In this document: in pieces, positions 1 through 64,000 of the stretch | Layout of the letters: each line of letters starts with the position of its first letter | Position numbering within the stretch: the stretch's first letter is position 1 | Assembly (NCBI GenBank): GCA_965644495.1 | Contig: CBFFSA010000008.1 | Location: forward strand, 248,001 to 312,000 | Origin: Perkinsela sp. CCAP 1560/9 | Lineage: Eukaryota > Protista > Euglenozoa: Kinetoplastea | Direction: 5' to 3' | Length of the DNA: 64,000 bases | Notes under the pieces: generated by a model | Told to the model about the DNA's origin: nothing | What the model saw: only the letters and a program-made list of their open reading frames with translations | The model's database searches: none | Position numbers and translations under genes: made by a program

Positions 1-2832
1 TTCCTCGCATCCTCCGCCACATCCAACTCTCCGAGCTCCATCCCCGACCGCTCCCTCAACGCATCCCCCAGTCCTCTCACCACCGTATCCCCAACCACTC
101 TCGGAACCCACCACGCCCCCAGTCCTGTACGCTCCAACACGAGTTGTTGTAACGAACAAAACACACTATCCAGGACCAACGCCCTCACGATCCCACCCCC
201 TCCTTGCCCCCCCTCCCTCTCATCCCCCCCGTGCGGAGGACAGCCCCTCCCCTCCCCCCGTTCCCCCCCCCACCGGGCCGCGTACCTCACCGCGGTGGCT
301 GCGCCCATACTCCGCCCCCACAGCCCGACCCGATCCACCCCTTGCGCCCGCACGTACCCCACCACCGTCCCCAGGTCCCCCGCCTCGTGGTACCCCAGCG
401 TGACGAGGTCCCCCGTGCTGGCGCCGCAGCCCGCAAAGTCAAAGCAGAGGACCGTGAGGGGGTGGTGGGGGAGGAGGTGGGGGAGCAGCGCGGTGGCCTC
501 GCGGCGGGACCCCGCGTTGCCGTGGCAGTAGATCACACAGGGGAGGGAGCGGAAGGGAGGGGGGGGGAGTGGTAGTAGTCGTCGTACTCGTGTTACGCGG
601 GATGCTCGTAGTAGGGGTAGTACTCGTGTTACTCGGGATATTTGTAGTAGTAGTCGTACTCGTGTTACTCGGGATATTTGTAGTAGGGGTAGTACTCGTG
701 TTACTCGGGATATTTGCAGTAGGGGTAGTAGTCGTGTTACTCGGGATATTTGCAGTAGGGGTAGTACTCGTGTTACTCGGGATATTTGCAGTAGGGGTAG
801 TACTCGTGTTACTGGGGATATTTGCAGTAGGGGTAGTACTTGTGTTACTCGGGATATTTGTAGTAGGGGTAGTACTCGTGTTACTCGGGATATTTGTAGT
901 AGGGGTAGTACTCGTGTTACTCGGGATATTTGTAGTAGGGGTAGTACTTGTGTTACTGGGGATATTTGTAGTAGGGGTAGTACTCGTGTTACTCGGGATA
1001 TTTGCAGTAGGGGTAGTACTCGTGTTACTGGGGATATTTGCAGTAGGGGTAGTACTTGTGTTACTCGGGATATTTGTAGTAGGGGTAGTACTCGTGTTAC
1101 TCGGGATATTTGTAGTAGGGGTAGTACTCGTGTTACTCGGGATATTTGCAGTAGGGGTAGTACTTGTGTTACTCGGGATATTTGTAGTAGTAGTCGTACT
1201 CGTGTTACTGGGGATATTTGCGGTAGTAGTCGCACTCGTGTTACTCGGGATATTTGCAGTAGGGGTAGTACTCGTGTTACTCGGGATATTTGCAGTAGGG
1301 GTAGTACTTGTGTTACTCGGGATATTTGCAGTAGGGGTAGTACTCGTGTTACTCGGGATATTTGCAGTAGGGGTAGTACTCGTGTTACTCGGGATATTTG
1401 CAGTAGGGGTAGTACTTGTGTTACTCGGGATATTTGTAGTAGTAGTCGTACTCGTGTTACTGGGGATATTTGCGGTAGTAGTCGCACTCGTGTTACTCGG
1501 GATATTTGCAGTAGGGGTAGTACTCGTGTTACTCGGGATATTTGCAGTAGGGGTAGTACTTGTGTTACTCGGGATATTTGCAGTAGGGGTAGTACTCGTG
1601 TTACTCGGGATATTTGCAGTAGGGGTAGTACTCGTGTTACTCGGGATATTTGCAGTAGGGGTAGTACTTGTGTTACTCGGGATATTTGCAGTAGGGGTAG
1701 TACTCGTGTTACTCGGGATATTTGCAGTAGGGGTAGTACTCGTGTTACTCGGGATATTTGCAGTAGGGGTAGTACTTGTGTTACTCGGGATATTTGTAGT
1801 AGTAGTCGTACTCGTGTTACTGGGGATATTTGCGGTAGTAGTCGCACTCGTGTTACTCGGGATATTTGCAGTAGGGGTAGTACTCGTGTTACTCGGGATA
1901 TTTGCAGTAGGGGTAGTACTCGTGTTACTCGGGATATTTGCAGTAGGGGTAGTACTCGTGTTACTCGGGATATTTGCAGTAGGGGTAGTACTCGTGTTAC
2001 TCGGGATATTTGCAGTAGGGGTAGTACTTGTGTTACTCGGGATATTTGTAGTAGTAGTCGCACTCGTGTTACTCTGGATATTTGCAGTAGGGGTAGTACT
2101 CGTGTTACTCGGGATATTTGCAGTAGGGGTAGTACTCGTGTTACTCGGGATATTTGCAGTAGGGGTAGTACTTGTGTTACTCGGGATATTTGTAGTAGGG
2201 GTAGTACTTGTGTTACTGGGGATATTTGTAGTAGTAGTCGTACTCGTGTTACGCGGGATATTTGCAGTAGGGGTAGTACTTGTGTTACTCGGGATATTTG
2301 TAGTAGGGGTAGTACTTGTGTTACTGGGGATATTTGTAGTAGGGGTAGTACTTGTGTTACTCGGGATATTTGTAGTAGGGGTAGTACTCGTGTTACTCGG
2401 GATATTTGCAGTAGGGGTAGTACTCGTGTTGCTCGGGATGCTCGTAGTAGGGGTAGGAGGTGACGTTGTGGGAGGTGTCGTTGGGTTGTGAGTAGGATGA
2501 GGATGAGGGGTTGCATGAGGCGTTGTATTACGGGTTGTGTTACGCGTGACATGGGTATTAGTAGTAGTAGTTGTTGTTGTTGTTGTAGGAGGGGTAGGAT
2601 GATGAGTCGTGTCAGGAGTCGTCAGGGAGGAAGAAGAGGAAGGGGTGGAGTGATACCAGGAACAGGCGAGTGTGTGGCCGTGTGGGTTGGTGAGGGTAAA
2701 GTCAGTGCGGGTGTACGACTGGGGGGAGCCGGGGAGATGGAAGGTGGGAGGAGAGAGGTCGGTAAGGTCGTAGGTGGCTCGTGGGGGGCGTAGGATGAGG
2801 TTGCAGACGGTGTCGGTGATGGAGCGGAGCAT
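1..2832 (-). CDS. Alpha/beta hydrolase (ABHD17/YqkD-like) with a large Thr-rich repeat insertion; apparent frameshift near 559-567; runs off the left window edge
   Basis: The N-terminus LILRPPRATY...RTDFTLTNPHGHTLACSWY is in ORF 439-2832. The catalytic core CVIYCHGNAGSR...FDFAGCGASTGDLVTLGYHE...LWGRSMGAAT...LVLDS is read in the +1 frame from 539 and stays open to position 1. Confidence 0.85.
571..2455. repeat. Tandem array of ~52 x 36-bp units (gggatatttgcagtaggggtagtactcgtgttactc), encoding NIPSNTSTTPTA on the minus strand
   Basis: Directly visible. The unit anchor gggat occurs at 599 and 2435, which is 51 x 36 bp apart. Confidence 0.97.
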
Positions 2833-3323
2833 GGGGGAGGGGTGCGGAAGGTTGTGTAGGTGGGGATTGGTGGCCCCGGTTGTTGTGCTGCAAGATTAGT
2901 GACCGTGAGGCATAAGGATTGTTCTTTCTAAATATCTTGGGTGAGACAAATACTATTTTAGATTTAGATCATACAGTATTAAATTGAAGTATTACAGTTT
3001 ACAGATCAATAACGGATGAAATAAAAAATGTACCGAAGCAGAATTTACGGAGTCAGTGAACAAGCCAGAATTTTGTAGAAAAAACTTGTAATTACTCTTG
3101 AAGCTTGATGTACGAAACCCTCTAGTACATCTAGAAACGTTTTTTTAAAACGTTCGAACCCTTTTCATCGTTGAGCTCAAGTATCAAGCATTATTTTGGA
3201 ATAAAAAAGATACGATAGTTCATGGAATATCTGTGTCGTACTAGAAAGCCGAGAACGGAATAAGTAATAACTAAAGGGAATAATAGACAAACACATAACA
3301 ACCAACTAATTTCAAAAATTAGA

Positions 3324-4070
3324 TTACTCATCCAAACGGAGTTTCTTTACTTTTGGAGAGTTATCGTCGGAGCCCTCCTCGCTTTTTTCCTCATCAGATT
3401 CTTCGCTCTCAGTGTCATCCACAATAACGCTCTCCTTGCTAGAGGACTCACTGGACCCCATGTCATCTTCTGTAGTGGTATCGTCTTCCTCATCGCTCCC
3501 CACATCGGAGGAAGATGACGTGCTTTCCCCGTCAGAGTCTGCCACGTCGTGGTTTTCTCGATCCTTCCAGTTCAACACGGACAGAGACGGAAGAAAGCTC
3601 CATACGGCCTCGCGGAATCCGGGTAATGAGGCCAGTGGGTTTTCGTCTAAATCTAGGATTTCTAGCTGCGCGCACCCCCGCAGAGGTTCGAGAACCCGTT
3701 CTACTTGTTGCTGCGTATCTCCGCTGACATCGGAACCCAGACGGTTATTGCATATTTCCAGCTTCCGTAGCCCCGGAAAAATGGACGAAAAAGCGGAAGG
3801 TAGCGAAACAAGGGCGTTGTCGTTAAGATTCAGCTGAACAAGGTGAGGAAAACACAGAGAGGGCAAATCGCTAGGAATCTCGAGGGTTCGCAGAGAGGGC
3901 ACCATAGCTACAAAATCCAAGTTACGTAGGTGAGTATACGGTGCAAGGGTCTCGAATCCTAGAAATAGACCCCCGCAAAAGCTCAAATGAGGGACCTCCG
4001 TCGGAGGTTTAGTGAAAGCCTGTGCGTTCAGTTGACGAAGAGAGTATTCGCGTTGAGCGTCTTCAGACAT
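3324..4070 (-). CDS. Leucine-rich-repeat protein with acidic tail (ANP32/LANP-like)
   Basis: LRRs (LVQLNLNDNAL, LRKLEICNNRL, LEILDLDENPL), LRR cap FREAVWSFLPSLSVLN, D/E/S-rich tail and C-terminal KVKKLR NLS. First ATG at 4070. Confidence 0.75.
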   Translation of the reverse strand: MSEDAQREYSLRQLNAQAFTKPPTEVPHLSFCGGLFLGFETLAPYTHLRNLDFVAMVPSLRTLEIPSDLPSLCFPHLVQLNLNDNALVSLPSAFSSIFPGLRKLEICNNRLGSDVSGDTQQQVERVLEPLRGCAQLEILDLDENPLASLPGFREAVWSFLPSLSVLNWKDRENHDVADSDGESTSSSSDVGSDEEDDTTTEDDMGSSESSSKESVIVDDTESEESDEEKSEEGSDDNSPKVKKLRLDE

Positions 4071-4470
4071 GGCGAATAAAATTAAAATACGAAGGCGAAT
4101 GGTGCTTGAGTCGTAAAAAAAGAGTGTTTGCGCACTTGGTAAAAAACGCCTATAAGCCTTGAGCAAAACAGATATTCTACAAAATAAAATAAATAGGCTT
4201 AATCAAACGTGATAAAGTGGTGGACGGGTAAATTAAACGGATACGAGTCGCTAAGATGCGCTAAAGGTAATTCAATATCATAAATAAATTTAAAATTTAT
4301 TTTGTACGAAAGAGTCTCTCTGTGAGTTCCTATTGCATTAATAAAATAATTCAAGACTCAAGAATGTCTATCATTCCTTTCATACCTGGTGATTCAAGCA
4401 GTGGTACCAGGATTTTGCGTTTGACGACGGGTTGTTAACCGATAGATACTATCGATTATACGATCGGGTC

Positions 4471-5070
4471 CTACTCGTGTACGGCCCCAGCGGAGGGCTG
4501 TGTCACGGGATCGGTGGAAGACTGTGTAGGTACCTCCTCCCGTGGAGCCCGGGGTGGGGACGGAAATATTCCTTCCATGGACTCCTCTTGACCAGTGCCC
4601 CAGTCAATAGCGGATGTGCGTACGGTGGGATGCGTCAGCAAAACGTTGCGCCCAATGTGTTCAATCTCAATCGTTTTTGGCATCCCTGCGGTGCTGGGGT
4701 CCTCGTTAACATTGGCATACGCGACCTGTACCCAGTACCCTACCCGGACAAATTCCTGATCTCGGTAGTTCAGGGTGACGAGGAGTAGAGTGACCCCTAG
4801 GATATCCCACGCCGGAATTAGCTCCCAACGCGGTGGCGGGACTTGTGCGACAAATTCGTTAGTGCCAACTCGCAAAGGCCCAATAAGCAGCTCTTCCAGC
4901 TTCTGGTCGAACGCATTGCTCTCACAGGAGCCAACCCAGACGAAGCGAACCTCTAAGTCATCCGGAAGGTCTTCTAGCACATCAACAGTGATACGGAACT
5001 GAAAGCTTTCACTGTACATTGCAGGATTCGCACTCTGCAATTCGACCTCCTTTAATTGTATGGATGCCAT
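4471..5070 (-). CDS. ASF1: Histone chaperone ASF1
   Basis: NPA...FQFRIT...DLEVRFVWVGS...DQKLEELLIGP...GVTLLLVTLNYRDQEFVRVGYWV. Confidence 0.93.
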   Translation of the reverse strand: MASIQLKEVELQSANPAMYSESFQFRITVDVLEDLPDDLEVRFVWVGSCESNAFDQKLEELLIGPLRVGTNEFVAQVPPPRWELIPAWDILGVTLLLVTLNYRDQEFVRVGYWVQVAYANVNEDPSTAGMPKTIEIEHIGRNVLLTHPTVRTSAIDWGTGQEESMEGIFPSPPRAPREEVPTQSSTDPVTQPSAGAVHE

Positions 5071-5232
5071 CTTCAAAAAAATAAACCAAGATAAGGTAAA
5101 ATTATGAGTTCACATTTGCACAGATTTGTTCATAGATGTATGCCTTCCTTTTGTCATAATGCTTGCCATTTAAAACTCATAGAATACGCTGCTTTATACT
5201 ATATTTCACGCTCCTTTATACTTCGGCTTATA

Positions 5233-5834
5233 CTGTGACTCCACCCCCCTTAATATACACATGTTATGTGCATATAAACGTTTCTAAACGTTTGTGCATA
5301 TTAAAGGGGGAGCCCAAACATTTCGCGACGCTCTTTCTTTCCTTTCATACTATGAAAGGATTGTACACTATGACAATATAAATATAAATATACATATATG
5401 ACAATATATGTGGAAAATTGCATTTCCAAGCACCAATTGTACACTATGACATAGTACAATTGGTGCTTGGAAATGCATTTTTTTTTGGCAATACCTGTTG
5501 CCCCACTTGTATTGACGGTTTACTGAGTCTTTTACTTATTTTTTACGTGCCGAATGTTTCCTTTCATTCTACGAGCTCTATTAGTAAATATCGAGGAAGT
5601 CTGGCTACCAGTGACGATGGGGAAGAAGAGGACACGTCCGTTTCGATTACGTTGAAATGCATCAGAAAGTTTCTATTGGTAAAGAGCAGGATTGTTCCAC
5701 CACGGTTTAAAGAACTGCAACAACGCAAAACAAATTCAATTTTACCATGGGCTTCACTTCACGAACTTGCTCTATCCACAATTGTGCGCATATTAAACGG
5801 AGAGGGTGGGGTGTATATTAAATGGGGGTCACCG
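5233..5834. mobile_element. Degenerate non-autonomous element related to the 14450-17389 transposon
   Basis: The left end TA|ctgtgactccaccccccttaatatacac and the right end gtgtatattaaatgggggtcaccg resemble the 27-bp TIR. Subterminal tgtgcatattaaagggg motifs lie at ~5293 and ~5783. Confidence 0.65.
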
Positions 5835-5855
5835 AACTCTGATAAAGACACCATT

Positions 5856-6695
5856 TTATCCAGAGCTCCTCAACGCAAACATCCAAGCAGGGTATAACTC
5901 CCTTGGCCACGGAGATTGCAATCGTTGATACACAACACTTAATCCAGCTTTACTAAAAAGCTTTAAAAAGTGCTCGTGTGTTCGAACTATAGTGCTCTCG
6001 TCCATATCCACGTCATCATCTTCTCCCATGGCGACGTTGTCCTTAACAAAAATAAAAGGTTGACCTGTGTGAACAGCTGAAGACTCAAAAGAGTTCTCCA
6101 CATCATTTGAAATATCATTTTGATGCAACTCAGAATCACACAGCGCTTTGCGGCATTGCATAAAGAAGGTTACGAAATCTTGGTCTGTGAGTAGTAAAGA
6201 GACCCAATGCACCAGAACACAATTGTATCTACCACGCTCTAATTTCACATTCTGCAAAGACACTGGATAGCAATTCCCAATCCGCTCGCTGGGTACGCTT
6301 TTTTTAGCCTTTCGCAAAAACTGCTCGCACGGTTCCACTAAATCTATGATGTGATATTGTGACAACAGTAAAACTTCCGTCAGTCGTCCGATACCACACC
6401 CACAATCTATCGCAATCCCACGTTCCATTTGTCGTGTGCATACGGTACTCTTTTCAACGGTTTCTCTCAACACAGCCTTAGTTTCTTGTAGAAAACAGCG
6501 CGAGTCTATGACGTCCATGTTGTGTACATCTTCTCGCCCACCCAACATTCCGCTATTGGTAGGCTTTACTCTGTTCCAGTAGCGCAAACTGTTGCCGTAC
6601 CATTTCACTGAAAGGGAGACTTGGTTGTTATCTACATTTTTTTCCTGATTCTTCAGATTTCGATGCTCTGTATACCGACTCTCATTCGAATCCAT
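5856..6695 (-). CDS. NTMT1: Alpha-N-terminal protein methyltransferase (NTMT1/Tae1 family)
   Basis: WY...YW...GMLGG...D..DS..FL, SAM motif DCGCGIGR, DLVEP, VKDNV, D..ESTIVRT, P.ELYP..MFAL. Confidence 0.88.
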   Translation of the reverse strand: MDSNESRYTEHRNLKNQEKNVDNNQVSLSVKWYGNSLRYWNRVKPTNSGMLGGREDVHNMDVIDSRCFLQETKAVLRETVEKSTVCTRQMERGIAIDCGCGIGRLTEVLLLSQYHIIDLVEPCEQFLRKAKKSVPSERIGNCYPVSLQNVKLERGRYNCVLVHWVSLLLTDQDFVTFFMQCRKALCDSELHQNDISNDVENSFESSAVHTGQPFIFVKDNVAMGEDDDVDMDESTIVRTHEHFLKLFSKAGLSVVYQRLQSPWPRELYPAWMFALRSSG

Positions 6696-6964
6696 TTCTT
6701 CTCTCAACAGGTTTGTAGAATAGTTCTTTTAGAATAGTTCAATGTACAACTGTAGTGCCCATGCAGTGTAGACAAGACATACAGGACCGGACAGGACATA
6801 CTGTACACTTGTCCACAGATATTATACATGTATAATACTGAGGTAAGAAAGGCGTGTATATTAATACAGATGTTAACTTGATATGCGTTACTAGTACCTA
6901 GAAACTTCGGCCATGTAAAACACTGAAAGGTTGTAGAATAGATTGTAGAACGTCAAGGTTGCCT

Positions 6965-7384
6965 TCATTTTGTACGCTCTCTAGCGTGATGTCGCAGATA
7001 GTCATTATCTTTGGAGCGTTCCCAACGGTATTTGGCATCATCGGTTTGGCGAAAATGATCCTGTGTCATAATGGAATAGTTTCTCTCTAGGTTTCGAAGA
7101 CTCCAAGCATCTTGTCTGTTATCCAAATCGCCAAGCGATATCATACTATAAACTCCTGATCGCTTTCCACTTTCAACGGGTTCCGGTTTCAGTTCATATT
7201 CCCGATTTGAAAGGTGGCTCACGACAATATTTCCATAGACGCGGTGATGATAATAGTAAGCCAATCCACAAGTCGCAAACAAAGCAGCCCATCCTTTTAG
7301 TGGATTATGTTTAAACCACTCTGCTCGACGAAATAGCGACCGTTCAATCCTTCCACCTATTGGTACTCGTTTTAAATCAGTCAT
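6965..7384 (-). CDS. Hypothetical small single-TM protein (possibly mitochondrial)
   Basis: ORF on the cluster strand with one hydrophobic segment (GWAALFATCGLAYYY); no recognised family. Confidence 0.55.
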   Translation of the reverse strand: MTDLKRVPIGGRIERSLFRRAEWFKHNPLKGWAALFATCGLAYYYHHRVYGNIVVSHLSNREYELKPEPVESGKRSGVYSMISLGDLDNRQDAWSLRNLERNYSIMTQDHFRQTDDAKYRWERSKDNDYLRHHARERTK

Positions 7385-7569
7385 CAGTCGAGGCAAATCA
7401 CATAACGATATTTATAGACTCAATAAGAAAGAAAAGAATGACAGCTAACAAGAAAATATTGTCCCCCTTTTTACGTAAGTTACTTTCATCTACGCAACAT
7501 TACTTTCATTTATACATTCATCTTCGCATGATGCCAATTAAACACCAATCCGTAAGGGAAAAAGCCGAA

Positions 7570-8600
7570 AACTAGCTCATTTTCCCAGGGGTCTCTATGA
7601 AAAAAAGGCGGCAAAGCTCTTCGCTAGCGAAACGAGATCTCTCCAACGCTGCAAAAATGAGCAAAAGCGGTTAAAAAATTAAAATTTCCGCGGGGGGGGG
7701 GCAAGATCAACTGAAATCACTGTATCTAGAGAGTTTGGGACCTCAGCTACCATTCTACGACGCTTTTTCCGTCAGATGCGCCTCCTACCCCTACTGGTCA
7801 GGCTTCAAAAACGGCCCAAATTTGGGTTTAAAGTTCGGATTTTTGGCCTAAAAATCGAGCACCCAAAAAAAAATTAAATGCCTGATCATTTGGCAATTTT
7901 ACTTTTTTAGTCGCTTCGTTAAACGCGGAGGTAGTTTTCAACGCTAAGCGCAGCACGAGTGACTTCTGAGTTGAATACAACCACCGCGTTTAACGAAGCG
8001 ACTAAAAAAGATAAATTATTAACCAGGCTAAAGTGGACGAGGGAGACACTAAAGACACCTTTGGAAACAAACCTGGAACGGTATCTCCAGTTAAAGATCC
8101 TTTTGTCACATCAGAATGCTCTACAAACCGGGAGATACGGTTCCAGTTTTGTGGTAGTTTGCCAAAGGTGCATTTAGTATCTTCCTCGTCCACTTTAGCC
8201 TGGGTTACATAGCCATCGAAACATGCTCCCCAGGACTCCTTACAACTTCCCACGCGAGGAAGGCGTCGTCGCCCCGGCAAAAAGACAGAAGGCTCCGCCT
8301 TCTGCCTTTTCGCCTTGCGCCTCCTCCTTCCTCTACGGCCTAATCCCCGCCAAGTTTGGGACAAAAGCGAACAAAATCTTTGGCGACCAATTAATATAAG
8401 GTATCAGTTGTGTGTTAAAAAAGGTGTGTTAAAAGTGGTTTTATGGTAAGGTGTGAGGAGGGACCCCGCCCTCCATGGAAAGTGTAAAGTTGTTAAAGTT
8501 GGCCGATCTCGGTTCACGCGAGTGCAAAATTCGGGCAAAAAGCCGTCAAAATTTCTGACAAACAATTAATATACGGTAGCGAGGGAGTAGTATCTCCCTC
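7570..8600. other. Non-coding tract of consecutive long inverted repeats (fold-back element or structured RNA)
   Basis: Hairpins at 7902-8010 (27-bp perfect arm, ~41 bp total), 8023-8203 (20-bp perfect outer arm, ~65 bp total), 8279-8310 and 8581-8600, plus smaller palindromes. Confidence 0.8.
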
Positions 8601-8931
8601 AATAATTAACTCGAAGTCTTAGAGTTTCTGATGCATTCTCAAATTCAATTCTTTTTGTTCCCTTGTGAACATACAAGGGTTGGCTGTAAAATTATTAATC
8701 ACCGGGTAGAGATTAAACCAAGTAGAGTGGGTTGCCAGCGAATAACGTAGAAAACAGGACCAACGAGTTAGAGGTAGTGAACAACCAGTAAAAGCAATGA
8801 ACAACCAGTAAAGGAAACTTTAAGTTATAAGTGTCGAGACTAACAGACTAGGAATAGAAGACGAAAATGGGGAACAAAAAAAGAAATTTCTGACTGAGGA
8901 AAATATTATTTATGCAATTTAATTCGCTATT

Positions 8932-8970
8932 AAATTACCTATTACATTGGACCAATGTAATAGGTAATTT
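8932..8970. repeat. Perfect 19-bp palindrome with 1-nt spacer
   Basis: aaattacctattacattgg-a-ccaatgtaataggtaattt. Confidence 0.95.
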
Positions 8971-8988
8971 GGTTTTACCAATTTGGTA

Positions 8989-9175
8989 CGAAGTGCCCCC
9001 TATCTTAGAGTTGCTCCCCCCCCTATCCTAGAGTTGACTGGTTTTGGAAAAAAGCAACGCTAGGAGGGGGGGGTCAAAAGAAAAGACAAAATCGCCGCTT
9101 CACGGCAAGAGACAGTCTAAAATGCAACGCTAATGAGGGGGGGTACCGAGGCAACGCTAGGATATGGGGGAATAG
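8989..9175. mobile_element. Putative TA-flanked MITE with imperfect TIRs
   Basis: TA at 8987-8988 and 9176-9177. The left ccccctatcttagagttgc is an imperfect inverse of the right gcaacgctaggatatggggg. The motif gcaacgcta occurs 3x on the right and inverse-like twice on the left. Confidence 0.55.
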
Positions 9176-9244
9176 TATATTGTTCCCTTACGACAAACTA
9201 AAGAATACAGGAATAAGGAATACTGGCCGTATCATTATTATTAA

Positions 9245-10957
9245 TTATGTTTGTGAGACGGTATCAAGTCTTATTGTATTGATACCGTCTTCTAAATGTT
9301 GAAATACGCTCAGCATGACTCGAGTGTCAGTGGAGCAATACTCCAGCAAGTGTTTTCTAGTATGGCTCACCCATTTGGAAGATTGTTGACCGCTCATCCA
9401 TATTTTATATGCTAAGCTTGCTTGCATACCATCGCGAATACCACCCGGAAGATTCTTGTAAGAGTGCTCAGGAACTAAAATAGGTTGTATTCTTTTAAGG
9501 GAAGTTGAGCCCAGAAAACCTGGATGTCGATAATGCTGTTTAAAAGCTTTTTCCAAGTCCCAGAGTCTTTCGCGTATCGAAAGAAGAAAAGAACGTAGCC
9601 CTGCTGGTATGGTGTGAGTGGCGTTGCTCATTAATGTCAGGATAGATGCCTCAAAGGCTGCGTGATGACATATTATACTGCCTTCAGAGTGCAAAATAGT
9701 TTGTAGCGCCTGAGCAATATTGACACGAGGGTCAGAGGTGGGTTCCGTTTCTGAGCCAAGATGTAGATATTCATAGTGCTTGATTGGCGATCCCGATTCT
9801 GTTTGATAGTGTATAGATACTTGAAATGGAATGTGTTCGTACGGACGACAATTCCATGGCACAACAGGAATACTAATTGTTTCGAAATCTAAAAAATAGC
9901 GTGGATATGCGACCTTCTCAATGAGCTCCCGAATTCCTGACCAATCAACTACTGGCACCCCTTGACGCACAAGCTCTATGTGACTTTTTTGAAAAGGGGA
10001 TAATTTCACCACCTCAGTGGTTCGCGTGTCCGCAACAGAAATTATGTTAGCTTCGCGAAGTTCGTGCAATTGGGCTGCTTTTATGCGAGGGATATGATAA
10101 ATGCTATCCACTTTTTCGTAGTTTTCAGGGAAACACCTCTTCATGTAGATACATGGCGAAGGCTTTTTGCATCTCTGTCCAAGAAGGGAACTTGGATCAT
10201 CGGGAGCATTGCTGAAAAATATCTTTCGAGCCTTTTCTATCTGCTCTTGACCAGAATTCAATAAATCGCGTACATGATCAGTAATGTTCCATGGAACCAA
10301 TAAGGTGTCTAAATTTAATTCCTTTACTGGCCCTTCGAAGTTTTTGTTTATTCCAAAAACTAGTTGACTTCTAATCGGACAGTATTTACTGACGACGATG
10401 TGCGCAAAAGCAAATTTCAGAAGCGCATCTTTGTCTTCCGGCGGTTTAGTACCATAGGATAAGTGATAAACGTCGAAGCAATCATCCTGAGCATCATAAT
10501 GCAGCCCATCAATATATGCTTGGATGTTGTCTTGCTTAACCGTAACTTGTAGCCAAAGGCGGTTTTTTGGAGAAGTGACACTCGGCTGTATGCTTTGTGC
10601 ATCTAAGCTCGAAAAAAGCAATTCAAGTTCGGCATTTATTCCTTTAATAGGAAAAGACGTTCTCTTCGCTTTACCTGCGTGTCTATGAGCATATCTATGA
10701 CGATTCTTAGAGCATGTTTGCCTGAAAATGCTAAATAATTCATCTTCGCACCATGTGCGTACAAACTCTTGGGGAAGATCAACGACGTCTGAGTTCTGAG
10801 TAAGGTTAGTTTCATCTTTGTAGGGATCATGCAAATCAAACCATAAACGACGAGGACAACGCAATGCCTGATGAAAGAATCGTGAAGATAGAATCTCAGA
10901 TACATCTAGGGCGAGACGCGTGTGCCAGACCATGCGAAGCATACACGTTTTTAACAT
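9245..10957 (-). CDS. DUF2779-type protein: Cas4/RecB-like N-terminal domain plus RNase H-like (DEDD) C-terminal domain
   Basis: LRCPRRLW, RCKKPSPCIYMKRC, YPRYFLDFET, RPYEHIPFQVSIH, SDPR, HHAAFE, LWDLEKAF, YRHPGFLGSTSLK, IRDG..AS, LLEYCSTDT. Confidence 0.85.
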   Translation of the reverse strand: MLKTCMLRMVWHTRLALDVSEILSSRFFHQALRCPRRLWFDLHDPYKDETNLTQNSDVVDLPQEFVRTWCEDELFSIFRQTCSKNRHRYAHRHAGKAKRTSFPIKGINAELELLFSSLDAQSIQPSVTSPKNRLWLQVTVKQDNIQAYIDGLHYDAQDDCFDVYHLSYGTKPPEDKDALLKFAFAHIVVSKYCPIRSQLVFGINKNFEGPVKELNLDTLLVPWNITDHVRDLLNSGQEQIEKARKIFFSNAPDDPSSLLGQRCKKPSPCIYMKRCFPENYEKVDSIYHIPRIKAAQLHELREANIISVADTRTTEVVKLSPFQKSHIELVRQGVPVVDWSGIRELIEKVAYPRYFLDFETISIPVVPWNCRPYEHIPFQVSIHYQTESGSPIKHYEYLHLGSETEPTSDPRVNIAQALQTILHSEGSIICHHAAFEASILTLMSNATHTIPAGLRSFLLSIRERLWDLEKAFKQHYRHPGFLGSTSLKRIQPILVPEHSYKNLPGGIRDGMQASLAYKIWMSGQQSSKWVSHTRKHLLEYCSTDTRVMLSVFQHLEDGINTIRLDTVSQT

Positions 10958-11115
10958 AATGCATACACAAACATAATAATAATATAAATTATTTCTTGCC
11001 TTTCAGTCACTAAAGTACTGCTCTCTCGCTAAGTAAAAAAATAAAAGAATATTTATCGAAGACCACCTTAAAGTATTTAGAGTACCTTTTGAAGCGCTCA
11101 TTGTAGGGATGAACT

Positions 11116-12696
11116 TTAAAACACACTAGCGTTTGCAACTAACAATCTGAATTGTTGATGCATTTCCTCACGCGAGGCATTCCACGAGATTTCTAGTACA
11201 CCTTTTGATGTGTGCCGCAATAAGGCCTTTTCACTTTGTACTAGTATCAAGATTTGAGTAGAATCTGAGCATTGTTTCCATGAATTGGTAAGCTCGGAGT
11301 GAATTTTCTCCATTGATTCAAGAAAATGCTTAAAACATGACAAGTAGGCTGCTGATTGATCTTGTCTAAGACTATTCCCAATTTCAACACTAAGTCTCGG
11401 AAAGTCTTTGCGCAACATACATAATAATGATTTGATGGAGCTCCAGTGTAACGCACGTTCAACAACAATGCCACCTAGATCTCGAATAGCCCGTAGAACC
11501 TGTTCAACACTCACAGAAGGATCCATAATTAGACAGCCATTATCTGAAACTTCAACATTCCTCTTGACCGCAACATCACGCGCTACGCGCAACTCACGTG
11601 ATACACGCAAAGTGACATGCAAAGAAAAAGCAGGATTTCTTAGAGTATCGTATCGCACCTGAGTGGCTCGAATTTTAGGCGCGGCGTTCAACATACTATC
11701 CGTAAAGGAGTATAGAACATCATTCTGTTCTGTTATAGATGGAATCAGGAACACTTCCCGAATCTGAAGTAAGCGTCTAATTTTGCTTGCCATGTGTTGA
11801 AGATGATCGAGCACTGGAGCATCTTCATGTCGATGCATGCGTGCTAGGTCTTGACATTCACGCCATTGACTTGCGGATAACGAAAAAAGAAAGCGATCTG
11901 CTGTTTTGATAGCTTCCATAGCAATGATGATACATCCATCAGGGGCAATAGAATGTACGCGTTCTAAAATTTTAACTGTAGGGAAAGAAAAAACAAGAGT
12001 TACACCGGTTCGAATTGATTGTCCTCTCCAGTTATCATAAAGCTCCGAAATGTAAGACACTGCGTCGTGCAGAGCAGCTAGCTCTGTTGGTTGCATAAAG
12101 TAATGCCGAAAGGGAGTTAATCCACGACGGGCGTAAAATTCCTCATCAACGAGAGGTGAAGGTCGTATGGACTCGAGTTCCGGCTTTGACAAAGACATCG
12201 TCCTACCGGTGGGGGCTTCAACTATTATAAAGATTCCGTATCGGCGTAATTTTTCAACCGACTGATTAAGTAGAGGGCATATACTGTGGCCGGTTTCGGC
12301 ATCAGAAGGAAAAATGCATAGTTTTTCCCATGGAAAAATAAAGTCATCTGTGACTCCCAACTTCCGAAACACGTTCCGAAGTCGAGCTTTCAAGAATGCA
12401 GGTGATTCCCCAAAGCGCAATTCCTCGAAAATTCGAGTCGCTTTTAATTCGTTAGTTTGGATATCTTTCGGGGAGGCTTCCGGAAACCAAAAGGTCAAGA
12501 GCACCTTGCGGCGTTGTTGATATGATTCACTGAACAGGGATGGATTTTTGCTTTGAAAAGACATCAAAAACCTGTCTAGAGCCATCATAGATTGAGTATT
12601 GACATATCGTTTCTCATCAAGAGCAACCGTTGCCACATTCCGAAGCTCAAGTACATTCTTCACGTGTTTTATAGTCGCCTCCCAGGAGCGTTTCAT
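11116..12696 (-). CDS. Hypothetical protein (weak resemblance to TCAIM/DUF4460 family)
   Basis: 526-aa ORF on the cluster strand. VNTQSMMALDRFL loosely resembles the DUF4460 motif; the family call is weak. Confidence 0.6.
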   Translation of the reverse strand: MKRSWEATIKHVKNVLELRNVATVALDEKRYVNTQSMMALDRFLMSFQSKNPSLFSESYQQRRKVLLTFWFPEASPKDIQTNELKATRIFEELRFGESPAFLKARLRNVFRKLGVTDDFIFPWEKLCIFPSDAETGHSICPLLNQSVEKLRRYGIFIIVEAPTGRTMSLSKPELESIRPSPLVDEEFYARRGLTPFRHYFMQPTELAALHDAVSYISELYDNWRGQSIRTGVTLVFSFPTVKILERVHSIAPDGCIIIAMEAIKTADRFLFSLSASQWRECQDLARMHRHEDAPVLDHLQHMASKIRRLLQIREVFLIPSITEQNDVLYSFTDSMLNAAPKIRATQVRYDTLRNPAFSLHVTLRVSRELRVARDVAVKRNVEVSDNGCLIMDPSVSVEQVLRAIRDLGGIVVERALHWSSIKSLLCMLRKDFPRLSVEIGNSLRQDQSAAYLSCFKHFLESMEKIHSELTNSWKQCSDSTQILILVQSEKALLRHTSKGVLEISWNASREEMHQQFRLLVANASVF

Positions 12697-13804
12697 AAGG
12701 CCTTTAACCTAGAATCCCCTGATATTCCTAAATCGTTGACTCAAGGATATGTCATGTTCGTAGGATATGCCATGTCGGGTGGTTCATCTTACAGTAATAG
12801 CTTAAAAAGGGGCATAATGCGCATACTTTTGTAAATGTAAAACAGTATCCATGTGAATTCCTGTACAAAAGTGACATCTTGTAATCGTGTTGACCATGAA
12901 CAGGATTAACATTAGGCCTTCCTATGGTATTTAGCAAAAGGATGAAATGGTCAGAATTTCAATGATGTGTATTGGTTAAGTGTAGGAACTTCGTGAAAAG
13001 CGCCTTAGAATTTTGTTATACACATTTAAAATGTGACATTTTTGTTTTCTCCTCACTTCTTTATAAAGAAATCCTTACGTTTTACAGAATACCCATGTTG
13101 TATCGAATAATTTGCATACTGTACCCTCATTTATTATTGAGAGCTCACCCCCCGTAATAGGGGACTAAATAGGGGGACTAATGCCAGGCAAAGGTAGCAA
13201 GCAGCGTCTTTTCACCCTCTGACGATGTTCCCGAGTTAAAATGACAGGACTGCAAGATGGTTAAACGTGTTTGCCATTAGCAATTAAAATACTGACGAAG
13301 AAAATCATCATAAAGCCATTCCCATTATGAATGACGGAAGTATTTACATGACCCTTGAATATTGGTTTTACCTCAATTCCTTTCTTTCTCTATCAAGGAT
13401 TCTTAGCTAGAGTCCTCGATCGATTAAAAACAGTGCCCCTTTGTGGCCTATCAGAGTTCCTCGCATATTTCCAGTAGCACTTGAACTATCAGCTTGCCCA
13501 TTGGATTGTCGTGAAGAGCACATACATGTATTTGTTGTATAAAAGTCAAAAGTAAACTAGAACAATAAATAAGAATAATTGTGCAACTTCCAATGAATAA
13601 TGTGTGTTCAGTTTGACCAACACGCCGTATCTTAAGCAAATTTCCAGAACATTTTATCATAATACTTCGCTACATGCATTCAGCATACTAGATTTAAAGC
13701 ATACACTTCATTTACCATCCGATTTTTATCATGGACACTAATAGTTCTTGCTTACACATGAGCTTCTTAATCTTACGTGCTTTCTCATTCCCCAAAATTC
13801 TTCT

Positions 13805-14197
13805 TTAATAGAAGAACCCCAAGATTTTTCCTCCGGTGTGGCGCTTTTTCGCTTCTTCATGATCCATGATTCCCAGAGATGTCGTAAGGACGAGATATCC
13901 AAATTGACGTGAAGGCAACAAGGAACCAACCCAGTGCTCGTACGCACCATGGGTGATATCATACCGAGGAGAAATTACACCGACTTTATTTAAACGTCCG
14001 TTGAGATTAACCACTACTTTACCCCGACGGTGATCATCGATAATCTCAAAGTCTCCGATATAACCATGTTTTTGCATCACCTCAAGAAAACGCACAATCA
14101 CTTTAGACGAAGGACGAATAAGCACTTGTCGTTTACCGCGGCGTTCCGCACTGCTAAGGTTTGATAGCGCGTTCCCCAAAGAAGACATTAACGTCAT
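13805..14197 (-). CDS. RPS15A: 40S ribosomal protein S15a (uS8)
   Basis: [41 protein letters not shown]...LLPSRQFG...GIMDHEEA...GGKILGFFY. Confidence 0.99.
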
Positions 14198-15007
14198 TTT
14201 CTTGATGGTTGTAAATATATTCCGAAAGTATGAACTCTGATTTGTTCGTAAATAATTTAATTCTCCAGTGTATCAAATTATAATCTGATGGTAGTCGTAA
14301 CAATGATAACATCATTGAACACGCACTGTCAATGGGTGATTTAGATTAAAATTAGTAAATGTTTGGTCACATATGATTGCTCTAAAGTTATTTGTATGTA
14401 CACAATGTAGTACACAGATTCTTATCATGAAGACACATATTCTTAGGTACTGTGACCCCCCCCTTTAATATGGACACTTTTTCGGCTTTTGTCCATAATA
14501 AAGGGGGGGGCGATGAAAGGGGTGTGAAAAAAAATTCGGCGCCGCTTCGCGGCACCTTTTTTACTTATAATACGACAAAAAATCAAATTTGTAAAATCCA
14601 TGTCCAGGAGAGAGGGCGAGGAGAGCAGAGGAAGAGGGCGGGGGAGGAGGGCGTCAATGAGGGGTGAAGGGGCACTTCTTCATAAGGGTGAAGGGTACAT
14701 GGAGGATATACATTATTGATGTACACTATAATTAGGAATAAAAAATTAACAACAAGCAAAAAATCATGCATGCTCACATTCAGCTCTATATTCCGTGTAG
14801 CTATAAAGGTTCCATTCAGTTAAATTGTAGATGTTCTAACGTAAAAGTCGAGCCCAAACTTCCTACTCATACAAAGTTTCACACAAATGAACTAAAGGTG
14901 GAAAGAAAGAACTTACGTTCACGACGGGAAAAAACAAGACCAACGTTAAGAGCTCACGTAAAAAAACCCACGTAAACTTATCACAACAAAATTAAATAAC
15001 AGCCCTT

Positions 15008-16600
15008 TTACAATTCAAAAGTATCATCATACGCTACTGACTGATCCCACCCCTCTGTGTCCATGTCCCCGCGGTCATTGTCTGGATGAAGCATTAGTTG
15101 CCCTAAACAATCTTGAGTGTCAATTATTTCCTCATCGTGAAGCTCTTCAGTGAGGGCAGGACGATGAGACAGAGCACCGGGAACGCATGGTCGCCATGTT
15201 TTTGAGATATTTTTGCGTGTGAGCTTGTTCTCCACGGGAACTAAAAAAAGCAAGTTACACAGATTGTTTACCAAATGGAGCCCGCATTCATTCGTCATTG
15301 GTTGCTGTTGCGGCACTGCGGCGTATTTAATCTTCATCTCCGCAGAGAAACCTATCAGCAGACGCATGTGAATCATGATGCTGTTCAGAAAATCAGATCG
15401 AGCAGAGGGACAATATGTTTCGTAACTGGCGAAAACAGTTAGCCCAAACCTCTGGAAATTGACAAGGATAAAATGCCCATTAAAAATTAAAGCCGCGGCT
15501 ATTCGACGAACCGATGTAATATGCTGTTTTGGCTCGCGGCCCAGGCCTAACATCAACTGCGTCTGTCCGGTATTTAGGAACATGAGATGCCTGTCTGCAT
15601 TAGGCAATTCCCGATATACCTCCATTACGTTTTGGCAGAGCTGATCCACCGCGTGCGTGGTAAGACAGCTTTTGGGACGTCGAAATTTTTTCCACGTATC
15701 AACCAGGGTGGGAGGAGTCTCCTCTGTTTCCGGCACAACAATCGGCTCATTTCGTGAAGACTCTATTTGTGGTGAAATTTCCTCACGGACTTTTATCTCA
15801 GCTTTCGCTTTTCTGGTTGGTTCACTTTCGGGATCCTTCTCGCTCCATGGATACTCTGTAGCTGGTTGCTTGATGTACCTGCGGGCGGCGTTAAGAATAG
15901 TGTTGTGATGCTTTACCCATACTCTCGAATGGGCCTCTTTTATCCACTCCAGCACCAAATAACGAGTTACCTTACACGAAGAGTTCTGTATTCGCCATGC
16001 ACTGAGCAATTCATTGTACGCCCTCTTAAATAGGCGATTGAATACTCGGTCGTGAATTTGGATCGCTTTCGTGCACCCGCCAGGAATTGTGTGCGGGTCA
16101 CAGTTGACGGGAATATCATCAGTGCGATGCCCCGTGAAGTCGTCAGTAACGATGGCCGTTGAAGATTGTTCCAGGGTAAGTGGCAAGTATCGGTGCATCA
16201 TGCGGGGATATATATCATCTCGCACCCATCCAGAAGAGCTCACATCAATAAATATCCCTTTCAATTTATTCGCGTAACTCGTCATTTCCGAATAAATTGT
16301 TGAGCTTTCTCTGCGCTTCGCTCCGTGCTCAAAAATTACAGTCGGGTGGAGCGGGTAAACTTCGCCGGCCCCTAAATCATAGACGCCCGCAAGAAATGCG
16401 GTTACTGTTTCCTTTGGGTTTGTATCCACTACCTTAGGTTGCGGGCACCCTACCGGAGCAAGTGTGTACCCTTGCACCTCTCCATTGACAAACATGGCGG
16501 TTTCATCCCCGAAAAGCGCGAAACGGTAGCAACGGACTGTGTTTTGAACGTAGAGCTTTTCAGCCCAATGAGAAATTCTGAGGTTCACATCAGCGGGGGC
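15008..16600 (-). CDS. Transposase C-terminal part: DDE_1 (DD30D) catalytic domain fused to a Ulp1/C48-like protease; +1 frame relative to the N-terminal part
   Basis: Transposase motifs FGDETAM, SSGW, IVTDDFTGH, PGGCTKAIQIHDRVFNRLFK; then protease-like motifs FLNT, NGHFILV, VPQQQPMTNECGLHLV. Confidence 0.85.
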   Translation of the reverse strand, partial: APADVNLRISHWAEKLYVQNTVRCYRFALFGDETAMFVNGEVQGYTLAPVGCPQPKVVDTNPKETVTAFLAGVYDLGAGEVYPLHPTVIFEHGAKRRESSTIYSEMTSYANKLKGIFIDVSSSGWVRDDIYPRMMHRYLPLTLEQSSTAIVTDDFTGHRTDDIPVNCDPHTIPGGCTKAIQIHDRVFNRLFKRAYNELLSAWRIQNSSCKVTRYLVLEWIKEAHSRVWVKHHNTILNAARRYIKQPATEYPWSEKDPESEPTRKAKAEIKVREEISPQIESSRNEPIVVPETEETPPTLVDTWKKFRRPKSCLTTHAVDQLCQNVMEVYRELPNADRHLMFLNTGQTQLMLGLGREPKQHITSVRRIAAALIFNGHFILVNFQRFGLTVFASYETYCPSARSDFLNSIMIHMRLLIGFSAEMKIKYAAVPQQQPMTNECGLHLVNNLCNLLFLVPVENKLTRKNISKTWRPCVPGALSHRPALTEELHDEEIIDTQDCLGQLMLHPDNDRGDMDTEGWDQSVAYDDTFEL

Positions 16601-17174
16601 TAAGCACTGTATTCTGCCCCACCGCCGCCACACCCAAACCATAGTACCGTCTGAACTTCGCATAAGTGTCTTCCAAAGCACTAATTGAAGTCAATCCCGT
16701 ATTTTGTCGTATCATGTCGATGACGATATTTCTGGTGAGGGGACACCATAACGAGGAGGCTTGAACGCAGGAGCGGTGTACCCGTTCCATTGCCTCAGAC
16801 TTATTGTAGCAAACTGCTTCGGGATCATTGTAGTCGCCTCCTCGAACGTTAAAAGCACGATTCCTGTGGTTGCTCCCCATGGAACGATCAATGAGTTTTT
16901 GAAAGTAGCTCATACCGTGGCTACGGATTTCATATACTCCGCTTCGCGAAATTCCGTATTTTTCTCGGATTCTTTTTACCGAGAGAGTCGATCGGCAGAT
17001 TTCGCGCTTCTCGTATATATTAAGCTCAGTTCGTCCCCTTTTCTCCTTTACGTGGATATCTAAAGAAGCGTGGACATTGCGCTCATTTGTAATCAACATT
17101 GTTGGATTACCTACCTGTGGCTTTGGGGGTGTTGCCTTAATCCAAGAGGTTAAGGGTCCTTCCACGGAATTCAT
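16590..17174 (-). CDS. Transposase N-terminal part (CENP-B/psq-like HTH DNA-binding domains)
   Basis: RTELNIYEKREIC...SVKRIREKYGISRSGVYEI and PLTRNIV...YAKFRRYYGL resemble the two pogo/CENP-B HTH domains. Confidence 0.8.
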   Translation of the reverse strand: MNSVEGPLTSWIKATPPKPQVGNPTMLITNERNVHASLDIHVKEKRGRTELNIYEKREICRSTLSVKRIREKYGISRSGVYEIRSHGMSYFQKLIDRSMGSNHRNRAFNVRGGDYNDPEAVCYNKSEAMERVHRSCVQASSLWCPLTRNIVIDMIRQNTGLTSISALEDTYAKFRRYYGLGVAAVGQNTVLSPR

Positions 17175-17434
17175 TAGGTTGAAAAATGACTGAAATATAT
17201 GAACATGACGAACTATGTGAAAGCTGATAAAATTACCTAGCTACAGATACCCTAAAAAACAGAAAAAAAGAGACAAAAAAAAGGGTACGTCAAAAAAAAA
17301 AATTGGCGCCGCTGCGCGGCGCACGGTCGGATTTGTCCACAATAAAGGGGGGGGATACCCCCTGTCCATATTAAAGGGGGGGGTCACAGTATATTTTTAG
17401 GCCCGCTCGGCATGCAGTTCTAATTTGAAATCTA

Positions 17435-19381
17435 CTATTCTTTAATAAAGGCCCGACAAAATTTATCCCGAATGTTAATTTCAGAGGTAGACTCTGAAGG
17501 GAGATTTAGCCCCAGTTCCAAAGCCATCTCATTTACATGGACTAGAAACGACAATACAGTTTGCTCCAGACAAAGTATTGTCTCCGAGTGAGCGTTCTTG
17601 AAAAATTGAACATGTTGAGAAGACGCAGAACGAATCAAATGTTTGTTGAGCCTTGCTGCCATCAATGCCAATGAATGTTCTAGATTGCGAAAACAATCTC
17701 TGATCGCATTCAAGGCTTTGTCTTTAGGCAAGCTTGAAAGACAAGATTTTACGCTCGAGACTGACTCCGCTAAGAAATTTTCACAACGGCAGGCTTTTCG
17801 TATTTTCGGAAACGAATAAGTCAAAAGCATATCCGTAACATACTTCCTTTGAGAGAGCCTTTGAATTGAAATCCAGCGTTCCTTTGTGACCTCGCAAGCC
17901 TCGGAAAACGATTCTGCGTCGACCGCAGAAAAGGCAGACACCATATACATTGAATGAATATATTCTATCAATGGGGCATATTTTCCTTGTCTCAAGCAGT
18001 ATGTTTTAAGAACGGAATGTGACTCGTGATCCCACAGAGTCAATGAGATTAGTATGTCTTCCTTCTTTAGTCCTTTGCACGCTAAAGAAATTTGCGCCAA
18101 GTCGTGAAGAGCCGAGCCGTACTTCACAAAGTATGGAATCAAGGGTGTGTACAGGCATTTGTAAGGCAATAATAAAAATTTGTATGTCAGGTGAGCGGTT
18201 TTAGTTTTAATGCAATCTTGAAGGTTTCGAATGTTCCACTCTAGTAACTCTCGTACGTATTCATTTTCGTTTGAAAATGTTTCTGGAAATTGTCGAGATA
18301 AAGCGAGAACGGAGAACAAGTAGCCGAATGTGTCTTGATCAGTTATCCATCTGAGGAAAGAATTCCAAACCGAGATAAGAGAAGGCGTTTCCGTTTTGAT
18401 GGTCAGATCTGTTGAACCAAAAATACTCGACAAAACATTGTATGTACTTAGATGGAGTCTCTGACATAGCATGAATTCTGCTGATAAGATGTAGTACACT
18501 CTTTCCAACAAAATCGCATAAACGTGAGTTGCTGATTTCGGATACTTGCAAGATGAATTTACGTCCCGGTTCACTGCTAGCAAACCATCAGACAAAGCGA
18601 TCTCTTGCAAAATGTGAATCGGTTTACTACAACGCTCTTTCTGCATTGATTTCAGTATGGACCCCAGTGTGCTTTGCAAAGCGCCAAAAAAAGCTTTGAT
18701 TTCTCTGGAATATAAAGGCTTGATTCGATGTATATATTTTTCCTGTAAAAATGCGTGTCCATTTCGATCCAACACTTGAGGAAGAGTCTCAAAAAAATAT
18801 TCACCGGGTAGAAGATATTTGGCGATTTGCTCATGGGAAGGCCAGTCAAGTCCACCGTGTGTAGCATTTTTACTCGTAGCAGCTTCGTGTATTCTGGATA
18901 TTTGTTTTAGCTGTCTTTGAAAATTAGCAACAAATAAGGAATACATTGTATAGTTTTGTGAAATAAGTTCATTAACGTGGTCACGAAGACCTCCGAGACC
19001 GTACTTCGAATCTAGAGATTTTTTCTGGTAGGTGCTCGTCGCTGCCGCAACAAATTTTGCTGCTTCAGTGGCAATTAATATTCCACTCGGAGAATCGAAT
19101 ATCAGTTCACCTTGCATTACAGATTGGAACGTATTTCTTACTGCGACCGGCAAGACAAAATCACACAAGATTTCCTGTAAACTTTCATGAACTGCGACAA
19201 GGTAGCTTTGTCTTTTTTGAAGTGTTGTGATATCTTCTTGAATACTTTCAACTGATTTGAGTTCTGCGTCGTATGTCTTTTTTAGTGTGAGCATTGAAGT
19301 TTCATAGTCGGAAGCCATTTGAATTAATTCAGTCAAACTCTCTTCTGTATCAGCGAGTACGTCCTCGTAGCAAATCTCCAT
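17435..19381 (-). CDS. Exocyst Sec3/Vps52-like helical tethering subunit
   Basis: N-terminal coiled coil; LQEKYIHRIKPLYSREIKAFF resembles the Sec3 core. Divergent. Confidence 0.5.
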   Translation of the reverse strand: MEICYEDVLADTEESLTELIQMASDYETSMLTLKKTYDAELKSVESIQEDITTLQKRQSYLVAVHESLQEILCDFVLPVAVRNTFQSVMQGELIFDSPSGILIATEAAKFVAAATSTYQKKSLDSKYGLGGLRDHVNELISQNYTMYSLFVANFQRQLKQISRIHEAATSKNATHGGLDWPSHEQIAKYLLPGEYFFETLPQVLDRNGHAFLQEKYIHRIKPLYSREIKAFFGALQSTLGSILKSMQKERCSKPIHILQEIALSDGLLAVNRDVNSSCKYPKSATHVYAILLERVYYILSAEFMLCQRLHLSTYNVLSSIFGSTDLTIKTETPSLISVWNSFLRWITDQDTFGYLFSVLALSRQFPETFSNENEYVRELLEWNIRNLQDCIKTKTAHLTYKFLLLPYKCLYTPLIPYFVKYGSALHDLAQISLACKGLKKEDILISLTLWDHESHSVLKTYCLRQGKYAPLIEYIHSMYMVSAFSAVDAESFSEACEVTKERWISIQRLSQRKYVTDMLLTYSFPKIRKACRCENFLAESVSSVKSCLSSLPKDKALNAIRDCFRNLEHSLALMAARLNKHLIRSASSQHVQFFKNAHSETILCLEQTVLSFLVHVNEMALELGLNLPSESTSEINIRDKFCRAFIKE

Positions 19382-19701
19382 GACTTGGAAGAACGGATCA
19401 AGTGATTGGTCTCAATTCTAAAGCAAGATTATCTTTCCTCCGTCTATGTCACAATATGAAACTTCATGAAAATATGCTGAAGCAAGTAGGAATCACATTG
19501 AATTAGCTAAACGTTTTTAAAAAATCGCATCGAGTTAAACAACTAACTCTACAATTCTATTCTTTACTCTATATTATGATTGAGAAAAAATCAAGTTTCA
19601 CTAGCCATGCAGAGTCATACGATTTCTCTAAAAGGTCAGAACAGAAAGGAAGAAAGAAGGAAGATAATGTTTGCGCTATATTTGATGTCAAGAAATCACA
19701 C

Positions 19702-20865
19702 TCATCTGTCGACAAAGGAAATAAAATTCGGCCTCCTGCGGGAAGCGTAAATGGAAAGAAAAGGGTGATGACAAAGCTCAACTGCTGTGGGACGCCGAGC
19801 TGAATCGTAAGTGCAACATTTCTCTACGAAGTCGCAACATAAAGGATCGATACCAATGTTGCTGGGCAGTTTCAAACGAAAACCGGGTTCCATTACCTTC
19901 GTCATGCACTCAAATACTCGATCGGATACTGGATGCCGCCCGACCGCACAGTACCCGAGAAGGACTCCTAGGCTCCACACATCTGCAGGCAGGCCATACC
20001 CTGATTTAGGGACAATTCTCTCTGGGGCGTAGTACAGTTGACTTCCCGTTGTTGTCATTGCGAGCTGCTGGCTAGTGGAAAGCAATCGAGAAACACCAAA
20101 ATCACACACCTTGATTGTACCCTGTGTATTCACCAATACATTAGAAGGCTTTATATCACGGTGAATAATTTGCTTCGCATGCAATGCTTGCAGTGCATGA
20201 ACTATGGCAGATGCCACCTGACTTAAATCCTCATTGCAGAGACGACCACATGCCATAGCGGTTGACCCTGTACAAAGCGAACATTTGCAGTATCTGTGAC
20301 CTTCCGCAAGGTGTTCCTGGCATGCCGGTCGGAGACACTGCTCTCGCAACGCGTGTAGCACGTCTGTAAGAGATCCCAAGTCCATTAACTCCATGAGCAC
20401 CTTCATTTTAGCTCCATGAGTCCACACCTCATATACTTCTATTACAAATGACGAATCGACGTTTTCAAAGAGCGTGACTAATTCTGCTGCGTAAGCCTTG
20501 AAACCTTGATCGGTTCCTGGCGAAGAGTGCCCACCGCCGAGCGCACCTGGATCAAATTCTTTCAATGCGTATAATTTCCCCGTAGGCTGATGACGTACCT
20601 TGTAAACGGTTCCTTGATCACCTTGCCCGAGTGCTTCTCTCCGATTCACGTACCTAAAATCCCGGAGATGAAAGCGTCCACACGAGCTGCATAATATCGT
20701 CCAATGTTGTGTCGGAATTCGTAGTTGCATAGGTAATACTGATACAGTTGATTTCGAAATTGGTGCCTCATCGTTGTTTACCTCTTCGACAAGAGTGCCG
20801 TCTGCTCTATACACAGGAAGTTCCTGACTTTCGAGTCCTAGACGAGGCTTAGTTTGAGAACGCAT
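19702..20865 (-). CDS. MAP kinase kinase (STE7 family)
   Basis: GQGDQGTV, YALKE, MELMDLGSL, IIHRDIKPSN, CDFGVS, YYAPERI, DVWSLG. The start may be 20865 or 20946. Confidence 0.9.
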   Translation of the reverse strand: MRSQTKPRLGLESQELPVYRADGTLVEEVNNDEAPISKSTVSVLPMQLRIPTQHWTILCSSCGRFHLRDFRYVNRREALGQGDQGTVYKVRHQPTGKLYALKEFDPGALGGGHSSPGTDQGFKAYAAELVTLFENVDSSFVIEVYEVWTHGAKMKVLMELMDLGSLTDVLHALREQCLRPACQEHLAEGHRYCKCSLCTGSTAMACGRLCNEDLSQVASAIVHALQALHAKQIIHRDIKPSNVLVNTQGTIKVCDFGVSRLLSTSQQLAMTTTGSQLYYAPERIVPKSGYGLPADVWSLGVLLGYCAVGRHPVSDRVFECMTKVMEPGFRLKLPSNIGIDPLCCDFVEKCCTYDSARRPTAVELCHHPFLSIYASRRRPNFISFVDR

Positions 20866-21181
20866 TTTGTGAGTTACTGAAATTCTTAGAAGTGATAAAA
20901 TGCTGCCTAATCGTATTCTTAAAGTGGCTAACTGAGACCTGTGCATTCTGGCCGTCCAAAACTAAAATCGAAACTACCCATTAGAATTTCTTTATGACAT
21001 GCGTTTACAAAATTTTATACGCGTGTACTCACACCTTTTCATTTAAGTTTCTCTACCCAGATAATACGATTTTTGTTTTTGGAATTCCAACCTGTAAACT
21101 TGTATCAAAAAGAGAGTTATTCCTTAGAAGCACTAAAGCAAAGTTAACATCGCTTCGATTGCATTCGTCGACAAATGAATA

Positions 21182-21601
21182 TCACCAGCAGATTTTCAGT
21201 AGTTTGCATGTGACAGGTTTAGTGTTCAGAGTTAAAGATTTCAGAAAACGTCTTGCATCTTTTGAACTCACGTTGTGCTCATATTCTTTCCACAAAGTCT
21301 TCCTCGAAAGAAAGACCACCCCATTCATGCTTTGCATTCGCACGAAAAAAGATATAGCGGCCAAAGCATCGCTTCCTAAAGCGTTCAGAATCATTTGAGG
21401 ATCCAATGACGCTAACGAAGTTGTACTAGATGGCATTTGTTGCGGCGACTGAGGCGTTAATGGAGATGTCAAAGCACCGCTACGTAGGCATTGACGGTGT
21501 AACAAAGCATAGCATGCAACTCCTTGTCGCACTGAGAAAAGGTTTGTAAAGGTTCGACCCAGCGGAGGTTGCGCTATGTAGACACACCTTGTGCGAAACA
21601 T
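21182..21601 (-). CDS. Hypothetical protein (mitochondrial-like N-terminus)
   Basis: ORF on the cluster strand with an Arg-rich, acid-poor N-terminus; no family recognised. Confidence 0.45.
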   Translation of the reverse strand: MFRTRCVYIAQPPLGRTFTNLFSVRQGVACYALLHRQCLRSGALTSPLTPQSPQQMPSSTTSLASLDPQMILNALGSDALAAISFFVRMQSMNGVVFLSRKTLWKEYEHNVSSKDARRFLKSLTLNTKPVTCKLLKICW

Positions 21602-21962
21602 GTCCAAATGGTAGACAACGTGATTTTAGAAAGCAGAAATAATCCAAACACACAGAAAGTATGAAAGAAGGTACGGTGTATCTTTTGTTTAAAACACTGA
21701 TAAAATTCAATTGTTCAATGTAACCGACGATTACATTCTTTTAAAATTCAGTGCTGTGTTCTTCCATCATCTCCAAAATCCATTCCCTACAAAGAGGGAT
21801 GATAGCACTGCAAAGGAAAGGGCTGCAGTAAAAGCCCCCGTAACACAACGTCTTATTTGATCTCTAAAGCAATAAATCGTTTTTCCCATTTTTATTGAAC
21901 AGTATACTGACGTACAGTAAACAAAAAAATGATGAACATACATAGAAGCACAACTATTTTTC

Positions 21963-22409
21963 TCATAATGTGCGCTCAGGCTGTACCACAATATGTGGTA
22001 TTAGATCCGTACAAGCAACACCCAGAGTTGCGCACCATCGCGGTAAGAGGGTGGCAAGAATGCTGGAGAGGCAGGCGCCTGTGGGATCGACGTTGAGCCC
22101 GGATGCCGTGCGCGGCAGTGGTGCCTCCACGGCATCCCCTCCGGAGGTCATGGCACACAGGGCAGCACTCAAAGCATTGCGTTGAGTGCCGACAACCATG
22201 GAGGTGACGCCACTCGGGACGCAACGACTGGTGCATACCTCCAGAGGAGGCAACCCCGCAGCGTGACGCAGGAAGGCGTGTTGCACGCGTTTAGAAAAGG
22301 AGGGGAGGGTGGGGAGACTACTGCAGGCACCAATGTGCCGGTTTATGGTTTTCTGGAAATAGTAGGAATAGGCAAGGGGGGGAAGTTTCCCGCAATGGTG
22401 GCTAAACAT
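21963..22409 (-). CDS. Hypothetical protein
   Basis: ORF on the cluster strand in a GC-rich patch; no family recognised. Confidence 0.35.
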   Translation of the reverse strand: MFSHHCGKLPPLAYSYYFQKTINRHIGACSSLPTLPSFSKRVQHAFLRHAAGLPPLEVCTSRCVPSGVTSMVVGTQRNALSAALCAMTSGGDAVEAPLPRTASGLNVDPTGACLSSILATLLPRWCATLGVACTDLIPHIVVQPERTL

Positions 22410-22627
22410 GGGAACAATACGATAGTGTATGAACAAAAAGTATTAGTGGTGTTAGGCATGCAGGGTAATTACTAAATACTACATTCTGGTCTTTCTACTT
22501 TTCTCTTTTATTTGTTCCTTCAAAAACGTTTGACTCCAAAGCTGTACACCAGTTTATGAAACCGAAATTAAAGGAATTCTTTGGAAATTAATATCACATA
22601 CCTTGAGTGTAATTTATAAGGTACTAT

Positions 22628-23737
22628 CTATGCTAACGCAGCGCTGTGAAATTTATCAAGTGTACTTTGAATACGAATGCTCACTGTGTTGTCTTCAACT
22701 TGGCTTCCCTTTTCTGTTTCAGACGCCTTATAGAAGCCCCAGTTTTTCTTCAAGTATCGATTACAAGCCACGCCCGGCTGGTGCACGGGACAATATAGCA
22801 CAGTGTAAAAAGGCTTGTGAATTTGACTTGTGTCATGAGCGTGTATCTCAGCAGTTACGGAACTCGGTGTACGAGGATCATTATGAAAAACAAACCAACG
22901 AAATAGTTGGGAGAACGTAATCGCAGAGTGATTGTCCAAAATAACTCTTAATGAAGATCCAAGACAGTGTGGGATCTCCGAATGTTTCGTATCAAAGTGT
23001 GAGCTCAGGCACATACACACAAATTTCAGTGCGTTGATACTGTTATGCTCTTGTACATCAAGAGGAGACAACGACAGTAGGGCATTTGCGGCGTCCGTCG
23101 TGCTACCTGATTCGGTCTGCGACCCGGATATGGCCTTCCAGCACAATCTCCGCTCTGCGTATGACTTCGGATTCCAACTCACTCTCACTAGGACCTTCGA
23201 CGGTATAGAGTATGCGTATATCCAAGTATCTGTCCGATACGCCTGAGTAACTATGTCGTGACGCAAAATGTCATTTCGAAAGGCATCAGAGTGAGCATTT
23301 CGTATTTTCCAAATGTCTATTTCACTAGTGGTTAGCCTGAGTGAAACATGTTTGACCTCATTGAAGGCGTAGTTGGACTCAATAAAATATATCCGTCTTG
23401 CGTTTGGGAACGATACGAGGCGTTGAAGATGCGGGTGAGCGTTAATATCCTTCCAGCGAGGATTGATGAGATTGAATCTGCCATAAACAACCTGGTACTT
23501 TTCCTCTTCTGTTAATTTTTGAAAACTAGAACTCCAAAAAACTCGATTTCCAAAGAGCCCAGCAAAGTATTTTACGCCACATCCTCGTCGCCAATGATTT
23601 GACGAAGTCATGGCACCTCCGCGGTATCGATCGCGTATAGGATTCCATCGTGGATTGCTACTTCCCCACAGATGCCTCTTTTTCTTTCTTCTGTCAAATG
23701 TAACTATCGTGCTCCGAAACTTTCGACGAAAAGTCAT
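22628..23737 (-). CDS. Hypothetical basic protein (possibly mitochondrial RNA-binding or ribosomal)
   Basis: ~370-aa ORF with a very R/K/W-rich N-terminal half. Confidence 0.6.
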   Translation of the reverse strand: MTFRRKFRSTIVTFDRRKKKRHLWGSSNPRWNPIRDRYRGGAMTSSNHWRRGCGVKYFAGLFGNRVFWSSSFQKLTEEEKYQVVYGRFNLINPRWKDINAHPHLQRLVSFPNARRIYFIESNYAFNEVKHVSLRLTTSEIDIWKIRNAHSDAFRNDILRHDIVTQAYRTDTWIYAYSIPSKVLVRVSWNPKSYAERRLCWKAISGSQTESGSTTDAANALLSLSPLDVQEHNSINALKFVCMCLSSHFDTKHSEIPHCLGSSLRVILDNHSAITFSQLFRWFVFHNDPRTPSSVTAEIHAHDTSQIHKPFYTVLYCPVHQPGVACNRYLKKNWGFYKASETEKGSQVEDNTVSIRIQSTLDKFHSAALA

Positions 23738-24042
23738 AAGTTCATATAAACCCAAGAACAGTAAATAAGTTCCTAAAGATCAATATGGGGTATTAAAAGT
23801 AAGCACCCAAAACATAGAAAGATAAGAGCCTATTAAATAGTCAGAGAACTTTTATGAATGCTGAACAATGCGCATGTGAGTTTTTCTTTGGTCTAGGAAT
23901 GAGATAGGAACAGAAGAATTAGATAGACAAAAAAATACTTGACTGACAAGATTCATACAAGATTATACAGGTTGCATACAGCCTCTACATGGTTGTATAC
24001 AAGCCTGTACATGGTTTACGGTAATAGCGTATTTTAAGTCTT

Positions 24043-26637
24043 TCACTCTAAGTAAGCATAAAATCCTGGACGCATTTTTTCCCGGTGCAAAAATTCTTGC
24101 TGTATCAACTGCTCTACGCAATGGAGGACAAATTCAGACTGTACTATAAATCTATGGCATGTGTTGTCTTTCACGTGATTCAAAATTTCTTGTTGAGAAA
24201 TCAATTTGGCCTTTTTTGCAAGAGAAATAATCAGTGCTCGTATAGTATGGCGTCGATCTTCGATCATTCTTTCATGTTTATTGAGTGATTCTGGACACTC
24301 ATACTCTTGATTTTGGGGGCTAAGTAAGCGGGGCAGAAAATATTTCCTTGGCCAGCAAGATGGAGCTTCAGACGCGATACGGTAGTACGAATTGATATCT
24401 GAACATGAATCCTCAAATAATTTTTCAAGCATGCCACAGGCAACAAGCTGGTCAAGCAGAGAACTGGCCTCGCCTGGGGTCAAAGAACACCGTTCTTGTA
24501 CGTAAGATTTCGATATAATCTCAGGAGTATTTGGCGAATGCGAAGCGCATTCAAGTGAGTTATTAAAACAGGTTAATAATACAGAAGCTTGCAAAGTGGT
24601 GCAATAAATAGATACAGCGCCTCCAAAAGCTGAGAGTTCGACAATTCCCGAGTTCGGAAGAAGTACAAGCTTTCTTCCGCTGTACTTAAGTTGATAGCGC
24701 AAGGTAAAATCGGAGTAAGATTTCATCAGTTCGGGCGCTACAAGCGCTCCAGAGTATTCAGACTCCGACAGATTTGGCCAGCAACCGGTAGTTGCTACTA
24801 GAAATTTAGCAGGAGTCGTAACAAAGTGACAATAATCGGATTGTAAAGGAGACTCCACCAAAGCACAAGCGACATCGTAAATAACAGTTTGTAAGTGAAA
24901 TAAGCATTGTTGCGAAACATTGTCTTCTAGATCGGCTAACAACCTTGCCAAGCCGTCCACACTTCGTGCCAATACTTCGACATTTGCATTTGCTGTACTC
25001 CGAGACCACATGGATAAAAGTAACCGCACTGCTTCCTCGTGTAGCATTTCTTCGAAAGAGTCCTTATTTTGCACGTAAGTGATAAGCTGGACGGATGATT
25101 TCAAATTAGCTGAGCTCTCAGAACCAGGTTTAAATTGCATTTCAAGAATTAGTGCATTGGAGCTATCTGTAGTACCCGCGTGTACGTCACTGACGATACC
25201 AAAATCAGTAAGAAGAGTATGGCACAAAGCTTCAGAAAAGGAAGTTGACAATTCATTCACTATTACGTGAAGTAATTTTTGTAATACGTTTAGCATATCC
25301 TGCGAGAAACTTGCTCGGCGCGTACCTTCTTCCAAGATGGTGTGATACGTCAGAACCGTACATACAACGGCTTTCTTGTCAGTTTGCACGAATGATAGTT
25401 TCTCTGTGGCTTCACTCTTCATAGTTTCATATATTTTCGTACTCAAATACGATTCTTGCAAGCACAATTGCGCTGCCTTTTGTATTTTGTCCCAGAGGCT
25501 AAAGTCCTTGCCCTTCAATGCGTTAACACCGTGCGCAATTATGGTGGATAGATGTGGCTTCAATAAAGTATCTACACACACACTCTGTATTTTTGGTCTT
25601 GAGCTTTGTTTTAGACTGGTAAAAACTAACTTATCCAGGTGAGATGCTACGCAAAAATACATTTCAAGAAATGTGCGCACGTGATTTGCGTTGCTGAATG
25701 TTAGAATCTTAGAACGCTCTTGAAAGAGTAGTTCCGTTAAGTGATCTAAAAAGGGAAGTTCAATAATTCGTTCATATTCAGTGCGTATCGTGCGTTCAGG
25801 GGAAGCAATGTTTTGAGAAATGGCTTCTCTATTTGACTGGAACGCACTAGCAGCAGGTAAATTAGAGGTTGGCATTGCAGCAGTTGTGCCTTCCAGACAA
25901 AAGTTTTCGGATTCATTTGCACCTTGCTCCGATGGGAAAGTGCGGATTCTGAATTGGGGCTCCTGTTCAACTCTATCACTCGTTGGATGGCTTTCGGATT
26001 CGCGGCCTACACTTTGGGCATCCGCGTTATTTTCTAACAAAACTAGCAGAGATGTCAGGTTGCGCAACCGATCCCATTCAGAAACAATATCCAGAGACAA
26101 CTCCTGTCCAGATAAAGCCCTAACACTGGGAAATGCTTTATCAAAATTTCCAATTTCACGGGAAGGACGTACTACTGAACTTAAGAAGACCGACTCAACT
26201 ATGCGACGTATTTTATCAGAACTGGGCACGCCAATGGAAATATTTTTTCGATACGAAGCAGAAGCGTACGAAGTAATATGAGTAGAAAAGCGCGTCAAAC
26301 GCTCGTGAAGCCCAAGAATATCATCGACACTTTTTGGTACGACAGAAGAGCAGTATACACCTAGAAGTGTGGCCAGAGTTTTGTGCATTAAGTCGAATTC
26401 TTTCTCCAATAAGAAATTCAGTGCCTCGGTCAGCGATTGAACTGTAGGAAGGACGGCGCCCGTGTCTAAGTCTTTGTCTACAAGCCCTTTGAATTCACAA
26501 ATAAGAACGTGATGACAGTACTGACATAAGGTATGGGTGTACGACTGTGTCACTTTGGTGTTGTAGTGAGCTGTCCGCATCTGATAAACTGCAGCAATCG
26601 TTTTTTCGTTGTCTGATTTTGCTCGAGCCCGGACCAT
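24043..26637 (-). CDS. Divergent cullin-family protein
   Basis: NKDSFEE, VATTGCWP, YSGRKLVLLPNSG, TLQASVLL..FN, EDRRHTIRALII, VEQLIQQEFLHR...YAY. Confidence 0.88.
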   Translation of the reverse strand: MVRARAKSDNEKTIAAVYQMRTAHYNTKVTQSYTHTLCQYCHHVLICEFKGLVDKDLDTGAVLPTVQSLTEALNFLLEKEFDLMHKTLATLLGVYCSSVVPKSVDDILGLHERLTRFSTHITSYASASYRKNISIGVPSSDKIRRIVESVFLSSVVRPSREIGNFDKAFPSVRALSGQELSLDIVSEWDRLRNLTSLLVLLENNADAQSVGRESESHPTSDRVEQEPQFRIRTFPSEQGANESENFCLEGTTAAMPTSNLPAASAFQSNREAISQNIASPERTIRTEYERIIELPFLDHLTELLFQERSKILTFSNANHVRTFLEMYFCVASHLDKLVFTSLKQSSRPKIQSVCVDTLLKPHLSTIIAHGVNALKGKDFSLWDKIQKAAQLCLQESYLSTKIYETMKSEATEKLSFVQTDKKAVVCTVLTYHTILEEGTRRASFSQDMLNVLQKLLHVIVNELSTSFSEALCHTLLTDFGIVSDVHAGTTDSSNALILEMQFKPGSESSANLKSSVQLITYVQNKDSFEEMLHEEAVRLLLSMWSRSTANANVEVLARSVDGLARLLADLEDNVSQQCLFHLQTVIYDVACALVESPLQSDYCHFVTTPAKFLVATTGCWPNLSESEYSGALVAPELMKSYSDFTLRYQLKYSGRKLVLLPNSGIVELSAFGGAVSIYCTTLQASVLLTCFNNSLECASHSPNTPEIISKSYVQERCSLTPGEASSLLDQLVACGMLEKLFEDSCSDINSYYRIASEAPSCWPRKYFLPRLLSPQNQEYECPESLNKHERMIEDRRHTIRALIISLAKKAKLISQQEILNHVKDNTCHRFIVQSEFVLHCVEQLIQQEFLHREKMRPGFYAYLE

Positions 26638-27043
26638 TACATCATAAATAATGGACTAGTGGTTTTGCAATTGCATACTACTTACACATAGTATGATACA
26701 TTCCGAAGTATTAATAATTACGCGAAGTACATGTGAATGATACATGACGGGAAGTAAACATTGGGAAATCAGAAAATATCAAAATTAAAGACATTCAGCG
26801 TCAAGGAAGAGAGAATTCTTTTGTGATAACTTAAGATAATAGTACAAGTCAGTTAAGTATAAACATGGGTAACATTGTACAACTACTTCTAGTACATATT
26901 CCGCGACATTTGCTAGATGACACAGGTTTATAGCTAATCGTGTGAAATCTGTAATCACTCATTGCCAGTGGATTAGACTCCTTGTCAGTGACATAGACGT
27001 TTATCTTAAAATTATAAGATCATCGTGCATCATCCCCCATAAG

Positions 27044-27973
27044 CTAGACCACAGCAGTCCGTTTTACTCGCCGAGGTTTGGGAGGTTGTATGTCATTTGG
27101 AATATAATAGTTCTTCATGAGAAACGGATGCTTTATAATTTCCGAAAGAGTGGGTCGCTTCCGTCCATCTTTTCGCAAAAGTGCCAATATAAATTGCTTG
27201 GCATCAGCTGGTACACTTGCCGGAATTTCGTATTGCATTGATGCAATTTTGCGCATGACCGCGCGATCGCTCTCGTCCTTAAATGGAGTGCGACCCACAA
27301 GCATCTCGTAGCAAAAAATACCAATACACCACAGATCCGCAGATCCTGTGTAGGAGCCATGTTCAACGATCTCCGGTGGAAAGTATTCCGGCGTCCCGCA
27401 CATCGTTTTCCGCTCCATTGCGGGTGTGTGAACGGACCAACCAAAGTCCGCAAGCTTAATGTTGTCTTGATCATTTAGGAGGATGTTCTCCGGCTTGATG
27501 TCACGATGTATAACTCGGTGCTCGTGGAGATATTTGAGTGCCTCAGTGAGCTGGGCGACGTATTTAGCAGTCTGCGCAACACTGAAGGTTCCAACTTTTT
27601 GAAATTTGGAGTAAAGCATACCCCCGAAGCAGGGCTCAAGTATAAGATAAATATCTGTTTCAGTCCAGAAGTACCCGTAGGTGCGCAACAAGTAAGGGTG
27701 CCTGGTGTGGTATGCGATTTCTATTTCTCTCCGTAATTGGCTGTACATGCGCATTTCGACAAGTCTTTTGATGCTCATACGTTTTAACGCAACGATATAG
27801 TTACTCTTCACTTCACATGCCAGGTACACATCACCATATTGTCCGCTACCAATTTTTTGCAGTAGTTGAAAGTCGCTCTCCTGCCAGTCGTCCCGCGGAC
27901 GATCAGGAACAACAATACAGTTCTGAACCACACGGCCCGCTGAGTTATTATTTCCGTAGGTTGTAAATGACAT
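27044..27973 (-). CDS. AUK1: Aurora kinase (AUK1-like)
   Basis: QLRREIEIAYHTRHPYLLRTYGYF, HRDIKPEN, ADFGWSVH, RKTMCGTPEYFPPE. Confidence 0.95.
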   Translation of the reverse strand: MSFTTYGNNNSAGRVVQNCIVVPDRPRDDWQESDFQLLQKIGSGQYGDVYLACEVKSNYIVALKRMSIKRLVEMRMYSQLRREIEIAYHTRHPYLLRTYGYFWTETDIYLILEPCFGGMLYSKFQKVGTFSVAQTAKYVAQLTEALKYLHEHRVIHRDIKPENILLNDQDNIKLADFGWSVHTPAMERKTMCGTPEYFPPEIVEHGSYTGSADLWCIGIFCYEMLVGRTPFKDESDRAVMRKIASMQYEIPASVPADAKQFILALLRKDGRKRPTLSEIIKHPFLMKNYYIPNDIQPPKPRRVKRTAVV

Positions 27974-28210
27974 GCTCTTTGGAACAGAATAAATTTCTTA
28001 CGCGAAATCAATGTTTTATTAGAATTGTTTTGTTCGTCACTCCCCTATTTTCAACTTAACCCCATATTTTCATTAGGTTTCATTAGAACTTTGGTTCTAA
28101 TATTAAGAAACAGGCTCATTTGGTATACTATTGACTCAGTCAATTCGACTGTTGAAAGGATAACCTTGTAACTTTAGTTTACAGAGAAGAATTGTCCTGA
28201 GCTTCACACA

Positions 28211-28780
28211 TTATTTACAGTTCAAAAGTAAGAAGCTAGTCAGAAAGGCGCCACAAGTAGTCAAACATATCGTTGAGTATGTTACCCAGAGAAAGTCTTC
28301 TCGACGCCCTGTTGGGATTTCTGTTATTATTGTATTGTTCGGCTGCCTCACTCCTACTTGTTTTACTCCCACGTAGGCCTGAAAGTTAGGTGAAATATAC
28401 CTTGTTGCTGAATGTGCAGAGGTATCTGGATCAGCGTAACGAAAATGAATGGGAAGACTGACATCAAAAGTACCGTTTGTATTACATAACGGCATTATAC
28501 GAACCTCATACAATTGTGTTGCTTCATTTTCAGACCGCTCGATGTCTATCGGAGTATTAGCCTCGATCGCACTTGCTTCAATACCTCCCTCACTAGTATC
28601 AATATAAAATTGTCTGGATAAAGGCATTATCAGCGAAAGTGAGTTACACGACTTGTATAAGTAATGTGAGGTCGCACAAGCATTTCTATTCGCAGAAGCA
28701 TTCAAATCTCCGTGAATGCGAAGCTGGCGATGAAAACCGATGCCTATTAAACTCCAGGCGATTGCCACGATTATACTCAT
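28211..28780 (-). CDS. PIG-X/PBN1-like GPI mannosyltransferase I subunit
   Basis: GFHRQL, YID, IDIE, LPIHFRY, IPTG and a C-terminal TM helix. Confidence 0.75.
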   Translation of the reverse strand: MSIIVAIAWSLIGIGFHRQLRIHGDLNASANRNACATSHYLYKSCNSLSLIMPLSRQFYIDTSEGGIEASAIEANTPIDIERSENEATQLYEVRIMPLCNTNGTFDVSLPIHFRYADPDTSAHSATRYISPNFQAYVGVKQVGVRQPNNTIITEIPTGRREDFLWVTYSTICLTTCGAFLTSFLLLNCK

Positions 28781-28992
28781 AAAAGGGCCGTCTTAAAACA
28801 CGTATTGATTTGCAAAAGCTACACTAACTGGACTTTGTACTCACTTTATAAAAAATAATGGGTCTCCTAAGGCTCACATAATACACATGTTGTCAAACAG
28901 AATGAGAGTAAGGCTATAGATAGGAATCCGTTCAAGCAAAAATATGCATAGAAATAGAGAACACTAGTCACACATCTAAATCCGACTATCCA

Positions 28993-29649
28993 TTAGCCAT
29001 TCTCTTCTACATCCCACCTGACCAAGTCAACAAAAATATCTCTATGGGCGTGACGATGTTTTCGATACGATGCTGGGAGATCGTAACGCATTTCCGCAAG
29101 GAGGGTAGAAGTGATTTTACGCGTAGAAGTTGAACAACGTTCTGCCCATCGAGGAAAAAATTCCCTAGTTGATTTAAGATGCAGTGAATACACTCGTGGT
29201 GCTACACAGAGGGCTTCACTGACGAATAGCGTGTCTGCATGAGAACGCGACTTCGTGCCAAACGGAGGATTCATGATAGCTATATCGAAAGAAGAATGAA
29301 AGCACCGAGCAACTGAACCGGGACGAACTTCATGTTTTATACCAGAAAATATTGAGCGCATTCCAATATCGTCCATGACGTTCTGCGCATGAGCCAGACT
29401 GCACTTGTCCACATCAACTCCGACAACTGAGGCAGCTCCGAGCAAAGCGGATGCACAAGAAAGTGTCCCAGTACCGCATCCCAGATCTAAGATATGCAAC
29501 CCTTCAAGCGACTGGTCTTCTTGTAGGCTCCATAGGCATCGAGCTGCAATATCCGGGGGTGTGAGATACTGTTCCAGTGTTATATCGGGGGATGAGAACT
29601 GGAAGTCTAACTCTCGAAGTGTGGCTTCAAGTTCCCACACACGGTACAT
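28993..29649 (-). CDS. METTL5: METTL5-like rRNA m6A methyltransferase
   Basis: LEQYLTPPDIA, DLGCGTG, MNPPFGTK, YSLH..STR, RYDLPASY. Confidence 0.92.
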   Translation of the reverse strand: MYRVWELEATLRELDFQFSSPDITLEQYLTPPDIAARCLWSLQEDQSLEGLHILDLGCGTGTLSCASALLGAASVVGVDVDKCSLAHAQNVMDDIGMRSIFSGIKHEVRPGSVARCFHSSFDIAIMNPPFGTKSRSHADTLFVSEALCVAPRVYSLHLKSTREFFPRWAERCSTSTRKITSTLLAEMRYDLPASYRKHRHAHRDIFVDLVRWDVEENG

Positions 29650-29916
29650 TATCTCCTCGTATAAGTCAGTCTTGTCATTCAGTATTGTAGATAATAATGG
29701 ACCTCCTTTGCTTTAAAGCTAAAGTCAAAAGTATGTGTTCTTTAAGCACTTCTCACATTTGTGTATTGTATCACTTATAAGGGACTTTCAACGCGCATAC
29801 ATTCTAAAAATTTAGTTTTCCATTTTATTAGTAAACATCTCGATCAACCGTGTGATAAACACGTTCGCCATCCTACTCTTGATTCTAAACTACATCCAAT
29901 CCGCTCCGCCCCTTCC

Positions 29917-31017
29917 TCACCGCAGAACCGACTCCCCATGATGCGTCACACTTGCCGGTCGGTCCAAACCAAGGCCCCAATGAAGATCAGGCTCGTTGGT
30001 GCGGTAACTCGGCAACCTCGGGGTGAGGTCCCGTCGGTCAAGCATCTCCCCCTCCTCCCCCCTCCCGGGGGTCATCTCCACCACCAGCTCCGGGGGGGCC
30101 TCCACGGCATGGGAACACCTCCCCTCGACCCCGGGCGTCATGTGGGCAATCCCACGGGTCTCCCAGGGCGCCACACGCCACCGGGCCCACACCTCCCGTG
30201 TGAGGATACACACAAACACCACCACGCAGAACCCCGAGATCAGGTGCGCACTCACCAGTGCGGGGATCAAACACCGGTGGTGGTAACCCATCGAGGGGAG
30301 CAGGCGGGCCCATATCACCCACAGCAGAAACCCCGGGAGCAGCAGCCGGAAGACGATCCAGGTAAGGTAGGTGAGGTAGAAACAGGCCACATAGGGCCAC
30401 GTCTCGGCACGCCCTGTGCGCTCCAGCAGCACTTGACAGTTCAGGAAGAGCACCGGGAGCTCGACAAGGAGGAAGTTGGAGACGACAAAGGACCCGGCGC
30501 CGCATTGGGGGTTGAAGATGTGGACACAGAACGGGATGAGGGCCAGGATGTGGTGAACGACAAACACAAGCCACATCGGGACACGGTAAAGGATGATGAT
30601 CGCGAGGTCGAGGAGGAAATAGGCCGTGGAGAACGCGACCAGGGCGTGCAGGGGAACGAGGTCGGACGTGCTGAGGGGCTCATAGTCGGATTTCCACTGG
30701 ATCGTGGTTGTGGTTGCGATGAATCCAGGTACAACGACGAGGGCGTGCAGGGAGCTGTTGATGCGGCTACACCAATCCGCTTTGTAGCTCAAAGTGAATT
30801 TTGAGAAATAGGAGGAACCGTAGCGTGCGGTGATGTACCAAGAAATGTAAAAAAGGAAAAGGAATGCGATTAGAGAACCTCCAAGTACAATAGCGTTGAA
30901 CGTGATGCTGGGACTGTGACATCCAGGTGAGAGTGAGGCGTCGCACCGCTCGCTATCGTTGAGAAGCACCTGTGGGATAAACACACAAAGATATACGAAC
31001 GAAAAAGCGAGTTTCAT
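29917..31017 (-). CDS. TLC-domain membrane protein (TMEM56/CLN8-like)
   Basis: W.SRINSSLHA, AYFLLDL, FVVHH, LVELPVLFLN, WIVFRL; multiple TM helices. Confidence 0.85.
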   Translation of the reverse strand: MKLAFSFVYLCVFIPQVLLNDSERCDASLSPGCHSPSITFNAIVLGGSLIAFLFLFYISWYITARYGSSYFSKFTLSYKADWCSRINSSLHALVVVPGFIATTTTIQWKSDYEPLSTSDLVPLHALVAFSTAYFLLDLAIIILYRVPMWLVFVVHHILALIPFCVHIFNPQCGAGSFVVSNFLLVELPVLFLNCQVLLERTGRAETWPYVACFYLTYLTWIVFRLLLPGFLLWVIWARLLPSMGYHHRCLIPALVSAHLISGFCVVVFVCILTREVWARWRVAPWETRGIAHMTPGVEGRCSHAVEAPPELVVEMTPGRGEEGEMLDRRDLTPRLPSYRTNEPDLHWGLGLDRPASVTHHGESVLR

Positions 31018-31411
31018 GCCTCGAATATTCCGTAAGGAGATTTTACTGTCTTGGGACGCACATCATTCCACTCATCACGGACAAATCGAAGGAAAACAAG
31101 GAAAGGATAACTACTTAAAATAACCGTATGTACTCGTGCCAGTTTGTTCAGAAAACTTAATAATGCTTGAGTATAATGTCCCCGTCCCAACTATTTATTA
31201 ATAGTGTATAGGAAAGTACAGTGCAAGCAAAATGAAGCGTCTAGATGCCTTCGCCTGTTCGTTTTCGACCGATTTTCATCGATATGTCACAAAGAACGAT
31301 AAGCAAGATGTAAAATTATATACATACCGTCGCATCAATGCGATTAGAATAATCAGCGCTAGCCATGCGCGACGTTACAGTAACGATTGTCTGCGTCAGA
31401 ATCAATAGATG

Positions 31412-33280
31412 CTAAAGAATAGCGCTCGGATACGTTTTTCCAAGTGCATCCTTGCCACTCGCATAATCAGTATCGATTGCCCATGGAATGTCCCTTGAGC
31501 TACCTGTACAGCTATTTTGATAGGGCAAAGGTGGCAGTTCGTACGGTAAGCACACACAAAAGTAGTGTGCTTTTTTGATTGTCTTATCCTCATGGCTTCG
31601 ACTTGAAAGAGGAGAATCTTCAGATGTACGTGTATTTGCATGCGTGCCGACGCTAGAATTTGAGAACGTGTAGTGATACGAACAGTTCAATATATCGAGA
31701 GACGACGCTGAACAGTGGTGGGAACATGATTTAGGTAATTGCAATGGAAATTGCGGCGTGCAGCTAAAACAATCCCAATGTGAAAGAGTATGTTCTAGCC
31801 TGTGCGGTGTAAAAAGGACACCGAGTTCGTATGATCGAATACACAGTTGTGATGCATTGAGTTGCTCTTGCCCCCACGCAGCTTTCGAAAGATTAGCGCT
31901 AGTGAGCAAAACATAGTGCAGACGCACCGTTGTGGTATCTATGCGGCCAACACCCTGTCCTGTATTGTCTTTTGCAGAATGACTTAGGTTTTCGTACACA
32001 CAATAGGACTTTATATGCGGCATTGCTCTACATCGAATTTTATACGGACATACTGTATGCATGCCGGCGCATTGCCTTTCATCTTTGCTTCTTTTCGTTG
32101 TTCCATCGGATAAACCGGAATCAGACCACCTGGACATCATGGAAGACATGAATAATTTGTGATTTTTTTGTGGCACTGGAAGAGATCCACCCGCACGCCA
32201 TCCCTCGATGGAGTTCGCAACTTCCTTTACCGTTGGAAAGATAAGTTTCATGTGACTGAGGGAGGGAGAAATTCCAAATTTCTGTCCAAAATTCATCAAC
32301 CATTTTTCATCCATGGAGCCTAAACTTGAAAATTGGCATGATAAAGTGCGCGGCGGAGCTTTTGCGCCAGTGTCAAATTTCAAAGATTTTTCGTCTTGTT
32401 GCAAAATATGTTTCAAGCGCCATTGTCCCCATTCGCCCAGGGGTTCCGTATTCTGTCGCGTAATAGATCCTTTCGCAGACTCTGTTACTGCTACGGATAC
32501 CTTTCTTCGGTGATGCTTATGATAACCAGGAACTGAAGCAATTATATCTGCAGTTGCAAAGCGAAAGTCGTGTGCCATAATTCGACTTACGTTCCACCCG
32601 CCAATAAAAGAAAAGTATTCGTAAAGATCATGACCAAAGTCTCGCAGATTGTTAACGTCACAGGAGCCCTTATAGGCCTCTGTGAGCTTTGGAAAATCTT
32701 GCACCCAAATGCCTTGAGATTTTCCGTCCCAGTCGCTGCTCACGTAGTTAGCTGTATGTATGCAAACTCTCATTCCGCGCTGATTGAAGCATAAAACACT
32801 TTTCGTGTGATGCGTGCCATATGAAATAGGCAATGACGGAGCAACAATACGCACGTTTTCATATTTTGTCGCAGATTTCGGCAAGACAATGCAATGCGTC
32901 TCAATTCCTCTGTTCCCTGATAGAGAATCTCGAGATGTCGTACATCGCTTTCTAGCCTCGGAATAACAATCTCCCGTAATTACAACTATTTCCGGGACAC
33001 AGGAGAAACAAGGATCACTGACTGTTTCCAGCCAATCTAAGTCTGTCATGTAGTTACTGAAAACTATAAGACCCCAATCAGGTAAGCCGGGTTTGTTGCA
33101 ACCCAAAATATCACGCAAGTGCAGCGTGTCTTCATTGGGATCACATAATACATCAGATTTTCTGATGTTGGAAGCATTCACATCTACAGTTTTTGTTCGC
33201 TTCTCTCCGTAAAGATGTTCGAAGGACTCAATGAAATTGTACCATAATGGAATGGGGCGACATTCAGAGTGATGGTTCAT
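31412..33280 (-). CDS. TDP1: Tyrosyl-DNA phosphodiesterase 1
   Basis: YGTHHTK, HTAN, QGIWVQDFP, IASVPG, QFSSLG, PHIKSY, TSANLSKAAWG, IRSYELGVL. Confidence 0.96.
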   Translation of the reverse strand: MNHHSECRPIPLWYNFIESFEHLYGEKRTKTVDVNASNIRKSDVLCDPNEDTLHLRDILGCNKPGLPDWGLIVFSNYMTDLDWLETVSDPCFSCVPEIVVITGDCYSEARKRCTTSRDSLSGNRGIETHCIVLPKSATKYENVRIVAPSLPISYGTHHTKSVLCFNQRGMRVCIHTANYVSSDWDGKSQGIWVQDFPKLTEAYKGSCDVNNLRDFGHDLYEYFSFIGGWNVSRIMAHDFRFATADIIASVPGYHKHHRRKVSVAVTESAKGSITRQNTEPLGEWGQWRLKHILQQDEKSLKFDTGAKAPPRTLSCQFSSLGSMDEKWLMNFGQKFGISPSLSHMKLIFPTVKEVANSIEGWRAGGSLPVPQKNHKLFMSSMMSRWSDSGLSDGTTKRSKDERQCAGMHTVCPYKIRCRAMPHIKSYCVYENLSHSAKDNTGQGVGRIDTTTVRLHYVLLTSANLSKAAWGQEQLNASQLCIRSYELGVLFTPHRLEHTLSHWDCFSCTPQFPLQLPKSCSHHCSASSLDILNCSYHYTFSNSSVGTHANTRTSEDSPLSSRSHEDKTIKKAHYFCVCLPYELPPLPYQNSCTGSSRDIPWAIDTDYASGKDALGKTYPSAIL

Positions 33281-33313
33281 GCACCAATACAAGTTAATAA
33301 CGAAATGCTGTTT

Positions 33314-34258
33314 TTAAAAGGAAAAATATATATAACTTATTCGTCGCATTGATTTCTTGTCTCTTATTACATCTGAAATCAATTTTGTAGCCGCGAATTG
33401 TACAGGATGCGTGTATCCGCTTACCATAAAAATCAAGGCATCGGCACGACGTGCTAAAAAAAAGTATGCTATTGCAAGGGTGAAAAGTATGTAACCAATC
33501 ACTAACCACACCTTACGTGGCAATCCAAAGTAAAAGACATCCAACTGTGCGGTGTATCGAGTAATATAATAATCGGAAGAATTTCCTGGACCGAATCCTG
33601 CCCAAGGAGGGTCTAAATAACCAGCACGTAGCACTTGCGGAAAAAGAGGGACAGCGCCAATGCCGGAAAGAATGATCCCAATAAAGAGAACGGGTGTGCC
33701 TTGAAAACCGTTCAAATCCTGGAGATGAACTTCGCAGTGCTTCATTAAAGAAGAAGTGCCGTTGCTTCCTTGGCAAACATCTTCAAAAATTGCGTCACCA
33801 TAAAGCGCAGTTCCGTAAACAACGTCAAGAACCGCGGGATTGGAAGCACGATAGGAGAGTACAAGTTGTAGGGTCATCTCTTCACTGGCTTGCGGTACTG
33901 CATACCAGCGCTCGTTCGGGAATGGTAGCGCTAGTAACCTACATGTATTTTCCATGTTCCCCCGACCTGCATCCTTGGTCCATAGTCGGCCTTCATTCAA
34001 AGAATTCCGGTCTATGGCCACCTCTTGACTCCACACGGGAGCGTCCAGTGAGAGAATCGTAAGTGGTCGGGAAAGGGCGCGCTGCAGTTGTTCACGTGAC
34101 AAGGGTTGATAAGGTGACGTGATCCAGTGTTGGTGAACATCCGAGCGAACAAAAGGAAAAAGCTGCAGAAAAAATACAAGAAAGAACCCTGTTCTCAGTT
34201 GTGTTAGGAATGGGGTACCAAGGTAGAGTTCAGAGCGGTTCATTTTGGTCAACAGCAT
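33314..34258 (-). CDS. Hypothetical membrane protein
   Basis: 314-aa ORF with N-terminal and C-terminal hydrophobic segments. Confidence 0.6.
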   Translation of the reverse strand: MLLTKMNRSELYLGTPFLTQLRTGFFLVFFLQLFPFVRSDVHQHWITSPYQPLSREQLQRALSRPLTILSLDAPVWSQEVAIDRNSLNEGRLWTKDAGRGNMENTCRLLALPFPNERWYAVPQASEEMTLQLVLSYRASNPAVLDVVYGTALYGDAIFEDVCQGSNGTSSLMKHCEVHLQDLNGFQGTPVLFIGIILSGIGAVPLFPQVLRAGYLDPPWAGFGPGNSSDYYITRYTAQLDVFYFGLPRKVWLVIGYILFTLAIAYFFLARRADALIFMVSGYTHPVQFAATKLISDVIRDKKSMRRISYIYFSF

Positions 34259-34633
34259 AAATAAGTTGCACAGACATGCATGTATAGTGATAGAAAATAA
34301 GCATTCATGTATTAAGCAAAAAATAGTAGCGACGCATCCATGAGGGTATGGGTGAGATTAAAATCTACATGTAATTTAATTGTACTGTGAACGTCACTTG
34401 TATCGTTTGCGAAGACATTGTTTAATTAAAAGGAACCTATTGAAAACGTGTCTAAAGTATTTTTCCGGCGTCTCATATATCGTAACGTACTACATTTCGC
34501 TATTCAAAATATGTACAAGGAACCCTGCCCAAAATTGTAAGCTTTCATTGCATAATGTTTTCAATTCACATCGAAAACAAGTCAACCAAATAAACAAGCA
34601 ATTCAAAAAATATCGATTTTTTTTCATAATTGT

Positions 34634-35215
34634 CTAAACAAAACCTTTCGTGGGCTCCTTTGAAAAATCATTCATATCTGAATCAAATTCCCGATTCTCT
34701 TCATCAAAATCACTTTCAGCAACATCCTCCTCACCCACTTCATCTTCCTCCACGTCTCCCCTCTCCCCTCCCTCTTCCGCGTTCCGTATCTCCTCCATCC
34801 GTTTCGACAAACTCTCCACGCCCCCTTTGTTTACGAAACCACGAAGCCCCGCGAGGGCACCCGCCCCGACCATCCCCAACGGCCCCCCTGCCACAAACCC
34901 CGCCGCGGCCCCTTTCACCGCCTCATTCGCGGCATGGTGCGCGCTCTTATCTGTGAGCACCGCGTGGCCGAACCGTTTGAGATGTTTCACTACCCCCTCC
35001 ATGGGATCCTCCAAGGCGGAGGAGCTCTCCTCATCCTCATCGTCCTCCTCCTCATGCTCTTCCTCATCGTCCCACACGTTACCGGCAGAGGACTTGGATT
35101 TCGTGGCTGAATACTTTTCTAGGCTTTGGACTTCTCTTGGATTGCGTTCTGTGCGAGCGGTGACACCCAGGAGAACGATGAAGAGGAAGAGAAGGAGTGT
35201 GAGCGAATGTCGCAT
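34634..35215 (-). CDS. Hypothetical secreted/membrane protein with acidic tracts
   Basis: Signal-like MRHSLTLLLFLFIVLLGVTA, two D/E tracts flanking a glycine-zipper-like GAAAGFVAGGPLGMVGAGALAG. The start could be at 35326. Confidence 0.6.
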   Translation of the reverse strand: MRHSLTLLLFLFIVLLGVTARTERNPREVQSLEKYSATKSKSSAGNVWDDEEEHEEEDDEDEESSSALEDPMEGVVKHLKRFGHAVLTDKSAHHAANEAVKGAAAGFVAGGPLGMVGAGALAGLRGFVNKGGVESLSKRMEEIRNAEEGGERGDVEEDEVGEEDVAESDFDEENREFDSDMNDFSKEPTKGFV

Positions 35216-35635
35216 GAGATCGGACGGGGGGTACCGGTAGGGAAGGGTGGTGTTGCGAAGCAGAAGGGAGGGTAGAAAGTAGAAAATAGGAAAAAAAAGA
35301 GCGGCTAGGGTAGAAATAAGAGTCATCGAGTAGGTATACAACGGAACACGAAAAGTAAACGAGAGGTTGAAGGAAAACAGGATAAAATAACGTGGCGTGC
35401 TTTGTAATGTTGACGTGTTGGATAAAAAAGGTTGAATATGCGCGTGACTATGAGATATACACTTAACACAGTAAATTCTCATTAGATAACAATCCTTTAC
35501 ATATAGAAATTACATGAGAAGTTCACATACGTATGATAAATGCTCTTGACATTATTTTACAGTGGAAGGAATCTTTTTTGCAAGACAAAAATCTTCTCAG
35601 AATACTAAGTATCGAGCAAGTAATACTTGCTCGAG

Positions 35636-36277
35636 CTAAGCTGAATCGATGGAGAAAATATTTAGTACAGTATCAGGTATTTTAATCCCTTTGTTGCGCA
35701 ATAATTTAGGAGCAATATCGGCGAGAAACCAGTATACATGACCGATGATAATACCGAGAAATTCATCTCGAATCGGTTGATTCATCACTAGTGATAGTAG
35801 CAAGAACACGTAAGGGATGTATGGCGCCGCTACAGGAAATAGTCCCAACACGTGAAGCTGTTCGTATGGATGACGTCGACACCAGACATACAGAACATAC
35901 AATAACATTGGAGAGCTGAGAAAGAAAATGTTGAGAAAATATGCTGCGGTGAGCATTAAGATGGCCCCGAAAAGCAGCATGCAAATGAAACCAACAGTCC
36001 GATTTCGATAGTAGTGTTCCTCTAAGCGACAAAAATACATGTACAAGAAGTGCATGTGAAAAAAGAAGTTTAGTCCGAACCCTTCGAAGAATGTAAAGGT
36101 AGTTACCAAGCGCCAATACTCGTTTCGCGCAAAAACCTGTGCAAAATTTAAGTACAGCGAAAGTGGAGTAACAAAACGAAATGTAATCGCTGCGGCAGTG
36201 AGGCAACATGCTGTTACGTAAGTTCGAGTCACGACGGGCATATCGTAGTACCATGTATCCAACTGCACGTCGGCCAT
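35636..36277 (-). CDS. Derlin (Der1-like ERAD protein)
   Basis: MPVVTRTY, EYWRLVTTF, LEE, YVW, APYIPY, GIIIGHVYWFL. Confidence 0.93.
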   Translation of the reverse strand: MADVQLDTWYYDMPVVTRTYVTACCLTAAAITFRFVTPLSLYLNFAQVFARNEYWRLVTTFTFFEGFGLNFFFHMHFLYMYFCRLEEHYYRNRTVGFICMLLFGAILMLTAAYFLNIFFLSSPMLLYVLYVWCRRHPYEQLHVLGLFPVAAPYIPYVFLLLSLVMNQPIRDEFLGIIIGHVYWFLADIAPKLLRNKGIKIPDTVLNIFSIDSA

Positions 36278-36416
36278 GTAGATATAGAATAATAAAGGAG
36301 AAGAGTGTGAATATTTCGAACACATGTGAGTACTTTTTAGTGAAGTTAAATAAGCGCCTTGTGCTAAATGATGACTTTCTTTTCTCAACATCGCTGACGG
36401 ATTCATAAAACCAAAA

Positions 36417-37589
36417 TCAAGCATCCGCCAGCGGAGAATGATTCTGCTTTCCAAGATTGACGCTGATTTCCTCAGAATAAATATGCCACAGGGAATTTAA
36501 ACTTACAACTAATCGGCATACTCTTGTAGTAAAGTCCTTGGACTGCAGAGAAGAGTAAAAACACCACAAGACACGTTCGCACAAGAACTCGCATAATACT
36601 TCTTGCTCGTGACTAACGTCTCTTGATTGTTCCAGAAAGTGACAGGCATTGATTACCTGTAACGCACGCTCTTGATTCATCAGTTCAGGGCATATAGAAC
36701 GGAGGTTATCACGCTCCACATCGAAATCGGTATTTAAGAGTTGCAGAATATTATTCCTCTCGGAAGCAAACATCTGCGCCGCAGCAGACTTTATAGGAGA
36801 GTATTGAGTTATACAGTAGGAACAGAGTACGCTAGACGGAAGTGTCACAATCAACATGCCCAGCAGGATAAAAACAATTCCCAGTGCCTGCCCTGCTGCG
36901 GTACGGGGAACAAGGTCTCCATAACCCACCGTACAGAGAGTGGAGACAACCCAATAAACCCCGTCAAAGATAGACTGGTACGGCGTAGAGAAAGATTCTC
37001 CCACGACGTTCGTACCATTCCAGGAAGATGAAAACGAGTCAAAACGGGATGTGAGATTCTCAACATAGAACGTGAGTACACCCCCAACGAATCCCGCCAT
37101 CAGGAGAGCAGCCAGGCCTACCAGCAGTACGGGACCCGACAAATTCAAAATCCGCACCAATGCTTCATACTGTGAATGCAGTGCAGTAAGACGTAGTAAT
37201 CGCAGTAGACGCAGACTCGACAGAATACGAAGGCCAGGACTGTGCTGAAAGTCGGCGCTGTGCGTTATGAAACAGCAAAGAATTTCATAGAGAAAAGGCA
37301 GAAGACATAGAAATCGACAGAGAAATGCCTTAACATTGAACGGCGTTTGTTTCTTAAAATTCGGAAAAACGAGTTCCAGTAGAAAAGCAATTTCCGTGAA
37401 CCATAGGATGTACAGTGTGGGGCATATTCTGCTGTTGTCAAGCACACAGGCATATATTGCAGGATCTGTCTCAGCAAGGCTCACGGTACAGTTTATTAAG
37501 ATGAGAGCGGCATTTACATAGATTCCAAAATGCAATGGATTAGGACTTCCTTCGGAGTCTCCTCTTCCGTGTTGAGAATTATTGGACAT
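36417..37589 (-). CDS. Voltage-gated-type potassium channel subunit
   Basis: S4-like LRILSSLRLLRLLRL and pore motif YWVVSTLCTVGYGDLVP. Confidence 0.92.
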   Translation of the reverse strand: MSNNSQHGRGDSEGSPNPLHFGIYVNAALILINCTVSLAETDPAIYACVLDNSRICPTLYILWFTEIAFLLELVFPNFKKQTPFNVKAFLCRFLCLLPFLYEILCCFITHSADFQHSPGLRILSSLRLLRLLRLTALHSQYEALVRILNLSGPVLLVGLAALLMAGFVGGVLTFYVENLTSRFDSFSSSWNGTNVVGESFSTPYQSIFDGVYWVVSTLCTVGYGDLVPRTAAGQALGIVFILLGMLIVTLPSSVLCSYCITQYSPIKSAAAQMFASERNNILQLLNTDFDVERDNLRSICPELMNQERALQVINACHFLEQSRDVSHEQEVLCEFLCERVLWCFYSSLQSKDFTTRVCRLVVSLNSLWHIYSEEISVNLGKQNHSPLADA

Positions 37590-37982
37590 AATTGCTAAGC
37601 ATGAAATTATATTCAGACCGATGCATGTATCTGGACCCTGTCGAGCTCAAGGTAAACTCAGGAACATTGAATACTAAAATCACATGATGCAAATATAAAT
37701 ATATTAATACGACAAACATCTAAGTTTGCGTGACCGAAGTGCTGACAAGCGAACCAATGCAGCACTAGTAAAAGGAAGTAGACCCAAGAGAGGGTAAATA
37801 GTCCCAATATCGCACATACAATACTAAATGTAGCGCCAATAACAATATTTTTTTTGGAGCATCTGTATGATGCATGTGGTCTATAGCTACATTCGTCTAT
37901 AGGTAGTATCAGATTCTTTAAATCAAATTGGCTGCATACTTACGGGGTAATGACCTATTCGTGAAGCAAATGATTTACAAAC

Positions 37983-39542
37983 TTAACACGGAGCTACCCT
38001 TCCCTCGGGAAGAATCTGAAATCTTTTTGCTGCAATGCTTTTGCGACCAGACTTTTGTGTGCGTTTGGAGATCTCCTTAGTCATAGAGCACATCATATTT
38101 AACCGCTCAGTGTACGATTGTACCAAGGAAATTTGTTGAGCATATTCTCCAAGAACAACGCGAAGCGGTGATAAAGAGCTGTACATCTGGGGCAGCTTCT
38201 TTATTGTTGCACCGTGGTATCGAAGAATATGACGAATCCATATCAATAGCCGAGTAATCGCATCCGGGGACACATCCGCGCGCAGAAACTCCATAGCACA
38301 CTCGCGTAAGAATACAGAGGCATGAATAGAGGCAATGCTTCTCACAGTATCCTCAATTTGCGAGCTGTCAAAGTCGTACACAATTTTGCGCAACGTTGTG
38401 GTATCGGCGGCGCGTAAGGCATGTGTGATTAGCAGTGTTATGGACGTTGTGTGTAGGCTTGAGGAATCTGTATTCACCAAAGCTTGAGTCAAATCTAATC
38501 CGTACTTGTTCGGTTTCGGTATTCCGGAAGATAAAGTTTCTGTCGATTGCTGTATAAAGCGAATTTCTTTGCCAGGCATGTTTGCTATTGCATTAGAGAG
38601 CTCGTGGTCTTTGTCGCACCTTTTACAGGAATCGATAAAATGAAAAGATGGCGTAGCTTTGTCAATAGTTACTAGAAACACTTTTCCTTCGTCGATCCAT
38701 GTCGCACGTGTGATATTCGTCAGATTCGGAATTCGCATATAAGGGGTAAGTTCTACTGAATTAACAAGTTCCCAGATGTTCGCACTCCCATCAACGTGCA
38801 CGGAAAGAATGCGATTAGTGAAAACTTGTACGTCTTTAACAACACTCTCTGCAGCGATAGCTGACCTGCACGCTGCCCCTGAATCGTTTCCTTCGGGTCC
38901 TTGCATTACGTTCCACAACATAAGAGTAGGAATTCGGGAATCACAAGTGAGCAAATTTCCATCTTTTAAAAACGTCATAGCACTCGGGGCGGCCGTGTGT
39001 CCCGCGAAGGACTGTTGCTGCTTAAGAGTAACAAAACCATCCTCGGGTGTGGGTTCCCATAGGGTAACAGTTTGTGATGTGCTGATAGCCAGTTGACTTC
39101 CTGCTTCACTGCAACATAGTTTTTCCATTTCTTGCCGGTCTGGAGTTCGAAGTAGAAAGGACAAAGTCATGTGCTGGACATCTAATGAATATACAGCATG
39201 GGCGCAGAGACATACGCAGCGCGCTGATTTACCTATTGGTGCTATGGCGCGTATTTGTTGCGAAGAATTCGCATGCTTTGCTCTAAGTTGTGTTTGTAGA
39301 GTTCCTCGAAGTTCCTGTTGCTTTACATTCCATACCCGTAGTTCCCCAATATTAGTACCGAACGAAAGAAAAGCATCGTTTACCCAACAAAGTGCAGTAA
39401 TTACGCTCTTTTCTTTTGAGGATCGATTCGATTTTTCGCACTTTACGATATCGCATCCTGTATTTTGTGGTGACCAAAGTTCAATCTCTGTGCCGCGAGA
39501 ACGACAAAGGGCCAAATGTGTGGTGGATAATTCGGATAGCAT
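37983..39542 (-). CDS. WD40 protein, WDR43/Utp5-like (C-terminal Utp12-like domain)
   Basis: WD repeats (ITALCW, GELRVWN, FAGH); C-terminal LITHALRAAD...IEDTV...LLIWIRHILRYHG. Confidence 0.75.
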   Translation of the reverse strand: MLSELSTTHLALCRSRGTEIELWSPQNTGCDIVKCEKSNRSSKEKSVITALCWVNDAFLSFGTNIGELRVWNVKQQELRGTLQTQLRAKHANSSQQIRAIAPIGKSARCVCLCAHAVYSLDVQHMTLSFLLRTPDRQEMEKLCCSEAGSQLAISTSQTVTLWEPTPEDGFVTLKQQQSFAGHTAAPSAMTFLKDGNLLTCDSRIPTLMLWNVMQGPEGNDSGAACRSAIAAESVVKDVQVFTNRILSVHVDGSANIWELVNSVELTPYMRIPNLTNITRATWIDEGKVFLVTIDKATPSFHFIDSCKRCDKDHELSNAIANMPGKEIRFIQQSTETLSSGIPKPNKYGLDLTQALVNTDSSSLHTTSITLLITHALRAADTTTLRKIVYDFDSSQIEDTVRSIASIHASVFLRECAMEFLRADVSPDAITRLLIWIRHILRYHGATIKKLPQMYSSLSPLRVVLGEYAQQISLVQSYTERLNMMCSMTKEISKRTQKSGRKSIAAKRFQILPEGRVAPC

Positions 39543-39716
39543 CTCAGAAATAAGACACTAGAAAAAGGGTACAAGGAAAAGTAATAAATGGCACACGTTT
39601 TTATATCAGTTTCCCAATGTTTCATACACTTATTTCGTGAAAGTATTACAAAAATCGAAGAAATATAATTGGGCATCAACCATGAATTAGGTCAGATATA
39701 CACAAGATATATCAAT

Positions 39717-41270
39717 TCAATAAATTTGAGTAGTAGTTGTTGTAAAGTTTCCATCAGTTGACACCGTTCCCTCACGACTTGTAAACACCCAACCACGTTC
39801 ATCGACAAGTTCCGTCATGAGCCCCGCGTGATTGTAGAAGAAAGAGGTGATATGGGGTCCTCGAAGTCTTAGGTTTCCCCTGGTATTGCGAACAAGAATC
39901 TTGGCATCGACAGTGCCTCTATCGCCCACTACTTTAATCTGAGCATGTGACACGAGTGAACAACTCCTTGCAAGGCTTCGCCATGACAGTAGACCACAAC
40001 TTTCTGTTGTTCCACGAAATACGTAAATCTCAGAGGCACCGAATGCTACTTTTGCGTTTGAAAGAGTCTGAACATCTGTGTATGGCTCAGATGCAGATTC
40101 CATGATTGCCACCCAGTCTACGTTCCTTTCACCCGTATCAAGTTTTTCGACGTATGTTTTCAATATATTCAAATCACAAAGTCGCATCAAAACACCATTA
40201 ATCCTCTTTTCCTTCAGAGACTCCATCCATCTTTTCCACTGCTCCGCGTTACTTGGAAGATGTGTATCGGAGTACACCAGCGTTGCTCCAGAGCATAAAC
40301 TGGCAAAGTGGGCTAAGATTGGTCCAATGTGATCTGTTTCTCTGGATGGAAAAATTGTGAAACGTTTCCCATGGGTTAAATTCACTATGCTCGAGAAACA
40401 TTGCCCGGAATTCATGCAGTTTCGATGAGTGTATACCACACAAACTTTATCCTCCAATGCGGGGTTGGGATCATTCAAAATCAAAATAGGATCATCAGGG
40501 TGAGACAGCAAACTGTGCCTTCTCAATCTATGTTCTCTGTATGAGAATGGTCCCCAGAGTGGTAGCGGTGTCGTGGAATTGGACGCCGAAGGAATTGTTT
40601 TTGCATCATTTAGGGTATCTATAAAGATGCATTGCTGTAAATATGGAAATTCTCTCGATTGAATCCACTGCATAGTTTGTCCCGGATAGGAATAGCCCAG
40701 CTCTGGTAAGACTTCGTACAAAATATCACGAAAAGATATGGATCGGTAGGTTGTTTCCTTGCCCTTATTCTCCGAAATTGAGTACGTTTCACACGCAACA
40801 AGGAATCGGGGCTGAAACTGGTTGAGGGCCAAACGTATTTTATCCGCTGTGACCCATCGTTCAGGAAGTAGCGCAAGAATGGCTCCGACCTTTGAAACTG
40901 CCAATTGCAATAAAAACATTTCACTTCGCATTGGAAGAAAGGCAACAACCAAATCTGCTGGACGCATTCCTTGTGAAATAAGTCCTTCGGCAAACGCATC
41001 AGAAAACATTTGCACCTCCTCGTACGTTAATTGGTTTTGGCAGCTCTGGGAAGGCATCTCCAGTGCAACATCTGCGTGACGCTGTCTTCGTAACAAGCGG
41101 GTGTAGTGACTTATAACCTGATCATTAATGTTGATATCTTGCGGACCAGCGAGTTCGCTATATACAGGGTTTAGTCTTGAATTTCCCATACACAAGGAAG
41201 TTTTCCCCCCACGGGGCTGTTGCAGCCTTGACCGAGAAGAAAAAAGAAGCAGTCTTCGAACCGCTCTCAT
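39717..41270 (-). CDS. Acyl-CoA synthetase/AMP-binding-fold protein, probably non-catalytic and mitochondrial
   Basis: LTYEEV..FSDAFAEGLISQGMRPAD, VYTHRN, GTTE, GNLRLRGP, VDERGW; presequence-like MRAVRRLLLFSSRSR. Confidence 0.75.
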   Translation of the reverse strand: MRAVRRLLLFSSRSRLQQPRGGKTSLCMGNSRLNPVYSELAGPQDININDQVISHYTRLLRRQRHADVALEMPSQSCQNQLTYEEVQMFSDAFAEGLISQGMRPADLVVAFLPMRSEMFLLQLAVSKVGAILALLPERWVTADKIRLALNQFQPRFLVACETYSISENKGKETTYRSISFRDILYEVLPELGYSYPGQTMQWIQSREFPYLQQCIFIDTLNDAKTIPSASNSTTPLPLWGPFSYREHRLRRHSLLSHPDDPILILNDPNPALEDKVCVVYTHRNCMNSGQCFSSIVNLTHGKRFTIFPSRETDHIGPILAHFASLCSGATLVYSDTHLPSNAEQWKRWMESLKEKRINGVLMRLCDLNILKTYVEKLDTGERNVDWVAIMESASEPYTDVQTLSNAKVAFGASEIYVFRGTTESCGLLSWRSLARSCSLVSHAQIKVVGDRGTVDAKILVRNTRGNLRLRGPHITSFFYNHAGLMTELVDERGWVFTSREGTVSTDGNFTTTTTQIY

Positions 41271-41349
41271 GTGCGCAAATTGTACAATTTTTATGCCATG
41301 TACTTCGAAACCAAGAAGGGGGTTAATTGTTCTACAAATACAAATAGTA

Positions 41350-41687
41350 CCGTATACCCCCCCCAGTAAGGTACCCCCCCAAGAGAGATTTGGCCCTTTT
41401 TGGGCTGACCCCCCAGTAAGAGAGATTTGGCTCGGGAGCCCCACAGGAGGCGTATAGGGGGTAGAGGGTAGGGGGTGGGTGTCTGCATGTTGGGGGACTC
41501 GGGGGTAACCCAAAGAAGCGTTTTAAGTTAATACGTGTTAAATTAACACGTTTTCACAAGAAAAAATAGAAAAAATAGTCAAAAAAGTTGGGAGAAAAGA
41601 GGAAACTGGCGAAAAAAGCATACCCCCCCAGTAAGAGAGATTTGGCCATTTCGATCCAAAACCCATTCTCTTACTGGGGGTATACGG
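41350..41687. mobile_element. TA-flanked MITE (338 bp) with CCGTATA... TIRs
   Basis: TA|ccgtatacccccccc-agtaag ... cttactgggggtatacgg|TA; three internal copies of ccccc(agt)aagagagatttggc. Confidence 0.85.
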
Positions 41688-42043
41688 TATTAGCTACGTA
41701 AAAGTTTTCAAGGTAGTCAAACGAAGGTCCTATGCCGGATATGCACAAAACGACTAACCCGATTAAAAACTGCACATATACAACGAAAAAGTAATAGTAA
41801 GATCATCATACGCATGTCTTACAGGGGCATCCCGATTTTATACTGTATGTATCGCACCTTCAGATGCACATTGTATTCCTATGGAGAACATAGGGAAGTA
41901 TTCTACTTTTCAGCTAAGAGTCCTACAAATCGTCTCGTAATTGCCAGCGCGTGACAAAGTAATCAATAGTTCCGGTACCATGTACTCTTTAAAAATATAT
42001 ATACAGATATACGCAGTTGAAAACGAAGAATAATGTTTGACTG

Positions 42044-44719
42044 CTATTCCACCAAACGTCCTTCTTGTTCTAGCTCTTTTAAAACATCTTCAAACGGAAC
42101 TGCAGTGTGATCAATATCAGGTACTGAACCGATTAGTTTTCTAGTAGAACTGTGTATCGAGTCTTGTGCATCTGGAACTGGACCTGAAGGAGCCGACGAG
42201 TCAACTGGCTCGTCAACAAGTCGTATGAGCGTCTCTGGCTTGGCATTTTTTGAATACTTACCATGACAGCATCGGCTAGAAGGAATTCTACCCCACGGAT
42301 GCGCCCGAATCGTTCTATAATTAGGATGTCGAGCTTTAAACAAGAGCTTTCGCCACATGAGATCTTTATAACGTAACGGAGGTCTCACGCCGAATTCCAT
42401 ACTGTTGTGAGCACGAACACGAAGTACCACGTCAGCACTGGGAGAGTAAAATGTAATCCACCCTAATCCATTGAAATATATGTCAGCTTTCGGATAGTTA
42501 ATGTTGTCGTCACATTCAAACAAAAACTTTTTTGTCTTTTTTAAGCCTTCCCGTACTGCATTAGGGTCATAAGGGGGCTTAAGTAGTGTTCCCGTATGCT
42601 GTCGCCACGTGTCTTCAGCCAGTTCTGTCTCAATTCGAAGGTGGGACACATCACGCGAGCAATAAACACCTGCAAGTAAACCATGATGACTGCACCTTAT
42701 CACATCTATGGCCACTAACCCACTCAAAAACAGTGTAAATTCCTGTGCAAGCTTATAGTACGTTGGTTTGAGTCGCTTTCGAGAGGGGACCTGCATTGAA
42801 CACTGTGCTTGCTCGCGAAGGTTCAGTACTGTTCGATGTTGCCAGCGCGGGATTACCCCAGGCGTGTCATATAGTGTGACATTCGCCGTCTTTGCAGCTA
42901 GGGGGATACCGACCATTCGTATCGTTGTACCGGGTATAGGGGACGTTGTGACTACTTTGGGTATTCGCATACGATTCGTGCCAAGAGGAATCCGCGGCAT
43001 GTCCGCCGGGGAGGCATGAGGAGGAATTTTCCATTTCGCCTCAAGTCGTGTCGTTCCGTCCACTTGAGCACGAAGGGAGTACTCCTTTGTGGCTCCTGGG
43101 TGGGGTGGCTGGGGAGCCGCATAGTAGCGCATGAGTGCATTCATCACGGAGGACTTGCCCACATTCGTGCAACCGACCAGGTAGGCATTGGTAGGTGCTC
43201 CCGGCAAGGAGCGAGTTATGTTTGTCAGCTGATCGATGCGATTTGCAAGTTGCTCCATATACCATCCATGCCGCGCGGATACAACCATAATGTCTTTTAA
43301 ATGTTTGGGCTGTACACGTAGGGGTCGGAGTTGGTCGTAGATCCATGCCCGGTAGTAGGAGTGACTCTGTGCTACTTTGCGGTATAGTTCCTGAGAGGTT
43401 TCCATCGGTGTTCGTTGAATGAGATCCAGTTTGTTCGCCACAAGAAGAATAGGATTATTCATACTGATTAAGCTAGGGAGGTCCTGAATTAACGTACCAT
43501 TGAAATTCGATAAGTCCGTAACAAGAACTATAAGACCCTTTTCGTCTCGAAGAGCGCTGAGCTGTTCTCGAAAGTCTTGAGCGGACATTATAGTGTCTTC
43601 TGTTGATGTGCGGTAATTCTTCAGGGCTCGACATCGTGAGCATACAACCGGATATAATTTACTAAAATGCATAGAACGAAATTCTTGATCAGTCATAAAG
43701 TCCAACCACTCTTCTCCATATTGCTTTCCGTTCTCGGCCCAGTGGCAGAGTAAGCGATACCTGCGTTCAGCATATTCTGTGCGGTCTTTCATTGTCATGC
43801 TGTACTTTGTGAGCCAGTCGTGTATATGGCGATGCGTAAGGTACCCGAATTCTTGTTCATTTTCGGATTGAAAAGCGGCACCACATCCAGGACAGGCGTC
43901 TACACCTATGGTAGGTATTTCAAAATGCGGTGTTGAAAAAGTAAGCACACTGCTTTTTTCTGCCTGTTGCTTTTCCATTTCACTGGCTGCCGCGTAATCG
44001 ATTCTTTGGCGCCCACCCCAAACAGAAAACCAGGATTCAAATTTACATTTAGCAGCTTGCAATTTGTTTGCTCTGGCGAACTCGTCATCGTCCAGCGTTG
44101 TCATTAAAACACCCTTCTCAAACTTGGATTCTAGGCTCTCCGCGTTTTTAGGCGTCGCGGGATCACGATTCACGCAAAGATGCATGATTTTATTGTACAA
44201 GGAGTTTAAGTGTTTATTTAACGGTTGAAGAGCGTCCCGCTGCTCGTCCTTCATAAGATAGTACTCAAGACCTTCAGGTATGATCTGGCGCTTTGATGGT
44301 ACAGAAGTGGCTTCAGGAAGAAGGGTGTGTGGTGATTTTTCTGCGAATGCTTGTAATTTCGATGACGCCCATTCTTGCACGGAAAGGGAGTCTGAGGCAT
44401 CGCTAGATGGCCTGAGATCGTGTGTTGATTGCGATTGCATCGTATTTGAAGTGATCTCCTCGGGTATCCTTTGCTCCACTGGAGTTGAAGAAATGAGCGG
44501 AAGACTCTCTTGCGCGGATACCTGCCCCATATACAAGCTCACTGGAGTTGAACTGCTAGTTTTACGCTTAGAAAATGGGGTGGATGCGGTATTCATCCCT
44601 TTCTCCGCAATTGTTGCTGTGGTTACCATAGTGACTGCACGGGAAGAACGTTTGGAGCGAGGCTTTTTCGTAAAAGATGAGACATACTTACCAAGCTGTG
44701 TATGTCGCGACAGAAACAT
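42044..44719 (-). CDS. NOA1: NOA1/YqeH-type circularly permuted GTPase (mitoribosome SSU assembly)
   Basis: Zn finger CPGCG...CSRC; G4 ANKLD, G5 VSA, G1 GCTNVGKSS, G2 PGTT, G3 DTPG in permuted order. Confidence 0.88.
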   Translation of the reverse strand: MFLSRHTQLGKYVSSFTKKPRSKRSSRAVTMVTTATIAEKGMNTASTPFSKRKTSSSTPVSLYMGQVSAQESLPLISSTPVEQRIPEEITSNTMQSQSTHDLRPSSDASDSLSVQEWASSKLQAFAEKSPHTLLPEATSVPSKRQIIPEGLEYYLMKDEQRDALQPLNKHLNSLYNKIMHLCVNRDPATPKNAESLESKFEKGVLMTTLDDDEFARANKLQAAKCKFESWFSVWGGRQRIDYAAASEMEKQQAEKSSVLTFSTPHFEIPTIGVDACPGCGAAFQSENEQEFGYLTHRHIHDWLTKYSMTMKDRTEYAERRYRLLCHWAENGKQYGEEWLDFMTDQEFRSMHFSKLYPVVCSRCRALKNYRTSTEDTIMSAQDFREQLSALRDEKGLIVLVTDLSNFNGTLIQDLPSLISMNNPILLVANKLDLIQRTPMETSQELYRKVAQSHSYYRAWIYDQLRPLRVQPKHLKDIMVVSARHGWYMEQLANRIDQLTNITRSLPGAPTNAYLVGCTNVGKSSVMNALMRYYAAPQPPHPGATKEYSLRAQVDGTTRLEAKWKIPPHASPADMPRIPLGTNRMRIPKVVTTSPIPGTTIRMVGIPLAAKTANVTLYDTPGVIPRWQHRTVLNLREQAQCSMQVPSRKRLKPTYYKLAQEFTLFLSGLVAIDVIRCSHHGLLAGVYCSRDVSHLRIETELAEDTWRQHTGTLLKPPYDPNAVREGLKKTKKFLFECDDNINYPKADIYFNGLGWITFYSPSADVVLRVRAHNSMEFGVRPPLRYKDLMWRKLLFKARHPNYRTIRAHPWGRIPSSRCCHGKYSKNAKPETLIRLVDEPVDSSAPSGPVPDAQDSIHSSTRKLIGSVPDIDHTAVPFEDVLKELEQEGRLVE

Positions 44720-45127
44720 CAAACAAAAAGAAGAATGGCACTCCTCTACTCAGTGATAGAATCTTATTAGCTACATGAAGAAATAATTTCAGCGACGCAA
44801 TTAATTAATTAAGGCAATGATATAAATTAAGTCAATGATAGGTAAAAAAAACTTTGATATACAAATGCCACGAACGAAGCATCTTTATCGTACTGTAGAA
44901 CTTAATTTGTTTTTAACTTTTAAGATTATGACTAGTCATCTCTGAAAATTAAGATAACGATTTATGTACATACACCGCGTATGTATAAATAAAATATGAA
45001 TTACAGAGAAGTATTTATTGCATAGATAAAAAAAGGAGGATACCCAAACATAGAACCGGGATAAAAACATGAGTTACCGCTTCTGGCATGCCCATTACTA
45101 AAGCTGATACGAGTATTAAGAACACAG

Positions 45128-46411
45128 TTATGTTACGGAAACAAAGCCGGAAACAATACTCAGCACGCCACATACTATCCCCATGCTTATCACAATGTAG
45201 TTCAGTATTTTCGTTGATTTTGAGAGCTTGTTACTAAAAATACAAGTGTGGAATAGGGAAGGCAGTATGAATGCTGTGGAGGCGGTTAAACCACCTCCAA
45301 TAGAACTTACAGGTCCGAACCCATGTGTGGCGAATGTAGCGCACACACCACTTGAGATCACTATGATCCATCTTACCAATGTCGTCACGTGGCGATACGT
45401 GCATATACGTGAGTACAAAGCAGATATTCCACGTTTCCGTCCAGGAATAGAATCTACAGGCTTTGCAGGCTCAAAAACGTGGAACACGGGGTACATAACT
45501 AGAGGATATCCGCAAACCAACATAAGACTCACGCACATGCGCAGAACGCTAAGGACCGGGTTGTCATCAGGAAGGTTGAGAAAGAGCACCGCATTTGTGG
45601 ATTCTCCGAATGCAGCGTAGACTAAAAAACTAAAGCCAACGAAAGACACGAAAGCAAGTAAGAAAGCCGACACTGCGGCAAATGCGTACCGCTTGCGAAC
45701 ATTCAAGGGCGTGTCTTGAATGAGCTCCAACGTTTCGACGTGTGCAGCGAACGCGAAAACCAGAATTCCGAATGCCTCAAAGGCACCTGTGAAAGTGGTA
45801 TAAGGAGAGATGCGATCAAACAAAACTCCATGTATCCGAAGCGCGTGGTACAAAACAGCACCTATGCCACTAAAGAAAGCAATATTTCCAAGAGCAGAAG
45901 TAAGGCTTAAATGCTTTGTTGACTTTGGCACACAGAGAAACATCTCTATCAGGGTAATTATTATCACCATAACCCTGTGGTCCCATTGAGGTGCAATGAT
46001 GGGGGTGGAGTTTTCGGCAATGAATATAATGTACGTGACGCATGCAATCCATTGACAAGGAACAATGCAAAGAAAAGCAACGAGAGGTCCGGAAACTGAA
46101 TTTTGAAACGATCGTCGCGCAAGCTCAACGTACCCAATGTGTGTGGTGTTGTTTAATGTTGAGGTTGTGTCGTACGTTGTGTTGCTAACTTCGCTGAGAT
46201 GAGCTCTTTTTTCTATCTCCTCATCTGATACCTTTAGGGCACAGGCACATACTTGCAGCACTGCACGTACGGTGCAAAGCCATACGATTGTGACAAGAAG
46301 AAGACCTACGGCCCATCCAGCCCGCATGAAACAGTATGGCATAGCAAGAACTCCGGTTCCTGACACCGACTTAAAAATGCTCAAGAAAAGTCCAAATACA
46401 GAACCTTTCAT
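45128..46411 (-). CDS. Amino acid transporter (AAAP/Aa_trans family)
   Basis: FKSVSGTGVLAMPYCF..AGW, ~11 TM helices, YAAFG, ILP.LF. Confidence 0.92.
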   Translation of the reverse strand: MKGSVFGLFLSIFKSVSGTGVLAMPYCFMRAGWAVGLLLVTIVWLCTVRAVLQVCACALKVSDEEIEKRAHLSEVSNTTYDTTSTLNNTTHIGYVELARRSFQNSVSGPLVAFLCIVPCQWIACVTYIIFIAENSTPIIAPQWDHRVMVIIITLIEMFLCVPKSTKHLSLTSALGNIAFFSGIGAVLYHALRIHGVLFDRISPYTTFTGAFEAFGILVFAFAAHVETLELIQDTPLNVRKRYAFAAVSAFLLAFVSFVGFSFLVYAAFGESTNAVLFLNLPDDNPVLSVLRMCVSLMLVCGYPLVMYPVFHVFEPAKPVDSIPGRKRGISALYSRICTYRHVTTLVRWIIVISSGVCATFATHGFGPVSSIGGGLTASTAFILPSLFHTCIFSNKLSKSTKILNYIVISMGIVCGVLSIVSGFVSVT

Positions 46412-46776
46412 TGGGGAAATTTAACTACAGTAAAAAAATGTATTGTTCCTATCAATATTTTCGTAACCACTTTGAGATGTGAGAAAAAGGTGAAAAAAAT
46501 GAGCTGACCCTTTTAATAATCCCTTTGTACTTGACCCGTGCTACAACTTCGTAGGATTAATCATCTACCGTATACGTTGCGTTATTCTAGTGACATGGCC
46601 CGAAATTACAAATACAACACAGCATGTCAACTTCAGTGAGTTGTTCTAGGAAAACAGATCTTTTTGAAAAGAGTATTTGTAGTAATAGAGAGATAGTCGA
46701 GTTCTTATAAATGAAATACGATAACGCAAAAGCTAATGAAATGTTTTTTGACCTGAGAAGGAATTTTCAATATTAG

Positions 46777-48447
46777 TCATACCTGCAAGCCAATACTTTC
46801 TATGCTGATTTTGGGAAGTACATCGTGCACTTCTTGGGCTATGCCCAGTAGATATTTGTCCATGACAACAGGAGGTAGATTTCCCACGTGCTGAAGTTTT
46901 TGAAAGGCTTCCGTGGGTGTGAAATAACCTATCCAAAGTAGAAGAGGCACCACGATGGTAGGAACGCTAATGTGAGGACATTCCTCGTGTGACAAAAGCT
47001 TATAAGCACGAACAAGAAGCCGAGTCACTGAAACAGTTCCTTGCTGAAGAATTATACAAAGGGCGTGAAGACTTCGCGAAAATAAGGAGAAAGAACGTAC
47101 CGCGGGCAAAGTTAAGCAGCGCCTACCGGAGGCATTTACCACTCTGAGCAAAGTAGAGCATTTTCTGTTGTGAGAAATTGAAGTTGACAACGTACGTATT
47201 GTCCATGCGGACTGTAGCGTATTCTCCCCGCACGCGATAATATCTTCGTAGACAGTGGCAATCAGTACGTCGACCAACATTGCACTGCGTGCTTGAAGAA
47301 TGCTTTTAGTGCTATTTCCAAAATCAAAGTAAATATCCCAAACCTTCTTTTGCTGTAGTAAAGAGAGAATAATATTCTCTTCTTCGTTTGTCCACACAAT
47401 CTGCAAGGACAGAGGATGCAGAACGCTTCCTGGTTTGTAACCTTCCGACTTTCGACAGGGCATCACAACATTCAAATATTTGGAGAAATGATGCTTTTCA
47501 TCAAAGTCCTTACTGGAAAGAAGCTCAACCATATCATCCTTCTTTGGCTTAGAATGAGCTTGTAAATTTGAAGACCGAGGCCCAATCTCTTCATTCGTTC
47601 CTTTGCCAGTAGAAGAGAGTATGTCCACATTTCCTCGCCATAATATCTCATCTTCGGCTGCTGGAAGGATTGAAGTTAAGGGGTCACATTCAGGAATTTG
47701 GGATGTTAATAAATTTACAACACTCTTTAAGTGTTTCGAGACATCATACTCGGTATCTTCGAGAATCGGCAAAGAATGCGACAAGAATTCACGTGATGGA
47801 CATGTATCCGGTTGTTGGTGCAGTATGTACCATGGAATATACTCTTTAATAGCTCTATGTATTTCAGAAGTACCGTCATTATCACAACCCCCCAATTCAT
47901 CACACCAGAAATGTTCAGTCGAAAAAGAAGCATCTTCCTCTTTTCTGCAAATTTCCTCTATTTTTGTTTCAGAGTCAATAATACTGTTACCACTAGCTTG
48001 ATCATTGCGAGCATGTGGTAGGAGCTCCATTCCGTTATCGAACCCGTAACGAGTAATTTCATCTGTTTCGATATTATTTACTGAATGTGCACCTTGTTTA
48101 CATGATTTTATAGTATCATAAAGGCTATTTCCGAGAGAAGCACACCCAAACGAGTCTGCTTCCTTTTCGATAACACGATAAGTCACTCCAGACTGGGATT
48201 TAGCAACGCGCACCACCACAGTTGCTCTATTTATGTTATACCACGCAAGCTCTCCAGCGCCTTCTAGCAATTCACCCCCGCTAAATATAAGATGGAGTGC
48301 ACGAGACCCCCATCCAAAAACAAACTCATTATCTGCTATTTCGAATTGTGGATCCGAAAACTCCATGCCAACCTGAATGTACAAGTAAACGTACGTATCT
48401 GTCTGTGAACACCACCAAAGCTGCGCTTTTTGATTTCCAAAACTCAT
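46777..48447 (-). CDS. SHQ1: SHQ1-like H/ACA RNP assembly factor
   Basis: N-terminal CS domain, YGF motif, LVDVLIATVYE...GENTLQSAWTIRTLS...RRCLTLP.VRSF. Confidence 0.82.
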   Translation of the reverse strand: MSFGNQKAQLWWCSQTDTYVYLYIQVGMEFSDPQFEIADNEFVFGWGSRALHLIFSGGELLEGAGELAWYNINRATVVVRVAKSQSGVTYRVIEKEADSFGCASLGNSLYDTIKSCKQGAHSVNNIETDEITRYGFDNGMELLPHARNDQASGNSIIDSETKIEEICRKEEDASFSTEHFWCDELGGCDNDGTSEIHRAIKEYIPWYILHQQPDTCPSREFLSHSLPILEDTEYDVSKHLKSVVNLLTSQIPECDPLTSILPAAEDEILWRGNVDILSSTGKGTNEEIGPRSSNLQAHSKPKKDDMVELLSSKDFDEKHHFSKYLNVVMPCRKSEGYKPGSVLHPLSLQIVWTNEEENIILSLLQQKKVWDIYFDFGNSTKSILQARSAMLVDVLIATVYEDIIACGENTLQSAWTIRTLSTSISHNRKCSTLLRVVNASGRRCLTLPAVRSFSLFSRSLHALCIILQQGTVSVTRLLVRAYKLLSHEECPHISVPTIVVPLLLWIGYFTPTEAFQKLQHVGNLPPVVMDKYLLGIAQEVHDVLPKISIESIGLQV

Positions 48448-48916
48448 TGATTTTTTCGAGGTGAGATTAAAATTTGTGTTTCAATCACGCAAAGTTGGTT
48501 CACGCCTATTCCAAGACTGGTTGAAAAAGCTGGCGCAGCAGTGAAGTTACGTCATTCTAATAGAATCAAGATGTAGCATTCTAGGATCAACATGAAAGTA
48601 TGCGTGCACGGACACACATAATAATAAAACTTAATCGTATTCTTTGAATGGTCGCGTATTATTCCACATATACTAACATGTACTCTTTGCTTTTGCACAA
48701 CAATCAGTCTTGTAATAAAGAACGTTCGACTAAAAAGTATTATAAATCATGTGGTGGTGCAGCGGATAGACGTGTACGCCTGACACACGCGTATGGAACA
48801 CATGACGTATTGTTCAACTGAACGTTCGTGCAAGCAAACGTGCATATGCAGTATACTACTCACAGAATCTCAAAAATCTACGACACGAAAAGGTATGTTT
48901 TCTATAATAATTTCAC

Positions 48917-50098
48917 TTAAGGAATTGTGTATTCATGTGATTGTCCTTCAAGCTTCTTGGTTTCTGCAATTTTTCGCACAGCTTGATTAAAGTCCTCATT
49001 TAACACATGGTCACGTTCATCTCTTAGCGCGAACATGCCAGCTTCCGTGCATACATTGCGTAGATCCGCACCATTGAAACCTTCACTGAGACTGACGATT
49101 GACTCGTAATGGATCTCACCTTTGATGTTCAACTTGGCAGCATGTATTTTCAAAATATCGTCTCTTGCGGACTCATGCGGAAGCGAAATTTCAATTTTTC
49201 TATCCAGTCTTCCAGGGCGAAGCAGAGCAGAATCTAGTACGTCGGGCCGATTCGTCGCCATGATTGTCTTCACTCGCCCCAAGGCGTCAAAACCATCCAA
49301 CTGGTTCAACAACTCCATGAGTGTGCGTTGAATCTCACGATCGCTGCTTGTGCCTTCTATACGTTTCCCTCCGATGGCGTCAATCTCATCAATAAAAATC
49401 ACACAGGGCTCATGATCACGTGCATATGCAAACATTTCCCGCACAATACGCGCACTTTCTCCGATATATTTATCCACGATCGCACTGGCTACGACACGCA
49501 GAAAGCTTGCCTCAATGTTACTCGCAATCGCTTTAGCCAACAACGTCTTTCCCGTTCCCGGGGGGCCGTACAACAAAACCCCTTTCGGAGGCATAATACC
49601 GACGCGTTTAAAAAGCTCCGGGTTCACTAAAGGAAGCTCAATAACCTCGCGGAGCTGCCGCAGCTGCGACTGGAGACCACCGACTTCACGAAAAGAAATA
49701 TTGTCGACCGACTCCGCATGTTGAGACATTTTGTACACCAATGGATCAACCTCCCGGGGAAGCGTACGCATCACGGTAAGTGTTGTAATATCCAGCGCAA
49801 CACGAGTGCCTACTTTTAGTTTGGTCTTATCCACGTTAGCACGGATCCCGACCACGTAGCGTGGCCCACTAGAGGCTTTTACCATGGCCTGCTCGTCGGA
49901 TAGCACCCGCATAATCTCACCGGTAATTTGTCCGACACTTTGTAGGCTCTTTACATGCTCCTCACTTTGATCGTACTCACCTTTAGCATTTTTTATATTG
50001 TTCCGTAGAGTTTTCAAGCGCGTTTCAATAAGGTGGTGATCCTCCATCTTTTTGCGTAGTGCAACCACGGCTTCGTTTCTGGCAACCTCTTCCGGCAT
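48917..50098 (-). CDS. RPT4: 26S proteasome AAA-ATPase RPT4
   Basis: [60 protein letters not shown]. Confidence 0.97.
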
Positions 50099-50238
50099 GT
50101 TCTAATAGTATGTTAGTTGATTACCAATATTACACAACTAAAAGTCAATAGAATAGAGAGTTCTATACGGCAGGTAAGTGTTCGAACAAAAAAAAAGTTT
50201 ACGAAATAATGTAACATCGCACACTGATCTTGAGTACC

Positions 50239-51150
50239 TCACATTTGCACTGTGTGATCCTGATGAAAAGCACATATGTTTTCAAACTTCATGTCGATCT
50301 CGCCATCAGTCGTCATGTTTGATAATCTACATGGATAGTCTCCGCGCGCATCTCTTCTTATACGAATTTTGGCAGTCGCCGTGATGAGATTCTTCTGAAC
50401 AACTTCACCAAGGGCTGTTGTCTCCAATTGTTGTTTATTGGGTTGTAAGTCCTCATTGTTCATTGAATAATATTGAATAATTTTTACTAAGGAGCCTGAA
50501 TTGCCAATGACTGTGTCCAAACATTCGACTCTTGAAATAACTATGGAGGGCTCGAGTGGGTTGTTCATCTTTTGCACCGCTTCAAGCAGCGCGTATCCTT
50601 CATCCAACAGATGTAGAACCATGTATTTAGCGTTCTCTACGACAGAATCGCTTTTTTCTCCCCTAGCACGGACTATTAATCCTGGTGTGAGCCACTTACA
50701 ATGCTTTTGAATTTCTGCCTTCATGCTTCGTAGTTCGCCGAATGCAACACGTCGCAGATTGTTGGCATGGACGTGAATAAACGATGCTGATGTGGATACT
50801 GTCCCTGGAGAAGACAGGACTTTAACCCATGTGCTGCGTAGCCAGGGAGTCAGTCGAATGCACACGGTGCCCTCACCAGCGTTGCTCTTAGACCTCACAA
50901 CAGTTCCTTGCAAACCTGTATACGTGCCGTCCGTCACTTTCACACACTGGCCGGGAGTGCGAATCGAGATTTCTGTAGGAGCCCCCAATCCAAGTCCCTG
51001 TGGCCTTGCGGAAGGCGCTTTACTTTCCAACTCCTTGCTCTCATTCGAGATTTGTGCATTGGCGTAGCACTCTCGAGTTGATTTTTTCTTCAGTCTAGCA
51101 AAGAGATTGGCACCAAATTCCGCCTGCTTAACTTCATCGGAACTCTTCAT
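50239..51150 (-). CDS. GPKOW/Spp2/MOS2-like splicing factor (degenerate G-patch plus KOW)
   Basis: EFGANL, RPQGLGLGA, KOW-like GQCVKVTDGTYTGLQGTV, WLTPGLIVR, LDTVI. Confidence 0.7.
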   Translation of the reverse strand: MKSSDEVKQAEFGANLFARLKKKSTRECYANAQISNESKELESKAPSARPQGLGLGAPTEISIRTPGQCVKVTDGTYTGLQGTVVRSKSNAGEGTVCIRLTPWLRSTWVKVLSSPGTVSTSASFIHVHANNLRRVAFGELRSMKAEIQKHCKWLTPGLIVRARGEKSDSVVENAKYMVLHLLDEGYALLEAVQKMNNPLEPSIVISRVECLDTVIGNSGSLVKIIQYYSMNNEDLQPNKQQLETTALGEVVQKNLITATAKIRIRRDARGDYPCRLSNMTTDGEIDMKFENICAFHQDHTVQM

Positions 51151-51580
51151 ACGTATGACATAAACTCACGCATATTATACACATTGTACTTACTACGTGT
51201 TATTACGCCAAAGAAGATACTTGTGTACTAGTAATTTTAAAATTTAAATTTTAATACTTTTCCATCAATACTAAATTCTATCTAATTACTGTAGATTTAA
51301 ACAAATTTAAGAGAAGCCCTGAGAGAGTAAGAGCAGGTTTTGTAAGATTTGGGTTATAAACTTTATGCTTAGTAGTACACTACCTAGTATACTGTACGAT
51401 ACGATGCTAGAATTCTAAAACTAGTGCTATTGTAACATGACCAACGCACAATTGCTGGTAAGGCAGAAGAATGTTATAAATTCCCCCCTTCCAAGGTTTT
51501 TCAACAGCGCAGCAGCAAAAAAATACTCGACGTGCCGAACTTTTCGCAAGATTTGCGTAGGCCACCTTCGTTGAGCCACT

Positions 51581-52912
51581 TCAGTTCTTCGTATATCTTT
51601 TGCTCTGGCGTGTGTGAGGACCTCTCTCTGCGTAGTGGTGACGAATCTTGTGGTGATTCGGTCCATGAGCCTTCTTCAGCCTGTAAATATGCTCCTTAAG
51701 GGTCGGTAAGCGAATGGGGACCAATGAGTTCAAATAAGCTTGTGCGGAGTCGATATTGAAACAGAATGAGTGCAATAGAGCATCAAATCGATTATTCTTT
51801 CGTCTGCATAGCCTTTCGAATTCAGCCTTTAAAGCGGATGAACATAGCTCCGCCTCTATCTCATATAAGATTTCCGGAGGTCCAAGCTCTTTACTATTAT
51901 TGTTCTTTAAATGCATTCGGTAGTCTTGTGGCCGGTCGGACAAAGAGAATCTATTTTTACTGTCATTTGCTTCCCACTTCTTAACCTTTGTACAGTCGAA
52001 TTGCATAAAATTCCCAATTCTATACGTAATTCTGTGTTTGCTCCGTACTGCCTTCAAAGAACCGAATTCTGGGTGAATCTTTAAATATTTATCTCTTTCT
52101 AAATAAAGTGAAGTTGTAGAACTGGGATTCGCTTTGTTTGTCCCACCCTCAGCAGATGCTGCTCTGTTTTCATTTGCTGTCAAGCTAATATATTCCTCTG
52201 TAGACACTTGATAACGTAAGCAACTCGACGAAATCGCATGCGTTTTCACAAGTGGAGCCATTAAAGCATTTTTCTCGCTTTTAGATAATGACTTGGCGTA
52301 TTTGTTGTCCGGTTCAAATCTTTTTTTACGAATTATTGCTACACGATTACCGTCTGAATCGTGAATGACACGGACTCCGTCTTCGTATATAAAATCTATT
52401 GAATCTGTTTCCAGGCGACGAACACTCGGTGTAACACGACCAGTAGTGCGCCTTGACATTTTCGTAGTTCGATTTCGAAACTTCATTTTGTTATACCCAG
52501 TTCGTCGTAGACGTTGACGGCCACACGTTTGTAGTGATGCAAGTAAACTCCTTACAAAATTTCGCGGTATGGAAGTGTTAAGTCGGAGGCACTGAGGCAG
52601 GGGACAAAAAACGGTACTGCTTGCGAAAGGCATTCTGGACGATTCTAAATGCGTACTTACTAACCTTGCAAATCGAGCTTCTACTTCAATAGACGCAGCT
52701 TTATTCAGGAGTAGTGCGAGGATAACTCTTTTGCGAAGGATTGACAAAACCGTATATGATTCATCGCTGCAGTCGCTTTTTGATGAGTTAACCTGTCGTA
52801 CTGGAACGCAAGTCGTATTGGCACCACCTCGGCTCGGTCTCCCCGAAAAAGAGTAACTTCGTGAAAATCGCATGAGAGGCGAGCATAACATTCGTGTCGC
52901 CGAACCACTCAT
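51581..52912 (-). CDS. Triphosphate tunnel metalloenzyme (CYTH/Cet1-like RNA triphosphatase)
   Basis: Motif A IEVEARF, RSKHRITY, FDCTKV, motif C YEIEAEL. Confidence 0.75.
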   Translation of the reverse strand: MSGSATRMLCSPLMRFSRSYSFSGRPSRGGANTTCVPVRQVNSSKSDCSDESYTVLSILRKRVILALLLNKAASIEVEARFARLVSTHLESSRMPFASSTVFCPLPQCLRLNTSIPRNFVRSLLASLQTCGRQRLRRTGYNKMKFRNRTTKMSRRTTGRVTPSVRRLETDSIDFIYEDGVRVIHDSDGNRVAIIRKKRFEPDNKYAKSLSKSEKNALMAPLVKTHAISSSCLRYQVSTEEYISLTANENRAASAEGGTNKANPSSTTSLYLERDKYLKIHPEFGSLKAVRSKHRITYRIGNFMQFDCTKVKKWEANDSKNRFSLSDRPQDYRMHLKNNNSKELGPPEILYEIEAELCSSALKAEFERLCRRKNNRFDALLHSFCFNIDSAQAYLNSLVPIRLPTLKEHIYRLKKAHGPNHHKIRHHYAERGPHTRQSKRYTKN

Positions 52913-53316
52913 TAGAAAGCAGTATTACGTTCTCTAGTATTCAGGATGAGTTATTTGGAGACTTGTACTAGAAAATCATTTTATAAACGAACTTCAGAAT
53001 ATCTTGCTTTAAAAACTACCTTACACATTACAAAGCGTTTCACTCAAAATTAATATTGAAACTAATATAACAATGGTGTAACATACACCCAACTAGCTAG
53101 CACTTTAGTTCAGTATTCAAAGATGTCCCAAGCTCAAAACTATAATGAGATCACCTCAAAGCATGTGTATGTGTCAAACGTTCTCGGGTTCGAAACTTAG
53201 AATTCGACTTGTGCAAACAGCCCAATCAAAACAAAAATTAAATGCAAGGTTAGAAGTTCAGTCGTATTGCAAACCCATCAATTCAGGATAGTTCAAATTT
53301 TTCTTCGTTGTCCGCA

Positions 53317-56300
53317 CTAGCCTGACTTGGTAGTTATTTTTCCCTTTATTTCAGATAACAGACGCGTAATGTACTTTAGCATCTCGTCAAGAATAATGAC
53401 GGGGAAACTCAAAGCGAAGATGAGTTTCCATTCCAAGAAATCCGTAGGCCACAACAGCGTAGAAGACACCTCGAGTATTTGGCGTGGGTTCACTCCGGCG
53501 ACACCAAGTGGGGCAACGTTGAAAAGGTAACACAGAGCTGGGACGTACATTATCAAATAATGTAAAACTAAGGAGCTGAGAACAGCTAAAATTAACCACG
53601 GGTTCCTGAAAGGAGGACATTGTAACATTGACTCATTTTCACTTATGGCATTGAGCGCGTTGAACATCTCAACCAACACAAGAATGCTGAGAGCCACGGC
53701 ACGCGCCTCACGTGGGTCACGTAACCTCTCACACCGCGCCACATCTCCAGTACAAAGCGAGGGGTCCATCAACTCTTCCATTCCATACCCATGGACGTGA
53801 AACCACCACAAATAGCCCATCACCGTTGCGAACCCGACATAGGCCCCGATGATGAGATAGCGCGCAAACAGCCACCCGTTCACAATGGGTTCCTCCGTAC
53901 GTCGTGGTGGCTCCCGCATCAAGTCGCCGTCCGGGGGGTTGAACCCCAGAGCGGTGGCCGGGAGCCCATCGGTGACAAGATTCACCCACAGCAGCTGGAC
54001 CGGCTCCAGCGCATCCGGTACCCCCAGCACCCCTGTCGCGAACACACACACCACCTCCCCAATATTACTGCTGATCAGGTAGCGAATAAACTGCTTGGTG
54101 TTGTTGTAGATCGCTCGACCCTCGGCAATAGCACTTACGATCGTGTTAAAATTGTCATCGGCTAGAATCATCGCGCTGGTGCCTTTAGCAACCTCGGTGC
54201 CAGAACCCATCGCAACCCCAATGTCCGCTTTCTTAAGCGCCGGTGCATCGTTGACTCCGTCCCCTGTCATGGCACATATGAAGTTCTGAGATTGCAGCAG
54301 GGTAACGAGGTGACTCTTCAGAGAGGGGTCCGCTCGGCTGTAGAGCTGTTTCGATAATACGGCGCTCATTTGCTCTTCATGTGATAACGCTTCAAAATCA
54401 CACCCGTTGATGCTCATTTGTTCAGCCTGTTCCGACGTAGTGAAAAGTTGGATTTGCCTACATACAGATTGGGCAGTATCCTTACTATCGCCGGTAATTA
54501 CAATGACGCGTATTCCTGCTTTATGACACTCTTGTACCGCTTGCGTGACCTCAGTACGAGGGGGATCCAGCATACCAACCAGACCGCAGAATACTAGACC
54601 TGCTTCAATTGAATCGAAATTCTTAGGATTTGTTAAACTCAATGATTCTACTCTATCACACTCCTTATATGCCGCTGCGAGGCAACGAAGCGTCGGGGGA
54701 CCCTGAGTCATTTCATGTAGCTCAGCTTCCATTTGGCGTCGTATTGCTGACGTAAGTTTCCTTAGCTTTCCGGAGCTCGAAATTATGTGCGTGGACCTTC
54801 TTAGCAAGGCTTCAGGGGCTCCTTTCACTAGGAGTAAATGCTTCTTTTTTGATGTAACGTGAACACTCATTGATTTACGTTCTCTAGTAAACTCCAACGT
54901 TGCATTGACGCTAAAAATATTCCGCCAAAACGATCGCACTGCGCTGACGCCCTCTGACGAAGTGCAGGGAGGTGAAGCATTAGGAATGGGCATTCCCAGC
55001 TTTTCCACCATAACAAGAAGCGCTGCTTCCGTAGCCTCTCCCAACCTATCAACTGCTCCCGTCTCCGTCAAGAACTCCAGGCTGGCGTCATTGCATAAAG
55101 AAGAAATGTAAGAAATGCGCTCCAATGCCTTGTCGGTCAGCAACGGTGCAGAAATTTCATGCTCGTTCTCGTCTGAAACGGTCGAGGTTTCTATATTAAA
55201 CTTGGTATCTTTCAAAAAATATCGATTAACGCCATCAGACCCATCACTTGTAACTACAGTGGCAACACTCATCATATTCGTAGTCAACGTTCCCGTTTTA
55301 TCTGTGCAAATGACACTACAGCACCCCAATGTTTCGACGCTCGGCAGATTGCGTACAATGGCTTTTTTTCTGGCCATGCGTCGCGCGCCCAACGCGAGGC
55401 ACGTTGTTACCACTGCGGGAAGTCCTTCGGGTATAGCTGCAACGGCCAGTGAAACAGCAATTTTAAGACTATTGATTATCCAAGGAAGTACATTTTGATT
55501 CTCACCTTTCTGCCACCCACGAACCAGGTTCACTATGAATACCAGAACGCAAATCACTCCGATGGCGTGACTGAGCAGTACACTAAAGTCATCAAGTTTC
55601 CGCTGCAGGGGTGTTTTTTCAGCTTCCGTTGACCTCACTTGGGCTTCCACACGACCAATCTCTGTGTTGATCCCAGTAGCTGTTACGACGCCCCGCACTT
55701 TTCCGTACGTCACACTTGTACCACGGAACATCATGTTCGAGGGGAACCTTTCGTTTTCTTCACACAATTCACTGTGTTTCAACACCTCGTTTGATTCTCC
55801 CGTGAGTGAACTCTGATTTACGCGAACAGTGGTGGAGCAAAGTTTGAGAACGCGCAGGTCCGCCGCGATGCGGTCTCCTACAGCCAGTTCTATGATGTCA
55901 CCCGGAACGAGTTCCAAGCTATCGATTGTACCCAGTTGTCCTTCACGCAATACGGAAGATCGATTGGGGACCAGAACTTGGAGAGCCTGGATAGCCTCCT
56001 CAGCGCTGCTCTCCTGCCAGGCACCTATGATACCATTTGCCAAGAGTATCAAAAGTATGACAAAGGGCTCAACTAAGTCGTGCCCAACGCCAGAAAAGAT
56101 AGCCATACCGAACGACAGGACGGCCGCTGCCAGTAAAATTTGAACTAAGCGGTCATCGAACGTCTTGAAAAGCAGCATTAACCATGAATCAGGTGGCTCA
56201 CATGGCAATTCGTTTTTTCCATACTTCTCAAGACGCTTATGAGCTTCGGATGTCGTTAAGCCCTGGTTCGGATCAACATCTCCTTCCTTACACACAACAT

Positions 56301-56331
56301 TAGCAGATTTTTTATGCGGTGTCGCGAACAT
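53317..56331 (-). CDS. SERCA-type P2A Ca2+-ATPase
   Basis: LTGES, AAIPEGLPAVVTTCLALG, DKTGT, KGAPE, DPPR, TGDGVNDAPALK, ISSNIGE, QLLWVNLVTDGLPA. Confidence 0.98.
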   Translation of the reverse strand: MFATPHKKSANVVCKEGDVDPNQGLTTSEAHKRLEKYGKNELPCEPPDSWLMLLFKTFDDRLVQILLAAAVLSFGMAIFSGVGHDLVEPFVILLILLANGIIGAWQESSAEEAIQALQVLVPNRSSVLREGQLGTIDSLELVPGDIIELAVGDRIAADLRVLKLCSTTVRVNQSSLTGESNEVLKHSELCEENERFPSNMMFRGTSVTYGKVRGVVTATGINTEIGRVEAQVRSTEAEKTPLQRKLDDFSVLLSHAIGVICVLVFIVNLVRGWQKGENQNVLPWIINSLKIAVSLAVAAIPEGLPAVVTTCLALGARRMARKKAIVRNLPSVETLGCCSVICTDKTGTLTTNMMSVATVVTSDGSDGVNRYFLKDTKFNIETSTVSDENEHEISAPLLTDKALERISYISSLCNDASLEFLTETGAVDRLGEATEAALLVMVEKLGMPIPNASPPCTSSEGVSAVRSFWRNIFSVNATLEFTRERKSMSVHVTSKKKHLLLVKGAPEALLRRSTHIISSSGKLRKLTSAIRRQMEAELHEMTQGPPTLRCLAAAYKECDRVESLSLTNPKNFDSIEAGLVFCGLVGMLDPPRTEVTQAVQECHKAGIRVIVITGDSKDTAQSVCRQIQLFTTSEQAEQMSINGCDFEALSHEEQMSAVLSKQLYSRADPSLKSHLVTLLQSQNFICAMTGDGVNDAPALKKADIGVAMGSGTEVAKGTSAMILADDNFNTIVSAIAEGRAIYNNTKQFIRYLISSNIGEVVCVFATGVLGVPDALEPVQLLWVNLVTDGLPATALGFNPPDGDLMREPPRRTEEPIVNGWLFARYLIIGAYVGFATVMGYLWWFHVHGYGMEELMDPSLCTGDVARCERLRDPREARAVALSILVLVEMFNALNAISENESMLQCPPFRNPWLILAVLSSLVLHYLIMYVPALCYLFNVAPLGVAGVNPRQILEVSSTLLWPTDFLEWKLIFALSFPVIILDEMLKYITRLLSEIKGKITTKSG

Positions 56332-56571
56332 TAACTATAATTACTTACAAGAATAATACTTTTCATGAAATCGAAAAGAGTATGTCACCGAAAATATTTA
56401 TACTCTAGGTTCTTTTGCGGAAAAAATACATGACGAAGAGATCGAAGTTTCTCGGCGTCGCTTTTCATTGTTTTCCACAGCAAACAAGTGACGAATTAGA
56501 CCAAGACATAGACGAATTATGGTCTCGCAGAAATTTATATCAATGAGCCCATCGGCAAATGCCGACTATTA

Positions 56572-57333
56572 TTATACCAATTTTTTCTTAAGAAGAAAGC
56601 CCTTCAGGCTACGGTATTGATAGATCGCGAGCCCGCCAGCTGCCATGATAGACAAAAAAGCCATAATGTAGACGCGTTCATAGGTGTCCTCACTCGTTGC
56701 ACGGAACCGTAGAAACCGCCTACGAAAAATTGACGCGGTAGCACGGGCCTCTGCGATTTGCTGCCGAATGTTGTACAGCTCGCGATGAATGCGGTTTAGG
56801 AACGTCTTAGTGCGCAAAGTGTCCTTGACCTGACCGTCACTGTCCATGAAAGACATCACCTCCATATCCACACCGTGTTCGGTGACTTGCTGCCGTGTGA
56901 TCTGGGGCTCTGGATCCTCAATACGATCCTGTCGGTTGCGTGTGTCAATGGAAAGTGCAAAATCGACGAAATCCGCACCCGAGCCAGCCGCCGAGAGGCA
57001 GATGTCGTACTCTCCCAACATCTCACCCTTTGTGCGAAAACTAAATGTCCCATTACGTGCCTCGAGGGTCGATGTTTGTAGCACTTTCCGATTCGGAGCG
57101 TAGATCTGAACGAGTGTATTGAATGATGTCCGCGGTGAGTTCTCCGGTGCCCTTTGGGCGTAATCCACGATCACTAATTCGTTGGGTGCGACGATTTCCT
57201 CGGGAAAGCAAAGCTTTTTTCCAGGACCAAGGCGGAAATAATACCCGTGCACCCCGCTACACTTGTAGCACAAGCCGAGGCAAAGTACGTACCAGAGGCG
57301 AAGCCACGAACGCGTGGGATCACGGCGGAGCAT
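56572..57333 (-). CDS. p24/emp24/gp25L (GOLD) cargo receptor
   Basis: Signal peptide, CFPEE...GEYDIC, coiled coil, TSEDTYERV, TM helix, FLLKKKLV tail. Confidence 0.92.
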   Translation of the reverse strand: MLRRDPTRSWLRLWYVLCLGLCYKCSGVHGYYFRLGPGKKLCFPEEIVAPNELVIVDYAQRAPENSPRTSFNTLVQIYAPNRKVLQTSTLEARNGTFSFRTKGEMLGEYDICLSAAGSGADFVDFALSIDTRNRQDRIEDPEPQITRQQVTEHGVDMEVMSFMDSDGQVKDTLRTKTFLNRIHRELYNIRQQIAEARATASIFRRRFLRFRATSEDTYERVYIMAFLSIMAAGGLAIYQYRSLKGFLLKKKLV

Positions 57334-57621
57334 AAGGATTAAATCTTGAAAACAAATTATTTGATTCCGTATGGAAAAACTAACAAAATAAAATTGTATC
57401 CACCGGAAGTACACATTTTGATACACACATCGAAGAAAAGAAACGGTGTTTGAGCAGCCAAGAAAGACGCATTTACGTCCGTGAGCTCATCATTCCGCAC
57501 TGTTCATGCAAAGAAGGCTAAAATGATAAAGATAAGATGAGGAGCATGAGCTTGGGTCCAGCAGCCTAGATAGTACGTAAACGAGCTCCACAAGTATCTC
57601 ACCATCCTTTTCAAATTGTTC

Positions 57622-58410
57622 TCATTTGGAGTGGTAGAGCGCTCGTTTTGTTTTGGACATGCGATGCAAAGGAAGCATACCTCGACGCCGCTGTGGCACT
57701 GCTGTGAAAGAAGGCGGTTCCTTGTTCGTTTGTTCCAAACGTGGAGGTTTCTCCAACGCAGGGGTGTTCTCCTCTAAGGAGATAGAATCCAATTGCGCAT
57801 TTCGCCCCGAGTTCACATCACTCGAACTTCTACGCCACGTTTTCAAGGCTTGAAGCATATCAAGCTTCGATTCGTCACTGTGGAGCACGTTTACTTCCAA
57901 AGAAGCTTGATTTACCTCTTCTAAGTCACTTTCTTCAAGCGGAGAAGCACTCAGCAATCTGTCGTCAACGGAGTCTTCATATTCATCATGTTCATTGTGC
58001 ATGTCTTTCAGCCACAGGAGCGCATCACGTAGATCATCTTCGAGAACCGAAGTCACACTTTCGCCATGAGAGTTACTATTTAAAGCATGAGATGAAGATA
58101 CTGCATGTTTCATATCATGATTCTTTTCTTCCTGCTCTGGAGGATTCGCTACTTGCACTAAAGGCTGTACATCAGAAACTCTTTTGTGGGATTCGACTTT
58201 CTTGATGTCACGCGAATCATTCGGAGTCGGATTTACCGAACGCGTATGGCGAATCAAATCAGCTACGAATTGCATTCGTTTGGAGCAGTGATCATTTTCC
58301 TCAGCTTCTATTCGCCGCTTCATTTTATCAGTAAGTGTATTGTGCTTACGGTGGTTGTGCATTTCGGGAGGACTCATTAATGCCACATTCCGACTTTTGT
58401 TATGTGTCAT
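57622..58410 (-). CDS. Hypothetical low-complexity protein
   Basis: ORF on the cluster strand; no family recognised. Confidence 0.5.
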   Translation of the reverse strand: MTHNKSRNVALMSPPEMHNHRKHNTLTDKMKRRIEAEENDHCSKRMQFVADLIRHTRSVNPTPNDSRDIKKVESHKRVSDVQPLVQVANPPEQEEKNHDMKHAVSSSHALNSNSHGESVTSVLEDDLRDALLWLKDMHNEHDEYEDSVDDRLLSASPLEESDLEEVNQASLEVNVLHSDESKLDMLQALKTWRRSSSDVNSGRNAQLDSISLEENTPALEKPPRLEQTNKEPPSFTAVPQRRRGMLPLHRMSKTKRALYHSK

Positions 58411-58954
58411 AAAACGTGCTGGACGAGGGAACCAAATCGTTAAATACCTCCAAATAGTAAGACATACATTAATATTGCGACCAGGGGGGTATCTACTGAC
58501 GCGACAGTCCACTGCCGCTACACACTGTCCTATAGGAGTAGGATTACAGGGGTAATATTGCGCCCTTTCTAAAAAAACATGATTTACATTTGATTACACT
58601 TTTTTCGATTTTCAGGTCTACAGTGTGTACAGACACACAAAACTCTGGAACAAGCTTCTTTCTTCGTCTTCGTCCTCTACGTGTAAACCTTCTTCACACA
58701 TTTTCTCGTCCCCAGTTTCACATTCATGGCTCCCACCAATATTCGGCAGGCACTTTGTTTCACACCTAACTCGCCCTCTAAATGGGGGGGGGGATGTGGT
58801 AGTTGTGAGGTATGGAAGCCTTCACGCAATTCCGGGGCCTCAAAAATCGTGCTAAATTCGTGTAAAAGCGTGATCCGTTCTTTAACGCAATCTTGTTGGG
58901 GAATATCTTTTGTGAAAAGTCCATCGAATCTCCGTAAAACCAATTCGCTCAGCG

Positions 58955-59824
58955 TCACAAAATTACGTTCGAAAATTCTACGGCGTTTTCTACAGCTCTA
59001 GAAATAGGTAGTGTGGCATCTTCGTGATCAAGCCTAGTAAGCGTGTTTCGGTCTTCCGATTTTCGACATAAGAGGAATCTCGCATCAAAAGCAGCCGTCC
59101 ACGGTTCTATAATGGGGACAAATATAGACTCCCTTTGACGTAGGTTGGTTATCAGCAGGACAGCGACATTGAATATGCGTGAGATTTCTCTAATGGACCT
59201 ACCCAGATAGCACAACGCCGAAATGCGAGAGCGAGCGCTCAACGACAAAGAAGAAATGGAGTTTGCTGGCTGAGAGTCAAGTGGCTCCGTATAACTAGTG
59301 TCTTTTTCAGAACGCGTTCTAGAGGCATCATAATCTTCTAACGTGAGTGAGTTGATCACAACCACACGTATGCTCTGATCCTCTTGCAAAAGTTGAGGTA
59401 AGGAATCAACTATTGCAATCAGCTGACCCAACGAACTAATGCGGTACAAATGTACATTATTCAACAAATCAATAGGGGTGATTGTGGAAACAGTTCTACT
59501 AATGCACGAAGCGTTATTTATTGCTCGTCGCAATACGTATTTGCACGTATCCAGCACCATTGTGGGGTCTACTGCGCCACGAGTGTCTACGTAAACGCTT
59601 CGCGCAGAGTGACCACCCATATGCTTCGGCAGGGCCGCCTGTGCTACAAAAAGGAGTGAGAGTGCTGTTCGACCACTACCTGGAATTCCTGAAATGTCAA
59701 TAACCTTTCGAGCCTGCACACCGCTACGATCCAGAAAGGCATCGAGTACTGGTATATTAGAGACAAAAATATCCGATAATTTCTCGTCCGAAAGATCTTC
59801 ATTGGACAATTTGATATGCCCCAT
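58955..59824 (-). CDS. RAD51 paralogue (RAD51C/XRCC3-like) with degenerate Walker motifs
   Basis: LDAFL..SGV...VIDISGIPGSGRT, AALPKHMGG...SVYVDT.G, IRVVVINSL, FNVAVLLIT. Confidence 0.85.
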   Translation of the reverse strand: MGHIKLSNEDLSDEKLSDIFVSNIPVLDAFLDRSGVQARKVIDISGIPGSGRTALSLLFVAQAALPKHMGGHSARSVYVDTRGAVDPTMVLDTCKYVLRRAINNASCISRTVSTITPIDLLNNVHLYRISSLGQLIAIVDSLPQLLQEDQSIRVVVINSLTLEDYDASRTRSEKDTSYTEPLDSQPANSISSLSLSARSRISALCYLGRSIREISRIFNVAVLLITNLRQRESIFVPIIEPWTAAFDARFLLCRKSEDRNTLTRLDHEDATLPISRAVENAVEFSNVIL

Positions 59825-60303
59825 TTCTGTGTGTAGCCAAGCGAGTTACATCAAAAACGTCGTGTAGTTATACAACAAGAAAAAAGACCTTTTTCTGGAT
59901 CAAATCCCTAAAATAAATCTTTAGTGCAACTCTACTGAAGAACTGTAGACTTCTTCGGCAATTGATCTCGAATATCTAAATTGGAATATCTAATCTACTG
60001 TTGTTGAAATTTTGAAAATGATACAAAGTTACAGTAATTAATAATTTCAAATTAATGTCGCAACCCACCATTTCCGAATCGTGAAATGAGCGTTTATGAC
60101 GATATCATAAGGCACATATCGTGATCATAATGTTGATATCATAGTACACTTATCTTGACAGGAAGAAAATTTAATATAAGCAAAGCAATTGAAGTCTTCC
60201 GTATAAGGGATACGTCCCAAATTCTGAACAATAAAGTACAAGACATAAAAAAATGTAACAACAATAGATTTAGTTAACAACAATCGATTGAATACCGAGC
60301 TAA

Positions 60304-63171
60304 TCAGCTGCTCAACGTTTTGCGAACAATTTCAGCAACGTTTTTCGATAGCCCTTCTGTTTGCCCTATCATCTGCAAAAGTCCACGAATCGCAGCTTGT
60401 CGCCCTGGCGTATAATATCGAAGAAGTGCGAAAGCATTGACAACTCTCGCAGCAACCTGAGCGTTAAATTTGTCCAAACTAAGCACGTGCCGTGCCATGA
60501 AGGCGTATCCACTGTAGCTTGCATCATGGAAATTCACATGACTCCCTTCAAATGCTGCAATTAGTGAATATATACTGTTTGGATTCGTCTTCACAAAGCT
60601 CGAACTGTTATAAATGCTTTCAAGCTGTCCAATGTTATTCGGAACGTTCGCGGTGGCGTGCGCCCTGTACCATTTCAGGATCACGAGAGGTTCGTTCTTC
60701 CACTTTTCGTGAAACTCATCGAACGCTACGGATCGACTAGAACAGTTATAATTCAAAGATTGCAATGCAGCGATCTCATCTGTCATGTTCGTTGCTGATC
60801 GAAATCTCTGTAACAATCGCTTCTCAAATTGAGTATCTTCCAGACGAGCCAGCATTTCATAGGCTTTATTTACTATCGCCCTTCGTGCTACCTCGGCCGG
60901 TTTAGTGCTGTATACCACTGGACCAGTCTCTATATTATCGATAATTTGTTCCAAATGCCCTCGAAGTCGAAGAGAGAGCTCGGAATTTAGGAATTTGGTG
61001 ACATGGTGAAACAGGGGTGGGTCAAGAGTAGCGTGAGGAAACTCTGAGATCAATTCGTTTAGAACAGGTAGCGAGATGGCATGTGCTTTGAACTTGTTAT
61101 CAATTTTTTCATCAGTCAATATCGACTGAAAGCCTTTGACAACACAATCCTCAAAGAGATAAGAAAGTCTGCCGTCCTCGGAAAACAAAATTTCTCGTAA
61201 TACTTCATTGGATAACTGTTTCGCAGAGTTTACCCCAAATTCCGACGCTAGACCATGAAATTGCAAGAAATGTTGTCTTGCCTTTCGATATAATCCTAAG
61301 ATAATTTCACGGCATAAACTTTGCCCTGCATCATACCGCACAAATTCATCGGTATCATGACGGAGCAAAGTCATCAGATCTGTATCCTTTTGATTCTTTA
61401 TTCGGCATTGCACGGGGGCGCTAAAACCTCGTAGAGAGGATATAACGGGAGTAGACGCTCCACTATTGCTTAAGTGAAAAGTAAAGTAATTCTCCTTATT
61501 GTCGACGCGAAGAACAGCTTCAATAGTCTGCTCACACGAACTTGTTTGTCCATCAGTTTTCAAAATGAAAGAGAGTAGGTCGCCTGTTTTGGGGTGAAGG
61601 AATGCAATTCGAATAGGAATCAGAAGAGGTGTGGACTTTTCTGCGGTGTCTTTTAAGCCCGAAGAAATGTTTTGAGTAACTTTTAAAATAAGTATTTCAT
61701 TGGTAGAATCATAAGAGGGCTCCATTTCTACCATGGGTGTGCCAGCCGTAGAATACCACGAGCGAAACTGAGATAAGTCTTCTTCATTTGCGTCTGCCAT
61801 TGCTGACAGGAAATCTTCACATGTCACCGCTTGCCCATCGTGCCTTTGAAAATAGAGATCCATGCCCTTGCGAAACCCTTGTCTCCCGAGCAGTGTTTCG
61901 TACATGCGCACCACCTCGGCTCCCTTTTCGTACACCGTAGTGGTATAAAAATTATCAATGGTTTCGTACACATCTGGGCGCACAGGGTGAGACATGGGAC
62001 TTTGATCTTGAGCAAATTGACGAGAACGCACGACAGATATATTGCCCAATCTGGTTACGGCTCTGGAATTCATGTCGCACGAAAATTCTCCATCTCTATA
62101 AACGGTCAAGCCCTCCTTTAATGTCAACTGAAACCAATCGCGACAGGTTACTCGGTTTCCCGTCCAATTGTGAAAGTATTCATGACCTACTACCCCCTCA
62201 ATGTACTCGTAGTCAAAGTCCGTGGCAGTTTTTGAGTCAGCAACTATAACCTTCGTATTGAAAATGTTCAAAGATTTATTCTCCATTGCTCCCATATTGA
62301 AATCGTCCACAGCGACAACATTGAACAAGTCTAAATCGTATTCGCGACCGAAGGTTACCTCGTCCCATTTCATTGCCTTCTTTAGAGATGCCATTGCGTG
62401 ATCAAGTCTATTTAAATAGCATTCATCTGAGTACATGTGAAGGGCTACATTTCTACCGGACATAGTTTCGAAACTGTCGGTCTTCCTGGATAATTTGCCA
62501 GCAACGATCGCAAACAGGTAAGAGGGTTTAGGAAAAGGATCAACCCATCTTGTAAAGTGAAATCCTGGACGGCCTTGCATTTTCCCTGATTCGGAAAGAT
62601 TTCCATTGCACAACAAGACCGGATATCGACTTTCTTCTGCAATCAAAAGCGCATCAAACTTAGATAATACGTCAGGTCGATCAAAGGCATAAGTAATGGC
62701 ACGAAACCCCTCGGCTTCGCACTGCGTACAAAAGGTCCCTCCGCTCTTATACAAACCTTCAAGCTCTGTATTCTTTTGTGGCTGAATACAAACTTCAGTT
62801 GAAAGCTTCCACACATCAATAGTTGGCTCCTTTTCTTGATGTAGTAAATTGGGGGAGAGGTGGAGATTTTGATTTATTAGTTCATAGTTTTCTCCACGCT
62901 TCAGGACATAACCATTCAGCTTAAATTCATTTAATTGTAGCATTTTGTGGCCATGAAGTAGCAATCCATGTTCCTTAACGTATTGAAGAGGAGTACGTCC
63001 GTGTGCTTCAAGAAATGCGATGTCGGTGTGATCTTTCAAAACTATTTCAGTTGCACATTTTACAAGCGTAGACTCCTCGCCCAGTTCTATGTTCAAGGAT
63101 ATCTTCTGCACCTTAATGGGCAATGGTTTATATTCTTTGCGGTAAGTCAGCTTTGCGATGTCCGTACACAT
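60304..63171 (-). CDS. pepN: M1 aminopeptidase, PepN type
   Basis: LEGLYKSG..CTQCEAEGFR, DPFPKPSYLFA, FNMGAMENKSLNIFN, HEYFHNWTGNRVTCRDWFQLTLKEG, YEKGAEV. Confidence 0.97.
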   Translation of the reverse strand: MCTDIAKLTYRKEYKPLPIKVQKISLNIELGEESTLVKCATEIVLKDHTDIAFLEAHGRTPLQYVKEHGLLLHGHKMLQLNEFKLNGYVLKRGENYELINQNLHLSPNLLHQEKEPTIDVWKLSTEVCIQPQKNTELEGLYKSGGTFCTQCEAEGFRAITYAFDRPDVLSKFDALLIAEESRYPVLLCNGNLSESGKMQGRPGFHFTRWVDPFPKPSYLFAIVAGKLSRKTDSFETMSGRNVALHMYSDECYLNRLDHAMASLKKAMKWDEVTFGREYDLDLFNVVAVDDFNMGAMENKSLNIFNTKVIVADSKTATDFDYEYIEGVVGHEYFHNWTGNRVTCRDWFQLTLKEGLTVYRDGEFSCDMNSRAVTRLGNISVVRSRQFAQDQSPMSHPVRPDVYETIDNFYTTTVYEKGAEVVRMYETLLGRQGFRKGMDLYFQRHDGQAVTCEDFLSAMADANEEDLSQFRSWYSTAGTPMVEMEPSYDSTNEILILKVTQNISSGLKDTAEKSTPLLIPIRIAFLHPKTGDLLSFILKTDGQTSSCEQTIEAVLRVDNKENYFTFHLSNSGASTPVISSLRGFSAPVQCRIKNQKDTDLMTLLRHDTDEFVRYDAGQSLCREIILGLYRKARQHFLQFHGLASEFGVNSAKQLSNEVLREILFSEDGRLSYLFEDCVVKGFQSILTDEKIDNKFKAHAISLPVLNELISEFPHATLDPPLFHHVTKFLNSELSLRLRGHLEQIIDNIETGPVVYSTKPAEVARRAIVNKAYEMLARLEDTQFEKRLLQRFRSATNMTDEIAALQSLNYNCSSRSVAFDEFHEKWKNEPLVILKWYRAHATANVPNNIGQLESIYNSSSFVKTNPNSIYSLIAAFEGSHVNFHDASYSGYAFMARHVLSLDKFNAQVAARVVNAFALLRYYTPGRQAAIRGLLQMIGQTEGLSKNVAEIVRKTLSS

Positions 63172-63339
63172 TTTTTCAAAAGAAAAGTAAGAAATGCAGG
63201 ATGGAAAATGAATAACAAGCGTATTTTTGTGAAAGTGAATAGCAAAATTCTTCCGTGTTTAGACAAGAGCCCAAAAAGCAAAATAAAACCAATCCTCGAA
63301 TCTATAACAGTTATAGATTCCATCATAAAATGATATGTT

Positions 63340-64000
63340 AACCCCCCTAGGCCCACCGGAAGCCTACCCCCCCCCCCCCCTTGGTCCTACCCCCGAACCC
63401 CGCAGCGGTACCAGTCCTGTACCGCCGCCTGCACAATCTGGGCATTCCCTCTCTGGATGGCCACCCCGATGGCCATTAAGAGATGGGCGAGACACCCATT
63501 CTTGTCCGATGAGTGGGCCCGGGCCACCTTGTTGAGGAAGGTCAAGGTTTCTGGGCCCGGGATCCCGTACGTGGAGAAGGCCAGAGGGTGGAATTCCATG
63601 CCCCTCACCAGCGCCATCTCCTCATGAGAGCGCCTTTTGTTGGCCTGAGCCATCCTCAGCGTGTGAGATGGCTCCGCGGCCTCCTTCTCCACGTACGACG
63701 GGGCCAGTGGGTTCACAACTGTGACGTCAACCAGGACGATCTTCCGTCCCAGCTGGAAACAGATGTCTGGCCCCCGTCCATTGTCGAACCTCGGCTCGTG
63801 GAGGTCCGGGTTGAACCCATAATGGACCAAGAGGTTCCGAAACGTCTCTTTGACGTTTTCTCTTTGACTGAGTTTTCCCCTTCACCTTCTTGCAGTCCAG
63901 TGCGTGTACGCAAAACTCCTCATTGCTGAGGGTTGCACCGCACACGCACTGGAGCTCAGGCTCCGAGGTCGGGGCGACCAGGTACCGGAGGCGGGCCGCA
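63340..64000 (-). mobile_element. 3' end of a CRE/SLACS-like non-LTR retrotransposon (zinc knuckle plus restriction-like endonuclease), frameshifted
   Basis: AARLRY...CVCG...HALDC, frameshift ~63856-63862, then EPRF...GPDI...VDVTVVNP...ANKRR...FHPLAFSTYG...VAIQRGNA with stop at 63387. GC-rich; truncated by the window edge. Confidence 0.88.

Follow-up and report, generated by a model that had tools for sequence, protein, structure and literature searches.

A 2,940-bp mobile element occupies positions 14450-17389 of the window, by which the whole analysed stretch of 64,000 nucleotides is meant (Table 1). ORF1 and ORF2, two overlapping reading frames of the minus strand, are enclosed by inverted arms of 29 nt (14448-14476 and 17363-17391) that are 100% complementary and consist of 27-nt terminal inverted repeats (TIRs) plus TA on each side. 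TA is present at both ends of six independent copies, the flanks of which are all different; this bears out the perfect TIRs and TA duplications described in the initial annotation. Subterminal copies of the TIR core and two GC-rich palindromes are found inward of the TIRs, and the motif of the left palindrome also occurs near the end of contig L071 of the outside relative. An Rfam search of the window gave no match.

Table 1. Features of the element (positions in the window; X1-X3 are public DNA runs of the same organism, examined as contigs)
Feature	Position	Strand	Remarks
TA target-site duplication, left	14448..14449	.	single TA retained in the empty allele of runs X1 and X2
Left TIR, 27 nt (3' end relative to the transposase gene)	14450..14476	.	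100% complementary to 17363-17389; same sequence in five other copies
Subterminal TIR-core copy, inverted relative to the left TIR	14490..14510	.	95% over 21 nt; candidate second transposase-binding site
GC-rich palindrome adjoining an A/T run	14538..14556	.	counterpart at 17305-17322; read from sequence
ORF2, 557 aa	15008..16681	-	DDE nuclease core, acidic disordered linker, Ulp1-like protease, acidic tail; 56% identity to intact sister ORFs (these score above the Pfam DDE_1 cut-off)
Clan CE/C48 protease-like domain, ORF2 residues ~335-505	15167..15679	-	His403 at 15473-15475; Gln458/459; Cys466 at 15284-15286
Codon GCC, Ala418 where the catalytic Asp is expected	15428..15430	-	GAC in all other copies; only the Asp version in X1-X3 contigs
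DDE triad region, DD30D	16049..16513	-	D59 in FGDET, 16499-16513; D180 in TDDFTGH, 16127-16147; D211 in QIHD, 16049-16060
ORF1, 194 aa, N-terminal DNA-binding part	16590..17174	-	modelled in the sister as two three-helix bundles
Frameshift site	16634..16638	-	three T, as against two T in all other copies; cuts the nuclease off from the DNA-binding part
Polypyrimidine tract of ~50 nt ending in AG	17252..17302	-	~78 nt upstream of ATG; candidate trans-splice acceptor; read from sequence
GC-rich palindrome, right-hand partner of 14538-14556	17305..17322	.	read from sequence
Subterminal TIR-core copy, direct relative to the right TIR	17334..17354	.	90% over 21 nt
Right TIR, 27 nt	17363..17389	.	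complementary to the left TIR
TA target-site duplication, right	17390..17391	.	seen together with the left TA; single TA in the empty allele

Genomic setting and expression

All 30 long ORFs of the window are located on the minus strand, two shadow frames excepted. A kinetoplastid-like spliced-leader 19-mer was found five times, as compared with none in the control. For RPS15a, the best four PDB matches are chains presumably from ribosomes of Leishmania and Trypanosoma; Euglena comes next. The one-directional array, the spliced-leader 19-mer and the presumed proximity of RPS15a to Leishmania and Trypanosoma agree with the kinetoplastid-type genome initially proposed.

Six of six copies of the element are in the sense orientation relative to the gene array. 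Acceptor sites of kinetoplastids have a known layout, and on this basis the polypyrimidine tract of the element was regarded as a candidate trans-splice acceptor. Expression would probably proceed by read-through of the gene array with trans-splicing at this polypyrimidine-AG site of the element's own. A run guessed to be RNA covers the flanking genes only and not the element. The genome also contains a candidate SUMO gene (about L078:1312-1740).

Transposase and protease-like domain

The DD30D triad, first read as FGDET, TDDFTGH and QIHD, was located in ORF2, where these motifs start at residues 57, 179 and 208 and the distance between D180 and D211 is 30 residues. The same D-D spacing was observed in the sister family L037. 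Taken singly, neither ORF1 nor ORF2 of the window scored above any Pfam threshold, so that the domain calls derive from profiles, fold predictions and the sister copies. Two sister ORFs that are intact (742 and 771 aa) match DDE_1 (PF03184) with 31 and 29 bits, the Pfam cut-off being 22, and DDE_1 was matched in eight of 17 family members. According to Foldseek, the model of the full-length sister resembles the Mos1 transposase fold over approximately 410 columns (E 4e-4). A phmmer search of the PDB sequences with a sister ORF returned only chance matches to Pizza proteins. The TA flanks, DDE_1 matches in the sisters and the Mos1-like fold support the placement of the family in the pogo superfamily (IS630-Tc1-mariner) as a TA-inserting DDE_1 transposon with TIRs, as had been originally assumed. 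For the DNA-binding part, no HTH_Tnp_Tc5 match was found by Pfam in the family and its relatives; weak HTH matches occur in the relatives, and their CENP-B_N matches, likewise weak (E 0.002 in P0019 and 0.34 in L041), would only tentatively suggest the CENP-B type.

The nuclease is followed by an acidic linker of about 50 aa, which is disordered in the models, and by the domain for which a clan CE protease had been suggested. ORF2 of the window contains the motifs NGHFIL, PQQQP and NECG, that is, the His, oxyanion Gln and Cys named initially. In the AF2 model of this domain the core pLDDT is about 90, and the best 50 Foldseek matches of the model all belong to clan CE. Fold comparison (VIA) yielded Z 14.8 with NEDP1 (rmsd 3.3, 169 aligned) and 13.6 with Ulp1; the NEDP1/SENP/Ulp1 group as a whole reached Z 12.5-14.8 versus 8.8-10.7 for other clan CE families. 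The Atlas shape search with the protease model led to C48 clusters, which also account for 28 of the 30 best language-model matches. An alignment of 13 sequences including the canonical Ulp of the host showed invariant His, Ser, Gln and Cys, and the His, Asp, Gln and Cys of the family line up with the host's own Ulp. Twelve of these sequences have the complete His-Asp-Gln-Cys set; the exception is the window copy, in which Ala418 replaces the Asp, in accordance with the earlier reading of AS in place of DS. Taken together, the modelled structure and the aligned catalytic residues support a clan CE/C48 fold for the C-terminal domain.

None of the protease copies of the genome reaches the Pfam cut-off for PF02902 (best E 0.0034, with sub-threshold scores in four of 15), and a PF02902 search across the genome found the host gene only. 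The family protease profile matched nothing among PDB sequences; it retrieved outside relatives that pass Pfam Peptidase_C48 with 23-37.6 bits. Against the canonical Ulp of the host, the profile gave a non-significant E of 0.63, though with the correct motif aligned, and a recent capture of the host Ulp gene as the source of the protease was therefore rejected.

Insertion history and state of the window copy

Runs X1 and X2 contain the empty-site joint 14446->17389, which skips 2,942 nucleotides. In X2, the depth at this joint is 46.7, or approximately half of that of the flanks (92-97). Since the empty site is found in public runs of the same organism, the insertion is polymorphic. Three derivatives, each at a TA site of its own, show 100% identity over 2,398-2,399 bp. 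The insertion in the window is recent and still polymorphic, and the recent activity initially deduced from the identical TIRs is confirmed by the empty site in two runs and by the three identical sister copies.

These 2.4-kb derivatives encode an intact transposase of 496 aa without the protease. The sister family L037 encodes an intact fusion of 727 aa, with the protease domain at residues about 490-672, and its ends match those of the window element at 26 of 27 positions. In the intact sister copies, one protein comprises two predicted helix-turn-helix bundles, the DDE_1 nuclease, the acidic linker and the C48 protease-like domain. Full-length fusions of this kind have stayed intact in no fewer than four lineages, and the subfamilies of the protease are only 23-55% identical.

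The window copy has no uninterrupted transposase frame. The extra T at about 16636 is a +1 frameshift present in the assembly itself and is not an annotation gap. Both the frameshift and the Asp-to-Ala replacement are private to this copy, as are the substitutions at 14847, 14993, 15360 and 16010. As assembled, the copy is defective and unable to make the fusion protein. The transposase-protease fusion claimed by the initial annotation thus holds for the intact sister copies and not for the window copy, which is split by the frameshift and has lost the catalytic Asp.

Both lesions could be assembly errors, in which case the window copy would be truly intact and autonomous and would encode the whole fusion. 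The difference between three and two T is one of homopolymer length, typical for long-read errors; base 16636 is missing from the X1 and X2 contigs, and contigs of all three DNA runs have the Asp version at 15429. However, an X3 contig spanning 16193-16770 contains this base and aligns gap-free with the window, which shows that reads with three T do occur. The absence of the Ala codon from the contigs proves nothing because contigs merge several copies and drop minority variants, and the other private substitutions also argue against an error. We consider an intact window copy rather unlikely.

As a defective element, the window copy would very likely move solely with the transposase supplied in trans. 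The source could be the protease-less 496-aa transposase of the three identical derivatives or the 727-aa fusion of the sister family L037 with its nearly identical ends.

Possible role of the protease and comparison with known systems

The explanation we favour, with somewhat better than even confidence, is that of a recently inserted, polymorphic and defective pogo copy in the sense orientation within a one-directional gene array, which would be mobilised in trans and belong to a family with an accessory protease. Among close relatives, the protease part has been conserved, although the latest jumps did not require it. The most recently amplified derivative lacks it entirely, which argues that the protease is accessory and stands outside the cutting chemistry. 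It could tentatively be regarded, at slightly below an even chance, as an accessory isopeptidase removing SUMO, NEDD8 or a related tag. The proposed targets are chromatin or repair factors of the host or the transposase itself; the protease would raise the success of the element without being required for cutting and joining.

Amplification without the protease fits an accessory role and a dispensable relic equally well. The domain might add nothing catalytic, being a decaying passenger or a non-catalytic binder of ubiquitin-like proteins, and the loss of the catalytic Asp in the window copy and the very low sequence similarity to the canonical Ulp are in line with this. On the other hand, His, Gln and Cys never vary and only the window copy lacks Asp, a pattern that holds across the divergent subfamilies and in the outside relatives. 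Non-synonymous change in the protease is far below synonymous change, indicating purifying selection (pN 0.34 vs pS 0.83 between subfamilies; dN/dS 0.15 for L036 vs L065), and the fusion has been retained intact in several lineages. A non-catalytic domain is thus given low probability.

It is still less probable that the protease acts on the protein of the element itself to free the transposase, in the manner of the clan CE proteases of adenovirus, ASFV and poxvirus that cut after Gly-Gly. Viral processing proteases of this clan are among the fold matches (Z 8.8-9.1), and a long disordered linker lies between the nuclease and protease halves. But the deconjugating enzymes of ubiquitin-like proteins are clearly ahead of all others in the fold comparison, no conserved Gly-Gly was seen in the linker, the sole conserved GG lying in the nuclease motif IPGGCT, and among unrelated transposon proteins the position of the same protease domain varies. 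Finally, domestication is common among pogo transposases (PMC7386202), but a host gene or domesticated transposase lying by chance between repeats is ruled out by perfect TIRs and TA duplications at six different sites, by the same site being empty in other samples and by more than 80 DNA matches to the element in the genome, deletion derivatives among them.

The accessory role preferred here draws further support from the range of carriers. Besides pogo proteins, those of Merlin, tyrosine-recombinase, reverse-transcriptase and Helitron elements elsewhere bear the same protease subtype. With five transposon classes involved, a general benefit independent of the transposition mechanism is suggested. 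The Ulp1-like domain might accordingly represent a distinct mobile-element protease clade, recruited independently by the five classes as a counter-defence that strips SUMO-type marks from silencing or repair factors; this extension is doubtful. Copies that keep the protease without the nuclease also occur, and one genome thus offers a natural series of intact fusion, protease-less intact transposase and protease-only copies, whereby the contribution of the protease becomes measurable. If the counter-defence reading is true, these three forms make its role directly testable. To our knowledge, Ulp1 domains are familiar cargo of Mutator and Ginger elements, and their function has never been settled.

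The pogo superfamily includes Tigger, pogoR, Passer, Lemi, Mover and Fot/Fot-like elements with a reported spacing of DD29-56D (PMC7386202). The window family shares with it the TA duplication, short TIRs, DDE_1 with a third catalytic Asp at a spacing of 30 within this range, and, as modelled, a two-part N-terminal DNA-binding region, and differs by the C-terminal Ulp1-like protease. The pogo survey does not mention a protease and reports extra domains in domesticated genes only; its host list is without kinetoplastids, and its supplementary tables are without excavate or kinetoplastid names (PMC7386202). The Ulp1-carrying Mutator-like elements and Ginger1 likewise combine a C48 Ulp1-type domain with a DDE transposase, and a role of this domain in the SUMO or ubiquitin pathway during transposition was proposed (PMC2836005). 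Unlike the window family, they have transposases of the Mutator or Gypsy-integrase-like superfamily, other duplication lengths and other hosts (plants, hydra and lancelet).

The same two-enzyme architecture occurs in public proteins with DDE_1 and Peptidase_C48, at 19-34% identity. They comprise a mostly basidiomycotan ESM Atlas cluster, linked by a feature score of 0.91 that is not an alignment, and P0067, P0030 and P0009 from SRA assemblies of other organisms. P0009 is colinear with the family over 660 aa (34% identity), and the element of P0067 is flanked by TA and ends in TIRs of 35 nt. Because such fusions are present in public fungal protein sets, the architecture is not unique to the source organism. 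Literature searches on pogo, Tigger or Merlin with Ulp1, SUMO protease or Peptidase_C48+DDE_1 yielded no description of it, and word-indexed protein searches found proteins only from an ENA assembly apparently of the same organism. The suggestion of a possibly undescribed lineage stands as far as published descriptions are concerned and is limited by the fungal and SRA proteins.

In a 2025 survey of 57 trypanosomatid genomes, retroelements were found and no DNA transposons (PMC12278014). For kinetoplastids overall, only Merlin remnants are on record: the Merlin elements of Bodo saltans and Perkinsela, termed the first DNA transposons known there, have few copies judged inactive or unclear (PMC8101967). 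They resemble the window family as DNA transposons of kinetoplastid protists. Merlin is of the IS1595 type, whereas the window family is of the pogo type, with multiple copies, identical copies among them and an empty allele. Given its multiple copies, some of them identical, and an empty site that still segregates, this pogo-type family would so far be the best example of an active cut-and-paste transposon in kinetoplastids and might supply genetic tools for these organisms.

Structure, mobility and host context of the element

The segment at 14450-17389 of the window is a genuine transposable element. The perfect 27-nt inverted repeats and TA duplications described in the initial annotation are confirmed, and the further features are listed in the table. 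Searching the 21-Mb assembly gave 81 DNA matches and 85 protein matches to the element. Both ends are retained in six copies, with TA on each side in 6/6 and unrelated flanks. A contaminant origin was rejected because the element is dispersed over many contigs. The GC palindrome with its A/T run is common to the contig of an outside relative (L071:2625-2655), whose protein is only 34% identical; the palindrome may serve as a conserved signal for binding or processing. Matches to the element ends also occur as pairs 1.0-1.3 kb apart with 77-94% identity (genome contigs C4:342953-344258, C18:143435-144628, C13:344941-345953 and C9:528361-529377), possibly representing short non-autonomous (MITE-like) relatives.

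Insertion polymorphism of the window element is shown directly. In contigs of two public runs from the same organism, 14446 is joined straight to 17389, the 2,942 bases skipped being the element and one TA, which is consistent with a pre-insertion allele without footprint. In run X2, the depth of the empty-site contig was 46.7 versus 92-97 in the flanks, and filled and empty alleles are therefore present together in this run. Three 2.4-kb derivatives (C3:1286k, C1:2347k, C1:1633k) are mutually 100% identical over 2,398-2,399 bp and 99.67% identical to the window copy. Recent activity, previously deduced from the identical repeats, is thus borne out by the empty-site allele and by the identity of these derivatives. 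One derivative has as its left flank (L004:28-1521) an ORF of 497 aa that extends to the insertion point and includes a FIDD motif like that of reverse transcriptases; this derivative probably inserted in a retroelement.

The long ORFs of the window all lie on the minus strand except two shadow frames, and the transposase is likewise minus. The transposase strand was that of the longest flanking ORFs in all six TA-flanked copies (L001-L005, L007), a crude comparison with flanks of ~1.5 kb. Insertions may thus be retained, or be functional, only in the sense direction of gene arrays. A pyrimidine tract of ~50 nt ending in AG (17302-17252) precedes the ATG; a pyrimidine tract and AG upstream of a gene is the usual trans-splice acceptor layout in kinetoplastids. 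The element would be expressed in sense within the gene array via its own candidate acceptor. The single run guessed to be RNA covered the neighbouring genes and not the element, and speaks neither for nor against expression. A kinetoplastid-like spliced-leader 19-mer had five copies versus none for the reversed control, and the four best PDB matches of RPS15a are what we take to be Leishmania and Trypanosoma ribosome chains, followed by Euglena. Together with the one-directional array, these data fit a host in Kinetoplastea and uphold the genome type assumed at the outset.

Positions of the element's features, its derivatives, spliced-leader copies and the domains modelled for the sister copy L037
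Feature	Position	Strand	Remark
Terminal inverted repeats, 27 nt	bounds of 14450-17389		100% complementary; TA outside each, 29 nt including TA
Second copies of repeat core	14490-14510, 17334-17354		one per end
GC-rich palindromes beside A/T run	14538-14556, 17305-17322		one per end
ORF, 194 aa	16590-17174	minus	overlaps 557-aa ORF
ORF, 557 aa	15008-16681	minus	overlaps 194-aa ORF
2.4-kb derivatives, n = 3	L003:806-3204, L004:1503-3901, L005:1503-3900		100% identical to one another
Spliced-leader 3' 19-mer copies	C3:214246, C5:790775, C9:532533, C12:255060, C21:14576 (genome)	forward	one mismatch each
Three-helix bundles, n = 2	residues 58-91, 130-183		L037 model
RNase-H-like core	residues 222-443		L037 model
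Disordered stretch	residues 445-496		L037 model
Compact C-terminal domain	residues 495-660		L037 model

Transposase and its possible sources

Pfam gave no relevant match for the two ORFs of the window copy. In sister copies, which are ~56% identical to it, a single ORF runs without interruption for 742 aa in L036 and for 771 aa in L037 (727 aa if counted from the conserved Met). These ORFs scored 31 and 29 bits against DDE_1, above the Pfam cut-off of 22 bits. DDE_1 was matched in 8 of 17 aligned family members. The DD30D triad proposed initially was recovered in the window copy as D59 (FGDET), D180 (TDDFTGH) and D211 (QIHD); its 30 residues between the last two fall inside the DD29-56D range reported for pogo (PMC7386202). 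The AlphaFold model of L037 had a mean pLDDT of 63.5, with 70-90 in the domains, and its Foldseek matches included the Mos1 mariner transposase (~410 columns, E 4e-4 to 1e-3) as well as Ulp1/SENP structures. The CENP-B-type assignment of the DNA-binding part is weak (CENP-B_N, E 0.002 in the relative P0019 and 0.34 in L041).

The window copy, the sole full-length member of its own subfamily, is defective in the assembly. At ~16636 it reads GGTTTGGG on the sense strand versus GGTTGGG in every other copy, and this extra base splits the gene into two ORFs. The replaced acidic residue noticed earlier in the protease motif belongs to the window copy alone, which has GCC (Ala418) at 15428-15430 versus GAC (Asp) in every other copy. 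In read-derived contigs, the extra T was absent from X1 and X2, whereas one contig of X3 had it; none from X1-X3 showed the Ala codon. Since such contigs merge copies and lose minority variants, either lesion could be an assembly error.

Transposase could be supplied in trans by either of two sources. The 2.4-kb derivatives lack 15149-15684, nearly the whole protease, while keeping the correct frame; their uninterrupted 496-aa protein retains the full triad along with the DNA-binding part and terminates just inside the protease region. The other source, L037:979-3903 (contig C11), is the strongest candidate for autonomy in the genome, having perfect 26-28-nt ends that match those of the window at 26/27 positions, TA flanks and an intact DNA-binding/nuclease/protease fusion of 727-771 aa. 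The latest burst was of a protease-less form, which shows that the protease is dispensable in cis. This fits a protease that is accessory rather than part of the DNA chemistry, a role that we infer.

Protease domain

Several independent lines identify the predicted C-terminal domain as a C48-type clan CE protease, as had been read from its motifs. An alignment of 15 genomic paralogs showed the ordered motifs HF.LV, fDSY, QQ and NECG. The window copy's own domain was modelled with a core pLDDT of ~90, and the best 50 Foldseek matches were all clan CE. VIA-align Z was highest for eukaryotic deconjugases (NEDP1/Den1 14.8-14.6, SENP3/5 ~14, Ulp1 13.6) and clearly lower for bacterial effectors (~10), adenain (9.1), ASFV pS273R (8.9) and poxvirus I7L (8.8). 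With language-model features, 28 of the 30 nearest clusters were C48, and the Atlas shape search was concordant. The paralog protease profile, searched against 1.84 billion representatives, matched 70 proteins, several above the Pfam Peptidase_C48 cut-off. When these were aligned with the host's canonical Ulp (PF02902, 92.8 bits), His, Ser, Gln and Cys were invariant, and the catalytic Asp was present in 12 of 13 sequences, host Ulp included.

A single canonical Ulp/SENP gene of 347 aa (L076:1027-2070) is present in the host, together with a SUMO candidate of 142 aa ending in QIGG and a four-residue tail (L078:1312-1740). Recent capture of the host gene was rejected, the profile reaching it only at E 0.63. 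The protease is an old, divergent lineage, because direct similarity is low both here and against PF02902 (best E 0.0034 among genome copies). Selection has maintained the protease. Comparison of subfamilies showed saturation at synonymous sites (pS 0.83-0.90) and non-synonymous differences of 0.34 for the protease and 0.23 for the nuclease; in L036/L065, a more closely related pair, protease dN/dS is 0.15. In the acidic tail 3' of it (15011-15115, minus), a short run of hydrophobic residues, then acidic ones and a G-W-E/D motif, is kept across subfamilies; its likeness to a SUMO-interaction motif is speculation only.

Relatives and known systems

The initial reading is supported, with three additions: a broken window copy; an intact fusion in the sister family, with a protease-less form as the latest to spread; and an architecture that recurs elsewhere. 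The suggestion of a possibly undescribed pogo lineage stands in that no description of the pogo-plus-Ulp1 layout was found in the literature. The layout is not unique, because it is carried by other public proteins. P0009 (784 aa, SRA assembly) aligns colinearly with the sister protein along 660 aa (34% identity), and the GC palindrome recurs close to the end of its contig. P0067 (715 aa) scored 49.6 bits for DDE_1 and 23.0 bits for Peptidase_C48, both above cut-off; the element that contains it is 2.6 kb long and has TA flanks and TIRs of 35 nt. In the ESM Atlas, the nearest cluster (score 0.91) contains 64 mostly basidiomycete proteins, 69% with DDE_1 and 53% with Peptidase_C48. The protease profile also matched fusions with Merlin/IS1595 transposases (P0025, P0048, P0058, P0069), tyrosine recombinases (P0032, P0034, P0062), reverse transcriptases (P0037, P0043) and a Helitron helicase (P0064). 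This protease subtype seems, from such fusions, to be linked to many classes of mobile element.

A survey published in 2025 and covering 57 trypanosomatid genomes found no class II elements (PMC12278014). Merlin was presented as the first kinetoplastid DNA transposon when it was described from Bodo saltans and Perkinsela (PMC8101967). Ulp1 cargo has been described for Mutator and Ginger1 (PMC2836005).
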